Shown here piece after piece: positions 1-62,430 of a DNA stretch of 62,430 nucleotides. The notes under the pieces are model-generated. The model saw nothing but the letters and a program-made list of their open reading frames with translations, searched no databases and was not told where the DNA came from. Source of the DNA: Chara braunii (Eukaryota > Plantae > Charophyceae); contig BFEA01000008.1 in NCBI GenBank assembly GCA_003427395.1, positions 3,918,814 to 3,981,243 of the forward strand, read 5' to 3'. Each line of letters opens with the position of its first letter. The first letter of the stretch is position 1. The position numbers were made by a program, and so were the translations under genes.

Positions 1-111
1 GGCAGCTAGCGCTGCCATAGCTGTAGCCTAGCATGTGTGTGTGTGAAGTGTGATACTGAGTGTTGCGTGTGGGACATCCAGGGTGATCCAGAGTGCGAGC
101 AGTGAGTTGTG

Positions 112-270
112 TGGGCGCTCAGTCGCCATAGCCAGTTTGAAGAGAACTCTTATGTGGATACGATATCTTGAGTACTGAGTGGGGATTTGGGCGCTCAGTC
201 GCCATAGCCAGTTTGAAGAGAACTCTTATGTGGATACGATATCTTGAGTACTGAGTGGGCGCCTGTCGCC
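112..270. repeat. 76-bp tandem duplication (2 copies + partial third)
   Basis: tgggcgctcagtcgccatagccagtttgaagagaactc...gagtactgagtggg starts at 112 and again at 188. Confidence 0.9.
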
Positions 271-665
271 AATTTGCTGTTTCTCTGTTTGCATACATGA
301 CAAGTTGAATAATCGTAGTGTGATTTCAAGTAATTCAATTACAGACATATAATGGACTGTGAGATATATCAATTAAAGTCAGGAAGGGAGTCCACAGACA
401 GGACTGCAGATACAGATCATCGCAGCGCAGCCGCCAAGCACAGCAAATGAAAGACCTCTTTTTCCTTTTTCCCTTTTTTTTAATGAATGAGATGCTATGC
501 TACTTATCCCAAATAGGACACTGGCCTGTGAATATAAATTCCATTCCGGAAAAAAAATATATATATATATATCGTCAAATAGAAAAAGGCAAGGCTTGGT
601 TTCGACTCTTGAGTGCGAGTTTTTCAAATATTAATATGTTCTGCGCTCTCATACGATGTGAGGGG

Positions 666-697
<32 letters not shown>

Positions 698-1564
698 TGT
701 TCAATGAGATCAGTGGGGGCGTTAGAGTCAGTAAGACTACCACTGCCTCCAGAGTCCAAACCTAATGTTTCCTCAAACATGTCTTTTGCCTGACAGCTGG
801 AATTCGCCCAACCTTATGCGGTAATGACCCCCCCTCCCCCCCCCCCACCAAATTTAAAAAAGGAAAAAAAACACTTTGAAAGAGAAATCTGGACCACTGA
901 CGTACAAAACTTGCAGCTCTCAATGTGCCTGCATAATATTTTCCCCCTTATGGCTAGTATTGGCTACCCCCCGGCTGCCACCTGCGCACTACCAGACTAA
1001 CCTGTCCATTGTTCCTTTCATCCTTTGTATATCACCAGAACAACTTTACTGCAGCCTTAAGTCTTTTGAAACTTGCACGTGCGTGGTGAGGAAGTTTAGG
1101 AGCTGATAAGCTCTACAGAATTTAGAGACAAACTGTGAGATTTGAAAGAAAAAAGGGAGGCTAGAGGGAGAGAAAGGGGGGATCATTTTTTTGTACTGTA
1201 ACAGTCAAACTTTAAGGTTAAAGATTTTCACCGCCAAAGATTTTCACGGCCATGATGAAGGAGCGGCTGGCAGTGCCTGCTTACCAAAAAAAGGGGAGGA
1301 AACTGCTCCTGAGTCACCTTTTTAGTTTGAAATAGGCAACAAAGGACAAAAGTGGCACCAATGTCATTGTTTGAGTTTTTTCGGAATGTGCAAGTTTGTT
1401 TAGCGGGGGGCTTGAAACTGTGGCCTTTTTTTTTCTTGAAGTGGGGGGAACGCACGTTTAGCGGTGGGCCGGTGGCTTTCCCCCCGCCCCCTGTTTCGAG
1501 AACTACTAATGTTGCCTAATATTCCAAATGCTACGTGTGACCCAGGAGGCATTGGTCTCCCCCT

Positions 1565-1569
<5 letters not shown>

Positions 1570-1659
<90 letters not shown>
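1570..1659. repeat. (GA)n microsatellite; representative of many (GA/CT)n, (CA)n, (TA)n, (ATTG)n tracts (e.g. 14737-14882, 15154-15225, 22780-22954, 40894-40960, 49190-49303, 55968-56040)
   Basis: Direct reading of simple repeats. Confidence 0.95.
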
Positions 1660-1662
<3 letters not shown>

Positions 1663-2401
1663 CCTGATATGAAGGAGATGCCAAGGCATCAGGCAAGCTT
1701 GTCCAGGTCATCCTCCAGACCTGCTATTCCTAGCTGAAGCATTTCTTTCTTGACAATGTTTCATTTTTCTGTTTCATAAGCTTAGGGACAGTGGAGTTCT
1801 CTTCCAGCAGCTATAATGGCTGCAGCAAGACTGTACCTGGGACAATGGACCCAGTTTCCAGCGGGTGCTGCTTCGCACCAGTAGACTGAAGCAACCAGCA
1901 GCCCAGCGAGGTTGCACTAGGGGGAGGTGCTCTTATTAATACCTCTTATCACCCTGCCTAGTGGATCTAAGCTGGTATTCCAAAAAAGAAAGAATTTGAA
2001 AGGAAGAAGAAGGGGACTGCATCTGAGGAGGCCTGAGCAGTGAGCACTGAGCACCACAACTATTTGGTGGTCTAAGAGCTTTCTTTTTGGATAAACTGCC
2101 GTCAAGATTCAAGACAATCCCTTTATGAAAAATTATTCCGATACTCGCACATAATGCTACCATTTTATGTCTTGGAAATCTACCTCCCCTGGAAGTCTTA
2201 GAATAACCCTAAAGGGCCTAAAGTTACTCAAGGGCCGCACTGCTGTGCAGTGCCCTTTCGGATAAAAGAGGGGTCAACCCGGTGAAGGACATCATGATTT
2301 CAATTTCGACTTTATAGGCCTGCAGCTCAGCCATCACTCATATCTATGATTGCAATGCAAACTCGCAAAGGCCGCTGCACTTTGAATGTCATTGAGAGAA
2401 A

Positions 2402-3010
2402 GAGAGAAAGGAGAGTCGAAAACGGCCGAGGCACGTTACGATAGATAAAAAAATGTCGAAGCAGTAAGGCGAATGCTCCCTACACGTTTCGGCTGTGTCG
2501 CCGGCACAGCCATCGTCAGGGGAGGTTTGTGCTACCTACTGTTGCCTCTATCTGGTTTAAGTAGTCATTCTCACATCCGGCATCGCCCGTGTTCTGGTGG
2601 TCGAACAACGTGTTTTCCCTGGAATCGTATCGCAGAGGAGAGAGCGAGAGAGAAAGAGGAAGAGTGAGGAGGGAGGAATGGCGGGAAAGAGAGAGAAATC
2701 GGGAGAGGGTTAGGAAAGGCACAGAAGTCAGATTGCAAAAAGAGCGGGAGTTGGGTAGTGGTTGGCATGTTGAAAAAGACGAACAGGAGGCGCGTGGGAG
2801 ATTGGTCAGAGATGGGATGGTGGAATGTAGAAGGGAGCTTACGCCGAGCCGAGGAGAAGATGATGTCATCGCACTATGGCAGAGCCAGGGGAATAGCCAA
2901 ACTCGGATTTCTTGGCGGATCTGGAGATGGGAAGCCGAATCCAAGAGCTTGTCAAAAAATCCGGTGCTGATTTGTCGTTACCTTGCGAATGAGAGGCGCG
3001 GCGGGGTGTC
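2402..3010 (-). repeat. 3' pseudo-LTR of the PLE
   Basis: Highly similar to 9024-9805 apart from a 171-bp deletion; no TG..CA termini, PBS or PPT. Confidence 0.88.
2476..2524 (-). ncRNA. Minimal type I hammerhead ribozyme motif (intact core)
   Basis: Minus strand reads CUCCC-CUGACGA-U-GGCUGUG-ccggcga-CACAGCC-GAAA-CGU-GUA-GGGAG: stem I CUCCC/GGGAG, core CUGANGA, 7-bp stem II, GAAA, short quasi-palindromic stem III, GUA cleavage triplet (predicted cut between 2481 and 2480). Confidence 0.88.
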
Positions 3011-3016
3011 CTTCCT

Positions 3017-6000
3017 CTAAAACGAAGGGTGCCTTCCCTCAAGGCCTTCAGTTAGGATCTGCACCCATCCTTTCCAGCAGTCCCTGTTATTCTGCGAAAA
3101 CTCTCCGGCAGCTTTGAAAAAGGCCTTCCCTGGGAACCCCTTAATTCGAAGTTCCCTCCTTAAGGAAAGCAGAAACAGACCCACCCCTCTGGAGTCTGAG
3201 GAGTGGGTTTGAGCCCTATTCATCTGGCATTTGATCAAACCTACTTTTTGGCTCTTGGGCCCATATGACCAAAAATCCTGTGTAGATAGGAAAACTATAC
3301 CTTCCTCAGTCCAAATGGTATCCTGGTTTTTAAGAGTGGCCTCACATCTGACAGCAGGTGGTGCTGCCTGGCATTCAACTTTGCATCCTAAAATTTGCCA
3401 TTCATCATCTCTAGCATCTGTTCGGCTCAGAGCTAGGTTGGAGTTGTAAATAGAGAGGAAACGTTGGTAAATATCAGGGTTGCCGAGCCCCGGCCCCGGG
3501 GCCCCGGCGGGGGTCCGGGGGTGGGCACCCCCAACCCCGGCTCCAGACCCCCACCCAAAAAAAAAAAATCAAAAAAAAAATCAAAAAAAAAATAAAAAAA
3601 TAGTGGGGGGTGCGCAGCGAGAGCACGCACCATATGGGCTAAACCCCAAAAATGGGGTTTTATGCCCCACCCCGGACCCCCCCNNNNNNNNNNNNNNNNN
3701 NNNNNNNNNNNNNNNNNNNNNNNNNNNNNNNNNNNNNNNNNNNNNNNNNNNNNNNNNNNNNNNNNNNNNNNNNNNNNNNNNNNNNNNNNNNNNNNNNNNN
3801 NNNNNNNNNNNNNNNNNNNNNNNNNNNNNNNNNNNNNNNNNNNNNNNNNNNNNNNNNNNNNNNNNNNNNNNNNNNNNNNNNNNNNNNNNNNNNNNNNNNN
3901 NNNNNNNNNNNNNNNNNNNNNNNNNNNNNNNNNNNNNNNNNNNNNNNNNNNNNNNNNNNNNNNNNNNNNNNNNNNNNNNNNNNNNNNNNNNNNNNNNNNN
4001 NNNNNNNNNNNNNNNNNNNNNNNNNNNNNNNNNNNNNNNNNNNNNNNNNNNNNNNNNNNNNNNNNNNNNNNNNNNNNNNNNNNNNNNNNNNNNNNNNNNN
4101 NNNNNNNNNNNNNNNNNNNNNNNNNNNNNNNNNNNNNNNNNNNNNNNNNNNNNNNNNNNNNNNNNNNNNNNNNNNNNNNNNNNNNNNNNNNNNNNNNNNN
4201 NNNNNNNNNNNNNNNNNNNNNNNNNNNNNNNNNNNNNNNNNNNNNNNNNNNNNNNNNNNNNNNNNNNNNNNNNNNNNNNNNNNNNNNNNNNNNNNNNNNN
4301 NNNNNNNNNNNNNNNNNNNNNNNNNNNNNNNNNNNNNNNNNNNNNNNNNNNNNNNNNNNNNNNNNNNNNNNNNNNNNNNNNNNNNNNNNNNNNNNNNNNN
4401 NNNNNNNNNNNNNNNNNNNNNNCCGAGGGTGAAATCCGTACCCCGGCTTGGGCCCCGGGGATCCCCGCGTGACAACCCTGGTAAATATCCCTAGCCTTGA
4501 GAATGGATAATCTAGAAGTATCGGGTAGGATGATGAAATGAGCGACGTCATCAATCAGTCTTAGTCCGTGAATAAGGCGTTTGTCCTTACCCAGGGATTT
4601 TAGGAAGGAGAATTCGTAGTAGACACATAGGAGACAAGCGAGAGCTGGACTAGACGTTTTCCCCATTGGAATGCCTATTTTTTGTCTAATGATGAGAGTC
4701 GATGCTTTAGAGAATGTATGGTAGAGATCAAACTCAGTAAAAGGAATAATGTCGGAGAATCTAACTCGACACCAACCTAGTTCACCGAAACCTTTACCAA
4801 ATGCAGTACTTTTCCCTGATTTATGAATTCTAATGGAATTGTGACCCTTTTCGGTAAAAAAATCACACAACCATTCAACCGCACAGATGATAGCATCGTG
4901 CGGAAGTTTGGTGAACATATCTTTGATATCGAAGCTTGCAGATAACAGTATGCCTTTGGGAAATTTATCTACCCTCTTGTTCAGAAGTTCTACATGGTTT
5001 TTAAGCAAGCTCGTACTTCTCGAATTAAAATGGCTGGACTCTGGGACCCTCCACAGGAGTCTGTTGATGGCCTTGGAAACAATCCTGCAGGCTCGTACAC
5101 TGGGCTCAGAAAAAGAAGGGGCGATTGGTCTCCATCTAGTCACGTCCTTATGCTTAGGTAGCCCGTAGACATAGCCCAACGAGCCTCGCCGGTTCCATGG
5201 GGCCAAGCGCTGCACCCGGATCAAGTGGAACGCTTCCCTATAAGAGTTCAATATTTCTTGTTCAGATCTCTTATCCACCTCAAAGCCCTCACTGTCCCAA
5301 TATAGCTTAGCTAGAGCCTCATGGTTAATAATTGAGCAGCAGACAAAGGAGTCGCCTATGTTATGGTCGATACGTAAAACGACCAAACCTCTTAGCTTAT
5401 CCTTCCATTCAATAGCGACGTCTTCCAAAACCGTATCACATGCATGGTTAGAAAAACAGGAAGAAATCATTTTGGAACTTCCCACCCAGTCATCGGGACT
5501 AGGAATGTGGGACAAGGCTTCCAACAAAACCCTTTTGATTCTTCCGATGGATTGGGCGGTAGACGGAGAAAGGATGTTCTTGGAATTAGACAAGGGTGGA
5601 GGGAGATGAAAGCAATGTGTCCATCGTTATTACGAGGAAAGAAAGTGTCGCTCCTTTCGCATGAACATAGATTACTGGATTGTTTGGCCATGATCCTATG
5701 GTTGTGCAGCAGATCAGCAACAAATTTGTTTTTAGACCAGACTATTATGAGTCGAGAAATCAGGAAATCAGCCATCAAATTGTCGGAACAGCGTCTCCGT
5801 ATGACTTGTTTTGCCAGGTCGGAGACTAAGGACTCTCGTACTCGATCATCAAAAATAACTTTCACCACAATCGGGGCCAAATAGCGGAACCCACATGCCG
5901 AAGTGAGTGCCCTTCCAACAACACCCTTCAGAATAGTGCGTGATTTCTCCCTATGAAACATCTCAATAGAATTATAGAGTTTAATCAGATGATGCAGGCT

Positions 6001-6934
6001 AGAATGGTGAAGACCAATCCTAGTTCTCGGGACCTGGAGTAGAGATGCTAGAATATTATGTCGTGGCCCGGTCAAGTTCTTCATTCGTCCCAACCTGATA
6101 ATGTAAAAAATCCCCCCTTTCTGAAAATCGTATTTCAGATCCTTCAACAGAAGTTTCTTATCATTAAATTCAATAATAGACCATCCAATCAACCTTTTGA
6201 TTTTTCCCCAGGAGTCAGAAAACAAAGTGTCACCGGTACTAAGTAAGTTCGCATGCACAAACCCATCATCCGAAAACTTGTTCAAAATTTTTGTGATGGA
6301 AAAGGATGGGAAAGAAGGAACCCATGGGTCAGGAAGGGGTAGAGATACGGGTGAGGTGTCCCAATGGACAAACTGATCATCATGCTTCCCTGTTTTCCTC
6401 AAAAACCCATTCCTGCGCAAAAAGACCTTTCTTTCCCTCTGCCCTTTGCGTTGGCGTGGAGTCCTCTTTTTCCTAACGCAGTTAAGTGCCGGAGACCATC
6501 TGGAAATCATAGAGTCTTCCACCTCTCTAATTTCGTCAATCGGTGGGAAGGCGATCGGAATCGCTACATAGCTGAACCAGCCTTTCCATTGAAACCATCG
6601 TCTAAGCTTATGGTTCCTACCATCGTTCGACTGTAGGGACCTTCTGACATGTTCATCCCATCTAACCTTCATGGGCTGAGTAGTGGAACCAATGTACGTA
6701 GCCTTGAACCATGGGTACTAATACGTACACAAAGGGACCATCCCATCCACAGACATCAACACCTTTACTCAGAGAACTCTCCCAATAATGGACAAACTTG
6801 TCAACCAACTGCAGTTGTCCGTGGCAAGTCAGTGTCAAAACAAGGAAACGCATGAGCAAATCGGTTCCCGCTGCCTTCGAGCCTTGCCACCCTTCATTTC
6901 GACGTGGCTTCCTTACTCGTTCAAGACAGATCAA
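3017..6934 (-). pseudogene. PLE ORF2: GIY-YIG endonuclease - CxC linker - reverse transcriptase (frameshifted, interrupted by a hAT insertion)
   Basis: GPFVYVLV / PWFKATYIGSTTQPMKVRWDEH...EVEDSMISRWSPALN (GIY-YIG, frameshift near 6715); NLCSCER..DGHI (CxC, ~5650); YGLPKHKDVTRWRPI, FDIKDMFTKLPH, RQKIGIPMGKTSSPALA, LRLIDDV (RT). Removing 3475-4480 plus one TSD restores KARDIYQRFLSIY...ELRIKGFP...HPSF* ending at 3017. Confidence 0.9.
3475..4480. mobile_element. hAT-type non-autonomous element inserted in the PLE RT (interior mostly gap)
   Basis: TIRs CAGGGTTGCC (3475) / GACAACCCTG (4480); perfect 8-bp TSD GTAAATAT at 3467-3474 and 4481-4488. Confidence 0.85.
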
Positions 6935-6958
6935 GGTAGAAGGCAGAAAGACAGAATA

Positions 6959-8671
6959 TCAGGAGGGATTCTCCTTTTGGGATTCCTCCTCAGATTGAAC
7001 GTCATCTTCATCTTCATATTCTCCGTAAGCATCAATGGCACGCAATCGGGCCAAAGCGGCTGAAGTGATCTTTTTGTTGACGTACTTGATCCGATCTTTT
7101 TTGCACAGCTCTTCGAGCTCATGCTTGGTTTTAGCCATGAGCTCAGTGACCAGGTCCTCGACGAACTTCTTCCTGCCCTCCTGATTGGGGCCTGCAACCG
7201 CAGCCTTCTTACCGCGGTTGATTCTATCAAGCCCCAAACCTAGAGTTCCTTCTTCGTTAATAGAGATACCAGATAACCTTCTCCTTTGCCTGCTACTGGC
7301 AATGGAAGCGAACATCCCGGCCATTCCTGCTGACAATCAGTTACCTGATGGGGTCTCAGATTGATCACCCCTCGTCCTGGATGGACCAGGTTCGGTAGCT
7401 GCGCACGCCCGTCGAGAGACAGGGGGGTGAGGTGCAGGAGGAGGAGGGGGAGGAGGAGGGGAGACAGGGGCAGAGGGTACAGGAGCGGGAGGTACAGGGG
7501 CGGGAAAGGAGGTGTGGGCCGCGGGTGGAGGGACCGTGGCTTGTGGGACTGGGTGATGATGAGGAGGGTTGAGACGTTGAGAAGTGGGTTGTGGCTGATG
7601 AGTGACTGGTGGGGGTGGGGGAGGTTCAGCAGCCGGAGGAGGAGGGGGATGGGGAGGTGGCGCTGCGTGCTGAGGAAGGGCAGTGTTAAGCATAGATAAG
7701 GCTGCACCCTGCTCCTTGATCGTTTTAAGGCAGCTGAGCATCTCCTTGAACAGTAGAGAATGTGCATCATGTGCTCTACGCACATTATCCAAATCCATCC
7801 GAAGCAGACCAGTGTCGAGAGGGGTAACCTCCTCCTCCACCCGCTGCCTGCCGACGGCCTGCTGATGGGGGGCAGGCGTGTTGCCAGTCATGGTCACTTG
7901 ATCCCCCTTCCTGTTATCAGTCACCTCACCAGTCTTACTCGTCTCCCCTTCTTTGGGAGCCTTATCGAATTTTTCCACCTTCTCCCTGTTTTTCTTGCTG
8001 GTATTACCCGCATCGCCTTGCTTCTTAACCTCTATCTCCTCGAATTGTTCTCTAACAAGACGAGCCATCCTGGCTTCACGATCCGCTTCTTTCTTATTCT
8101 CAGCCTCTACACGTCTCTCCTCTTCCTCGCCAGCGAGTCTCGCTTGTTCGTCTCTAATCCGGCGATCTTCTTCTTCACACCTGCGATCTCTCTCCTCCCT
8201 ACGATCGTTCCAAATTTCCCTCAAAATCATTGAGGCTTCGTTATCCGAGCCCACTTCCCTGGGCCTGTTCCATCCGCGTCCATTGGTCCCGATGGAAGCA
8301 TTACGAGGCGGTTGGTATGGTATAATCGCAGTCGAAGTTGATGGCGCAATCGGATTCGAATTCGCCGGTGCAGGTGCCTGAAGTAGTGGCGGTTGCGGTC
8401 CATGAGAAGGAGCAGGAGGAAGGAATGGCGGAGGAGGAAGTGGGAGGGGAGGAGCCGAGGGGAGCGGAGGGGCTGAAGAGAGGGGAGGGGTTGAAGGAGC
8501 ATGAGCAGCGTTATAGATGGGACGCCCTTGCACAAACCCACCATCCTGTCTAGAATGTGTGGCGCCATATCCATCATTGCGAGGGGGGTAGGGGCACCAA
8601 CGGGCGAAATGGCCATACAAACCGCAATTGTAACAGTTACGGTGCCCGCCACCTTGCCCTCCATCTGCCAT
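6959..8671 (-). CDS. PLE ORF1, Gag-like: N-terminal CCHC zinc knuckle, proline-rich tracts, charged coiled coil, C-terminal helical (SAP/HeH-like) segment; one in-frame TGA at 7337-7339
   Basis: CYNCGLYGHFARWC = CX2CX4HX4C; ORF 7337-8671 and ORF 6959-7336 are in the same frame separated by a single TGA; TKHELEELCKKDRIKY..KK..AALARL resembles a helix-extended-helix motif (inference). Confidence 0.75.
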
Positions 8672-9023
8672 GATTGAGAAAGCAAAGGATGAACCCGTGT
8701 GAATGGATTCTCCTTCCTCACACCTGGCTAATCACGTGCTAAGTAAGAAAGAAAGGAGGACAGTGCACAAGGAGAGAAAAATGGGATAAAGCAATCAAAG
8801 ATAGTAGAGCAAAAAAGGAGATAGCGATATGGATTGTCGTACAAGTTGCGCTGCTGATAGATGTCGAACACTTATTGGTCGCCGTATGCTCTTGATTGCC
8901 GCTTGGTTGACGTTGACCACCTGTTGATCGTCGTTGAAGTCCAGTCGATGATGTCCAGTCGAGATGACTAAACTAGCATATCCACCAAACCCGTGAATAG
9001 CACGGTGGTTAAGACGCTCATCC

Positions 9024-9805
9024 GAGAGAAAGGAGAGTCGAAAACGGCCGAGGGCACGTTACCGCCGACTCATAACTCCATAGGCTGGTGATAACCAGAT
9101 CGACGACAGGTATAAACCCAAACATGTCATATCCAACAGAGCACACCAAAGCAAAGAGGTAGAGGATAATGACGACAAGGAAGGAGGGAGGAAAGAAGAC
9201 ACAGTCGTAGCGCAAAAAAAAATGCTTCGTTACGATAGATAAAAAAATGTCGAAGCAGTAAGGCGAATGCTCCCTACATGTTTCGGCTGTGTCGCCGGCA
9301 CAGCCATCGTAAGGGGAGGTTTGCACTACCTACTGTTGCCTCTATATGGTTTAAGTAGTCAATCTCACACCCGGCATCACTCGTGTTCTGGTGGTCGAAC
9401 AACATGTTTTCCCTGGAATCGTATCGCAGAGGAGAGAGCGCGAGAGAAAGAGGAAGAGGGAGGAGGGAGGAAAGGCGGGAAAGGGAGAGAAAGAGGGAGA
9501 GGGTTAGGAAAGGTACAAAAGTCAGAGTGCAAAAAGAGCGGGAGTTGGGTAGTGGTTGGCATGTTGAAAAAGACGAACAGGAGGCGTGTGGGAGATTGGT
9601 TAGAGATGGGATGGTGGAACGTAGAAGGGAGCTTACGGCCGAGCTGAGGTAAAGATGATGTCATCGCACTATGGCAGAGCCAGGGGAATAGCCAAACTCG
9701 GATTTCTTGGCGGATCTGGAGATGGGAAGTCGAATCCAAGAGCTTGTCAAAAAATCTGGTGCCGATTTGTCGTTACCTTGCGAATGAGAGGCGCGGCGGG
9801 ATGTC
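9024..9805 (-). repeat. 5' pseudo-LTR of the PLE
   Basis: Direct repeat of 2402-3010, upstream of ORF1. Confidence 0.88.
9270..9318 (-). ncRNA. Hammerhead ribozyme motif, second copy (core mutated CUUACGA)
   Basis: CUCCC-CUUACGA-U-GGCUGUG-ccggcga-CACAGCC-GAAA-CAU-GUA-GGGAG; stem III is the perfect palindrome ACAUGU; core G5 changed to U. Confidence 0.8.
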
Positions 9806-9881
9806 TTTTTTTTTTTTCTTTTTTTTTTTTTCCTGTCGGTCGTGCCGCGCCGCGCCATGCCGTGCTGCGGCTGGAAAAAAA

Positions 9882-9896
9882 ATGTGTATAAGAGAC

Positions 9897-9898
<2 letters not shown>
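9882..9898 (+). other. Nextera/Tn5 mosaic-end adapter remnant (assembly artefact)
   Basis: ATGTGTATAAGAGACAG next to a gap. Confidence 0.9.
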
Positions 9899-9932
<34 letters not shown>

Positions 9933-10449
9933 NNNNNNNNNNNNNNNNNNNNNNNNNNNNNNNNNNNNNNNNNNNNNNNNNNNNNNNNNNNNNNNNNNNN
10001 NNNNNNNNNNNNNNATACATCTGGGCCATGGGCAATCTGGGGTGTGGTCGAGACATCTCGGCTGTGCCCAATCTGGGGTGTGGCCGAGACACCTTGGCCG
10101 TGGCCCGACCATGGGCCCGATACACCTTTTTTATTTTTTATTTTTATTTTTTTCAACGGCGGCACGGCGCGGCGCAGTGCAACCGACGGGAAAAAAAAAA
10201 AAAAAAAAAGACTTTTTTTTCTCCTTGCCGCCGGGGCGCGGCGCGGCGTGACCGACCTTAAAAAAAAAAAAAAAAAAAAAAAAGGACACAACCGCCTTGA
10301 TGAAACCTCCGCCCTGACACCACCGCCGACCTGCGTTACGAACGCCTTTTCAAACTCAGGCCCTGATACAGTCGCCGAAGGCCTGTTTTTGGTGCCTTTA
10401 GGAACTCAAAACATGCCGCGTCCGCCGTTGTTTCTTATTTTTAGTATTT

Positions 10450-10891
10450 GGGGCTCGTTCGACACTCCTCGGGCGCGTAAAGTCCCCGAGGAATTGTTCG
10501 TTCCACTTATCCTCGGGGTTGTAGTCGGAAAAAAAAAAGTGAAAACACTCCGAAGGAAATTCCTCGGGCTTGGAGGATTCCCCAGCCATTTCTCCCTTTT
10601 GCGAGGTCCCTTGGGCAAAAAGAATCCGCATTTCACGGAGAGGAGCGGGCACACGCGTAGAGAGACATTACAACCAAGAATCTGGATCGTGGCGGCACCC
10701 TATTGGCTGAAGGCCTTAAGCACATTTTTTTTATTTTTTTTTCCTTTTTTCTTTTCTGACATAGCTCCAAGGAAACGTCCTCGGGCGACGTCCCCGAGGA
10801 CAGGTGGAACGAAGGGCCCAAATTTCCTTTTGACTAAAAGGAATTTTTCCTCGGGCTCCGAGGACGCCCCAAGGAGTGTCGAACGAGCCCC
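10450..10891. mobile_element. PIF/Harbinger (Tourist-like) MITE, 442 bp
   Basis: TIRs GGGGCTCGTTCGACACTCCT / AGGAGTGTCGAACGAGCCCC, 3-bp TSD TTT; TIRs and subterminal cctcggg/ttccac motifs match the ends of the 39081-59025 element. Confidence 0.9.
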
Positions 10892-11369
10892 TTTGATTTT
10901 TATTTCACATTTGGTAAAGATTTTGGATGTAACGTTGAGGCAAATGTTGTTCAGTTTATTCTTCTGCATAACATATATTTTTTTCAGATGTTTTGGAATT
11001 TGTTTTAAATTCTTCTTCTTTCTTTTTTTTTGGGTCCGCATTCGACGGAATGGCCGAACACGTCAAGAGGGGGTGCCGAACGTTCGGGCGTTCGGGTTCG
11101 GGCGCTCGGCTCGTCCCAAACGCCGGCAACCCGTGGGGGCTTCTGGCTAACACAAAGACCGAGCATTTTGCCAGTAGCTGCGCCTCCCATCCACTTCCGG
11201 CACCCACCATCCAGTAGCAGGAGTGGCTATGGCCAACACTCTCCCACACACCAGACACAATCCACTCAGGATCAGACCCACACCCGTAGGCGGCGTAGGG
11301 ACCATATGCATCCTCTTACTTGTGAGAGGTAGCTATGCTTAAAGGGGTCCCCTATATGAGCACAATATC

Positions 11370-12047
11370 TTTTCTTTTTTCTCTTTTTTTTTTTTAACGC
11401 AGTGTCCTTTCCCAGGACTGTTCCAAATAAAGCAGAAAAAGATGGAGCCGCAGATGATGCCAGATCTCGTAGGAGTGAGTCAGGAAGGTGGGCCGCAGGC
11501 CCGCACACCACGGGTAAATCGAGGGCGGGCGGGCGCGCTTCGCCAAAAAGGCGAGGAGAATAGACTCACACTCCGTAGGACCTGACCCCTTGTGTTCCTG
11601 CGCAGGTTCGCATATGCACTGAGTGCTGCGAGTGGGCGCAGTCTGGAGGGTACAGCGTGAGAGACAAGACAAGCTGTGGTGACAGGCCAGACCCCTGTCA
11701 CTTATACTGTTCCTGGTCAAGGCAGTGGTACCACCCGTTCTTCAACCTGGGTGAGTGTCACGTCTCCGATGGGACTCCGTAGGTCAAGAGGTGGAACTCC
11801 GTAGATTTTGACTGTTTGTCTTCTGAGTCGTTGATCTTCAATGAATGACCTGATGTCTGAAACAAAGGTCCAGCATAGTCGTAGATGTTGAAAATGCATG
11901 AATGCGATCACCGGTGGTTCGGATACCCAGGACTGGTGGCGATGTGTGGGGCCAACCGGAATAACCGGAGGGTTGGAACTGAAGTGGTTGCTGGAACCCC
12001 TTGAATTCTCGGTCCCTCTTTTGACTTGGCACAATGCTTGAAATTAG
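11370..12047 (-). mobile_element. 5'-truncated non-LTR retrotransposon (LINE-like) insertion
   Basis: 17-bp TSD TATATGAGCACAATATC at 11353-11369 and 12048-12064; poly(T) tract 11370-11395 = poly(A) tail on the minus strand; degenerate Cys/His-containing coding remnant. Confidence 0.8.
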
Positions 12048-13281
12048 TATATGAGCACAATATCGCTCCCCTTATCCAGGGGTTGGTACCTAGAGTATCC
12101 CTGGGTGAGGTACCACAGCAGTCTCTTCTCCTCCTTTAGATGGCCCCCGAGATCGTGTGGCTAATTCGGGCCAAAGCCGCAAAACCGATCACAATCATGG
12201 AGCAATTGGTGCAAAACCGGTCTGGTCTGAGGTCCAACTACACCCCTTGGCTTGACCTTTCTTTCAAATTTCTCGTTCACCACATCCCTACCACCCTCTC
12301 TCCTTTCTCGCAGTTCTCGTTTTTCTTTTTTTCTTTTTTTTGGCAACCATCTCCCTCCACCCCTCCTCTGATCAACAATTACCCCGGCGCACCCCCACCC
12401 CCTCTGTCCCTCTGTCCTTTTTTTTTTTTCTTTTTTGTTCTGTCTACCTTCTTCGCTCTTCTTCTCCGGGATCCTGCGCGATCCCTCGGCTGGCTCGCAA
12501 CGTTACGTTACCCAGTTCATTGCGGTCTATCGGAAGATGAGGGGCTATCAGAAGATGAGGGGTCCCAGCATTGTACAAACAAATCACACGGTTCAGGTGA
12601 ACAAATCACACGGTTCTAGTGAAAGAGAAACACACGATTTCGGTGAAAGACAAGAGAATATGAGGGGTCTGATTACGGTTCCCCTTTTTTTCCCCCTTTT
12701 GTTATCTTCTTCCCCCTTTCCCACTTCCGTTGTTGGGGGTTGCAGGCTGTGTACTCGCAGCCTGTAATTCCTCGCAGCATGAGAATTGACCCCCAAGGAT
12801 TCTTCATTTATTATTTTATTTAATTTATTTCTACCTTCGGAAATGCCACACGCGTCGGCTGTCTACGCGGAGCTCAGCCCTCAGCGTTAAGTCGTTGACC
12901 GCAAAAAAAAAAAAAAAAAAAAAAAAGAACGACGTGTGTGGTCTTTTGGACAGGAAGACGAAGAAACTAACACTTTGCCTCCAGAGGCTCCTGATAGCAG
13001 GTATTAGGAGTCATCAAGGAGACGAAGGGTTCGGGCTTCACCCATGTCGTCCACTTGGCTCACTTGGCTCATCCCACGCATCGGCGAGTGATGAGACAGG
13101 AGGCTGAGGAGCTCGGTTCCCTGTCCTACTTCACCTCCGGTTTTTTTCCCCCCCTGGGAACTACATGTAGGGGCCTCGCTCCACTACTCTCCGAATGTGC
13201 AAAAGGAGAGTGAATCTTCGGCTAGAACATGGAGAAATACACCATAATGATGTTTCTCTTTTGTGCATGTCGAGAGCAGCA

Positions 13282-13448
13282 GGGGCCAGGTCTCACGAGC
13301 AGCGTTGAGCTACCTCAACGCCTGAATCTGGACGTGTTTGTGAAGACGTGCAGTTCAGGAAACTCGACACCATTTCTGCACATCTTCACAAACACGTCCA
13401 GATTCAGGCGTTGAGGTAGCTCAACGCTGCTGGTGGGACTTGGCCCCA
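13282..13448. mobile_element. Palindromic (foldback/MITE-like) element, ~132-bp near-perfect hairpin
   Basis: agcagcgttgagctacctcaacgcctgaatctggacgtgtttgtgaaga..loop..tcttcacaaacacgtccagattcaggcgttgaggtagctcaacgctgct, framed by ggggccaggtctcac / gtgggacttggcccc; inverted second copy at 29187-29345. Confidence 0.8.
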
Positions 13449-13625
13449 GGGGAGCGAGGCCAGTGATGAGCACAGCGCAAAACCTCGAAACTTGCAGCAA
13501 AACCTTGCTGCGTTACCAAAAAAAAAAAAAAAAAAAAAAAAAATCAACAACAACAACAACACCACTGCCTCGAAGCTGCCACGTGTGTTGCAGCGTGCAG
13601 CCTTCCCAAAGGCAATCCATCCAAT

Positions 13626-13674
<49 letters not shown>

Positions 13675-14042
13675 ATAGCAGACGGCTGGGCGCAAGAAAG
13701 AAAGAAAGAGAAGCAGAAGCAGAAGCAGGAGTATACGACCGGGCGAAACAAACCAACGCAAGACATAAGAACTAAAAAACAAAAGACGAAGCGGATGAAG
13801 AAGAAGAAGAGGCAAAAAAACCAATGCGAGAGGACGGCGCTCGTGAGACAGCATAGGGAGAGCAAAAAAAAAAAAAATTGTTAAGCAAGCATCTGCCACA
13901 TTGCGTGCAGAGATTAGAGAATCGGCAAGCAACACGATCGCCGTGCAAAGAGTGTAGTTTGGAACGGTTTGTTGAGACGACAACATGAGACGCCATGATA
14001 GTCCAAGTTTTGTGCTCGAACGGACGCTTCGCGTCTGGAGGC

Positions 14043-14160
14043 CTACCTTCTTCTTCTTCCCCCGAATATAGAACGAACGGTCATTATTGCCGTATGTAGA
14101 CTGAAAGATGCCTCAAATACAGGTATAATGACCGTGCGTTGTATTCGGGGGAAGAAGGGA
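14043..14160. mobile_element. ~110-bp hairpin MITE family, copy 1 of 5 (others 24530-24640, 28544-28635, 60695-60810, 61558-61674); probably Tc1/mariner-pogo type
   Basis: Shared arms cgaatacaacg.acggtcattatagctgtat / atacagctataatgaccgt.cgttgtattcg and loop ctagactgaaagatgcctcaa; best copies end TA|CAGTCTTC..GAAGACTG|TA and TA|CCTTC..GAAGG|TA. Confidence 0.7.
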
Positions 14161-14733
14161 GGGCCCAGTATCTTTGCATGGGTTGTGGGAGATTATGGTT
14201 TTCATTTCAGTACGTGTGTTGTTGTGTGATTGTGCGACGAAACGCAAGAAGAATGAAAAAAAAAGAAGGAAACAAAAAAGAGAGAGAGAGGGGCGTTGGT
14301 TCAATGCTTGCGTTCCCAAAAAAAAAAAAACAATGCTTGTGTTTGTTGTGGGATCTTTGCGGACGACACGCACGCGTGTGCATGGGGCCTTGCATGATAG
14401 ACGACGTAACGATTCTAATTTTCGGGGACGATTTTGCCGCGTATGGTTTTTGGGTCCCCCTAACGTTAAAATCATGGGGGAAAGTCTGGAAAGATACGTA
14501 AACAGCACGCTTAGGTTTTGAAGTTGAAAAAAAAAAACAAAAAAAAAAGCTGACTAGAAAGAATCAGAAGATTCAGAACTGCGCCTGGTAGTTTCCATAG
14601 AACGAGGTACAAGGGCCGAATGCATGATCTGCACATGGATGTTCGGATGTCCCAGTGCATTCTGATCGGGTCATTTTGGCAGCTTGTAATGCCCACCGTG
14701 CGGTTTCTGTGCTATTCCTTCTTCCTCATGTTT

Positions 14734-14780
<47 letters not shown>

Positions 14781-14821
14781 ACACACACACACACACACAC
14801 CCAACAAGTTCGGTACCGTGC

Positions 14822-14885
<64 letters not shown>

Positions 14886-15151
14886 CCGAATCAACCGTGC
14901 ATTCTATTCTTGGGGGATCACAATCATCGATTCTAAGGCAGGGGAAATGAAGAGCAACAAATTAAAATGAAAACATCTTGGAGGCGCTAATAATGCAGAT
15001 CGATGTGGGACCTTCTGCCGCCGGGGAACTCTAAGGGAAAAACGAGCCGTCATGTCGTCGACAGCGGGAACTTTCCCTCTTCTCCGAATCTCCGGCTCGT
15101 GACAGTTGCAATAGTGAACACGAAAAAAAGCTTATACAACAAGGAAAAGAA

Positions 15152-15229
<78 letters not shown>

Positions 15230-15763
15230 GGCATCTTCTTCTCTCTTTCACGAACAGGTGGCGCATCCTGCAACGCATTCCATCGTCGAGTGGAGACTTT
15301 CCCCTCCCTTCCCCTTTGTTCTTTTTTCCTCTCTATTTATGAAAAAAGGGCGCAGTTCCCGAGGCCAAAAACAAAGTGTACATAGCACCCGCAAAAGTGG
15401 AACCCATAGGTCTCAGACACAGTTTCAGGCTGAGCCTTGCATCTCCACAAAGAAAAAAACAATCACCTACTGCATAAGAGACTTCTTAATGTTGACAGTG
15501 CCACAGTGCTGATGCGTCCCCCCTTGGCGGTGACAGGGCAGAGGGGGATTGCACTGCAGGGTCAGTGAGGGTTGGCTTTGCGCCCCAGAACTTCCTGGCG
15601 GCGGCGTCCGAGAGACACGTGGCATAGGGCGTGCGGACGTGGGCCGGGTGCACAGGGGCATTAGCAAGTCCCTGGCTATGTCCGGTCTAGGTCAGTGTGA
15701 GCCAGGAATCCCGTTCAGTTGACGAAGGGATGGAGTCTTAACTGGGGATTGCACAAGTTACGC

Positions 15764-16093
15764 GGGAGGAGGGAGACGTTACAGTCAATCTACATATCGT
15801 GGTCGTACAATCAGAACTGCCATCTATACGTTCCCAGCGCCAGAAACGGCAAAGCAGATGTGAAATGCTGAAGCCTACAAGAAGATGAAGCTGACGACCA
15901 CCGGAATACCTCCAAAGCCAGCAGTACAGCACCCCTGCGTTGTGACTCCTGTATGTAACAATCCACGTCCTTGGATGGTTTTCCGTTGTCTTCAGCACTC
16001 ATTACTTTTGATTGCGGAACTCCATTGTCGGCTTGGTGTAGGTTCTTTCATTAATAAGTTGTTTAGTCAAATTTTCGGAACTGTATTGTGACA
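15764..16093 (+). mobile_element. Polypurine tract plus 3' LTR of an LTR retrotransposon remnant
   Basis: GGGAGGAGGGAGA (15764-15776) followed by (C)GTTACA...TGTGACA inverted termini (15777-16093), with an AATAAG polyadenylation-like signal inside. Confidence 0.55.
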
Positions 16094-17670
16094 CACATGG
16101 AGATGAGAGAGATAGATGGACACACATGGAGGCAGCAGCTGAGCGATGGAATGTCATGATTGAAGGAAATGAACCAGCAACCGAAGTGATATACCGGCCT
16201 AGGTCTAGGTACTCGGAAAAGTTGGGAAAACCAATGGTACGGACCAGGATCAGGCCAATGGCCTGAAACTGGGCCGGCCTAGCAGACGGACCTCAGGGGA
16301 ACTACACGATCCCCAGACCTGTAAATGGATCAGCTGATACATCAAACACGCTATCTGCTGAAATAGCAAAAACCCAAAAGGAACGGCAAAGAGAACAATC
16401 CTAAATGTGATTTATGCAAGCTCCACGCAGGAAAAAGAGATGCAATCTAGACTAAGCCTCAAGCATAATTGTATGTCTGAAAAAAACGTCTCCTGAGCCA
16501 ATGTGGCTGAACAAAGATCAACACCAGGGCCCTAAGGGCCAAAGAATAACCGAACCAATGTCCTAGGTCAAGAAAAGAATGAGGCACAATCTCACATGCC
16601 CTGTACATTATGTACAATGCGTCAATGAGAATAGAGGGAGCTCAGTCACATGGCAAAGGTAGGGATGGTCCAAAGGGCGGCGGGTACAACTCTCAAAAGA
16701 CTCAAAGAAGAGATGGTCCGAATAGGACAACGATCGTAAGGCTCATGACGAGAATAACAACACGACACCGGGCTCAATAAAAACTATCAAATAGGTACCA
16801 CCACCAGCTGAAGTGAAAGGGGCACTCACACAAGGGAGAACAAATAAGGCGAGCCTGGAAAGAGAGAGGGCTATGCCATCATAGACATGAGCCCAAAAGT
16901 TGTGAGCAAGGAAAACGTACACTCCAGAATCCAGAGGAGGGCGCGCCGCGCAGTGTAGGGTAAGGCAAAGGGGCAGCAAAAGAACACACCCACATTAGCA
17001 GGGGAAGTTGGGATTTACCATGCGAGTTAGGGGTGAGCTCAAAGGCACAAGGGATGTGTGAATGGGGGAAACTTCATGGAGGAGGGAAAACACAACAATT
17101 CAATTGATGAAGCTCCGGAATGAGGTCGAGTCGAAATAATGAAGTAGGTCATTATGAAGTTATCAAAGTAGCCCCGTTGAAGTAGGAGCAACACTGAAAC
17201 AAAGCGGAACTTCAAAACGCAGCAACAGGTATATTGCTGTTCAAAAGAAGTACTCAAGTCGGGATCGAAGGTAGATACTGTAACCGGGAGCTGCTGCATA
17301 GGTGTCCTGTATGGTACGAGCTAAAGGAGGTATAGAGATCAATCACAATAGCGAGAAGGAGGTCGATGGGCACGCTGAGGGCAAGACGAGCAGACTGCAA
17401 CAATAGGCGGAACCACGACCGCGGGGGAAAGAGGACCCGAGGCAGGTACCGGTGGATCAAGAGCGCGCATCGATGTAGTAGGGGAAATGTTAGTTGTCGA
17501 CGAGGTAGATGGGTTGGTGTGAGGATGAAAAGTACAGGGGAATGAAGATAGAGGGAAAGGGTGAGCGCGATCGTAAAAAGGCACGACAGTAAGAACGTGA
17601 TGCAAGTGCTCAGGAGGGGACTGTCAGAAAAGGCACAGTAGAAATACATGGAACAAACTGTGTAAGTCAT
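16094..17670 (-). mobile_element. 3' non-coding region and truncated LTR of a Gypsy-like element related to the 17.7-22.5 kb element
   Basis: Minus strand gtatcagctgatccatttacaggtctggggatcg|tgtag (LTR start 16306) matches gtatctgccgatccatcacaggtcgaggatcg|tgtag at 22192-22228. Confidence 0.55.
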
Positions 17671-17840
17671 CTTTCTTTTGATTTATCTTTCCTTTTTTTT
17701 CCAAGAATTCGAATTATCTTATCTCCCACTTTCTTTTCTTCTTTTTTGATTTATTTCATTTTATTTATATTTTAATCTGAAAACTCGAATTTCCTTGCGG
17801 TACCCTTAAATCTGATTAGCAGTTAGTCATTCTTGCTTTT

Positions 17841-18222
17841 GGCACACGTTCCGACCCCGCGGGGGTAACGAAGTGCTGCCGAAATTTTCTGTTTTACTTT
17901 TACTTAGTCTTTTCAACACATTTTGACCCCTTGGGGGTAGCGAAGTGCGGGCAAAATCTCCTCAATTCACTTCGCCTTTCTTCTTGACTGCACACTTCGA
18001 CCCCATCGGGGTAACGAAATGCTGCTGAAATATTTGAAAAATCAAACACTTCATTTCTCTCCACCTCCTCATCTACTTATTTATTTATTTATCTCTTTTT
18101 TTTTTTCTTTTTTTTTTCTCAAATTTTTAATTTGCGACACTTTGAAACTTAGTTTGCTTATCTTGGTCTCTTCTTTCTCTTGACACATTCTTGACCTCAT
18201 GGGGGGTAGGGAAATGTTGGCA
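17841..18222 (+). repeat. Four dispersed copies of a bulged stem-loop in the retrotransposon leader
   Basis: Consensus GCACACTTCG-ACCCC-(2-3 nt)-GGGGT-AA-CGAAGTGCTGC at 17841-17884, 17914-17952, 17989-18030, 18181-18222, separated by T-rich non-repeated spacers. Confidence 0.75.
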
Positions 18223-18383
18223 TTATGGTGTCGAAAATTCCACTCGGGCACCCTAGATCCGAACCACCGCTCCCCCTTTGACGGCGCCCGCGCTCGATTT
18301 ACTAGCGTCACCCGTCGCCTTCTGTCGCCCTCCGCTCACGCGGACCTCCCCCGACCCTCTCTAGTCCGGCGCGTTACTTCCCC

Positions 18384-20350
18384 ATGGCCGACGACGTGTC
18401 CCAAGCTGTCGAGGCAGCAACGACCTCGGCATTGGGCTCCACACCCGTGCCAACAGACCAGGGTCATCAGCCCCAAGGGGGTCTGCATACCCTCATCACC
18501 TCCCTCCTTGCGCCCTTACAAGCGCAGGTGACGACTCTTGTTGCTGCCTTGCGGCAACTCCAGGACGCTGGTCATCCTTCCTCTCCTCACTCTTTCTCTC
18601 CTCCTAGCTCCCAGTCCAGGTCCCCCGTCCTCCGACATGGTGGCCACGACGGAGCTTCCTCCTCTGTCGGCCCCGACCCAGTCATCCTAGTGACCGTCCA
18701 CACTCCTAGCGCGACGGCCGCCACAGGTCAGACCCTTCCTCACTCTGCGCGCCCAGATTCCGGTCACTACGGCCACGGGATCACAACCTGCTGCCATGGT
18801 CTCATCTTTTCCGGGTGCCCCGCTTCTCCCTCCCCTTCGCACTACCGCAGCGCCTTCTGGGTCTCCCCCCTGTGGGATGCCCCTCGCCGCTCGTGCGTCC
18901 ACTTCCCCCACTTTTCCTCCTGCCACTCCTCGCTCGATCTATGTTCGACGTCTTGAGGACGAGCTTGCCCAGACCCGGTCGGACCTCGCTCTTTTACGCC
19001 TTCAACAACCCCTACCCTCATAGGTGGTCACGCCTTCGGGCGCACCCCCTTCCTCCTCTACTCTTCCTTCCATACAAAATCACTTCCCTCGCCCTGCACC
19101 CTATTCATCCCCAGCCTACCTTAATCCTATTCCCTCGGTTGTTGCGACCTTTTCTACCGCAGTTGCGCCCCTTTCTCCAAGACCTGCGCCGACTTACTCA
19201 GCCATAGCACAGGCCTCTGCTCCTCGATCCCCTCGCCGCCACAACGGTGGCGCACCACTTGTCCACTTGGCGGACATTGCCTTGTGCGATGGTACAGGGA
19301 TACACGTGTCCCGGTGGCTGCAGTCCGCCACCCGCACGCTCCAACTTATGGGCGCCCCACCTGACACGTGGGTGGGTCACCTCTCCACTCGCCTACATGG
19401 TGGTCCTTTCGACGCATGGGAGAATTTTTACGCGCACTGCCTTCGTGAGGGGCGGAGTCCGACCTTGATGGATTTTCAGGCGTTCCTCTAAGACCGCTTC
19501 GGAGCCCGACATGACGTCAATGACGCCTTCGAGCGCATCGTCAGCACACGCTGGTCCGTCTCTAGTGGCACTGCCGCCCTAGAGCACCACATCCAGGTCT
19601 TTCAAGACGCCCGCCTCATTTGTAATGTGACATTCCTCCCTAAGGTTGCCCTCATCGACCGTTTCTTGGCCAGCCTTCCCCTTGAGTACCGCTCCGAGTG
19701 ACGGCGGTACGAGTTCACATCGGCCCCACAGGCCTGTGAGGCCGCCAGGACCCATCAACGAATGCGGGCCCATCTTCACCCTACTTCCTCCTCCCATCCT
19801 CAGCGTACTGGTTACGCCCCCTCCTCGTCTCATGACACTTCCCAGCGCCGCTCCCCTTTCCTCTGCCGCCCCCACCGTTCCACGCAGCAAGGCCGCCACT
19901 TCTCGCGCCGCTTCAGTGCGCTCGAATATGGTGAGCAGGACGTTGTCCCCCCGCTGTCGCCTGAGGGTGACCATAGCGACGACATCGACCTCGACGAGGT
20001 CGTCCGCTACCACCTGGAGGACTCTACTCTCCCTATGGCCGAGCGCCTCCAGCTCATCCTCTCCGCCCACTCCCAGGCACGCAGCCTTCCCGGTCACGTT
20101 AGCGCGTCACCGTCCGAGGTCCCTCAGCAGGACCCTCCCTCAGGGCTTTGTCCCTCCTCGCGGTGTCCTTTCCGTTGAGGAGCGCGTGGCCATTTTGAGT
20201 CGGTGTGGGTGTTTGCGATGCCCCCAGGACGGTCATACCTCCTCGCGATGCCCTTACACCGCCGCCCTCGACCGCCACTACGCTGACCTTTCCCGCCAGC
20301 GTCGTGCTCAGTCCCCCCTCGGCGCCTCGCATCCCCACGGCACCTCGTAG
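18384..20350 (+). pseudogene. Gypsy gag (capsid-like region + CCHC zinc knuckle), with stops and frameshifts
   Basis: CDGTGIHVSRWL...WVGHLSTRLHGGPFDAW...TLMDFQAFL*DRFG...LIDRFLASLPLEYR (retrotransposon gag pattern); CLRCPQDGHTSSRC near 20210-20255. Confidence 0.8.
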
Positions 20351-20511
20351 CCACGGTGCAGTGTACACCTGCGCCCTCCTCAGTAGTTGGTTTCCCGATA
20401 TCTCCGACATGGTTCACCCCTCGCGCTATTGGAGCTGAGGTATTGCAGGACTCGACAGAGTGTACTCAGTCCTCTGTCGCAGTACCGTCTACGACTTCGC
20501 AGACCACCGTC

Positions 20512-21192
20512 TCCCAGACTCGCATGGCAGCATGTGCGAACCAATCGAGGATGAATCATCTATTCAAAGTCGGTGATGATGTTTTTATCGACGTCCGCCA
20601 CTTACAGCTCGAAGCGGACACGCTTCGCAAGTTTCGGCATCGCTTCTTTGGCCCATTCCGCATTTTTCAGACCGTCGGTTCCGATACGGCTACTAGCCCG
20701 GTTAGCTTCCGTATGAAGCTGCTCGACTACCTACACCAGACTCGTGTGCACGATGTCTATCATGTCTCGTTACTGCGTCCCTACCGCAGACCGTCTGAGC
20801 GTTTCGTCGGACAACCATACGAGCGCCCTCCACCCATCATGATGGACGGCCACGAGGAGTTCCTCATTTCAGACATCATTGGTCGTCGAGTCACCGACAA
20901 CAACCCTCACATCGAGTATCTTGTACGTTGGAAGGGTTACCCTGATGAGGAGGCCACTTGGGAGCCCCTTGAGCACTTGCAGCACTTTTGCATGTTGGTG
21001 CGTGCCTATAACTGTGCTCGCCGTGCAGGGTTGACTGCTCCTCCTCAGTCGACTGACCCTCCTCCTTCTCCCTCGGCTGAGGAGACCGCTGAAGTCGAGC
21101 CGGCTCCATCTGAGGCAGACCTTCAGCAGCAGCCGGATGCTTCTAAACGTCCAGACGACACAGCGCACTCGTCGTCGTCCTACTCGATATGA
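20512..21192 (+). pseudogene. Integrase C-terminal SH3-like (GPF/GPY) module plus chromodomain
   Basis: QTRMAACANQSR..FKVGDDVFI..KFRHRFFGPFRI..VHDVYHVSLLRPY; EEFLISDIIGRR..EYLVRWKGYPDEEATWEPLEHL. Confidence 0.9.
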
Positions 21193-22223
21193 CGGTTGAC
21201 TCTTACTTATCTTCCCACATCTTTGACTTCTTAGTACTCCATCCACTCCAGTTTTGCCACTTACGCTCGTCGACGTTGCAGTTCTTCCTCAACGGCATTC
21301 CGGACTTCTCATCATGGACGTCATCGGCAGCTTCATGGACTTCGTCACGATCAGTTCTCCCTACTTCAAACGTCGTCACTCTATAACCACCTTACCCTAT
21401 ACAGTATCCTGGTTGTGTCGCATGATAGTCTCCCTTCGTCGGGTTCCTCTGAGTTGGGCTCTCCCTTGGTATACGCATAGGCATCGGGACTGTGGCGTTG
21501 CCTTGGCTTCCCAACTCACAGATCCAGCTCCGACTTCCCCCACCTAAGGAGTCATTTGCATGATTCCCTTACCCATCAATTTTCCTACCCTCTGTCGGCC
21601 CTCACGCCCTAGTTAGGCAACCCCGCATGCTTCATCTAGGTGCGCCTTGTATACCAGGCTCCCTTGTTCCCTTGCATGGTCGACCCTCCATAGCGGTCAC
21701 CCCTTAAGTCGGGCATTACCCGCCTTGATGGTCTATCTGTTAGGCTCATTGGTTTCGTTCCCTCCCAGTTCCCTACCCTCATTGCGCCTGATGACATCTG
21801 TCTCCCTGTAATTTATGTGAGGATGCCCTTAGGAGTTTATCGACCCCTAGGATGCATTCGCCACCCTCAGAGACCATCCCACCCTTTGGTTTGCGACATA
21901 CTACTCCTGCGACATTTGGTTGTCTTATTGTTGCTTTGTTGCTCTCAGACAGACTACCGCCTCCAACATTCTAGGGTTTAGTTGTCATTACGTTATGCTT
22001 TCCTAGGACATGTATGCTAGTTCGTTGCTTTTGCTTTCACTTAGGCTATTAGATGTCACATTGTTGTTTTTGTGACATTTTCTATCCTAGGTTGCATCAC
22101 ATAGACTTAGCATGGAGCTTGCTCCTCATCCCTGATTACTCAGGTTTTCTTTTTCTTTGGTAGAGTTCCGCTTCTTGGCGGAAGCGTGCTTGTATCTGCC
22201 GATCCATCACAGGTCGAGGATCG

Positions 22224-22525
22224 TGTAGCGGACCTTTGGTTGGCCTGTGCCCCTTGGCCTGTTCTCACAGACCTGTGTTGTATTCGGGATAGTCCAATCC
22301 AGGCCAGTACCTCTGTCGGTACCAGCCAGTCCAGTCCAGCCTCGTCAGTCCGCTTGGGTATACCCTAGTTGTTGTCTGTTTTCCGATTCATTCTACATTC
22401 GCACATTTTGGAGTACGTGCGTTGGAGTCTTTCGTGGGAGCTGCGTTGTACCATCTCGCTCCTCCCTCATCCTCCATCTCCATTTGCATCCCAGGTGGAG
22501 CACCTCACCCTGTGGGTCCGCCACA
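22224..22525 (+). repeat. 3' LTR (~302 bp)
   Basis: Termini TGTAGCGGACC ... GGTCCGCCACA (11-bp inverted repeat, one mismatch, TG..CA). Confidence 0.75.
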
Positions 22526-22775
22526 GCGGTGGCTGAGGAGACGGACCGCAGGCCCGCGGCCGAGGCCGAGCGGCCGAGTTTTCGCGCGGCCGCGACTGGC
22601 CCGGGTGGGGATGCGCGCGGGAAAACAGCGCACGCCCGCGGCCATTGCACGTCGGCCTCTATTGCCTTGTTCATAAAAAAGAAAAAAAAGAAAAAAAAGG
22701 GGGGGCATTTTTTAGTATGTGACAAAAAAAATTAAATAGATAGAAAAAAAATAATAATTGATTGATTGATAGTTT

Positions 22776-22848
<73 letters not shown>

Positions 22849-22892
22849 ATTGATTGATTGGTGGGGGAGGGTTCCTCCCTCCGCTCCCCCCG

Positions 22893-22954
<62 letters not shown>

Positions 22955-23871
22955 NNNNNNNNNNNNNNNNNNNNNNNNNNNNNNNNNNNNNNNNNNNNNN
23001 NNNNNNNNNNNNNNNNNNNNNNNNNNNNNNNNNNNNNNNNNNNNNNNNNNNNNNNNNNNNNNNNNNNNNNNNNNNNNNNNNNNNNNNNNNNNNNNNNNNN
23101 NNNNNNNNNNNNNNNNNNNNNNNNNNNNNNNNNNNNNNNNNNNNNNNNNNNNNNNNNNNNNNNNNNNNNNNNNNNNNNNNNNNNNNNNNNNNNNNNNNNN
23201 NNNNNNNNNNNNNNNNNNNNNNNNNNNNNNNNNNNNNNNNNNNNNNNNNNNNNNNNNNNNNNNNNNNNNNNNNNNNNNNNNNNNNNNNNNNNNNNNNNNN
23301 NNNNNNNNNNNNNNNNNNNNNNNNNNNNNNNNNNNNNNNNNNNNNNNNNNNNNNNNNNNNNNNNNNNNNNNNNNNNNNNNNNNNNNNNNNNNNNNNNNNN
23401 NNNNNNNNNNNNNNNNNNNNNNNNNNNNNNNNNNNNNNNNNNNNNNNNNNNNNNNNNNNNNNNNNNNNNNNNNNNNNNNNNNNNNNNNNNNNNNNNNNNN
23501 NNNNNNNNNNNNNNNNNNNNNNNNNNNNNNNNNNNNNNNNNNNNNNNNNNNNNNNNNNNNNNNNNNNNNNNNNNNNNNNNNNNNNNNNNNNNNNNNNNAC
23601 ACACAAACACCCCAACCCCAGCCTGACGCCTTTTTCTCTTTATTTGTTTTCAATTCTTACATCTCAATTTTTTTAAAACACCCAATTTCTCCAAAAGTAT
23701 AGGACAACTCAGCGACCATGTCCCTCATGATAAAAAATGACCCAAAAAAAATCCTGCTTTTCTTTTTTTCTTTTTTATTTGTTTAAATCGATTTTTGTTT
23801 TTCATTTTTTAAAAATCTTACATGAAGTCCGATTCCAGAATAAAAAACATAGGATTGTAGGATTTTCCAAG

Positions 23872-23927
<56 letters not shown>

Positions 23928-24128
23928 CATATTTTTAGGGGTATAAAAAAAATATATTAAAAGAACAGGCCGTGGACAGGGCCTCATTGGCCGCGGCCTT
24001 TTTCGGCCGCGGCGGCCGAATTGCCAGCGGCGTAGGCCGCGGGTGTCACGTAGCTGGAGAGTACTAGTGATGGTTCAGAATGGCCGCATCTTGGCTGCCG
24101 GATCCTGAAAGGCAACAAACCGGCCCGG

Positions 24129-25080
24129 GTGTACTGCCAAGCTCTGCACAAGAACCAGGAGAACTTACTGGATGGGAAGGGTATTATTTTTCATAATCTA
24201 CAGAACTTCAATTCTTTTTGCAGTAAGAAGCAGAAAATTGCGGTTATTACATCCTTTTTTCATATGGCTTATGACATGGGCACATTGCCTGCGACGGAAG
24301 CTTCCTTTTTGTTTTCCCTGAAATTGGAACTGAGGGATCGTAGCTTTCCGAATATTTTCTTTGACAAGGCCCTCGTCAATTTTAATGTTAAGATTGGGCG
24401 GGCTGGACCCAGTGGGTCAATTGTTTCACCAGGGCCTGGGTCCCATAGGAAGAGTCGGACTCTCTTTTTTGGACTCACAGGTGCTTTTCGGTGGTTGGTT
24501 TTTGCTACGATGCAGGAACTCTGCTGTTACTACAGTCTTCACCCAAAATCAACCTTCCGTCATTATAGCTGTATTTGGGCCAACTTTGCATCTAGATACA
24601 GTGATAATGACCGTACGTTGTATTCCGGTGAAGACTGTAGGTATTATATAGGCATCTAAGTCTTTGTTCTTTACCAGCGCAACCGCTGAGGATGGCCAGT
24701 TTGCTGAGGGACCGGCCGAAACACGTGTAGGGTCATAGTCAGCTGGACTTCATGCATGGCGCTTGTGCCTATTTTTACCTGTCAGCTTTAATTTTTCGGC
24801 CTGACGCGCTCAGGGGACGGGGACTTTGCTTTCTTCTCGTCTACTTCTTTGCTTTCTATTTTTTCTTCTTCTTTTCTTCTTCTCTACACCTCTCCATCCC
24901 GCTTCTTATTTTGTTGCCTATGCTCCTTGTGCGCATGGTGTCTTGTTGCATGAGTTTTTTACTCCTCTGGGACTCGCATGTGACCCCTTTTGCCAGGATG
25001 GATGTGCCACAAAAAGGCGCGCTGGTACTTCCCCCCCAGCGTGTGGACAGCATGCCTGCTGGAACTGTGAATTTATAGCT
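24129..25080 (+). mobile_element. 5'-truncated fragment of a second PLE family: RT C-terminus plus 3' UTR/pseudo-LTR (right boundary approximate)
   Basis: YCQALHKNQENLLDGKGIIFHNLQNFNSFCSKKQKIAVI...FLFSLKLELRDRSFPNIFFDKAL aligns with RCEATLKNQDTIWTEEGIVFLSTQDFWSYGPKSQKVGLI...FLLSLRRELRIKGFPGKAFFKAA of ORF2 at 3017-3360. Confidence 0.75.
24674..24748 (+). ncRNA. Minimal type I hammerhead ribozyme motif in the second PLE fragment
   Basis: ACCG-CUGAGGA-U-GGCCaGUUU..GGACcGGCC-GAAA-CACGU-GUA-GGGU; stem III palindrome ACACGUGU; distal stem I CCAGC/GCUGG; predicted cut after 24729; one mismatch at the base of stem I. Confidence 0.8.
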
Positions 25081-25599
25081 GGGGGTCTCATTTTGATAAA
25101 AGGGTCCTTTGCTCAAGGCAATACAACAAATAAGAGTCTCACCAACTTGAAGCTCAAGTAGGGGCCGCATGAACTCCAGAGTGTAACCACAGAAACGCCC
25201 CCGTAGCCATGCACATGCTCCTCCTCCTTTTTTTTTCTTTTTTTTTTTCCTTTTTTACCCCCCCCGCAGCCATGGACATGCTGTTGGCTAGCAACCCTCA
25301 ACCTGGAGTCTACCAGTCTTTATTCTGTTATAGTTCTCTCTCCCTCCCAAAGTCCTCCCCCACGCTGTTTCCAATTCTGGACAACAGGGACAACCGGAGA
25401 CCAGAGGAAATTACAAATAACCCGATAAAGAGAGGTTTGCTTAAATTCAAATCTATTATTCTATTTTACCTCGAGCCAAAGGGGCTGCGCCACGTATCAA
25501 AGCACCGCCATCCTCTCTTTCTTTCTTTCTTTTTTTTTTTTCCTTTTTCTTTTTTTTTCTTTTTTTTTTCCCCTCTGTTTACTTTGTTGTTGTCAAAAA

Positions 25600-25630
<31 letters not shown>

Positions 25631-25748
25631 TATTCCAGGGATGCATTAATTTGGGTGGGTTGGCAGGGGTTTGGTTGGGTTGTTTACATTATAAATTGGT
25701 TTTGGTTGAGTTGCATGGGGTGTGGGATTAAGAAAACGCTTTTCCTCG

Positions 25749-25935
25749 GTCCCTCGGGACATCCGTTTATAATTGGACCGATACAGAGAAGGGAATATGT
25801 TTTTTCCCCCCGCCTTTTTTTGTTCTCAGAGAAGAGAAGGATCATGACACGCATAAATCGAGAAACGGGCCAAAAAAAAAAAAAAAAAAAGATTAGCATA
25901 GCCTCTGCGCATGGATGGCACGCATAAAAATCGAA
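25749..25935 (+). pseudogene. U6: Rearranged U6 snRNA pseudogene
   Basis: gtccctcgggacatccg..aattggaccgatacagagaag, a pyrimidine-rich insert, atgacacgcataaatcgagaaacgggcc + poly(A), then aagattagcatagcctctgcgcatggatggcacgcataaaaatcg. Confidence 0.8.
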
Positions 25936-26220
25936 GCAGCTCCAACAAAAGGACCAGAACGCTTTTCTTCGTGGCGGAGCGGTCCACTCGCTTTTCCTCG
26001 CAGAGTTCGGGTTGTTGTATTGGGGAAACTCCTAATCTGAATGTGATCTTATTTGCGTCATGTGAAAAATGGCATCTGCATCTTCCCACAAAAGGTAGCA
26101 AGATACGTGGGACGCGATGAACCGTCGGCTATGAATCTAGCGAGCTTCTGAGGGAAAGATGCACTCCCCATTTCTCACGTTTCGTGCTTAGTCTCCCGAG
26201 GTCCTTTGTTCTATATACCA

Positions 26221-26281
26221 GAATCCTCTTCAGTATTAAAAAAAAAAAAAAAAAAAAAAAAAAGGAATCCTCTTCAGTATT
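26221..26281 (+). other. Poly(A)-only insertion with 17-bp target-site duplication
   Basis: GAATCCTCTTCAGTATT - A26G - GAATCCTCTTCAGTATT. Confidence 0.8.
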
Positions 26282-26576
26282 GACTATTGACTGACTTCCA
26301 GTTTCCCGTCGATGACACCATTAGCCCGTGTCAAACTGTGAGAGATTGCCACACCCCCACAGAGAGCGAGGGAGGGAAGGAGGGAGAGAAAGGGAGGGGG
26401 GGACGGAGGGAGGGCCGGAGGGAGGGGTGGGGTGGGGGCTGGGGCTGGGACGGGGACGAGAAGAGGGGTTTGGGAGAGGGATCGGGAGGCGGAGGGGGTT
26501 GTTCTACTCTATACAATCATCGTGCACCTGCGGACTTCGATCTCCGCAATCTCCGGCTACGAATGAGTAACTAATA

Positions 26577-26683
26577 ACCGGGGGCAAGGTCCCACTTGCA
26601 CGGATAACGAGATCTCGGCCGTTGATCTCGGCTATCTACGGTCTCTATCTCTTAATTCGTGCAAGTGGGACCTAGCCCCCGGT
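26577..26683. mobile_element. 107-bp MITE-like element with 26-bp TIRs; related copies at ~28240-28300 and ~29430-29526
   Basis: accgggggcaaggtcccacttgcacg / cgtgcaagtgggacctagcccccggt; shared interior g(g/a)ccgttgatct...atct.(c/g)ggt. Confidence 0.7.
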
Positions 26684-26846
26684 AGAGTGGAATCCTGCTC
26701 TGGCGGGTGGCTCACGCCGTCATTGCTTAAGGTCAACGGTGTGCTCTCTGCGCGAAGTGAGCTCCGTGCATGAACCTGCGCGTAATTCCAACCTGATTCG
26801 CAGTGAATTAAAACAACTCGTTGTGTGTGTACTGCTTTTTGGGGTC

Positions 26847-26894
26847 CAAGGATGACACGCACAAATGTAGAAACGGTCCAAAAAAAAAAAAAAA
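26847..26894 (+). pseudogene. U6: U6 snRNA 3' fragment with poly(A)
   Basis: caaggatgacacgcacaaatgtagaaacggtcc followed by an A run. Confidence 0.7.
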
Positions 26895-27183
26895 CACCGT
26901 AGAAACGCCTCCGATGTAGATGCAGTTGAAGAATTTATAATAATTTATAGTCGCAAACTTTCTGTCGTCACTTGCTGGCAAACACGCGTCAGTGACCTCG
27001 CACGCGGTTCATTCCATACGTCTGTGAAAAACATAAAAGGAAACTGAAAAACGAAAAAAAAAAAGAATCAAAGACTGGAAATACCAAAAAAAAGAGTCTA
27101 CACCGAAGTGGACTACCAGCACACGCAGTTGACCTTCCCTGCGCGGCAAAATGAAGCCGCACCTCAATGTAATATGCCCCACC

Positions 27184-27252
<69 letters not shown>

Positions 27253-27988
27253 GAGTTCTTATTGGGAGGATTACATGGTGGACTCCAGAGGATGCATCCA
27301 GGCACTTTCGTTGTATTTTCTGTGGATTTTTGGCGTCAAAATCTGCTGCTCCTTAAGCTCTGCGTCGGACACGTGGGGGCAGTTGATGACCATCGAAGCC
27401 AAGAACTGGGTGGCTGTGTTATCATTAGCCGCGCGTCCTTCTTGCCCAGGGCAGCAACCCCCTCTCTCCGCTCCCCCCACCCCCCGACGCCCCCCACCCT
27501 ACCCCTGACTCCACTCCTCGTCCGCCCCCTCGCCGTCCCTTTGAGTCCCCCATAAGAAGAAAAGAAGTGGAAGACGACGGCAATGACCTTACGTCAGCTG
27601 AGTGACGTGTCAAGTAACCGCCAACTTGCCTACCTTTGTTTTATTTTATGGCACCCTCATAGTAACCTCTGGACGCGATTGATGTCAGATTCAACCAGGC
27701 GGTCGCCGTAATGGCGGTCAGACACAGACGGGACACTCCTACTGCGTTTTGTTTTTTTGGAAACCCTAACTCGATTTTGTTTTTAGGCGACGTACATGGC
27801 CACCTGCCTTCCACTCGAAGGGTCTACCTGCACCACTCGCCATCCGCCAACATTTTGGGATGCATGTGGACTGACTCTGAGTCCAAAATGCAGTCATAAT
27901 TTTGGCCGATGGCGAGTAGTAGCCCGACTACTACCCGTAGCAGACCCGAAGCCGATCACTCGCAACAAGGTTGGAATTGATTAGTTTA

Positions 27989-28238
27989 TTTTTTTTGTCG
28001 TTTGTTCTTCCTAGTACCCCCAGTGGAACCCCAGCGGACCCCCCAGCCTATCTGCTGGCACGAGCCGTTTAGCCCTCCTAAAGCCACGTCCCGCTTGACG
28101 AGATTCTTCATTTTTTTTTTTGTCGTTTGTTCTTCGTAGTACCCCCAGTGGAACCCCAGCGGACCCCCCAGCCTATCTGCTGGCACGAGCCATTTAGCCC
28201 TCCTAAAGCCACGTCCCGCTTGACGAAATTCTTCATTT
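27989..28238. repeat. ~125-bp tandem duplication
   Basis: tgtcgtttgttcttc.tagtacccccagtggaacccc...cccgcttgacga.attcttcattt occurs twice in tandem. Confidence 0.9.
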
Positions 28239-28348
28239 ATGACCGTTGATCTCTCTAATCTAGGGTTAAACATGAGGGATACGAGTAAGTGGGACCGGGA
28301 CACGTCACCGAGCATAAGCTCAGCCAAAGGCAGGCAATCCACGAAGGG

Positions 28349-28387
<39 letters not shown>

Positions 28388-28388
28388 N

Positions 28389-28422
<34 letters not shown>

Positions 28423-28961
28423 CTTTTTTTTTGTGAAAGACAAGCCACGAAGTTTCGAGCCTGCCGACTCGGCCGATTTATTCCATTTTGCCGTTTTCTT
28501 TTGAGAAAAGAAGGGCGATGACCTTGCGGGAGGGTACCTCTAACTTCTGCCCCCGAATACAACGAATGGTCATTATAGCTCTGTATCTAGACTGAAAGAT
28601 GCCTCAAATACAGCTAAAATAACCGTACGTTGTATACAATTGACCGCCGCCAAATATACCGAAGGTGATTTTGATTGATCATATTCAACACAATCGCGCC
28701 ATAATTCCAGATGAGGGCAAAGAGTTGTACTGGTCGCCAGCCACCAACACCTTGAATGCATATTGATGTCCTCTCTGTCCAGATGCATCCGAAGTTCGAG
28801 GGATGCGAGCAGCGCAACTTGGCCCTCACGGAAGACGTCCAACTAACGGTAGCCAACAGCGTTGGATAAAGTGCCTAAATAAATCTGAGTGGTTGTATAT
28901 GATTATAGAAAAAAAAGAAAAAAAAAGAATGTGGGTGGTCGTACGCATATTAAATTCAGAA

Positions 28962-29062
28962 GTCCTTCGGGACATCCGTTAAAATTGGAACGGTACAGAG
29001 AAGATTAGCATGGCCCCTACGCAAGGATGACACGCATGAATCGAGAAATGGTCCAATTTTTT
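28962..29062 (+). ncRNA. U6: U6 spliceosomal snRNA (plant type); gene or recent pseudogene
   Basis: GTCCTTCGGGAC 5' hairpin, ACAGAGAAG box, AGC triad, GGCCCCT.CGCAAGGATGAC ISL, TCGAGAAATGGTCCAA + T-run terminator; a few substitutions versus the plant consensus and no clear USE/TATA at canonical spacing. Confidence 0.88.
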
Positions 29063-29186
29063 TTTTTAAATAAAAAAAATTAAAAAAAATGCAGAAGGGA
29101 GATGAATCCCAAATTATCAGCATCGCTTGGGAAAGACGACTACATTCAGACGTTAAGTCCAAGCCAATATGCTAGAGGACCACTGC

Positions 29187-29345
29187 CCGGGGGGCAAGTC
29201 CCACTAGCAGCGTTGAGCTACCTCAACGCCTGAACCTGGACGTTTTTGCGGGGATGTGCAGAAATGGTGTTGAGTTTCCTGAACTGCAGGTCTCCACAAA
29301 CACGTCCAGATTCAGGCGTTGAGGTAGGTCAACGCTCTCCGTGAC
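29187..29345. mobile_element. Second (inverted, more diverged) copy of the 13282-13448 palindromic element
   Basis: Same arms, loop and flanks in reverse-complement orientation. Confidence 0.8.
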
Positions 29346-29567
29346 CCAGCGTTATTTCTTTTTTTTTTTTTGAAATTCAAAACCGGGGTTTGGTAGGGGT
29401 TGGCTCCAACTGTTCAAAACCGGTCAAGTGTTGGCCCACTTACGCTTATCCTTGCTTTCTGGTCGTTGATCTTCCGAATCTGCAGTCAAAAATCGATCAT
29501 TCGGGTAGGTGGGACTTGGCCCCCGGGGACGAGTCCCCATGAACCAGAACTTTTTTTTTTTTTTTTT

Positions 29568-29672
29568 TTTTTGAATATGTTCGGCCAAACATGTTCGGGT
29601 GGCGTTCGGCTGAACACCCGAACATGTTCGGACATTCGGAAAAGCTCCGAACATGTTTGGTGTGCTACATAG
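29568..29672. mobile_element. Right end of the hAT-type MITE family seen at 38542-38903
   Basis: ttgaatatgttcggc...ccgaacatgtt..gtgtgctacatag matches 38801-38903. Confidence 0.7.
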
Positions 29673-32420
29673 CCCATGCCCAAATCATTGTCCGATGTGT
29701 CGATCTCTCGAACGCGATCCTACATCAGTTGACCAGGACGACCAGTCTAACCACACGATACACTTCTCAACGAAGACTCATGTCTAAATGCAAATCGCAT
29801 GTAGTTCNNNNNNNNNNNNNNNNNNNNNNNNNNNNNNNNNNNNNNNNNNNNNNNNNNNNNNNNNNNNNNNNNNNNNNNNNNNNNNNNNNNNNNNNNNNNN
29901 NNNNNNNNNNNNNNNNNNNNNNNNNNNNNNNNNNNNNNNNNNNNNNNNNNNNNNNNNNNNNNNNNNNNNNNNNNNNTTCAAACCTAACATTTTTTTTTTT
30001 TGGTTTTCACAGTTGTAGAGGAGAACCCACCCCATTCCTACCTCAGCGTTCTTCTTCCTTAGGGTAACCCCTGCTTCTCCATCTAAGGCGGCACTGTTGC
30101 TGGTTCATTCCAGTGCTCTTTTGCTCATCTGATGCTTCTTCACTCATCAAGGTCCAGGACCAAATCCCATTTACCTGAATTCCCAAGATCAACCGGTAGA
30201 AAAGAAGAAATTGGGGGCCTAAGTCCCACTAGTGGGGGGTTAGCCTTCCTTTCGAGTACTTTTCAATGCGGCCGAAGTTCGGCCGTGAGATATTCCGACG
30301 GAGGGCAGGAGCCGGTGGGTGGGTAGGCGAAACCAAGGAGCTGGTGGGTGGGTAGGCGAAACCAAGTCGAAACCCCGAAAAGTGGGACATAGCCCCAGGA
30401 GAGTGGGACTTGACCTTGGGGTCTTAGGCCTCGATGTCAAAAAATTGAGGGAAGAGAAAAAATTGAGGGCAGGTAACTATTGGCTACTGCCTCCACCCTC
30501 CGGTGGTGCAGTAGCCTTTACAAGAGGGGGGGGTTCGGTACCGTTCTGCTCTACGGGGGTCACAGCCTTCCCCCACACCCCAGGACCAAGGGCCTTAGAT
30601 AGGAGCTGTGTTTTCCAAATAATAATAAAAAATAGAAAGAGGGCCTTTTCGAGCTGCCATCCAGTGGGGTCCACGCCTATGGCCCACTAGCGGCGGTTTC
30701 GACTACATCTCGAGTACAGCCCCCTGCCATCCAATCTGAATATTGCATGGCTGCACTGCCTTGTCTCCACATTGAAAGTTACTCAAGAGGAAGACTCAAC
30801 TCCCACTAATGGGACTCAGCCCCTGGTCTGCTTAGCATTACTTGATGGGTGTACCATTCAGCAACGTTGGCTGGTTGCCTTGTTCCAAGCTAGATGGCCA
30901 CAGTCCCTATGCTTTCCAAAGGCAAGTCCTAAATTACGACGACATCTACACCCTGAAGGTCTCGCCTCCTGTGAATGCCAAGAGGCCCAGCACCCCCATT
31001 CACAAAAGAGGAAAAGTAGCGATAGATTTCTTGTGTAGCGCTGTGTTGCCCAACCTCACGCCCAGTGTGACTTCCTGATCGGAGTGAAATGGGGGGCCCA
31101 GAAGTGCGAAAAGGGGGTGTGCCAAGGATTTTAGGAAAGTGGGGGTGGAGTCCCAGGTCGGAACTGAGATCTTCGGTGGTGAGTTTTAGGGGCAGTTGTG
31201 CAAGATGGTAAGCACAAGGCGCATCCGGCCTTTACGTCGTGGAAAATGGAGTTACCATCTTCGCTGGCTCCGTCGTCGGGGGCGGATGCGAATTTGGTGG
31301 ACCGGCGGAATGCTATGCGTGTCGCGCTGCCTTAATAGTTGTTGGCATCGCTCGGAGCAAGCCTCGGAATCCGACGAGGTTGGACTCGAGTGGAGGCTGT
31401 GCGCGCGCTGCTCCGCTTCTGTTCGGGTTCGTCAGATAAATCACGAGGCTCGATACGCGCGGTCTCGTTGGCACTCCGTGCACAGTGTGCGAGGCCAATA
31501 GCGAGCTATAGAATTTCTCGGTACTACTGTGAGCTGATGATACGGAAGGAGAGGAAAGAAAGGAGGGAGATCGGTATTGATAGCGACGAAACCCGAATAT
31601 ATATATATATATATANNNNNNNNNNNNNNNNNNNNNNNNNNNNNNNNNNNNNNNNNNNNNNNNNNNNNNNNNNNNNNNNNNNNNNNNNNNNNNNNNNNNN
31701 NNNNNNNNNNNNNNNNNNNNNNNNNNNNNNNNNNNNNNNNNNNNNNNNNNNNNNNNNNNNNNNNNNNNNNNNNNNNNNNNNNNNNNNNNNNNNNNNNNNN
31801 NNNNNNNNNNNNNNNNNNNNNNNNNNNNNNNNNNNNNNNNNNNNNNNNNNNNNNNNNNNNNNNNNNNNNNNNNNNNNNNNNNNNNNNNNNNNNNNNNNNN
31901 NNNNNNNNNNNNNNNNNNNNNNNNNNNNNNNNNNNNNNNNNNNNNNNNNNNNNNNNNNNNNNNNNNNNNNNNNNNNNNNNNNNNNNNNNNNNNNNNNNNN
32001 NNNNNNNNNNNNNNNNNNNNNNNNNNNNNNNNNNNNNNNNNNNNNNNNNNNNNNNNNNNNNNNNNNNNNNNNNNNNNNNNNNNNNNNNNNNNNNNNNNNN
32101 NNNNNNNNNNNNNNNNNNNNNNNNNNNNNNNNNNNNNNNNNNNNNNNNNNNNNNNNNNNNNNNNNNNNNNNNNNNNNNNNNNNNNNNNNNNNNNNNNNNN
32201 NNNNNNNNNNNNNNNNNNNNNNNNNNNNNNNNNNNNNNNNNNNNNNNNNNNNNNNNNNNNNNNNNNNNNNNNNNNNNNNNNNNNNNNNNNNNNNNNNNNN
32301 NNNNNNNNNNNNNNNNNNNNNNNNNNNNNNNNNNNNNNNNNNNNNNNNNNNNNNNNNNNNNNNNNNNNNNNNNNNNNNNNNNNNNNNNNNNNNNNNNNNN
32401 NNNNNNNNNNNNNNNNNNNN

Positions 32421-32762
32421 AAAAAAAAAAAAAAAATTTGGCCCCGAAATAAAGTGAAAACAAAAAGTTAAAAGTGAAAAAAAAAAAAAAGTGAGTGGGC
32501 GAGCACGTTTTGACATCCCCATCTTTGACGATTTTAATGTTTTTTTGGCTTAGCAGAATGACTTCAACATTTATAGGCGTGTAGGCTACATCATAGAAAA
32601 CTCACAAAAAAACATTCAGAAAAAAAAACTTATTTTTAGGCCCCGAAATTTGTTTTCGCGGGGGCCGAACCTGGAGGTGTTCGGCCCCCGAACGGGACCC
32701 CGAATGCCCGAACGTTCGGGGGCCAGCCCGGACCCCCCCGAACGTTCGGTCAGAGAACCCTG
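32421..32762. mobile_element. Right end of a hAT-type non-autonomous element in a (TA)n tract
   Basis: Repeated ccgaac/gttcgg subterminal motifs ending in AACCCTG (same TIR start as 3475-4480) followed by (TA)n; (TA)n also precedes the gap at 31598. Confidence 0.55.
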
Positions 32763-33629
32763 TATATATATATATATATATATTTTAAAACCCCATATTC
32801 ACAAGAAGGAGTGATGGTAAGAGCATACACCCCTTCCTGATTCACGAAGAGTTCCAATCTATTGGTGAGGAGGAACACCTGTTGGAAAGCGGGTTCAACG
32901 TCCCCTTGAGTACAATAACATAACAGTAGCATTGATGGAAGATATATAATATTGGGTATTACTGGTGTTGGAATAGTCCGGGATCCGAGGATCCCTGCCT
33001 ATAGCCCACTGAAAGTCCCCCTCACACAGTCGATCGTTTTCAGTTTGACAGGGATATTCAGGATTTCTCATCTAAGTTCTTCCTTGAAGGGCGCTTTTAT
33101 AGCCATCTCCTGTTTCGTGGACACACATTGAAGCAAGGCCAAGGTCGACTCATGCAGTCGCGTGTGTATATCGCGACTCCGCTTTTTGGATCGTTGTCAT
33201 ACATGAGCGCGCGGATGAGCGAGAATGACTCGGATCTTGCCCTTTCGTGTCGGCGGGTCGGTGGTGAGCGGTCTTGTTGGCGTATCGATCCTATCCCGCA
33301 TGCATGCAACTACCCTTCTTTGCAGACATCGTCATTCCAGGTAAGATCCAGGCATTACATCCATATCAATACCATTGGGTAACGGACGAAAAGAAAAGGA
33401 GCAACCGCTCCGGCGTCGAGAACCAACACATCACAACATACGTCAGAATCAAAGGCTGACAATCGAACAAAACATGCACGATGAGCATATCCAACCAGAT
33501 CTGGAGTTGTCGTGCAGCGCAGATGGATACTAGGAAGTGAAGAAATTTGGATTATCACCACTAAGCAAAACAAAGAAAATGAGAAACTCAGGAGACCACT
33601 TGAGAAGGGGTGGGGGAAGGGCATAAGTT

Positions 33630-36600
33630 CATTCGGGGGTCCAAACTATTAATTTTGGGGTATTAAAATTGTTTAAGGGGTCTAACATGACTTAGGGGGT
33701 CTAACACATCAATTTAGGGGTCCAACCTAATAGTTTAAAGATCCGTCAATTGATTATGGGTTTCGTTAGTTTTAGGGTTCAGGGGTCTGAGGGATCAATT
33801 TAGGGATCCAACCTGTCAGTTTAAAGTGACGTAAATCAATACGGGGTTGCGAACATCAAAATTTACTGTAGGGGTTAATGCATCAGTTTGGGGGTCCAAC
33901 CTGTCAATTTCAAGTTACGTAAATTTATTGTGGGTCACGACGTTGGTTAGAGGGTGTATAAATTACTTTGAGGTTGCTTTAAATCAGATAAAGGATCCAA
34001 CCTATCCATTTCGGGGTACCAAAATTATTTAGGGGGTTCAACTTTAGTTTCGGGGTTTAGAAATTGCTTTGGGGATCTGACACATTAATTTAGGGGTCCA
34101 ACCTATGACTTTGAATTACGTAAATTAATTAGAGGTTCTTAACATTAGTTTGGGGGATTAGAAATTTTTTTGGAGGTCTAAAGCATCGATTGAGGAGTCC
34201 AACCTATCAATTTGGACGTACTTCAATTATTAAGAGGGGGTGAATGACAGTTTGGGGGTTTAAAAATTACTTTGGGAGTCTGACACAATAATTTCGGATT
34301 AAAATTACCAGTTTCTGGGTACTAAAATTATTTAGGGGGTTTTAACGTTAGTTTTGAGATTTAAAAACTACTTTGGGGGCCTCACTCATCAATTTAGGGG
34401 TCCAAGCTAACAGTTTGAGGTTACATAAGTTAATAAGGGGTCCCGAATATAAGTTTGGGGGTTTCGAAATTAGTTTGGGGGTCTAACGCATCAATTAAGG
34501 GGTCGAACCGAACAGTTTGAGGTTACGTAAATTAACAAGGGATCCCAAACATCATTTTGGGGGTTTATAAATTAGTTTGGGGGTCTGACGTATCAATCAA
34601 GGGGTCGAACGTTATAGTTTGAAGCTACGAAAATTAATAAGGGGTCCCAAATATAAGTTTTTTTTTTTTTTAATTAGTTTGGGGGTCTGGCGCATTAATT
34701 AAGGGATCCAACTTAACAGTTTGAGGTTCGTAAATTAATAAGGGGTCCCGAACAATAGTTTATGAATTTGTAAATTACTTTGGGGATCTGACGCATCAAT
34801 TTAGTGGTCCAAGGTAACAGTTTGAGGTTATGTAAATTAATAAGGGGTCCCGAACATCAGTTTACTTTGGAGGTCTAACGCATCAATTTAGGGGTCCAGC
34901 CTAACAGTTTGAGGTTACGCAAATTAAAAAGGGGTCCCAAACATCATTTTGGAGGTCTATAAATTAGTTTGGGGGTCTGACGCATCAATTAAGGGGTCTA
35001 AACGAACAGTTTGAGGTTACGTGAATCAATAAGGGGTCCTAAATATCAGTTTGAGGGTTTAGAAATTAATTTAGGGGTCTTACGTATCAATTAAGGGGTC
35101 CAACATAACAGTTTGAAACTATGAAAATTAATAAACGATCCCAAACATAAGTCTGGGTTTAAAATTAGTTTGGGGGTCTGACGCATCAATTAAGGGGTCC
35201 AACCTCACAGTTTGAGGTTACGTGAATAAACAAGGAGTCCCGAACAACAATTTGGGGGTTTAAAAATTTGTAAGGGGTCTGGAATATTTGTCTCTGGGTT
35301 TGGAAATTACTTTCGGGGTCTGACGCACCAATTTAGGTGTCCAAGCTAACAGTTAGAGGTTACTTAAATTAATGAGGTGTCTCGAACATCAGTGGGTTTG
35401 GAAATTGCTTTAGGGGTCTGACGCACCAATTTAGGGGTCCAGCCTAACAGTTTGTGGTTACGTAAATGAATAAGGGGTCTCAAACATCAGTTCGCCGGTT
35501 TAGAAATTAGTTTGGGGGTCTGACGTATCAATAAAGGGGTCCAACGTAACAGTTTGAAGCTACGAAAATGAGTAAGGGTTCCCAAACATAAGTTTGGGGT
35601 TTTTTAAATATGTTTGGGGTTCAAACGCATCAATTAAGGGTTTCAATTTATTAGTTTGAGGTTACGTTAATTAATAAGGGGTCCCGAACATAACGTTGGG
35701 GGTTTAAAAATTAATAAGCGGTCTCAAACATCAGTTTGTGGGTTTGGAAACTACTTTGGAGGTTTGACGCATCAATTTAGGGGTCCAAGTTAATAGTTTG
35801 AGGTTACGTAAATTATAAAGGGGTCCCAAACATCAGTCTGTGGGTTTGGAAATTACTTTGGGGGTTTGAGACATCAATTTAGGGATCCAAACTAACAGTT
35901 TGAGGTTACGTAAATTAATAAGGGGTCCCGAACATCAGTTTGGGGCTTAAAAATTAATAAGGGATCCCGGACATTAGTTTGTGACACTTTGTGTGTTTGA
36001 AAATTACGTTAGGGGTCTAACGCATCAACATAGGGGTCCAAACTAACAGTTTGAGGTTTCGTAAATTAATAACGGGTCTCGAATATTAATCTGTGGGTTT
36101 GGAAATTAGTTTGGGGGTCTGAAGCATCAGTTTCAGGATATATGCTAACAGTTTGAGGTTACGTACATTAATAAGGGATCCCGAACATTAGTTTGGAGGT
36201 TTGAAAATTACTTCGGGGGTCTAACGTATCAATTTAGGGATCCAACCTAACAATTTGAGGTTACGTAAATAAATAAGGGGTCCGAAACATCGGTTTGGGG
36301 GTTTAGAAATTAGTTTCGGGGTCTGTAGCATCAATTAAGGGGTCCAACCGAACAGTTTGAGGTTGCATAAATTAATAAGGGATCCCAAACATCAGTTTGG
36401 GGGTTTAAGAATTAGTTTGGGGGTGTGACGCATCAATTAAGGGGTCCAACTGAAAAATTTGAGGTTACGTAGATTAATAAGGGGTATCAAACATCAGTTT
36501 AGGGGTTTAAAAACTAGTTTGGGGGTTTGACGTATCAATTAAGGGGTGTAACGTAACAGTTTGAACTACGAAAATTAATATAAGGTCCCAAACATAAGTT

Positions 36601-37870
36601 TGTTTTTTTTTTAAACTAGTTTGGGGGTCTAATGCATCAATTAAAAGGTCCAACTTAACAGTTTGAGGTTACGTAAATTAATAAGGGGTCCCCAACGTCA
36701 GTTTGGGGTTTATAAATTAATAAGGGGTCTCGAACATCAATTTGGGGGTTTAAAAATTAGTTTGGGGCTTTGACGCATCAATTTAGGGATCCAAACCGAG
36801 CAGTTTGAGTTACGTGAATTAATAAGGGGTCCCTAACATGAGTTTGGGGATTTAGAAATTAGTTTGGCGCTCTGACGTATCAATTAAGGGGTCCAACGTA
36901 ACAATTTGAAGCTACGAGAATTAATAAGGGGTCTCAAACGTAAGTTTGGGGGTATAGAAATTAGTTTGGGGATCTGAAGTATCATTAAGAGGTCCAACGT
37001 AATAGTTTGAAACTACGAAAATTAAGAAGGGGTCCCAAACATAAGTTTAGGGTTTTTTAAATAAATTTGGGGGTCCAACGCATCAATTAAGGGGTCCAAC
37101 CTAACAGTTTGAGGTTACATAAATTAATAAGGGGTCCCGAACATTTGTTTGGGGGTTTATAAATTAATAAGGGGTCCCGAACATCAGTTTGGGGGTTTGA
37201 AAATTACTTTGGGGGTCTGACGCATCAATAAGTTAGGGGGTCTGACACGTATTAATTTACGTAACCTCAAACTATTAGGTTGGACCCCTTAATTGATGCG
37301 CAAGACCCCCAAAATAATTTTTAAATCCCCAAACTGATGTTCGCAACCCCTTATGAATTTCTAAACCCCCAAACTGATGTTTGGGACCCCTTAATTGATC
37401 CGTCAGATTTCTAAACCCCCAAACTGATGTTTGGGACTCCTTGATTGATGCGTAAGACCCCCAAACCGATTCCTAAACCCCCAAACGAATTTCTAAACCC
37501 CCAAACGAATTTCTAAACCCCCAAACTGATGTTTGGGACCCCTTATTGATTTACATAATCTCAAACTGTTAGGTTGGACCCCTAAATTGATGCATCAGAC
37601 CCCCAAAATAATTTCCAAACCCCCAAACTGATGATCGGGACCCCTTTTTGATTTCTAAGCCCCAAAACTGATGTTCAGGATCCCCTTTTAATTTCCGTAG
37701 CATCAAACTGTGACGTTGAACCGCTTAATTGATGCGTCAGAACGCCAAACTTATTTCCAAACCCCCAAACTAATTTCTAAACCCCCAAACTAATTTCTAA
37801 ACCCCCAAACTGATGTTTGGGACCTCTTATTAATTTACGTGATTCAAAATGTTACATTGGACCCCAAAAT
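33630..37870. repeat. Satellite array, ~102-bp unit with shorter sub-repeats, orientation switch at ~37250
   Basis: Unit ggggtctgacgcatcaattaaggggtccaacctaacagtttgaggttacgtaaattaataaggggtcccaaacatcagtttgggggtttagaaattagttt recurs (e.g. ~34477, 34580, 34683, 34785); reverse-complement units from ~37250. Confidence 0.92.
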
Positions 37871-38060
37871 TGATATCATTGTTGACATAAAATAACGTCG
37901 TAGCTTCCTAAAGTTTGGATGGGAGAGGTACTTCTGGTTTAATCACCACCATGTTTCCCCAGGTATTTTTTCAAAGTAGTTGCTCTAGGAGTCCCTATGT
38001 ACGCTATGTCCGCGCGGGTACATAGCATATAACGGACTTTCCCTCGAACACGTGTACAAC

Positions 38061-38098
<38 letters not shown>

Positions 38099-38318
38099 AA
38101 TATGGTCTCATTTGTATTCAAGGGGATTACACACAGCGAGGCCAATCTGCTGAATGGGACAGCGCAGAAACTACCCTGTTCAGCAGAAACGTCTTTTTTT
38201 TCCCTCTACATTTTTTTATTTTTTTTTCATTTATGATTGATTCATTGATTGATTGATTGATCGTGTGGACTGATCGGATAGATTGGTCTCTCTCTCTCTC
38301 ATGCGAGTGTCAGCATGC

Positions 38319-38355
<37 letters not shown>

Positions 38356-38359
38356 CACA

Positions 38360-38392
<33 letters not shown>

Positions 38393-38475
38393 AGCGGAAA
38401 CGAGCGGGCTCGCACCTGTTGCTGCCTTGTCCTGCCTGCTCGTGCTCACTCCTTCCCACTTGGCTGTCTCTTTGT

Positions 38476-38512
<37 letters not shown>

Positions 38513-38541
38513 AGAGGGAATATCGTCCTCCTCAGGCCAGG

Positions 38542-38903
38542 CTGTGTAGCATCATGTTCGGGTTCGGTGACCAAACCCAAACGTTCGGGACCGAACGTGA
38601 ACGAGCGCTGAAACTCCTCGAACGCGAACATAAAAATGTTAAAAAAAAAAAAAAAAAAAAAGTTCTCCAAAAAATCGGAAAAAAATAATTGTTATGTAAA
38701 ATAATAATACAAACAACGTTTGCCTTGGAGATATGGTCACATTCGTAACCAAATTCGAGTTAAAAATCAAAAACCAAAAAACAAGTTTTTTTTTTTTTTT
38801 TTTGAATATGTTCGGCTGAACACGTTCGGGTGGCGTTCGGCCGAATGCCCGAACATGTTCGGACGTTCCGAAAAACTCCGAATATGTTCCGTGTGCTACA
38901 CAG
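38542..38903. mobile_element. hAT-type MITE, 362 bp
   Basis: TIR CTGTGTAGCA / TGCTACACAG; perfect 8-bp TSD AGGCCAGG (38534-38541, 38904-38911); ccgaac/gttcgg subterminal repeats. Confidence 0.9.
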
Positions 38904-39743
38904 AGGCCAGGGTTGTGGGCACTACCGACAAAACTGCCCTAGAAAACCTATTTTCATATTCAATTGAAAAAAGGTCCCAGGCCTATGTAAACTACACTAC
39001 GAGCACCATCGCCCATGCTTTTTTCTTTCAATGCCCTCAGAACCCAAGAAATATATTATCATGGGTCGTACACATACTAGGGGGCTCGTTAGACACTCCT
39101 CGGGGCGTCCTTGGGGCCCGAGGAGTTTTCCTTTAGGGCTTCCGAGATTTTTTCCACCGTCATTCCACTTATCCTCGGGATGGATATCCAAGGAGGATTC
39201 CTACAGAGGTCCCGCGACCAGTCATCCTCTAGTAAACGATCTTATCGATGACTGTGGGGTGGGGTGGGGTCGGTGGTCCATGGGTGGTTATCCGCTGGTA
39301 CGGTCGTGATCCTGCTTCGATTGGCGACAAAAATCCGAATCTTCGCTGCGACCCATAAAAAAAAAAAAAAAATAGGCACGCCGTCCCTGTTTGAAATTCA
39401 AATTTTGAATGATGTCGTTGGGGTGAGGGCGGTTCGTCGTGGACCCGTGGTGTTGCGGCGGCTGATGGAGGACGTCGGAAAGGAACCTCCTTCCATAGCG
39501 TCTCGGGGGGGTTGGCGTGGGTGCTGAGTGCGGCCAGGCAAGGAAGACATCGAGGGAGAAGACGCCATTGCGGCAGTCGCTTGGGGGGAAGATTCCATCG
39601 CAAGTCGTCAGGGGAGAAAACATCGTCGCTCCAGTCGTCGGGGGAGGAGACGCCATCGTGGCAGTCATCGGGGCGAGTACTGCGTGCGATCAGACAAGGA
39701 AGATATCGGTGGAGAATACGACATCACGGCTCGTTTGGGAGAG

Positions 39744-40880
39744 ATGAACGACGACAACCTTGACGTCGGTGGGAAGCTGATGATGGCGGAGAGGACGGTA
39801 GTGGCAGTGACTGTTACCGCAATCCTCTTTCGTTGTCAGATGGAGAGGACGGCGAAAAGAGTGAAAACACAGATCCGTGCAAGGAGGAGGAAGGTCACGC
39901 AGTGCGCAGTAGTGGAAGGCCCTAGGTTTGACACGGCCGCCATCTGCGATGTCGTCGTTCACGTGTGCTGCGCCTTGGGTTGCGGAGATCTTCCAAGAGC
40001 AACACCGAGATGGTGGATGAAAAGGAGGACGAGTGGGGCGTGGGAGGATCTGCGGCAATGGGATGACGTGATGGAGGACAACTTTCGAGACAAGCTGACC
40101 ATGTCACCAGGTGTCTTCCGGGAGATTGCGGAAGGTCTCTCGTCGTTGCTGCAGCGCCGTCACCACCGTGTGATATTCTACAGGGAGCCGCTGCAGCCAT
40201 ATCAGATCGTCGCATACACGTTGTACAGGCAGGCGTCGGGGGAGACATACGAGAGCAGCACGCGTAACTTTGGCATCAACAGAGCGTCGAGTTTGGTGGC
40301 GATGAGGGACGTCATTGTCGCGTTGCTGACTGTCTACTGTGACAAGATATCGTGGCCGGCGGGGGTGCGCAAGTCGGTCGTCCTCCGTGCTTTCGCGAGC
40401 AAGGGGTTCCCTAACTGTCATGGTTGCATCGATTGCACACATGTGACATATCTACATCGACAAGCCGGCAAACGCCCCTGGCGAGGACTACTACGATCGG
40501 AAATGACGATTCTCGATCATCATGCAAGTCATCGTTGATCTAGACTTGTGTGTGGTGGACCTCTTCGTCGGCTATCCTATGAGCTGCCAAGACGTCCGTA
40601 TCATTCACATGTCTAGTTTATGGGCGCGTGTAGAGGCTGGTTACCTGCCTGTGATGCTGCCATTTGGCATCCAGACGAACGGCTACCTGCTGGGCGATAA
40701 TGGTTACCCACTGTCGGAATGGATAGTCGTTCCCTATGGCACCACTACTCGTCACCCGTCGGAGACGCGGTTCGACAATAACCAAATATTGCGAGGGAGG
40801 CAATTGAGAGGACTTTCGGCAGGCTGAAGGGGATGTGGAGGCTGTTCCTGTGGTCGCACAGGACGAACATGGCCTCTTAC
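39744..40880 (+). pseudogene. Harbinger DDE transposase (HARBI1/DDE_Tnp_4-like), frameshifted, 3'-truncated at (GA)n
   Basis: FRDKLTMSPGVF, LYRQASGETY..NFGINRAS, FPNCHGCIDCTH, QVIVD..GYP.SCQD, YLLGDNGYP, IERTFGRLKGMWR. Confidence 0.9.
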
Positions 40881-40889
40881 GACGCTTGG

Positions 40890-40963
<74 letters not shown>

Positions 40964-42299
40964 GTTCGTCATGACACTTCGTCTCACGTGTCGTTTTTCG
41001 CATCAGCATGTGGGTAGTGTGTTGCCTCTTTGGACCGAACATGCAGAGACGTGTCCCCACTGTGGGACGCCATGACCTTGACGAGTGTCACGGGTTGCCA
41101 TTTTTTTGGTAGTTGATCTGTGCAGCCGTGTGTCGTTGGTTGGTTAGTTACTCTTCGTTCGTACATTTGGAGATTTGTGCGTTTCGATATCCGCACATGG
41201 CATCCAACCCCTGTGTCGGCAATTGTGTTGTGTACTTTTCCCATTAAAGTGCTTCTTTCACAGAGAAACGTTTGTTCGTTGTTTGGACTCCCTTTCTTTT
41301 GCATTGCTCTGATCTTTCGCAACCTGTGTGTGTGGATGATGTGTGATGTTGTTTGCTGTCGACATTTTTGCTTATTTTTCAGTTGTGTCAGTGTGTGGTA
41401 CAACCTGCGGTGGTGGGGGGTGGAAGGTGGGGGGGAGGGGGGGCGTGCTTCTGTGTGTTGGACAACTTCCTATTGCATAGCCTTAAAACTAAAAGCTCTC
41501 AAAAGAATTTGTACTGATCATCCAGTGCTGAATAACATTGTCCTTCCCTTCCCTTTTCTCCTAACACCTTACGCCAACAAGGTATGCATAGGTGCAGTCC
41601 AGACGAACAACAAACACTGGCGTGAGGCACACCTTACACAATCACATGCACAACAAACAATGGTGTGACACACACATTACAAAGGTGGCATTACATGCAT
41701 CACGATCGCAGAAAGACCCCACGCATGCAACAGAATGCCAACCCACCATATTACTGTCGTCCAAACCTAGAAAACCGTGTTCTCAATTTAAGAATGAAGT
41801 TGAATGAACCCCCCCCCCCCTCCCCCCCCCCCCCCTCTCTCTCTCTCTCTCACAACATCCATCACACAACGCGAAGAGACTACAAAGCGATACTACTCTA
41901 GAAAGATGCCATCAGGGCCATGCGACTGCGCACCAGCACATCCCCCAACCTCCACATGGGACGTCGACACCCCCGCCGTCTGGCACGAGCCGCCCCTTGT
42001 GCATTGCGACAACAAGCCACCGACACCCATCAAACTCTCGATTGCGCGCTTTGTTATTGCGTGGCTGACCCCTGACGCACCTGACGATGCCTATGCAACC
42101 GTTTGAACGCGCCGAAGGTGCGTTCGCGTTCAAACGGTCTGGGGCCGCGTTCAATGGCGTTCAAACGCGCTACGCGCGTTATGGCGCGTTTTTTTTGAAC
42201 GCGACCCCGGGTCGTTCGCGCGCGCGGCAGGGGCCACGGGGTGGTGGTCAGCGTTTTCGGAGATGAAAAAAAAAAAAAAAGGCCACCACTGGCCACACC

Positions 42300-43270
42300 C
42301 CAGCGCCCCAGCGCCTCAGTGCCCCGCACCCCGGCGCTCCGGCGCCCCCGCACCCTGGCGCCCCGGCGCTCCAGCGCCCCAGCGCCCCAGCGCCCTACCG
42401 CCCAACACCTCAGCGCCCCCGCACCCAGGCGCCCCACGCCCAGGCGCCTTAGCGCCCCAGCGCCCCAGCCTAGCGCCCCGCACCCCGGCGCCCCAGCGCC
42501 CCAACGCCCCACCACCCCACATCTCGGCGCCCCAGCGCCCTTACACCGGCGCCCAGGCGGCCCAGCGCCCACACCTCAGAGCCCCAACACCCGACCGCCC
42601 CGGCGCCCATGCGCCCACACCCCGTCGGCCCGCCTACAACACGACCACACCACCCTACAACACACCCTCCATTGATCACCTCCCCACCCCCCCGCACCCC
42701 GTCGCCTCCACACCCCATTGGCTGAACCCCGTGACTTGAAACCCCCCGAACCGCTCCACCGCGACACCCACACCCCGTCGGCCCGCCTACACCACCGCCC
42801 CACCCCACATCCCACATCTCCCCCCCCCCCCGCCTTCACCCCCCGTCGGCCCCTCCCCCTGACGTACCTTAAAAAAGAAACAATACCCCACCCTCCGAAA
42901 CGCTCCGCCCAGCACCCGCACCCCGTCGGCCCACCTACCCCAAATCCCCCATCCCCCCAAACGCGCCGCCCCAGCACCCACACCCCGTCGGCCCGCGTGC
43001 ACCACAACCCCTCCACCCCACCCCATGCCCCACCCCCCCGCACCCCGTCGCCTCCACACCCCATTGGCTGAACCCCCTGATGCACCACCCCCCGAACCGC
43101 TCCACCGCGACACCCACACCCCGTCGNNNNNNNNNNNNNNNNNNNNNNNNNNNNNNNNNNNNNNNNNNNNNNNNNNNNNNNNNNNNNNNNNNNNNNNNNN
43201 NNGATGCACCACCCCCCGAACCGCTCCACCCCGACACCCGCACCCCGTCGGCCCACCTACCCCAAATACC
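42300..43270. repeat. C-rich degenerate tandem repeats (GCGCCCCA-type 8-mers, caccccgtcggccc units) inside the hAT 3' end
   Basis: Direct reading. Confidence 0.8.
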
Positions 43271-44469
43271 CCATTCCCCCAAACGCGTTCAATCGCTTTC
43301 AAACGTGCTGCGCGCCACGTGGCGCATAAAAATTGAACGCGACCCGGCGCCCCACAACCCAGGTTTTGGGGGAGGGCGTGACGGGAGGGTTTGGTTTTTG
43401 TGGGGTGTTGATGCGTTTGGGGGATTTGGGATTGGTGCGGGTTCAAATCGAACCAAGCCCAAACCCCAAGGCCGCCCGCACCCCACAAGCCTGGTTTTAG
43501 TGGTGCTCATACATTGCGAAGTGGGATTTATGAGAGATCAGAAATTTGTCAATGCACACATATATGTACTTGTCATTCCATTCATGTGGACAGATGCAAG
43601 TTCACACACTGTTCTTATATACGCACATGCAACACTCATCGTCTGATAACACAAACATTGCAAACGACAAGATATAATCGAAGCAAAACGCAAACCAACG
43701 TAGTATGGATAATAGCAAAATACATCTGACATGTAGGGTCGACGACCCGCCACAACATCCAAAAAAACACCGACTAAAATGAAGTCTATAAAGTACCGAC
43801 TGAGAAGTAGACAAAAAAAAAGACTAAAAAGAAATAATCTCCGAAGTGTCGAACGAAACCATGTCTGAACTGCGCAAAAAGTGCCGACTACAAAGCAGAG
43901 TATAACACAACATCACGAAACAGTACGTCTGTCATGGACGACAAAAAAGTAAACTACACTGAGACCGGGCCGCGAAAACGCAAGTCCGTAGACCATCAAC
44001 GATCGTCGTCTGCATGCGAATTCCGCCTAGACCGATGAGAACCGTGTCCGTGTGAGCGACCAGTGCCACGTGTCGACCTCTCTGGCGCTGCCCGCCGCGT
44101 CCGACAGTGGAAGGATCGGGGGGGGTCGTCGAGGTCATCGTCCACAATAACTCTCCTGCCTCTCACTGTTCCGGGTATACCTGCGGTTGCCAGATTAACA
44201 TGTCGGCGGAAATCGCGATGCATAGGTAGACCGTCTGCCCCTGAAGTCTCCCCCTCCTAGCGTCGATCTAAGGGCATGTGTCGGGACTGCCTGGCTCGTG
44301 TAACAACCTCCAACTCCTGTAAAATAATCGATGCCTCTCTCAAACCGTACGTCAATGGTGGATCTGCTCTGCCCGTCGTGGCACCGCCTGCACCCTCACG
44401 TCAGCCAGACATGCCACCACTATCCTCGCCTCTACTGCCGAACCCTGACGCGACGACATCACGACGACT

Positions 44470-47400
44470 CTAGGTCGTGGAAACCTCTCTCAAACCTGGC
44501 TGACGAGCAGCACTCGCCGTCGTCACCCGTCTCATCTCACTCCATGGCCGATCAGTGCGACCGAACAACATGCTGTCCTCCAACATCCGCGCATGGTCAG
44601 TAGCGTCTCTCCGTTTACGAGCAACCGACCTCGAGGTGAGATTGCCGCTCTCTTCCGCAACTACGCTCGCGCGTGACGATGGCCCTTCTGCGCCGTGAGA
44701 GGGCACAACGACAGAACCTCTTGAAGGTAAGCTGGGGCTAGCTGGCCCCCAAGACAAGTCCTGCACATGAGGCACACACCCCGCCTGAGGAAGCTTCCTG
44801 AAGCAACGCCTATCGGTCTCGGTCAAATCCATCCTGCCATGCGCCTCCAACTCCTCAGCAGTCATACATCCAAATGGGAGGCTGCCGCGAGGCGTGGACA
44901 CATACCTAATATGTGGCCTCTCCCGTGACGATGCAAAAGTAGGGACGGGAGCAGCGCACATGCCCCTGCCTACTCGTCGCTCAGCGACCGGGCCACCGCC
45001 AAGTGCACGACGCCTAGGATCAACCAGAAACAGTGCCTGATGTGGCACCACCGGCCCCACAGTCGTGCGAACCACCAAAGTCTATGGCGTCTCCTGTCTG
45101 TCTCCGTCATGCCTGTCTCTCACATCCTCTATGGGTATAACCTCACTATCGACCTGTGCACCATCTTGGCCCCCAAACGTGTGCATCGGATCAGCTTGAA
45201 CAGGCGCCTCCGCCCCCATAACATCAATGTCCCCCACGACGTCCTCCTCCCCCCCCGTGGTCGGTGCTATCCTCTCTACCTGTGCCGATGGTCGAACATC
45301 ATCAATGCCCACTAACTGCCCCGTCTGTATCTCCTCCAGACCCGGGGACATTTGCACGATACCCTCAACCAAACCCGTGGCCAGAGGCACGCCCGCGGCC
45401 TTATGCAAAGTGTCCTCGGGCCTCTGCTCGTCGTGAGGAGGCTGGTCAGGCACCACACGTGGGTCCTCCGGGGGTGCAAACCCGGTGTCGTGCGACCCCT
45501 GCTCAACATCACCTCCCATCCTCGATGCACCGGCTAAAGCTGCCTCCCCCCGCGTCCCATCGCGATCCTCTGTAGGAGGATACATGTGGACAACTGTCTC
45601 TACGTCAAGGGACGCCGGCGTGAATGTTCCCAGCTGTCTCTGTCACTCCTCAATCGCAAGACGGGCCAACTCCTGCTTCCTGGGGTCCCCTCGTGCCATG
45701 AGGCAAGCTCGACGATATCAAGCGTATCCAGCCTCTCTACAGATGCCTCTCCAGGGGGTGTGTGGTCCTCATCTCCCTCTGCCTCTGGTGGTGACGACAT
45801 CAACTCCGCGCGCATGGCAGGGGAGAAAGATTCCGGGCGCAGGGCGCTGATCTGTCCCAATACGGACTGCATGCCGACACTGATGTCCCCCCGGGACTCG
45901 CTCTTTCCCTGGGGCATACCCAAGTCACTAAACTCACTGAAACCTCCTCCACCACCCGCCGGCATCCCCTCCTCACCAACATCCCCAAGTGCGTCCGGCA
46001 GCGTCCCCGCCAACCGCCGCAGCAACCTCGGCACCGCCTCCGCCTGCCGCCAACGCACCACCATCTCCACCAGTTGACCCCTCTCTATCTCTCTTGTCCC
46101 CCTGGACTGGTGAAGGACCGCCCAATAATCTCTCCTCTAATCGCTGTCTAGGGCCCTTCACCAATCGACGCAGTCGCTGGCTAGGGAGGGCCACCACAAC
46201 CCGACTCTGCCCCCCTTGAAGGTGCAGATCCATGCACTCCCTCTCGCTCGACAGACCATAGGCCAGGTGACGCAGGCCTCTGTGGCTTAACAGGGCTGCC
46301 ATAACGACCCCCTAAACCCACCTCGCCCTCCAAATCAACTCCACCAAAAAATTCATCCCCGCCACTCCGTCTACGGACATCCTCTGGGTCACTCCACTCA
46401 TCAACCTCATGTGCAGTAGGAGTGGTAGCAGTGGGACCCGCCCGCCCATCCTCCTGCTCCCGACCCTCATAATCGCCGTCGTCATCTCTAGGGTACGGGC
46501 GCAATGTGGCAGCTCGAGTCCCAAAAACGTCTGCAACCTTAACTGGAGGAGCTCTCGACCCACACGGGTTTGTACACCCTCGTGGACGGCCCAATTCCTC
46601 TCCGCAGGAGAGGAGCACGTCCATATGTACATGACACGAAGACCGATAACCCGCAACTGTGGGGCGCACTGTCCCCACTTCGACCACCAACACCCAGCCT
46701 CGTACGTCTCCACATCGTCGGTGCACCTTTGTGCCTCTCTGTCTCCGTCCCTCCCCCCCCACGCAATGCTCCCCCTCCATGTGTGAAAGTCGCGCAACTG
46801 GGCACATGCGGTCTCGTACTCGGGGCTCGCCACATCGAACCCTGTCTGCGACGAGATGTAAACCTCCGCCTCCCTCACTAAACTCACGTCGTAGTCGTTG
46901 ACTACGCCCTCGTAGTACCTCAAGTCCCGCCGGCTAGGACAGAGAAGGTGAGCAGCGGCGTGCGCCGACTCCAACATGTGAGCGCACCGAGCCTGCACCT
47001 TCTGCGCAATGAAGTGTGCAGAATCCGGCGGAAGAACGCGAACCTCCTGTGCCACCTCTCGGGTCACATCCTGCGTCCACTGAACAACCCGTGACATGTG
47101 CAGCCCTCCATGGTCCAACCTACGCATCAGGTCAGACTATATCATCATCCCAAGCAGGGATGTCTGGCGTGTAGTCGTTGAGGGGCGCAGCGCATGTATC
47201 AACACATGGAACATGATGGTTATGGAATCCCACCAAGGGCCATCATTGATGTCGCACCTTCCACCTGACCCACCTAGCGAAGTGACGGACAAAACGGTCC
47301 TAAGGGACCATACCCGAACTATCACTGCCCACCGTCCTCTCCAATGCCGACTTCACTGCTAGCAAACGCTCCATCATCTCAAACACGGATGTGAAACGTG

Positions 47401-48730
47401 TCTCGCATGAATAAATAAGACCCATCTGCGTGCTCTCCCTCTTAAAGCTATAAAGAGCGGCGACGTGCTCCTTAATGAAGCGCACCATCGCTCTTCCCCG
47501 CATGATGATGTCCTTGGTCCACGAGCTTGAACAACCAATGTCTGACAACATCTTGTTGTAGACATGCACTGCGCATGGGAGCCACGTGATCCGTCGATGC
47601 TCTGGCCTCTGCTCAGGGCCTTGGAGCATGTTCCCCGCGGCGATGTATGCCGAGGCAAAGTCGGTGCAGATGGCGTTCACCCACCTAGGAGGAAAGTCAT
47701 CGAACAGCTTGATCCAGTGCGCCAAAACATCAGACGCCTGGTCCCGCTCACCCACCCTATTCATTGTCCGGACCAGCATCACCCTACGCGACCCGCCGCC
47801 AAGACAGTTAACGATGGGTTTAGCATCGCGTGACTTCCTACCGTCCGACATGATGGTGGCCCCTATGACATAGAAAGGAGCCCCGACCTCCCCGAGATCA
47901 GCCGCCACATCGTCTGCCGTGCAGACAACTGTCTCTATGTCCGCAATCTCTTTCTCCGAAGGCCACAATACCTTCACTGTCCCAGACAATTCCCTGAAGT
48001 GTCGGACGACGTCCAACCACGGCTCGCTCCAGAAGATGTTGAACGCCAGATGTTGACTGTAGACAAACCTCATCCACTTCTTCTTGAACTCCATTTGCCA
48101 CTGTGAGCAGTACGACTCCTTGATCGTATTTTGTCTAAGCCTCTTCTGCGCTCCCGGCCGTGCCCCCTCCTCTCTCTCCTTTCTCTTCCCCGTTTACGGT
48201 CCCGCCTCGTCCGCACCCACGTGGGCTTGTGCGCGAGCCGACACATGGGCATCCTTAAAGTATTGGCCTTGCTGCCCCCCCGGCTCGCTGACAACGCCCT
48301 TCCCTCGGTCCCTCTCTGACGGCTCCGCCCGAACACCCTCCTCCACGACGTTGTCCACGTCGATCACGTCCTCGTCATCCCTCACCTGTCCCACCCCTCC
48401 CTCGTCCCGGCGCGGATCCATCGCAGGCGCTGGACCGTGAAGCTCCTCAAACCGACGCATCCGCTCAAGGATCTTCCCGTCCTGCTTGTAGTCGGTGTTG
48501 TCATGTATGTCGACAACCGCCTTGCCGGTCAGTGCCTGACATCCCTTACCCTGCCGGAAATGGCGCCCCACCACGAATTGGTCGCCCTGATATTCATTGC
48601 CGCAAAAATATCACTTCAACATGCGATTCCCACGGAACCTCTCCCCAAGATTCTGTCCCACGCGGATGTACTTGTACATGCAACACTTCTTCTGCGCCTT
48701 GCGGTTCTCACCCTCCCAGGCATCCTCGAA
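44470..48730 (-). pseudogene. hAT transposase: BED-type zinc finger, DUF659/RNase H-like core, hAT dimerisation domain, long low-complexity C-terminal extension
   Basis: K.YFCGNEYQG..VGRHF; GATIMSDG..PIVN..ICTD.AS.Y..WLPCAVH; ETRF; WWSKWGQCAPQL..LRVMYIWTCSSPAERNWAVH; stops and frameshifts. Confidence 0.88.
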
Positions 48731-49186
48731 CACTTGTGCCTGAGTCCGCACCGTCGTGGCCGTCCGCCTCGGTCTTTGTCAAACATTCCCGCAGATGTCT
48801 CTCCCACACAAGTCCTGGAAAGGTATGTCCCACACAGTCCCGAAACTTGTCGAGCTCCCTCCCCGCGCAGTTGCCCAAAGGCCCACCGCAAACGAGACAC
48901 CGAAGGCCCAACCACCCTCCGGCCACCTCCACCCCGCCAGCAACGAATCAGGAACCCAGCCCAGTCTCCGCTGCACGGAGCACCCTGACCACGTTCGGGA
49001 ATTGAACGCTCGTTCAAAGAAACTGAACACGTGTTCAAAAATTGAATGTGCGTTCACTTTTTAGTCTCGCTGCGCGCCGTCGACGTCGCCCGCTCCCCTG
49101 CTGTTCGACGTGCCGTCGTCGCTGTCGCCCGCTCCGCTGCGCCATCTTCGCCCGCCTAGCCTGTGAGTCGCCTCCGTCGCCCTCTT

Positions 49187-49304
<118 letters not shown>

Positions 49305-49349
49305 GCTCTCGCGCACACGCGCCGGCAGAACGCCACATCGCCACCACCC

Positions 49350-50710
49350 AGCAAACGCTCCATCATCGCGAACATGGATGCGAACCGTGTCTCGCACGAA
49401 TAAATAAGACCCATCTGCGTGCCCTCCCTTTTAAAGATATGAAGAACGACGTCGTGCTCCTTAATGAAGCGCACCACCGCTCTTCCCTGCACGATGATGT
49501 CCTTGGTCTACGAGCTCGAACAACCAATGTCAGACAACATCTTGTTGCAGACATGCACTGCGCTTGGGAGCCACGTGATCTGTCGATGCTCTGGCCTCTG
49601 CTCAGGCCCTTGGAGCATGTTCGCCGCGGCGACGTATGCCGAGGCAGAGTCGGTGCAGATGGCGTTCACCCACCTAGGAGGGAAGTCATCGAACAACTTG
49701 ATCCAACGCGCCAAAACATCAGACGCCTGGTCCCACTCACCCTCCCTATTCACTGTCCGGACCAGCATCACCCCACGCGACCCGCCGACAAAGAAGTTAA
49801 CGATGGGCTTAGCATCGCGTGACTTCCTACCGTCCGACATGATGGTGGCCCCTGTGACATAGAAAGGAGCCCTGACCTCCGCGAGATCAGCCGCCACATC
49901 GTCCGCCGTGCGGACAACTGTCTCTATGTCCGCAATCTTGTTCTCCGAAGGCCACAAAACGTTCATTGTCCCAGGCAATTCCCTGAAGTGTCGGACGACT
50001 TCCAACCACGGCTCGCTTTAGAAGATGTTGAACGCAAGACGTTGACTGTAGACAAACCTCAACCACTTCTTCTTGAACTCCATTTGCCACTGTGAACAGT
50101 ACGACTCCTTGGTCGTATTTTGTCTAAGCCTCTTCTGCGCTCCCGGTCGCGCCCCCTCCTCTCTCTCCTTTCTCTTCCCCGTAGACGGTCCCGCCTCATC
50201 CGCACCCACATGCGCTTGTGCGCAAGCCGACACGTAGGGATCCTTAAAGTATTGGCCTTGCTGCCCCCCCGGCTCGCTGACAATGCCCTTCCCTCGGTCC
50301 CTCTCTAACGGCTCCGCCCGAGCACCCTCCTCCACGACGTTGTCCACGTCCTCGTCATCCCTCATCTGTCCCACCCCTCCCTCGTCCTGGTGCGGATCCA
50401 TCGCAAGCACTGGACCGTGAAGCTCCTCAAACTGACGCATCCGCTCAGTCTTCCCATCCAACTTGTAGTCGGTGTTGTCGTGTATGTCGACAGGCGCCTC
50501 GTCGGTCAGTGCCGGACATCCCTTACCCTGCCGAAAATGGTGCCCCACCACGAATTGGTTGCCCTGAAATTCGTGGCCGCAAAAAGCGCACTTCAACATC
50601 CGATTCCCGTGGAACCTCTCGCCAAGATTCTGTCCCACGCGGATGTACTATTACACACAGCAGTTCTTCTGCGCCATGCGCTTCTCATCCTCCCTGGCGT
50701 CCTCGAACAC
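49350..50710 (-). pseudogene. Second, partial hAT transposase copy (BED finger to ETRF motif)
   Basis: KCAFCGHEFQGNQFVVGHHF, TGATIMSDG, ICTDSASAY, ETRFAS; a diverged duplicate of 47360-48730. Confidence 0.88.
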
Positions 50711-51165
50711 TCGTGCGTGAGTCTGCACCATCGTGGCCGTCCGCCGCGGTATTTGTCAAACAGTCGCGCAGATGTCTGTACCATACAAGTCCCGGAAAGG
50801 TATGTCCCACACAGTCCCAAAGCCTGCCGAGCTCCCTCGCCGCGCAGTGGCCCAAAGGCCCACCGCAAACGAGACACCGAAGGCCCAACCACCCACCGGC
50901 CACCTCCACCCCGCCAACAACGAGCCAGGAGCCCAGCCCAGCCTCCGCTGCACGGGGCACCCCGACCACGTTCGGGAATTGAACGAGCGTTCAAAGAAAC
51001 TGAACGGGCGTTCAAAAATTAAACGTGCGTTCACTTTTTAGTCTCGTCGCGCGCCGTCGACGTCGCACGCTCCCCTGCTGTTCGCCGTGTCGTCGTCGCC
51101 GTCGCCTGCTCCGCTGCGTCGTCTTCGCCCGCTCCGCCTGCGAGTTAATGCCGTCACCCTCTCTT

Positions 51166-51218
<53 letters not shown>

Positions 51219-51569
51219 CGCCGGCNNNNNNNNNNNNNNNNNNNNNNNNNNNNNNNNNNNNNNNNNNNNNNNNNNNNNNNNNNNNNNNNNNNNNNNNNNN
51301 NNNNNNNNNNNNNNNNNNNNNNNNNNNNNNNNNNNNNNNNNNNNNNNNNNNNNNNNNNNNNNNNNNNNNNNNNNNNNNNNNNNNNNNNNNNNNNNNNNNN
51401 NNNNNNNNNNNNNNNNNNNNNNNNNNNNNNNNNNNNNNNNNNNNNNNNNNNNNNNNNNNNNNNNNNNNNNNNNNNNNNNNNNNNNNNNNACAACCACTCA
51501 CTCTGTGCCTCTCTGCGCGGGCACGAGAATGATGGGACGCCGGCAGCGCTCGAACACGCAGTGCACGAG

Positions 51570-51763
51570 CTGTCTCTTATACACATCTAGATGTGTATAA
51601 GAGACAGACTTGGTACACCCCTGAACTGTTGACATACAGACCTGAGTTTTTCTCTTTTTTTTTTTGGGCGGGGTGGGGAGGTTTTGACTACGGGCTGGTA
51701 ACCCGTTTCGCCTGGGGCAATGCCCCTGTCTCTTATACACATCTAGATGTGTATAAGAGACAG
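51570..51763. other. Two Nextera mate-pair junction adapters (51570-51607, 51726-51763); assembly artefact
   Basis: CTGTCTCTTATACACATCT-AGATGTGTATAAGAGACAG, exact head-to-head Tn5 mosaic ends. Confidence 0.97.
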
Positions 51764-51831
51764 GTGCACGAGTGAGGCATGTTCGAACGGTGCTCGCCCT
51801 TATAACCAGCCTCACGGGGAAATGCGGGCTG

Positions 51832-51875
<44 letters not shown>

Positions 51876-52099
51876 GGGGGGGTGGGGGGGTTTTGTCTCC
51901 GGGCTGGTAACCCTTTTCCCCTGGGGCAATGCCCCCCAGGGCCCCCCCCCTTCCCCAAGCACTGCTGCCGCTCCCCGCAGCCCCGCCGAACCCCGCACAA
52001 CCCCCAGCGCAAACGCGTCAATCGCGTTTACCGGCGTTCACTGAACGCACGTTCAGTGCGTTCAAAAGCCAAACGCGGAACGCGCGGTAACACAGGACG

Positions 52100-54319
52100 A
52101 CGCGACGTGACCCGTCTTGTACGAGGCATCGACTGCGCTTCTCTACCCTGGCCAATCCTTGTTGTCACCCAGTGTTCTATCATCATTGTCCTCCGGGGGG
52201 CCAGTGCCCAGCCATTCCAGCTTTTTTGCGACCATCGGCGACGGAAGAGTGGCGTCATGGTTGAACATGATCCTAAAGTCAGCCAGTGCGGGATGTACAG
52301 AGGCGGGTCCGCCAACGTCATGGCGGGTCTCCCTATCCTCTCCGTCACGACGGTGGCTGCCTGAAGGAGATGGCGACGAGCACTGAAACACCGATGCTTG
52401 GCCGCCACCAATGTGGGCTTCGCGTCGAGCTGCATGAACAACGATACATCGAAATGGGAACACAGATCCTCCCCGCTCATCCTCATCAGCCACATTGACA
52501 TCGCGAGTAGAAGCCTCACAGCGTCGATGATGTCCTTAGCATCGCGTAGGAGATGCGCCCCCCGTTGACCCCCTCCGCCAGACTGACGGCACTAGTGGAG
52601 GCGCTCACCAGGCGTTGCATGGTCACCTCTTGGTAGCATGCCAACTAGTCGTCCTCGTGTCTATCCTCGATGTGCTTGTCGACGAACCAAACAGGGAGCT
52701 TCATGTCCATCTCCAGTGTGATGTGGCAGATAGTGGGGCTCACACATGTGCACCAGTCCTCTCCAAGCCACATGACGCAGGCCATGGTTGCAGACATGCA
52801 CCAGTAGTCTCCAAGCCACATGCACCAGTCCTCTCCAAGCCACATGCACCATTCCTCTCCAAGCCACATGCACCAGTCCTCTCCAAGCCACATGCACCAG
52901 TCNNNNNNNNNNNNNNNNNNNNNNNNNNNNNNNNNNNNNNNNNNNNNNNNNNNNNNNNNNNNNNNNNNNNNNNNNNNNNNNNNNNNNNNNNNNNNNNNNN
53001 NNNNNNNNNNNNNNNNNNNNNNNNNNNNNNNNNNNNNNNNNNNNNNNNNNNNNNNNNNNNNNNNNNNNNNNNNNNNNNNNNNNNNNNNNNNNNNNNNNNN
53101 NNNNNNNNNNNNNNNNNNNNNNNNNNNNNNNNTCCTCTCCAAGCCACATGCACCAGTCTCCTCTAAGCCACATGCACCAGTCCTCTCCAAGCCACATGCA
53201 CCAGTCCTCTCCAAGCCACATGCACCACTCCTCTCCAAGCCATGTGCACCAGTCCTCTCCAGGCCACATGACGAAGTATAGCTCTCGCGATGTGGTTGAG
53301 GACGTACCCGTATGCCGAGTGGTAGCCCCGTCAGCTACTCGCAGACTTGAAGATCCATCCGTGGATGACGCGCAAGGTGATGCTCCGTACTTCTGTCGCC
53401 CTGTCTTTCACCGCCTTCAGCTGCGAGTCGTCTTCGATCTTGTGTTGCGGGATACTTGAGTGAGCGAGAGCTATACTTCGACGGATCTCGGGAGTGGCGA
53501 CTCCCCTGGCGATGGCCAGCAAATAAAGTTGTGCGTCCTGGATGACCTTAAAGAGTCCATGGCCCTCCATCTCATTCCAGAACCTCTTGTTATCCACCCA
53601 CAACTTTGTTGCAGCTTCGATCCCATCCCGTGCATTCCCTGACTGTTGCCTGTTCACCAAAGGCTCGTCGTCGCCGCTTTCCCCATGGCTCTTAGTGGCT
53701 GCTGCAACCGCCGTCGGTCTAGATGATCCCGCCACGGCACCGCCCTGCGAGGCAATAGGGTCTTGTCGATGCACACCATGGCCACTTCCTTGCACCGCCA
53801 CCTTTGCGGCCCCGCCCTTCTCTGAAACTGTTTGGCCATGTGGTGTGGTTGGGGGTGATTGCACCCGCGCGGAATCTTGCGTGTGAGGCAACGCAGTCAC
53901 ACGTGTCCTCGCAACGGCCCCCCTGCGCGTGCCGTCTGCGGAGCAACATCCAGTTGGACCTCCCTCGCTGTTTGACCAGCGTCCACATCGATGATGAGGC
54001 CAGCCTTGCGAACCCCCTCCCCGCTGCGGGGTTGAGGAGCAGATTGCGGTCACATCTCGTTTATTTGAACCGCCCCTTGAGCACGGACGGACGCTTGCCT
54101 GACGGCTTCCACCTCGATTTCGGACACGAAGTCGTTGTCGTCGCCCGCGCCCTCGTAATTCCTCACCCACTCATCATCCCTCGCAACACTTCCCCTCGAA
54201 GGGCCCTCTACAACAACCTTCTTGTTCTTCGGTTGATGACGTTCTTTCTTCACGGCCACAGGCGTTTCCGCTTCCAAGCTGTCCCTCTTCTTGCCACGAT
54301 TACCACCTCGTGAAGACAT
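52100..54319 (-). pseudogene. Third Harbinger-borne ORF, unknown helical protein (decayed; C-terminal end displaced to ~41900-42090 by the hAT insertion)
   Basis: Basic N-terminus MSSRGGNRGKKR.., then globular-looking KLWVDNKRFWNEMEG..LRVIHGWIFKS..MWLGEDW..MKLPVWF..SMWLMRMSGEDL; lies between the transposase and Myb genes, inside the TIRs. Confidence 0.6.
52745..53270. repeat. 24-bp minisatellite (encodes WLGEDWCM repeats on the minus strand)
   Basis: Unit gcaccagtcctctccaagccacat repeated on both sides of a gap. Confidence 0.9.
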
Positions 54320-55967
54320 GGTGAAGACGAGGAGCACGATGATGGAGAGCGATGACAATGTGAAGTGCGCAATCGGATGGCCTGTGTAGGCGACGTGTCC
54401 CGGGCAGCAACGTATGTTGAAAACGCCCTGTTCGCGCAGCCCAGCAGGGAAGAAGACACCGTGCTGATCCTCGGCGATATGACGAGGAGGACAACAGACT
54501 GGCGATAGGTCCTTCGCGGATCACTAGGCGCAGGTGGTGGGAGACACGATTGGGGGCGATGGAATGACACGCGTGGCGAGGTTGCACGACGCCGCAATTT
54601 GTGGTTTGCTAGCGGTGGCAATGGCAGGCGTCAGTGCACATGGAAAACGAATGAGGCATTGACAATGTTGCACTGCTCGAAGATCAACGATGGCAGGCGA
54701 GTATTCGTGGAGGCCGTTTACGTGTGGTGTCGGCGATGTGCAAGCGACGACACTCGAGGTGGACGTTTATACCCGGTACTGTGGACGATCTTGGCGAGGC
54801 GCTCAATGTATATAACACCGGTGAGGGTTGTTGCCCAGTGACGATATGCATGAGCACCGCCCGTCCATTTCCTTCGGCATATATGGACAGGCGATAGCGA
54901 CACATCTGCCTCGACTGTAGTGAAACAGGGCCTGAGTGTCCACCAGGGCGTGTGCACCCACATCGCAGACCACTTTGGTCGCCAGATCTGCAGTCATCCA
55001 CTTTGGAACCCATTCGTCATTGCGGAAAACAAAGGGATCCGTGCGGTGGTCCTTGCAAGTGCCATCCACCACCACCCCACTACACCCCACGATGGACGCA
55101 CCCCGCGCGACTGCCAGCAAAGACAAGCCCAGCCACTGTGCCCCCATGAAAAGAGGGCACGTACCCGGCCCGCATCCCTCCCCTCCCCCCNNNNNNNNNN
55201 NNNNNNNNNNNNNNNNNNNNNNNNNNNNNNNNNNNNNNNNNNNNNNNNNNNNNNNNNNNNNNNNNNNNNNNNNNNNNNNNNNNNNNNNNNNNNNNNNNNN
55301 NNNNNNNNNNNNNNNNNNNNNNNNNNNNNNNNNNNNNNNNNNNNNNNNNNNNNNNNNNNNNNNNNNNNNNNNNNNNNNNNNNNNNNNNNNNNNNNNNNNN
55401 NNNNNNNNNNNNNNNNNNNNNNNNNNNNNNNNNNNNNNNNNNNNNNNNNNNNNNNNNNNNNNNNNNNNNNNNNNNNNNNNNNNNNNNNNNNNNNNNNNNN
55501 NNNNNNNNNNNNNNNNNNNNNNNNNNNNNNNNNNNNNNNNNNNNNNNNNNNNNNNNNNNNNNNNNNNNNNNNNNNNNNNNNNNNNNNNNNNNNNNNNNNN
55601 NNNNNNNNNNNNNNNNNNNNNNNNNNNNNNNNNNNNNNNNNNNNNNNNNNNNNNNNNNNNNNNNNNNNNNNNNNNNNNNNNNNNNNNNNNNNNNNNNNNN
55701 NNNNNNNNNNNNNNNNNNNNNNNNNNNNNNNNNNNNNNNNNNNNNNNNNNNNNNNNNNNNNNNNNNNNNNNNNNNNNNNNNNNNNNNNNNNNNNNNNNNN
55801 NNNNNNNNNNNNNNNNNNNNNNNNNNNNNNNNNNNNNNNNNNNNNNNNNNNNNNNNNNNNNNNNNNNNNNNNNNNNNNNNNNNNNNNNNNNNNNNNNNNN
55901 NNNNNNNNNNNNNNNNNNNNNNNNNNNNNNNNNNNNNNNNNNNNNNNNNNNNNNNNNNNNNNNNNNN

Positions 55968-56043
<76 letters not shown>

Positions 56044-56506
56044 CCAAGTCGAAAACAAACGCAGAATGTGGCTGCGTATATTAATTACCAAACGATGACA
56101 ATAGATGAACGACAAGGCTTGGTCTTCTCAGTCGCAAGCCTAAAAATATTGCAAAGTGCTCAGCAGGGGTTGAGTGAGAGTGTCGGTGCTTACTCATAAT
56201 TTCAAAACACAAAAAATCGTTAGACTACATGACTATTAACTACCGTCGCCCGCACCAGCCACACAGCAACGATCATGGCCTTCCAGAAGAAAAGATAATT
56301 ACGTAGACGAAAAAATTAACCCCCCCCCCCCCCGCCCTCCGACATGCCTTCGAAGGACCAGCAGGCATGCTGATCAACGAAAACGAAGGAGGACAACGGG
56401 AGGATTGCAGTGCATGGGCCGTTATTGGGGGGAGAAGACGCTGCAAGCGGTGAAGGAAAGTCAATAAGTTCCCCAGGCAAGGTCGTGAACGATAGGGTTC
56501 CCTATT

Positions 56507-58288
56507 CTACCTCTCCCGTACAGCCTTCGCTATCTCCAGCAGTGCTTGGCACATGAGCTTGCTCACATTGTCTGAAGATGCGTAGTGCTTTCTCTGCACT
56601 TCCACCTTTGCTTCCATGGCTTCACATTGTCGAAGTTGAATGAAACATTGCCTCTTGCTAGCGCTCTTCATCTTCGTGGCCATTAGTGTCATGTGCTTCT
56701 CCATGCATTCCTTGAGAGCTTCAAAAATTTGTTGCCTAATGTTCTTTCTCTTCCCAAAACCGTCACCGCTGCCCGTCACTGGTGAAAACCTTTTCGTGAA
56801 GCTGTCCTCTTCGTCATTGTCGTCGCCACCCGTGTCCCACTGTCCCCCGGATAGATTCAGGGTCGCCTGCAAACCCGGACGACAGCGGCACACCACCAGA
56901 ACCACCTGTGTTGGCTACATTCTTCGGGTTTATGGTGTGACTCTTCGCGGTGGAACCCTTGATCTCCTCATACACGGCCCGATCCATGGTGAAATTGAAG
57001 CTATTAGCAAAATCAGAGAAAAGATCTCCTTCCCCGTCAATTGAAAGAAGTCCTGCTTCTCGGACTCCCCCTCGAAGAGGTGCACCTTTTTGAACTGTTG
57101 CATTAAGTTGTCTCATTTCTTCCCACACTTATCGGTTGTCCTCTCCATGCCAACCTTCTTCAACCTCTCTGCAACATCCACCCACTTCCATTCCCTCAGC
57201 TTCATGCGAGCGCATGCGTGGCCCATCCCCTGCAGATGCGCGTTCTGGTCCCGCTTCGCCCTGATGAAGGCGACCACTGCATGTGGTCGACTGACCAGAA
57301 GTTTCGTCCGGGCTCGCCCTCTGCATCGCTTTCCCCCTCGCTCCCTGTAGCCGCCCCTTTTTGTCCCCTTCACGTCGTTGATGAAGAAGCCTTTGTCATC
57401 CTACTCCGACCACTCGTGGTTTTCTGCCGGATCTGACGAACGTCGACCGTCTCGTCGTCCAACAGTTCGTCATCCTCGGCGTCGTCGTCGTAATCATCGC
57501 AAATCCACTACCGTCGGCTCCTTCTCTGCCATCCCTTCCCGCACGTGCAGTCACTGGACCCCCCGCGTTATGCACTCCAGGACCTCGCGTTCCCTGCGCA
57601 CCTGCTGTCAATGTTCCACCCACACCTGCCTCCCGAGCTGCTCACCGGGAGTGCTCGTGAAATCTTCCTTCGTCGACACATGGCCAGCCGTGCGGCCATC
57701 CTTGCTTCCACCCCCCGACAATGGCAATGGTGGTTGCATCCAGTTCGGACGACGGACAGCAGCACGTGGTGTTGACGACGACTGCGACTGGACTATCGGA
57801 CGCTCCCTTGTCTTTTGTGATGCCACCCACTCCCCGCTCGGAGCCTTTGCTGATCGGCCGACTACTGTCACTTGCGCCGCGTCGTCGCCGGGGTGGGGGT
57901 TGACGAGGAGAGTGCAGGTCATGGCTGATGAGCTCCCGCTACACAGTCCAAATGAAAGATTCATGCCGGCTGCGTCGTCGCTTTTGTGAATGTCATCTTC
58001 CAGTAGTTTGGTGAAAGAATGTCCAGACATTGTCTCATGATTTCCATACAACTGGCTCCCCGCCCACTCCTGGGTGGAGCCGCTTCCCAGGGCCACGGTA
58101 TGTGACCGTGCTTCCTCTGCCTCCTCATCTGACGTGTCTGGCAGGGGTTGTTCGTGTGGTGGCAAGTGCGCGTATGCAGACGGATCGTACCGTGGCACTG
58201 CAGTGCATGTCGGGACGCTGCGCGCCCCGTAGCTTGCGACTCGGTCCACTGGAGTCCTGTTCTTCGCCTGCCGCCCTTCCATGATCAT
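56507..58288 (-). pseudogene. Harbinger partner protein with trihelix Myb/SANT-like domain and C-terminal coiled coil, frameshifted
   Basis: WSVDHM..FIRAKRDQ..REWKWVDVAERLKKVGMERTTDKCGKK(W); FNFTMDRAVYEEI; C-terminal LKECMEKH..LLEIAKAVRER*. Confidence 0.85.
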
Positions 58289-61164
58289 GACGCCCTTCGT
58301 CGAGGAACGCCTCTTGCGAGTGTGTCCAGGCAGCCTACCGAGGATGCAAACGTGGAAGACGACAACAAGGACAAGTGTGACCAACACCAGGAACAGCTGC
58401 GGTAGTCTCTGGACGACGTCAGCAATGAACGACACATGGGGAAGGGCGGTAACTACAGGACGCCGGTACGGCTGCAGCAAACGGTGACGACACGACGGCA
58501 GGAAACGGCGAAGAGAAGAGGGCAGCAAACGGCAGACTGTACAATTCGACTGGCGTCCTGTAGCTGGGAATAGAAAGTTCGTCGGCCTCAAATATTCGAA
58601 TTGTCCGTCCGTTGGGCCACTTTCCGTTTGGCCCCATGCACTGTGAGGGAGAACGGCTGTGGACGACGTGCGCGGGAGTCGGCAGGCCACCAATGGTTGC
58701 CGTTGGGGTACGGTTCCTGGAGGCCAAACATTGAAGACCTATGATGTCCGTGCGCCACCCGGTAGGAACTCCAGTGGACCAGCCGACCAAAATTTCTTGC
58801 TGACAACGGGTGCCCTCGCCGCTCCGTTTATCGCGGATCCTTAGCCTCCAAGGGACGTCGGGAGGTACCTTGGGGGAATCCGCAAAATGGCTGTGGCCCG
58901 AGGATTCCCCGAGGACCGCCCGAGGAAATGTTTTCACATATTTTTTCGTTTTTTTCTCCCGAGCATAGGTGGAACGAAGATTTCCTCGGGGATTTTAAGC
59001 GCCCAAGGAGTGTCTAACGAGCCTCTAAGACAACGCGAGTTGTGTGCTCGCTCACAATGGGTTGTACTGAGTACACTTTTGTTTTTGAGGCAAGTACATT
59101 CATGTCACATTTGAGTATCAAATGAGCAAAAAAAACACGCGCCAGCAGCAAAGAAACCGCAGCGATTTTAAAAAGGCAGCGAAAGTTGCGACAGCTGTGG
59201 TGTCAGGCCGGGTGTCATATTGACAGCTGTGGGCCATAGCGTCAGAGGGAGAAACCAAAAACGAAAAAAAAGGTCAACTGATGCTTTTGGACCAAAATTG
59301 CGCGTTTCGAAGTCGCGCCTGGTTTCATTGCTGGCGCGAGTTGTTTTTGACTTTACGAACTCAAAACCTGCTACATCCCCCGCAACTTCTTTTTTTTTCC
59401 TTTGTGCTAGTTGTCGCTTGCATGCTGCTGCAACTTTTAGAGCTCAGCCGCCGTAGCAAAATTAATAGCAATCAACAAGAGCATTAATTGTCCTGTCAAA
59501 CAGAGATATTGGACACTAATTGCTCTTGGTGGTGATGCCCTTGTCTGACCGACGGAGCCTTTGGTAATGGTTAGGTTTCCTCCGGTGTTTCCAACACCAT
59601 AATCTTTCCTCATTTATTTCCTTTTATTTTGTAAGGGGTTGCAGCACCAACCTCTAATTGTGGGCCCACGGGTTCTCAACCTAGGCCCCAGCATTATCTC
59701 CTGTTTCAAATTGAGACAGTGAGCTCATGGCACCATGTACGACCGATGAACATAATAACATGATAGAGGATTTGTCACACGTTAAGGAGAGCAAGGATCT
59801 CTGGTGCCAGGTCTAGATCAGCGGAAAGACCAAGTATCAAGCCCTTGTCGTACAGGAACCAGTTGGGACTAACAGTAATCATCATATGTGCACATTGTCA
59901 AGGTGGAACAGCAACCAGTTGGGACTGTGAGTAATTGTCATATGTTCACGAAGCAGTGCTCAGCCTGCCTTTCCTTCTTTTCTTGTTTTACCCCCACCCA
60001 CAGCAGGTGGTCCCCTGTGGAGGACCCTTTAAAGGTCATAGTGATAGTTAAGCCACCAGTACCTTTTCCAGCTATTTTTTCAGAGGTGCGCTGGGTAACG
60101 TGCTGGCCTGAAACCGAAGGACGGCAGCCGATAAATCGAATCAATGGCCAGTCTTGATTTTCAGGCCGGCGCACAGTGCCCGCGGCCAACGTATGGGAAA
60201 GGTACTGGTGGTTTAAGGGTACATGGATAGAACATTCTAATTGTGATATATTAGATCTTCTCCACAGCCACGGTATTGTATTTGTCTGTAAGAGGAGCAT
60301 CCACAGTTGCAATCCTACGCTTTGAACAGATCTTTGTGTGCCACATGGTTGGCACAGAGAGTGGCAGTTAGGATTTGCAGGGTCCACAATCTGACATTCT
60401 CCACATGCGAAAGAAGGTAGATGTTTGTAGAAGTTGTTACGGTAGCTAGCAATTATACCATATCATCATGATGGTCAGATCATCCCACTGACCTGCATGG
60501 GTGCTCGTGGAACCAAAATGTGCTGCCACATGCAGTCAGCGGGGATAATTTGCAATAATTTGGCGTCTTGGAGAGTCTGACTGAGGTGTTCAAGTCACAA
60601 GTTGGCAGGATGGATCCAGGACTGGTGATGACTGGCAATTACCGCAGAGCAGAGCAGGCCTCTGTTCATGGAAAAAGCCCTAGTAGGCTAGTACTACCAA
60701 CTTCGTCCAAATAGATCACCTTGTCCTCATCGCTGCGTCTAGGTCGAAAGTTGCCCCAAATACAGCTATGATGACTGGGCTTTCTATTTGCCAATGGGTG
60801 AAGACCGTAGGTAGTTCGCAGTGGGCACTGCCAGTAACAACAGTACACAGACACAAAAGGGACCTTAACGAAAAACGGGAAGACAAACCAATCACTGCAA
60901 AGACCTTCAAGTTGATCCATGAAAATCGGCCTTCGCTACTAGTTGTTAGCTGCAGTGGGCACTAGGAACAGTATGGCATTGCAACAAAAAAGGACACTAA
61001 CGAAACAGGAAAAACGAACCAATCCCATGCACACAATTGTCCAGAGGGCAGAAAAAAGTGGTCAGATGACAGGCCGCTGTAATAGAAAGTTAACACCCAG
61101 TTTAGAGTCCAGTGGGCCACCAACTACAGGAAATGGGAATGACTGGTGTCCCCAAAAGACTTAG

Positions 61165-61240
61165 TCTAGAACCTCATCCAATCAATCATTTGAAATCGAC
61201 TTATTCTAGAACCTCATCCAATCAATCATTTGAAATCGAA
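61165..61240. repeat. 40-bp tandem duplication
   Basis: tctagaacctcatccaatcaatcatttgaaatcga twice. Confidence 0.85.
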
Positions 61241-61833
61241 CAATTTGAAAGTTTTTCTTCTTTTTCGGAGTGAGTTCTCAGAGGAGTCCGAGCCGTTGGG
61301 CCCACAGGGCCCACCGCCCTGGCCCAGGCCCATTAGCTTCAGGTTTGCCCCATGATCAACGAGGCTCTATGCATAGGTAGGAACTTAGGAAGATCCACTT
61401 CTTGGAGACTGCAGTGCCGTCAGCATGCCTTACGAAACACAGAAGATGCAACCCCTTTTTCAACCTGCCAATGACCCCAACCACCAAAAAACAAGGTCTT
61501 TGTGTACATTGCACCTTTGAACCCCTCTCCAGGATTAGCCAAAACAGACACTGAGAGCTACCTTCCTCCCCCCCAATACAACGTATGGTCCTTATAGCTC
61601 TATGAAGACTGAAAGATACCCCAAATACAAATACAGCTATAATGACGGTACGTTGTATTGGCGGAAGAAGGTAGTCTTTTTATCTTCTTTTCTTATCATA
61701 AATAACGGGACAATGCTCCAATCTATTCGTGGGTATTCCCTTGAAGTGCATTTCCCAGCTAAGAAATCAAATATGCTGCTTGCATACAGCCACAACTTCA
61801 GGAAGTACCGGGGTGCTGTTTCGGTGGATATCT

Positions 61834-61878
61834 ATCCAGGCAAAATGGGTCTCCCATGTGACCCATTTTGCCTGGATG
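61834..61878. repeat. 18-bp-arm hairpin; loop and right arm recur at ~24968-25005
   Basis: atccaggcaaaatgggtc-tcccatgt-gacccattttgcctggat. Confidence 0.75.
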
Positions 61879-62430
61879 GATGTCCAGCGACGTGGTGCCC
61901 TTCCCAAGAGTTGCGGCCACGTGCACGCAGCGGCTCTGAAAAAATGGCCGGGAAACGTATTGGTTGTTTAAACTGCTAGTACATGCCATACATCAGCCGC
62001 AGGGCCCTTTGGGAGGCCAAAAAGCCACGCTGGCCGCCCATGTATTTTATCACCGGCCCGTAGGTGACGAACAATTTCTCCAGAAGGCTGGCGCCAGGTA
62101 CTAGTGGTTTAAGCACACACACATTTTTGACTCATTTCTTTTGCTTCCAAGTGGACTTTGTACAATTTTTCATTCTAGGGTGGCAGAGCAGTGTTGCGGA
62201 TGCCACACACTCCACTGTGATCCTAGCTGGCTGCTAGCAGGACCACTCTCCTGACTGGTGAGGTTTAGTCCTGAAGGTTCTGGAGTTGTAGATGGTGGTA
62301 GCCCAGTTTGTCAGGCGCCTGCGTTCTACAGGTTGAACTTCCTGTGTTACAAGACACGGGCAGCGGAATTGACTCCTGGTTGGCTCGGTTGAGTGCTTGG
62401 AAACCTCAGCCTGCACAACCTTAAAAAAAA

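Follow-up and report, generated by a model that had tools for sequence, protein, structure and literature searches.

Anatomy of the element

The analysed window is a stretch of 62,430 nucleotides from Chara braunii (contig BFEA01000008.1). A Penelope-like element (PLE) lies on its minus strand, running from 9808 to 2434, and is bounded by direct pseudo-LTRs. Such repeats had been named in a preliminary description made from the letters of this DNA, and they were recovered here as 580-nt direct repeats with 94–95% identity, starting 37 nt past the end of the reverse transcriptase (RT) homology. The downstream (3') pseudo-LTR at 2434–3013 is the element's own 3' end. The upstream (5') pseudo-LTR at 9228–9808 belongs to a tandem copy truncated at its 5' end, of which it represents the 3'-terminal 580 nt, and the 5' end of the PLE unit adjoins it directly. 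After subtraction of a nested insertion, the unit measures about 5.8 kb.

The coding order starts with a CCHC-bearing, gag-like ORF1, followed by ORF2 with a GIY-YIG endonuclease (EN), a KR-rich block, a CxC motif, and the RT. ORF1 (7337–8671, minus strand, as are all coding features below) carries a zf-CCHC knuckle near its N-terminus (~8638–8591; Pfam zf-CCHC, E=7e-4), succeeded by a charged, coiled-coil-like region. Both parts can be aligned with the N-terminal end of the C. braunii protein P0009, which contains CCHC plus GIY-YIG. ORF1 stops at a UGA (7339–7337), beyond which the frame continues for 125 codons (6959–7336) up to a second UGA at 6961–6959. By tblastn, this continuation is a homologue of the linker between gag and EN in PLE gene models from C. 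braunii, with residues 250–336 of P0013 and 222–283 of P0022 mapping to 7303/7216–7025.

The core of the GIY-YIG endonuclease (6481–6733) reads VYVL ... TYIGST ... RWDEH ... E ... LN in three-frame translation and aligns with C. braunii proteins whose matching segment is Pfam PF01541. It is broken by a frameshift between ~6733 and ~6714. No CCHH Cys/His motif was found inside the EN, and the segment bounded by VYVL and LN is free of Cys in both the window copy and its aligned relatives. An EN without CCHH and without a CX2-5CxxC linker, the combination separating Chlamys from Naiad, is therefore present. The CxC motif (approximately 5617–5667; LCSCE ... DGH) lies between EN and RT, and its Cys and His (C352, H366) are invariant among six aligned sequences.

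The RT is read in a different frame from that of the EN-CxC part, with a frameshift at ~5610–5665. Its first part (4479–5404) features the PKHKD 'DK' motif, motif A FDIKD, motif B GIPMGK, and motif C IDDV, with 84 residues from the Asp of motif A to GIPMG, a long spacing at the place between RT3(A) and RT4(B) where an insertion-in-fingers domain may lie. This part matches residues 402–711 of P0003 at 44% identity (tblastn, E=3e-81) and P0001 at 41%; the Pfam RVT_1 match is weak. The second part (3050–3475), comprising RT6/7 and the thumb, corresponds in tblastn to residues 273–413 of P0001, 708–848 of P0003, and 1141–1276 of P0013. The EN (6733–6481) is thus N-terminal to the RT (5404–3050) on the same strand, and in P0003, a relative that is intact, a single ORF encodes the two domains. 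Translation, tblastn, and alignment all uphold the domain order GIY-YIG - CxC - RT proposed earlier.

The two RT parts are separated by a nested insertion of ~1 kb (3476–4478) with TIR-like ends (GGGTTGYC...), flanked by an 11-bp target duplication, GATATTTACCA, at 4489–4479 and 3475–3465. The assembly gap at 3684–4422 falls within this insertion. The RT resumes at 3475 in the same codon phase, and residues 708–711 of P0003 align on either side of the insertion. Since the gap is confined to the insertion and the RT continues in phase, the gap is shown to conceal nothing of the PLE. A continuous ORF crossing the gap (3581–5593, 670 aa) was rejected, as the letters adjacent to the gap belong to the GC-rich insertion and not to the RT.

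Hammerhead motifs in the pseudo-LTRs

Each pseudo-LTR carries a type I hammerhead ribozyme (HHR) motif on the sense strand, ~45 nt before the 3' end of the unit. Reading of both copies corroborated the earlier assignment of an intact motif at 2476–2524 and a G5U-bearing one at 9270–9318. The motif of the 3' pseudo-LTR, read from 2524 to 2476, consists of CUCCC, the core segment CUGACGA (2519–2513), an unpaired U between A9 and G10.1, the 7-bp helix II GGCUGUG(CCGGCGA)CACAGCC, the core segment GAAA (2490–2487), CGUGU, and A followed by GGGAG. Helix I is formed by CUCCC pairing with the GGGAG of GUA/GGGAG, A17, preceded by U16.1, lies at 2481, and cleavage is predicted at 2481/2480. In the 5' pseudo-LTR, the core reads CUUACGA with G5U at 9311, and cleavage would fall at 9275/9274. 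The catalytic core C3-U4-G5-A6-N7-G8-A9 plus G12-A13-A14 is accordingly complete in the 3' copy and incomplete in the 5' copy. The short palindromic helix III noted previously is present in both, as ACGUGU (with a wobble pair) in the 3' copy and as the perfect palindrome ACAUGU in the 5' copy.

The hammerhead search suggested in the preliminary description gave a divided outcome. Descriptor matches occurred only at PLE repeats, whereas the Rfam covariance models returned no hammerhead match by cmscan, either for the whole window at the gathering score or for both repeats at E<=10. This miss is attributed to the bulged base and the minimal helix III. Published hallmarks of PLE-HHRs are an unpaired nucleotide between 9 and 10.1, a G10.1-C11.1 pair, and a palindromic 15.2-16.2 (PMC4209133). 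The extra U after CUGANGA was considered as a defect and rejected, for every relative has an extra nucleotide here, whichever base it may be, and this feature is one of those hallmarks.

As judged from the letters and their relatives, the HHR motif in the pseudo-LTRs is not a chance match. The specific pattern would be expected by chance 0.09 times per window. With a relaxed descriptor, six matches were found in 224 kb as against ~0.7 in shuffles, all six in repeats flanking PLE ORFs. Of seven C. braunii loci with related PLE ORFs, five (L001, L002, L004, L005, and L006) have an HHR of the same design next to these ORFs, and none was found in the other two (L003 and L007). A second PLE family in the same window also has one at 24676–24740. 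Among the related loci with an HHR, it always has sense orientation and lies within the pseudo-LTR, on the 3' side of the RT; in L002, L005, and L006 it occurs in both pseudo-LTRs at pseudo-LTR spacing.

A comparison of 11 instances from seven families revealed extensive covariation. Position 4 of helix I is paired as U-A, A-U, G-C, or C-G; in helix II, positions 2 and 4 show two to three pair types, with G-C, A-U, and C-G at position 2. The helix III cores are CGUG, CAUG, CCGG, CGCG, or CACGUG, and the helix is fully self-complementary in nine of the 11 instances, the two L006 copies having one mismatch. All 11 possess an unpaired nucleotide (U, C, G, or A) between 9 and 10.1, and the G10.1-C11.1 pair is G-C in 10. 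While the helices covary, the core (C3-A9 and G12-A14) and H17 (never G) are conserved across the seven diverged families. This covariation adds comparative support to the view that the Chara PLE ribozymes are under selection.

The transcript data were limited to three oligo-dT RNA-seq runs, of which 6–13% of each was read. No reads fell on the pseudo-LTRs outside the GA microsatellite at 2627–2680; the reads on this microsatellite are spurious, and no pile-ups of starts or ends were seen on the pseudo-LTRs. RNA cleaved by a hammerhead has no poly(A) and is therefore missed by oligo-dT libraries. The absence of reads is not evidence of silence.

It is very unlikely that the motif is a hammerhead look-alike without catalysis, conserved as a structure of the pseudo-LTR with another role, for instance as a signal for RT binding or dimerisation. 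The missing Rfam match, the inability of the monomer to form helix III, the low in-vitro activity of PLE-HHRs (PMC4209133), and the absence of cleavage ends among RNA-seq reads that leave the pseudo-LTR uncovered would all agree with such a signal. However, retention of the core and H17 across seven families with covarying helices is a pattern specific to hammerhead catalysis, and the departures from the Rfam models are themselves the published PLE-HHR features (PMC4209133).

Proposed RNA processing and decay of the copy

Judged by conservation, self-cleavage releasing a unit-length RNA is a plausible role for these ribozymes. Transcription through the tandem arrangement would yield an RNA carrying two of them. 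A single motif cannot close helix III, which consists of a 6-nt palindrome only; two motifs may instead pair into a double hammerhead, which would cut after H17, whether they are the 5' and 3' copies within a single transcript or come from separate transcripts. The predicted product is a unit-length RNA with 5'-OH and 2',3'-cyclic-phosphate ends, which could then enter target-primed reverse transcription where the GIY-YIG nuclease has made a nick. Imposing the double-hammerhead pairing gave an advantage of 3–7 kcal/mol over two monomers in which only helices I and II form. This imposed-pairing energy was used since RNAcofold of the two copies gave a trivial full duplex, which is uninformative. 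Cleavage of PLE-HHRs in vitro is poor, dimers included (PMC4209133).

The window copy itself, by its sequence, is dead and can no longer process RNA as proposed: it contains two frameshifts and in-frame UGAs, its RT is split by the ~1-kb insertion, one of its ribozyme cores carries G5U, and its repeats have diverged by 5–6%.

Published relatives and ribozyme copies outside the element

The 26 relatives with names are without exception proteins of C. braunii; several combine CCHC with GIY-YIG, or EN-CxC-RT, in one gene model. The stretch is also contained in DNA sequencing runs of 2018. Word-indexed searches and an HMMER search with the EN-CxC piece likewise returned essentially only C. braunii proteins, plus one JGI protein with GIY-YIG. 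The earlier reading of a permuted PLE of the green lineage holds in its anatomy. In their survey, Craig et al. 2021 (Mol Biol Evol 38:5005; PMC8557442) described an exception in C. braunii, Chlamys-2_cBra, which has a gag-like ORF of zf-CCHC type and also a canonical HHR at the 3' side. The preliminary description had taken the Naiad/Chlamys clade to be without canonical hammerheads, and this premise is corrected by the published exception. Its suggestion that these hammerheads were new fails as well, because they had already been published for the C. braunii family type (PMC8557442). The combination of a permuted PLE, a gag-like ORF, and a hammerhead in C. braunii has been known since 2021, and what looks odd in the ribozyme belongs to the known PLE-HHR signature; as a discovery, the locus carries little weight.

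The stretch is very probably an old, inactivated copy of a Chlamys-type PLE of the published Chlamys-2_cBra type, with a 5'-truncated tandem copy providing the upstream pseudo-LTR and with RNA that would have been processed by a dimeric HHR. It shares with Chlamys-2_cBra the C. braunii host, the gag-like zf-CCHC ORF, the N-terminal GIY-YIG without CCHH, the CxC motif, the RT, the pseudo-LTRs, the sense-strand 3' hammerhead, and a unit length in the published range of 3.3–8.2 kb (PMC8557442), but the window copy is degenerate. The likeness is drawn from the published description. As its best annotated relatives are only 33–44% identical in protein, the element probably forms a distinct family within this type.

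The hammerheads of canonical C-terminal-EN PLEs (Cervera & de la Pena 2014, PMC4209133) are similar in type I topology, presence in both pseudo-LTRs, the unpaired nucleotide between A9 and G10.1, the G10.1-C11.1 pair, a long helix II of 6–7 bp, and a helix III whose short palindrome implies that the motif acts as a dimer. In contrast, the carrier in the window has its EN before the RT, and helix III of the window type is a perfect or wobble palindrome of 6–8 nt rather than a stem of 1–2 bp with a loop. Animal non-LTR retrozymes and HHR-bearing non-autonomous PLE derivatives (PMC7229834; bioRxiv 10.64898/2026.07.22.740005) also have type I dimeric HHRs, whereas the window element is autonomous in design, with gag, EN, and RT.

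Genomic contigs cover the 49-nt HHR at a depth of 170–307 versus ~8 per copy in the flanks, an excess of ~20–40x. Approximately 16–20 contigs match 2476–2524 alone, their flanks diverging from the pseudo-LTR exactly at 2476/2477 and 2523/2524. The core is invariant at the 10% level, the only common variants being A17>C and G2485>A. The former still obeys the H17 rule, position 17 being A or C and never G at this level; the latter creates a perfect palindrome in helix III.

The sharp flank divergence and the depth are features expected if the HHR were a separate mobile module (retrozyme-like, or a non-coding HHR retroelement) that parasitises PLE tails or recombines into them, with little bearing on RNA processing; the idea that HHRs may parasitise PLEs was raised by Craig et al. 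2021 (PMC8557442). This explanation is nevertheless improbable. The HHR of related loci keeps its strand and its place in the pseudo-LTR downstream of the RT, and non-autonomous derivatives retaining the PLE tail alone would yield the same depth pattern. Moreover, the seven families have seven HHR sequences with compensatory changes; the HHR has diverged along with its family, and vertical co-evolution with the element therefore fits.

With processing of the PLE's own RNA as the preferred role of the ribozyme, HHR-only, non-autonomous 'retrozyme-like' derivatives may have been mobilised by N-terminal-EN PLEs, or ribozyme modules may have been exchanged between PLE families. Either is a tentative proposal that we consider rather doubtful. 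The likeness to animal retrozymes (PMC7229834; bioRxiv 10.64898/2026.07.22.740005) possibly accounts for the excess of HHR-only copies in the genomic contigs. A possible population of HHR-only derivatives is flagged; the Chlamys clade has no characterised case of such derivatives or of module exchange.

Both proposals start from the recurrence of the 49-nt ribozyme: the repeat that carries it has otherwise two copies, yet the ribozyme turns up almost unaltered at a few dozen other places in the genome, with flanks that are unrelated up to the ribozyme edges.

Anatomy and decay of the element

The Penelope-like element (PLE) runs on the minus strand from 9808 to 2434 and is bounded by two pseudo-LTRs (pLTRs), at 9228-9808 (upstream) and 2434-3013 (downstream), which are direct repeats of 94-95% identity. 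The coding potential between them lies on the minus strand throughout. ORF1 (8671->7337) encodes a zinc knuckle of the CCHC type (Pfam zf-CCHC) and, after it, a charged stretch, both of which align with the N-terminus of a Chara braunii protein that also bears GIY-YIG. Downstream of ORF1 lie the GIY-YIG endonuclease (EN) motifs VYVL ... TYIGST ... RWDEH ... E ... LN (about 6733->6481), a KR-rich block, the CxC motif LCSCE ... DGH (about 5667->5617) and, as the last domain, the reverse transcriptase (RT; 5404->4479 and 3475->3050) with PKHKD, FDIKD, GIPMGK and IDDV, in which motifs A and B are a long 84 residues apart. The motifs and the RT homology bear out the order GIY-YIG - CxC - RT given in the preliminary description, as the two repeats do its pseudo-LTRs.

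The RT homology ends at 4479 and restarts at 3475. Residues 402-711 of the PLE-related C. braunii protein P0003 correspond to 5404-4478 and residues 708-848 to 3475-3053, and two further such proteins, P0013 and P0001, are split likewise. An 11-bp target duplication, GATATTTACCA, occurs at 4489-4479 and again at 3475-3465, both copies in identical codon phase (D-I-Y-Q), and flanks a GC-rich and poly-T segment containing the assembly gap (3684-4422). Owing to this break, the bracketing duplication and the shared phase, the gap lies within a nested insertion at 3476-4478, with no PLE sequence missing. The insertion, about 1 kb with GC-rich (CCCCGG)n-like and poly-T tracts, is of uncertain length because it holds the gap. 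Its ends are TIR-like (GGGTTGTC ... / ... GGCAACCC; GGGTTGYC), and the length of the duplication suggests a Mutator-like or MITE element. Minus the insertion, the unit measures about 5.8 kb, near the repeat spacing of 5.27-5.77 kb in related loci. A long ORF through the gap was rejected as an artefact of X translation.

The copy is dead. One frameshift falls between the GIY strand (about 6733) and the remaining EN (from 6714), and a second, at about 5610-5665, parts EN-CxC from the RT. Further decay is evident in the nested RT insertion, a G5U change in one ribozyme and the 5-6% divergence between the pLTRs. ORF1, a 125-codon linker segment and the endonuclease start share one frame and are separated by in-frame UGA codons alone, at 7339-7337 (UGA-UUG-UCA on the minus strand, in codon reading) and 6961-6959 (UGA-UAU-UCU); the former may be the natural ORF1 stop. 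Within the 6-13% read of each of three oligo-dT RNA-seq runs, the pLTRs attracted no reads except at a GA microsatellite. Since the runs were read in part and ribozyme-cleaved RNA would lack poly(A), this absence is not evidence that the family is silent.

Hammerhead ribozymes in the pseudo-LTRs and related loci

The hammerhead (HHR) of the downstream pLTR, on the minus strand at 2524->2476, reads CUCCC-CUGACGA-U-GGCUGUG(CCGGCGA)CACAGCC-GAAA-CGUGU-A|GGGAG. It is of type I, with an open helix I of 5 bp, a complete core, a helix II of 7 bp, a single unpaired U between A9 and G10.1, and a helix III shrunk to the self-complementary hexamer ACGUGU. The predicted cut falls at 2481/2480, with A17 at position 2481. 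In the upstream counterpart (9318->9270) the core carries G5U (9311) and helix III reads ACAUGU. The coordinates and the G5U call of the preliminary description are correct. Rfam hammerhead models gave no match in the window at gathering score, nor in the two pLTRs even at E<=10.

Pattern counts, related loci, a comparison of instances and genomic contigs all place the motif beyond chance. The specific pattern is expected by chance 0.09 times per window, and a relaxed descriptor found 6 matches in 224 kb vs about 0.7 in shuffles. Among seven C. braunii loci fetched around related PLE proteins, five (L001, L002, L004, L005 and L006) have an HHR of this design 3' of the RT, in sense orientation; in L002, L005 and L006 it is present in both pLTRs, spaced exactly as these are. 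The window also holds, on its plus strand, the 3'-terminal part of another, divergent PLE, with RT-thumb homology at 24054-24386 and, about 300 nt past the thumb, an HHR at 24676-24740 (CUGAGGA-U-GGCC ... GGCC-GAAA-CACGUGU-A-GGGU) whose helix III is a palindrome of 8 nt and whose first helix I pair is a G.G mismatch. Upstream of this thumb homology is a gap at 22955-23598.

Across 11 instances from 7 families, the core is invariant, an unpaired nucleotide (U, C, G or A) follows A9 in every case, and the G10.1-C11.1 pair is retained in 10. Compensatory changes occur at position 4 of helix I (U-A, A-U, G-C, C-G) and at positions 2 (G-C, A-U, C-G) and 4 (U-A, C-G, U.G) of helix II. Helix III is self-complementary yet varies in sequence (CGUG, CAUG, CCGG, CGCG or CACGUG), with one mismatch only in the two L006 copies.

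Contigs from a 2018 DNA run were placed if at least 85% alike, a threshold that favours conserved copies. Their depth in the pLTR, about 8 per copy, corresponds to two copies, whereas over 2476-2524 it sums to 170-307, and similarity ends exactly at the ribozyme edges (2476/2477 and 2523/2524). This excess over 49 nt suggests that other elements hold a few dozen more copies; these elements could be sister PLE families or non-autonomous, retrozyme-like derivatives keeping just the ribozyme-bearing tail. Only two variants within the ribozyme reach at least 10% in this set, 2481 T>G (A17>C) and 2485 C>T, the latter being G>A on the minus strand and yielding the perfect palindrome ACAUGU; both are permitted by hammerhead rules.

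Proposed processing and affiliation

Read-through transcription of a tandem arrangement would place one ribozyme near either end of the unit. As a palindrome of 6 nt has no room for a loop, helix III would be unable to close inside a single motif, and a double hammerhead would form instead between two of them. With this pairing imposed, the energy is -38.8 to -42.6 kcal/mol, compared with -35.6 when two monomers form just helices I and II. Each catalytic core would cut the partner's site, and the released RNA would start at G1.1 of the upstream repeat, 45 nt short of the unit's 3' end, and stop at H17 of the downstream repeat. Such an RNA would serve as template for target-primed reverse transcription once the GIY-YIG endonuclease nicks. 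Of the two active sites, the present copy would have lost one through the G5U change in its upstream core. Known PLE hammerheads have low activity in vitro (PMC4209133). The preliminary description was right about the anatomy, and the self-cleavage it envisaged is plausible.

The named relatives are all C. braunii proteins (20 sampled among 126 HMMER matches to the EN-CxC piece, plus RT matches), several with gene models fusing CCHC, GIY-YIG and RT. Their identity is 44% at most, thus the element's own family is absent from the annotated proteins. The Naiad/Chlamys clade was defined by Craig et al. 2021 (PMC8557442), who report very high Chlamys copy numbers in C. braunii. Like Chlamys, the element has an N-terminal GIY-YIG without CCHH, the CxC and DK motifs and pLTRs, and its A-B spacing (84 residues) is long. 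It combines the Chlamys features readable from sequence with those of the Chlamys-2 type, a gag-like ORF and a 3' HHR.

The preliminary description held this clade to lack canonical hammerheads, which matches the general statement of Craig et al. and overlooks the two exceptions given in their text; HHRs are likewise present, as a third type, in EN- PLE-X families (PMC8557442). Its claim of novelty consequently falls to that same paper, the only one found in a full-text search for hammerhead and Chara braunii. An HHR-bearing permuted PLE with a gag-like ORF is already known in this species. Both the additional U and the palindrome of helix III are published PLE-HHR hallmarks (PMC4209133) and therefore a family signature rather than novelties.

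Surrounding features of the window

Directly upstream of the element in the minus-strand sense, a small gap (9933-10014) within 9808-10290 is surrounded by extended A/T homopolymers and by 50-66-nt repeats in inverted or direct orientation (CGGCACGGCGCGGCG ... poly-A). These may represent an insertion target of microsatellite-like sequence or a further small family of repeats. The plus strand has a gene for U6 spliceosomal snRNA at 28962-29062 (Rfam RF00026, 97.5 bits), and a U6-like stretch of 90% identity is found in the C. braunii locus L003 at 581-673. Dispersed repeats are common to the window and C. braunii loci at 89-93% identity, including a 340-bp repeat at 32441-32779 that is 93% identical to 7846-8184 of locus L007.
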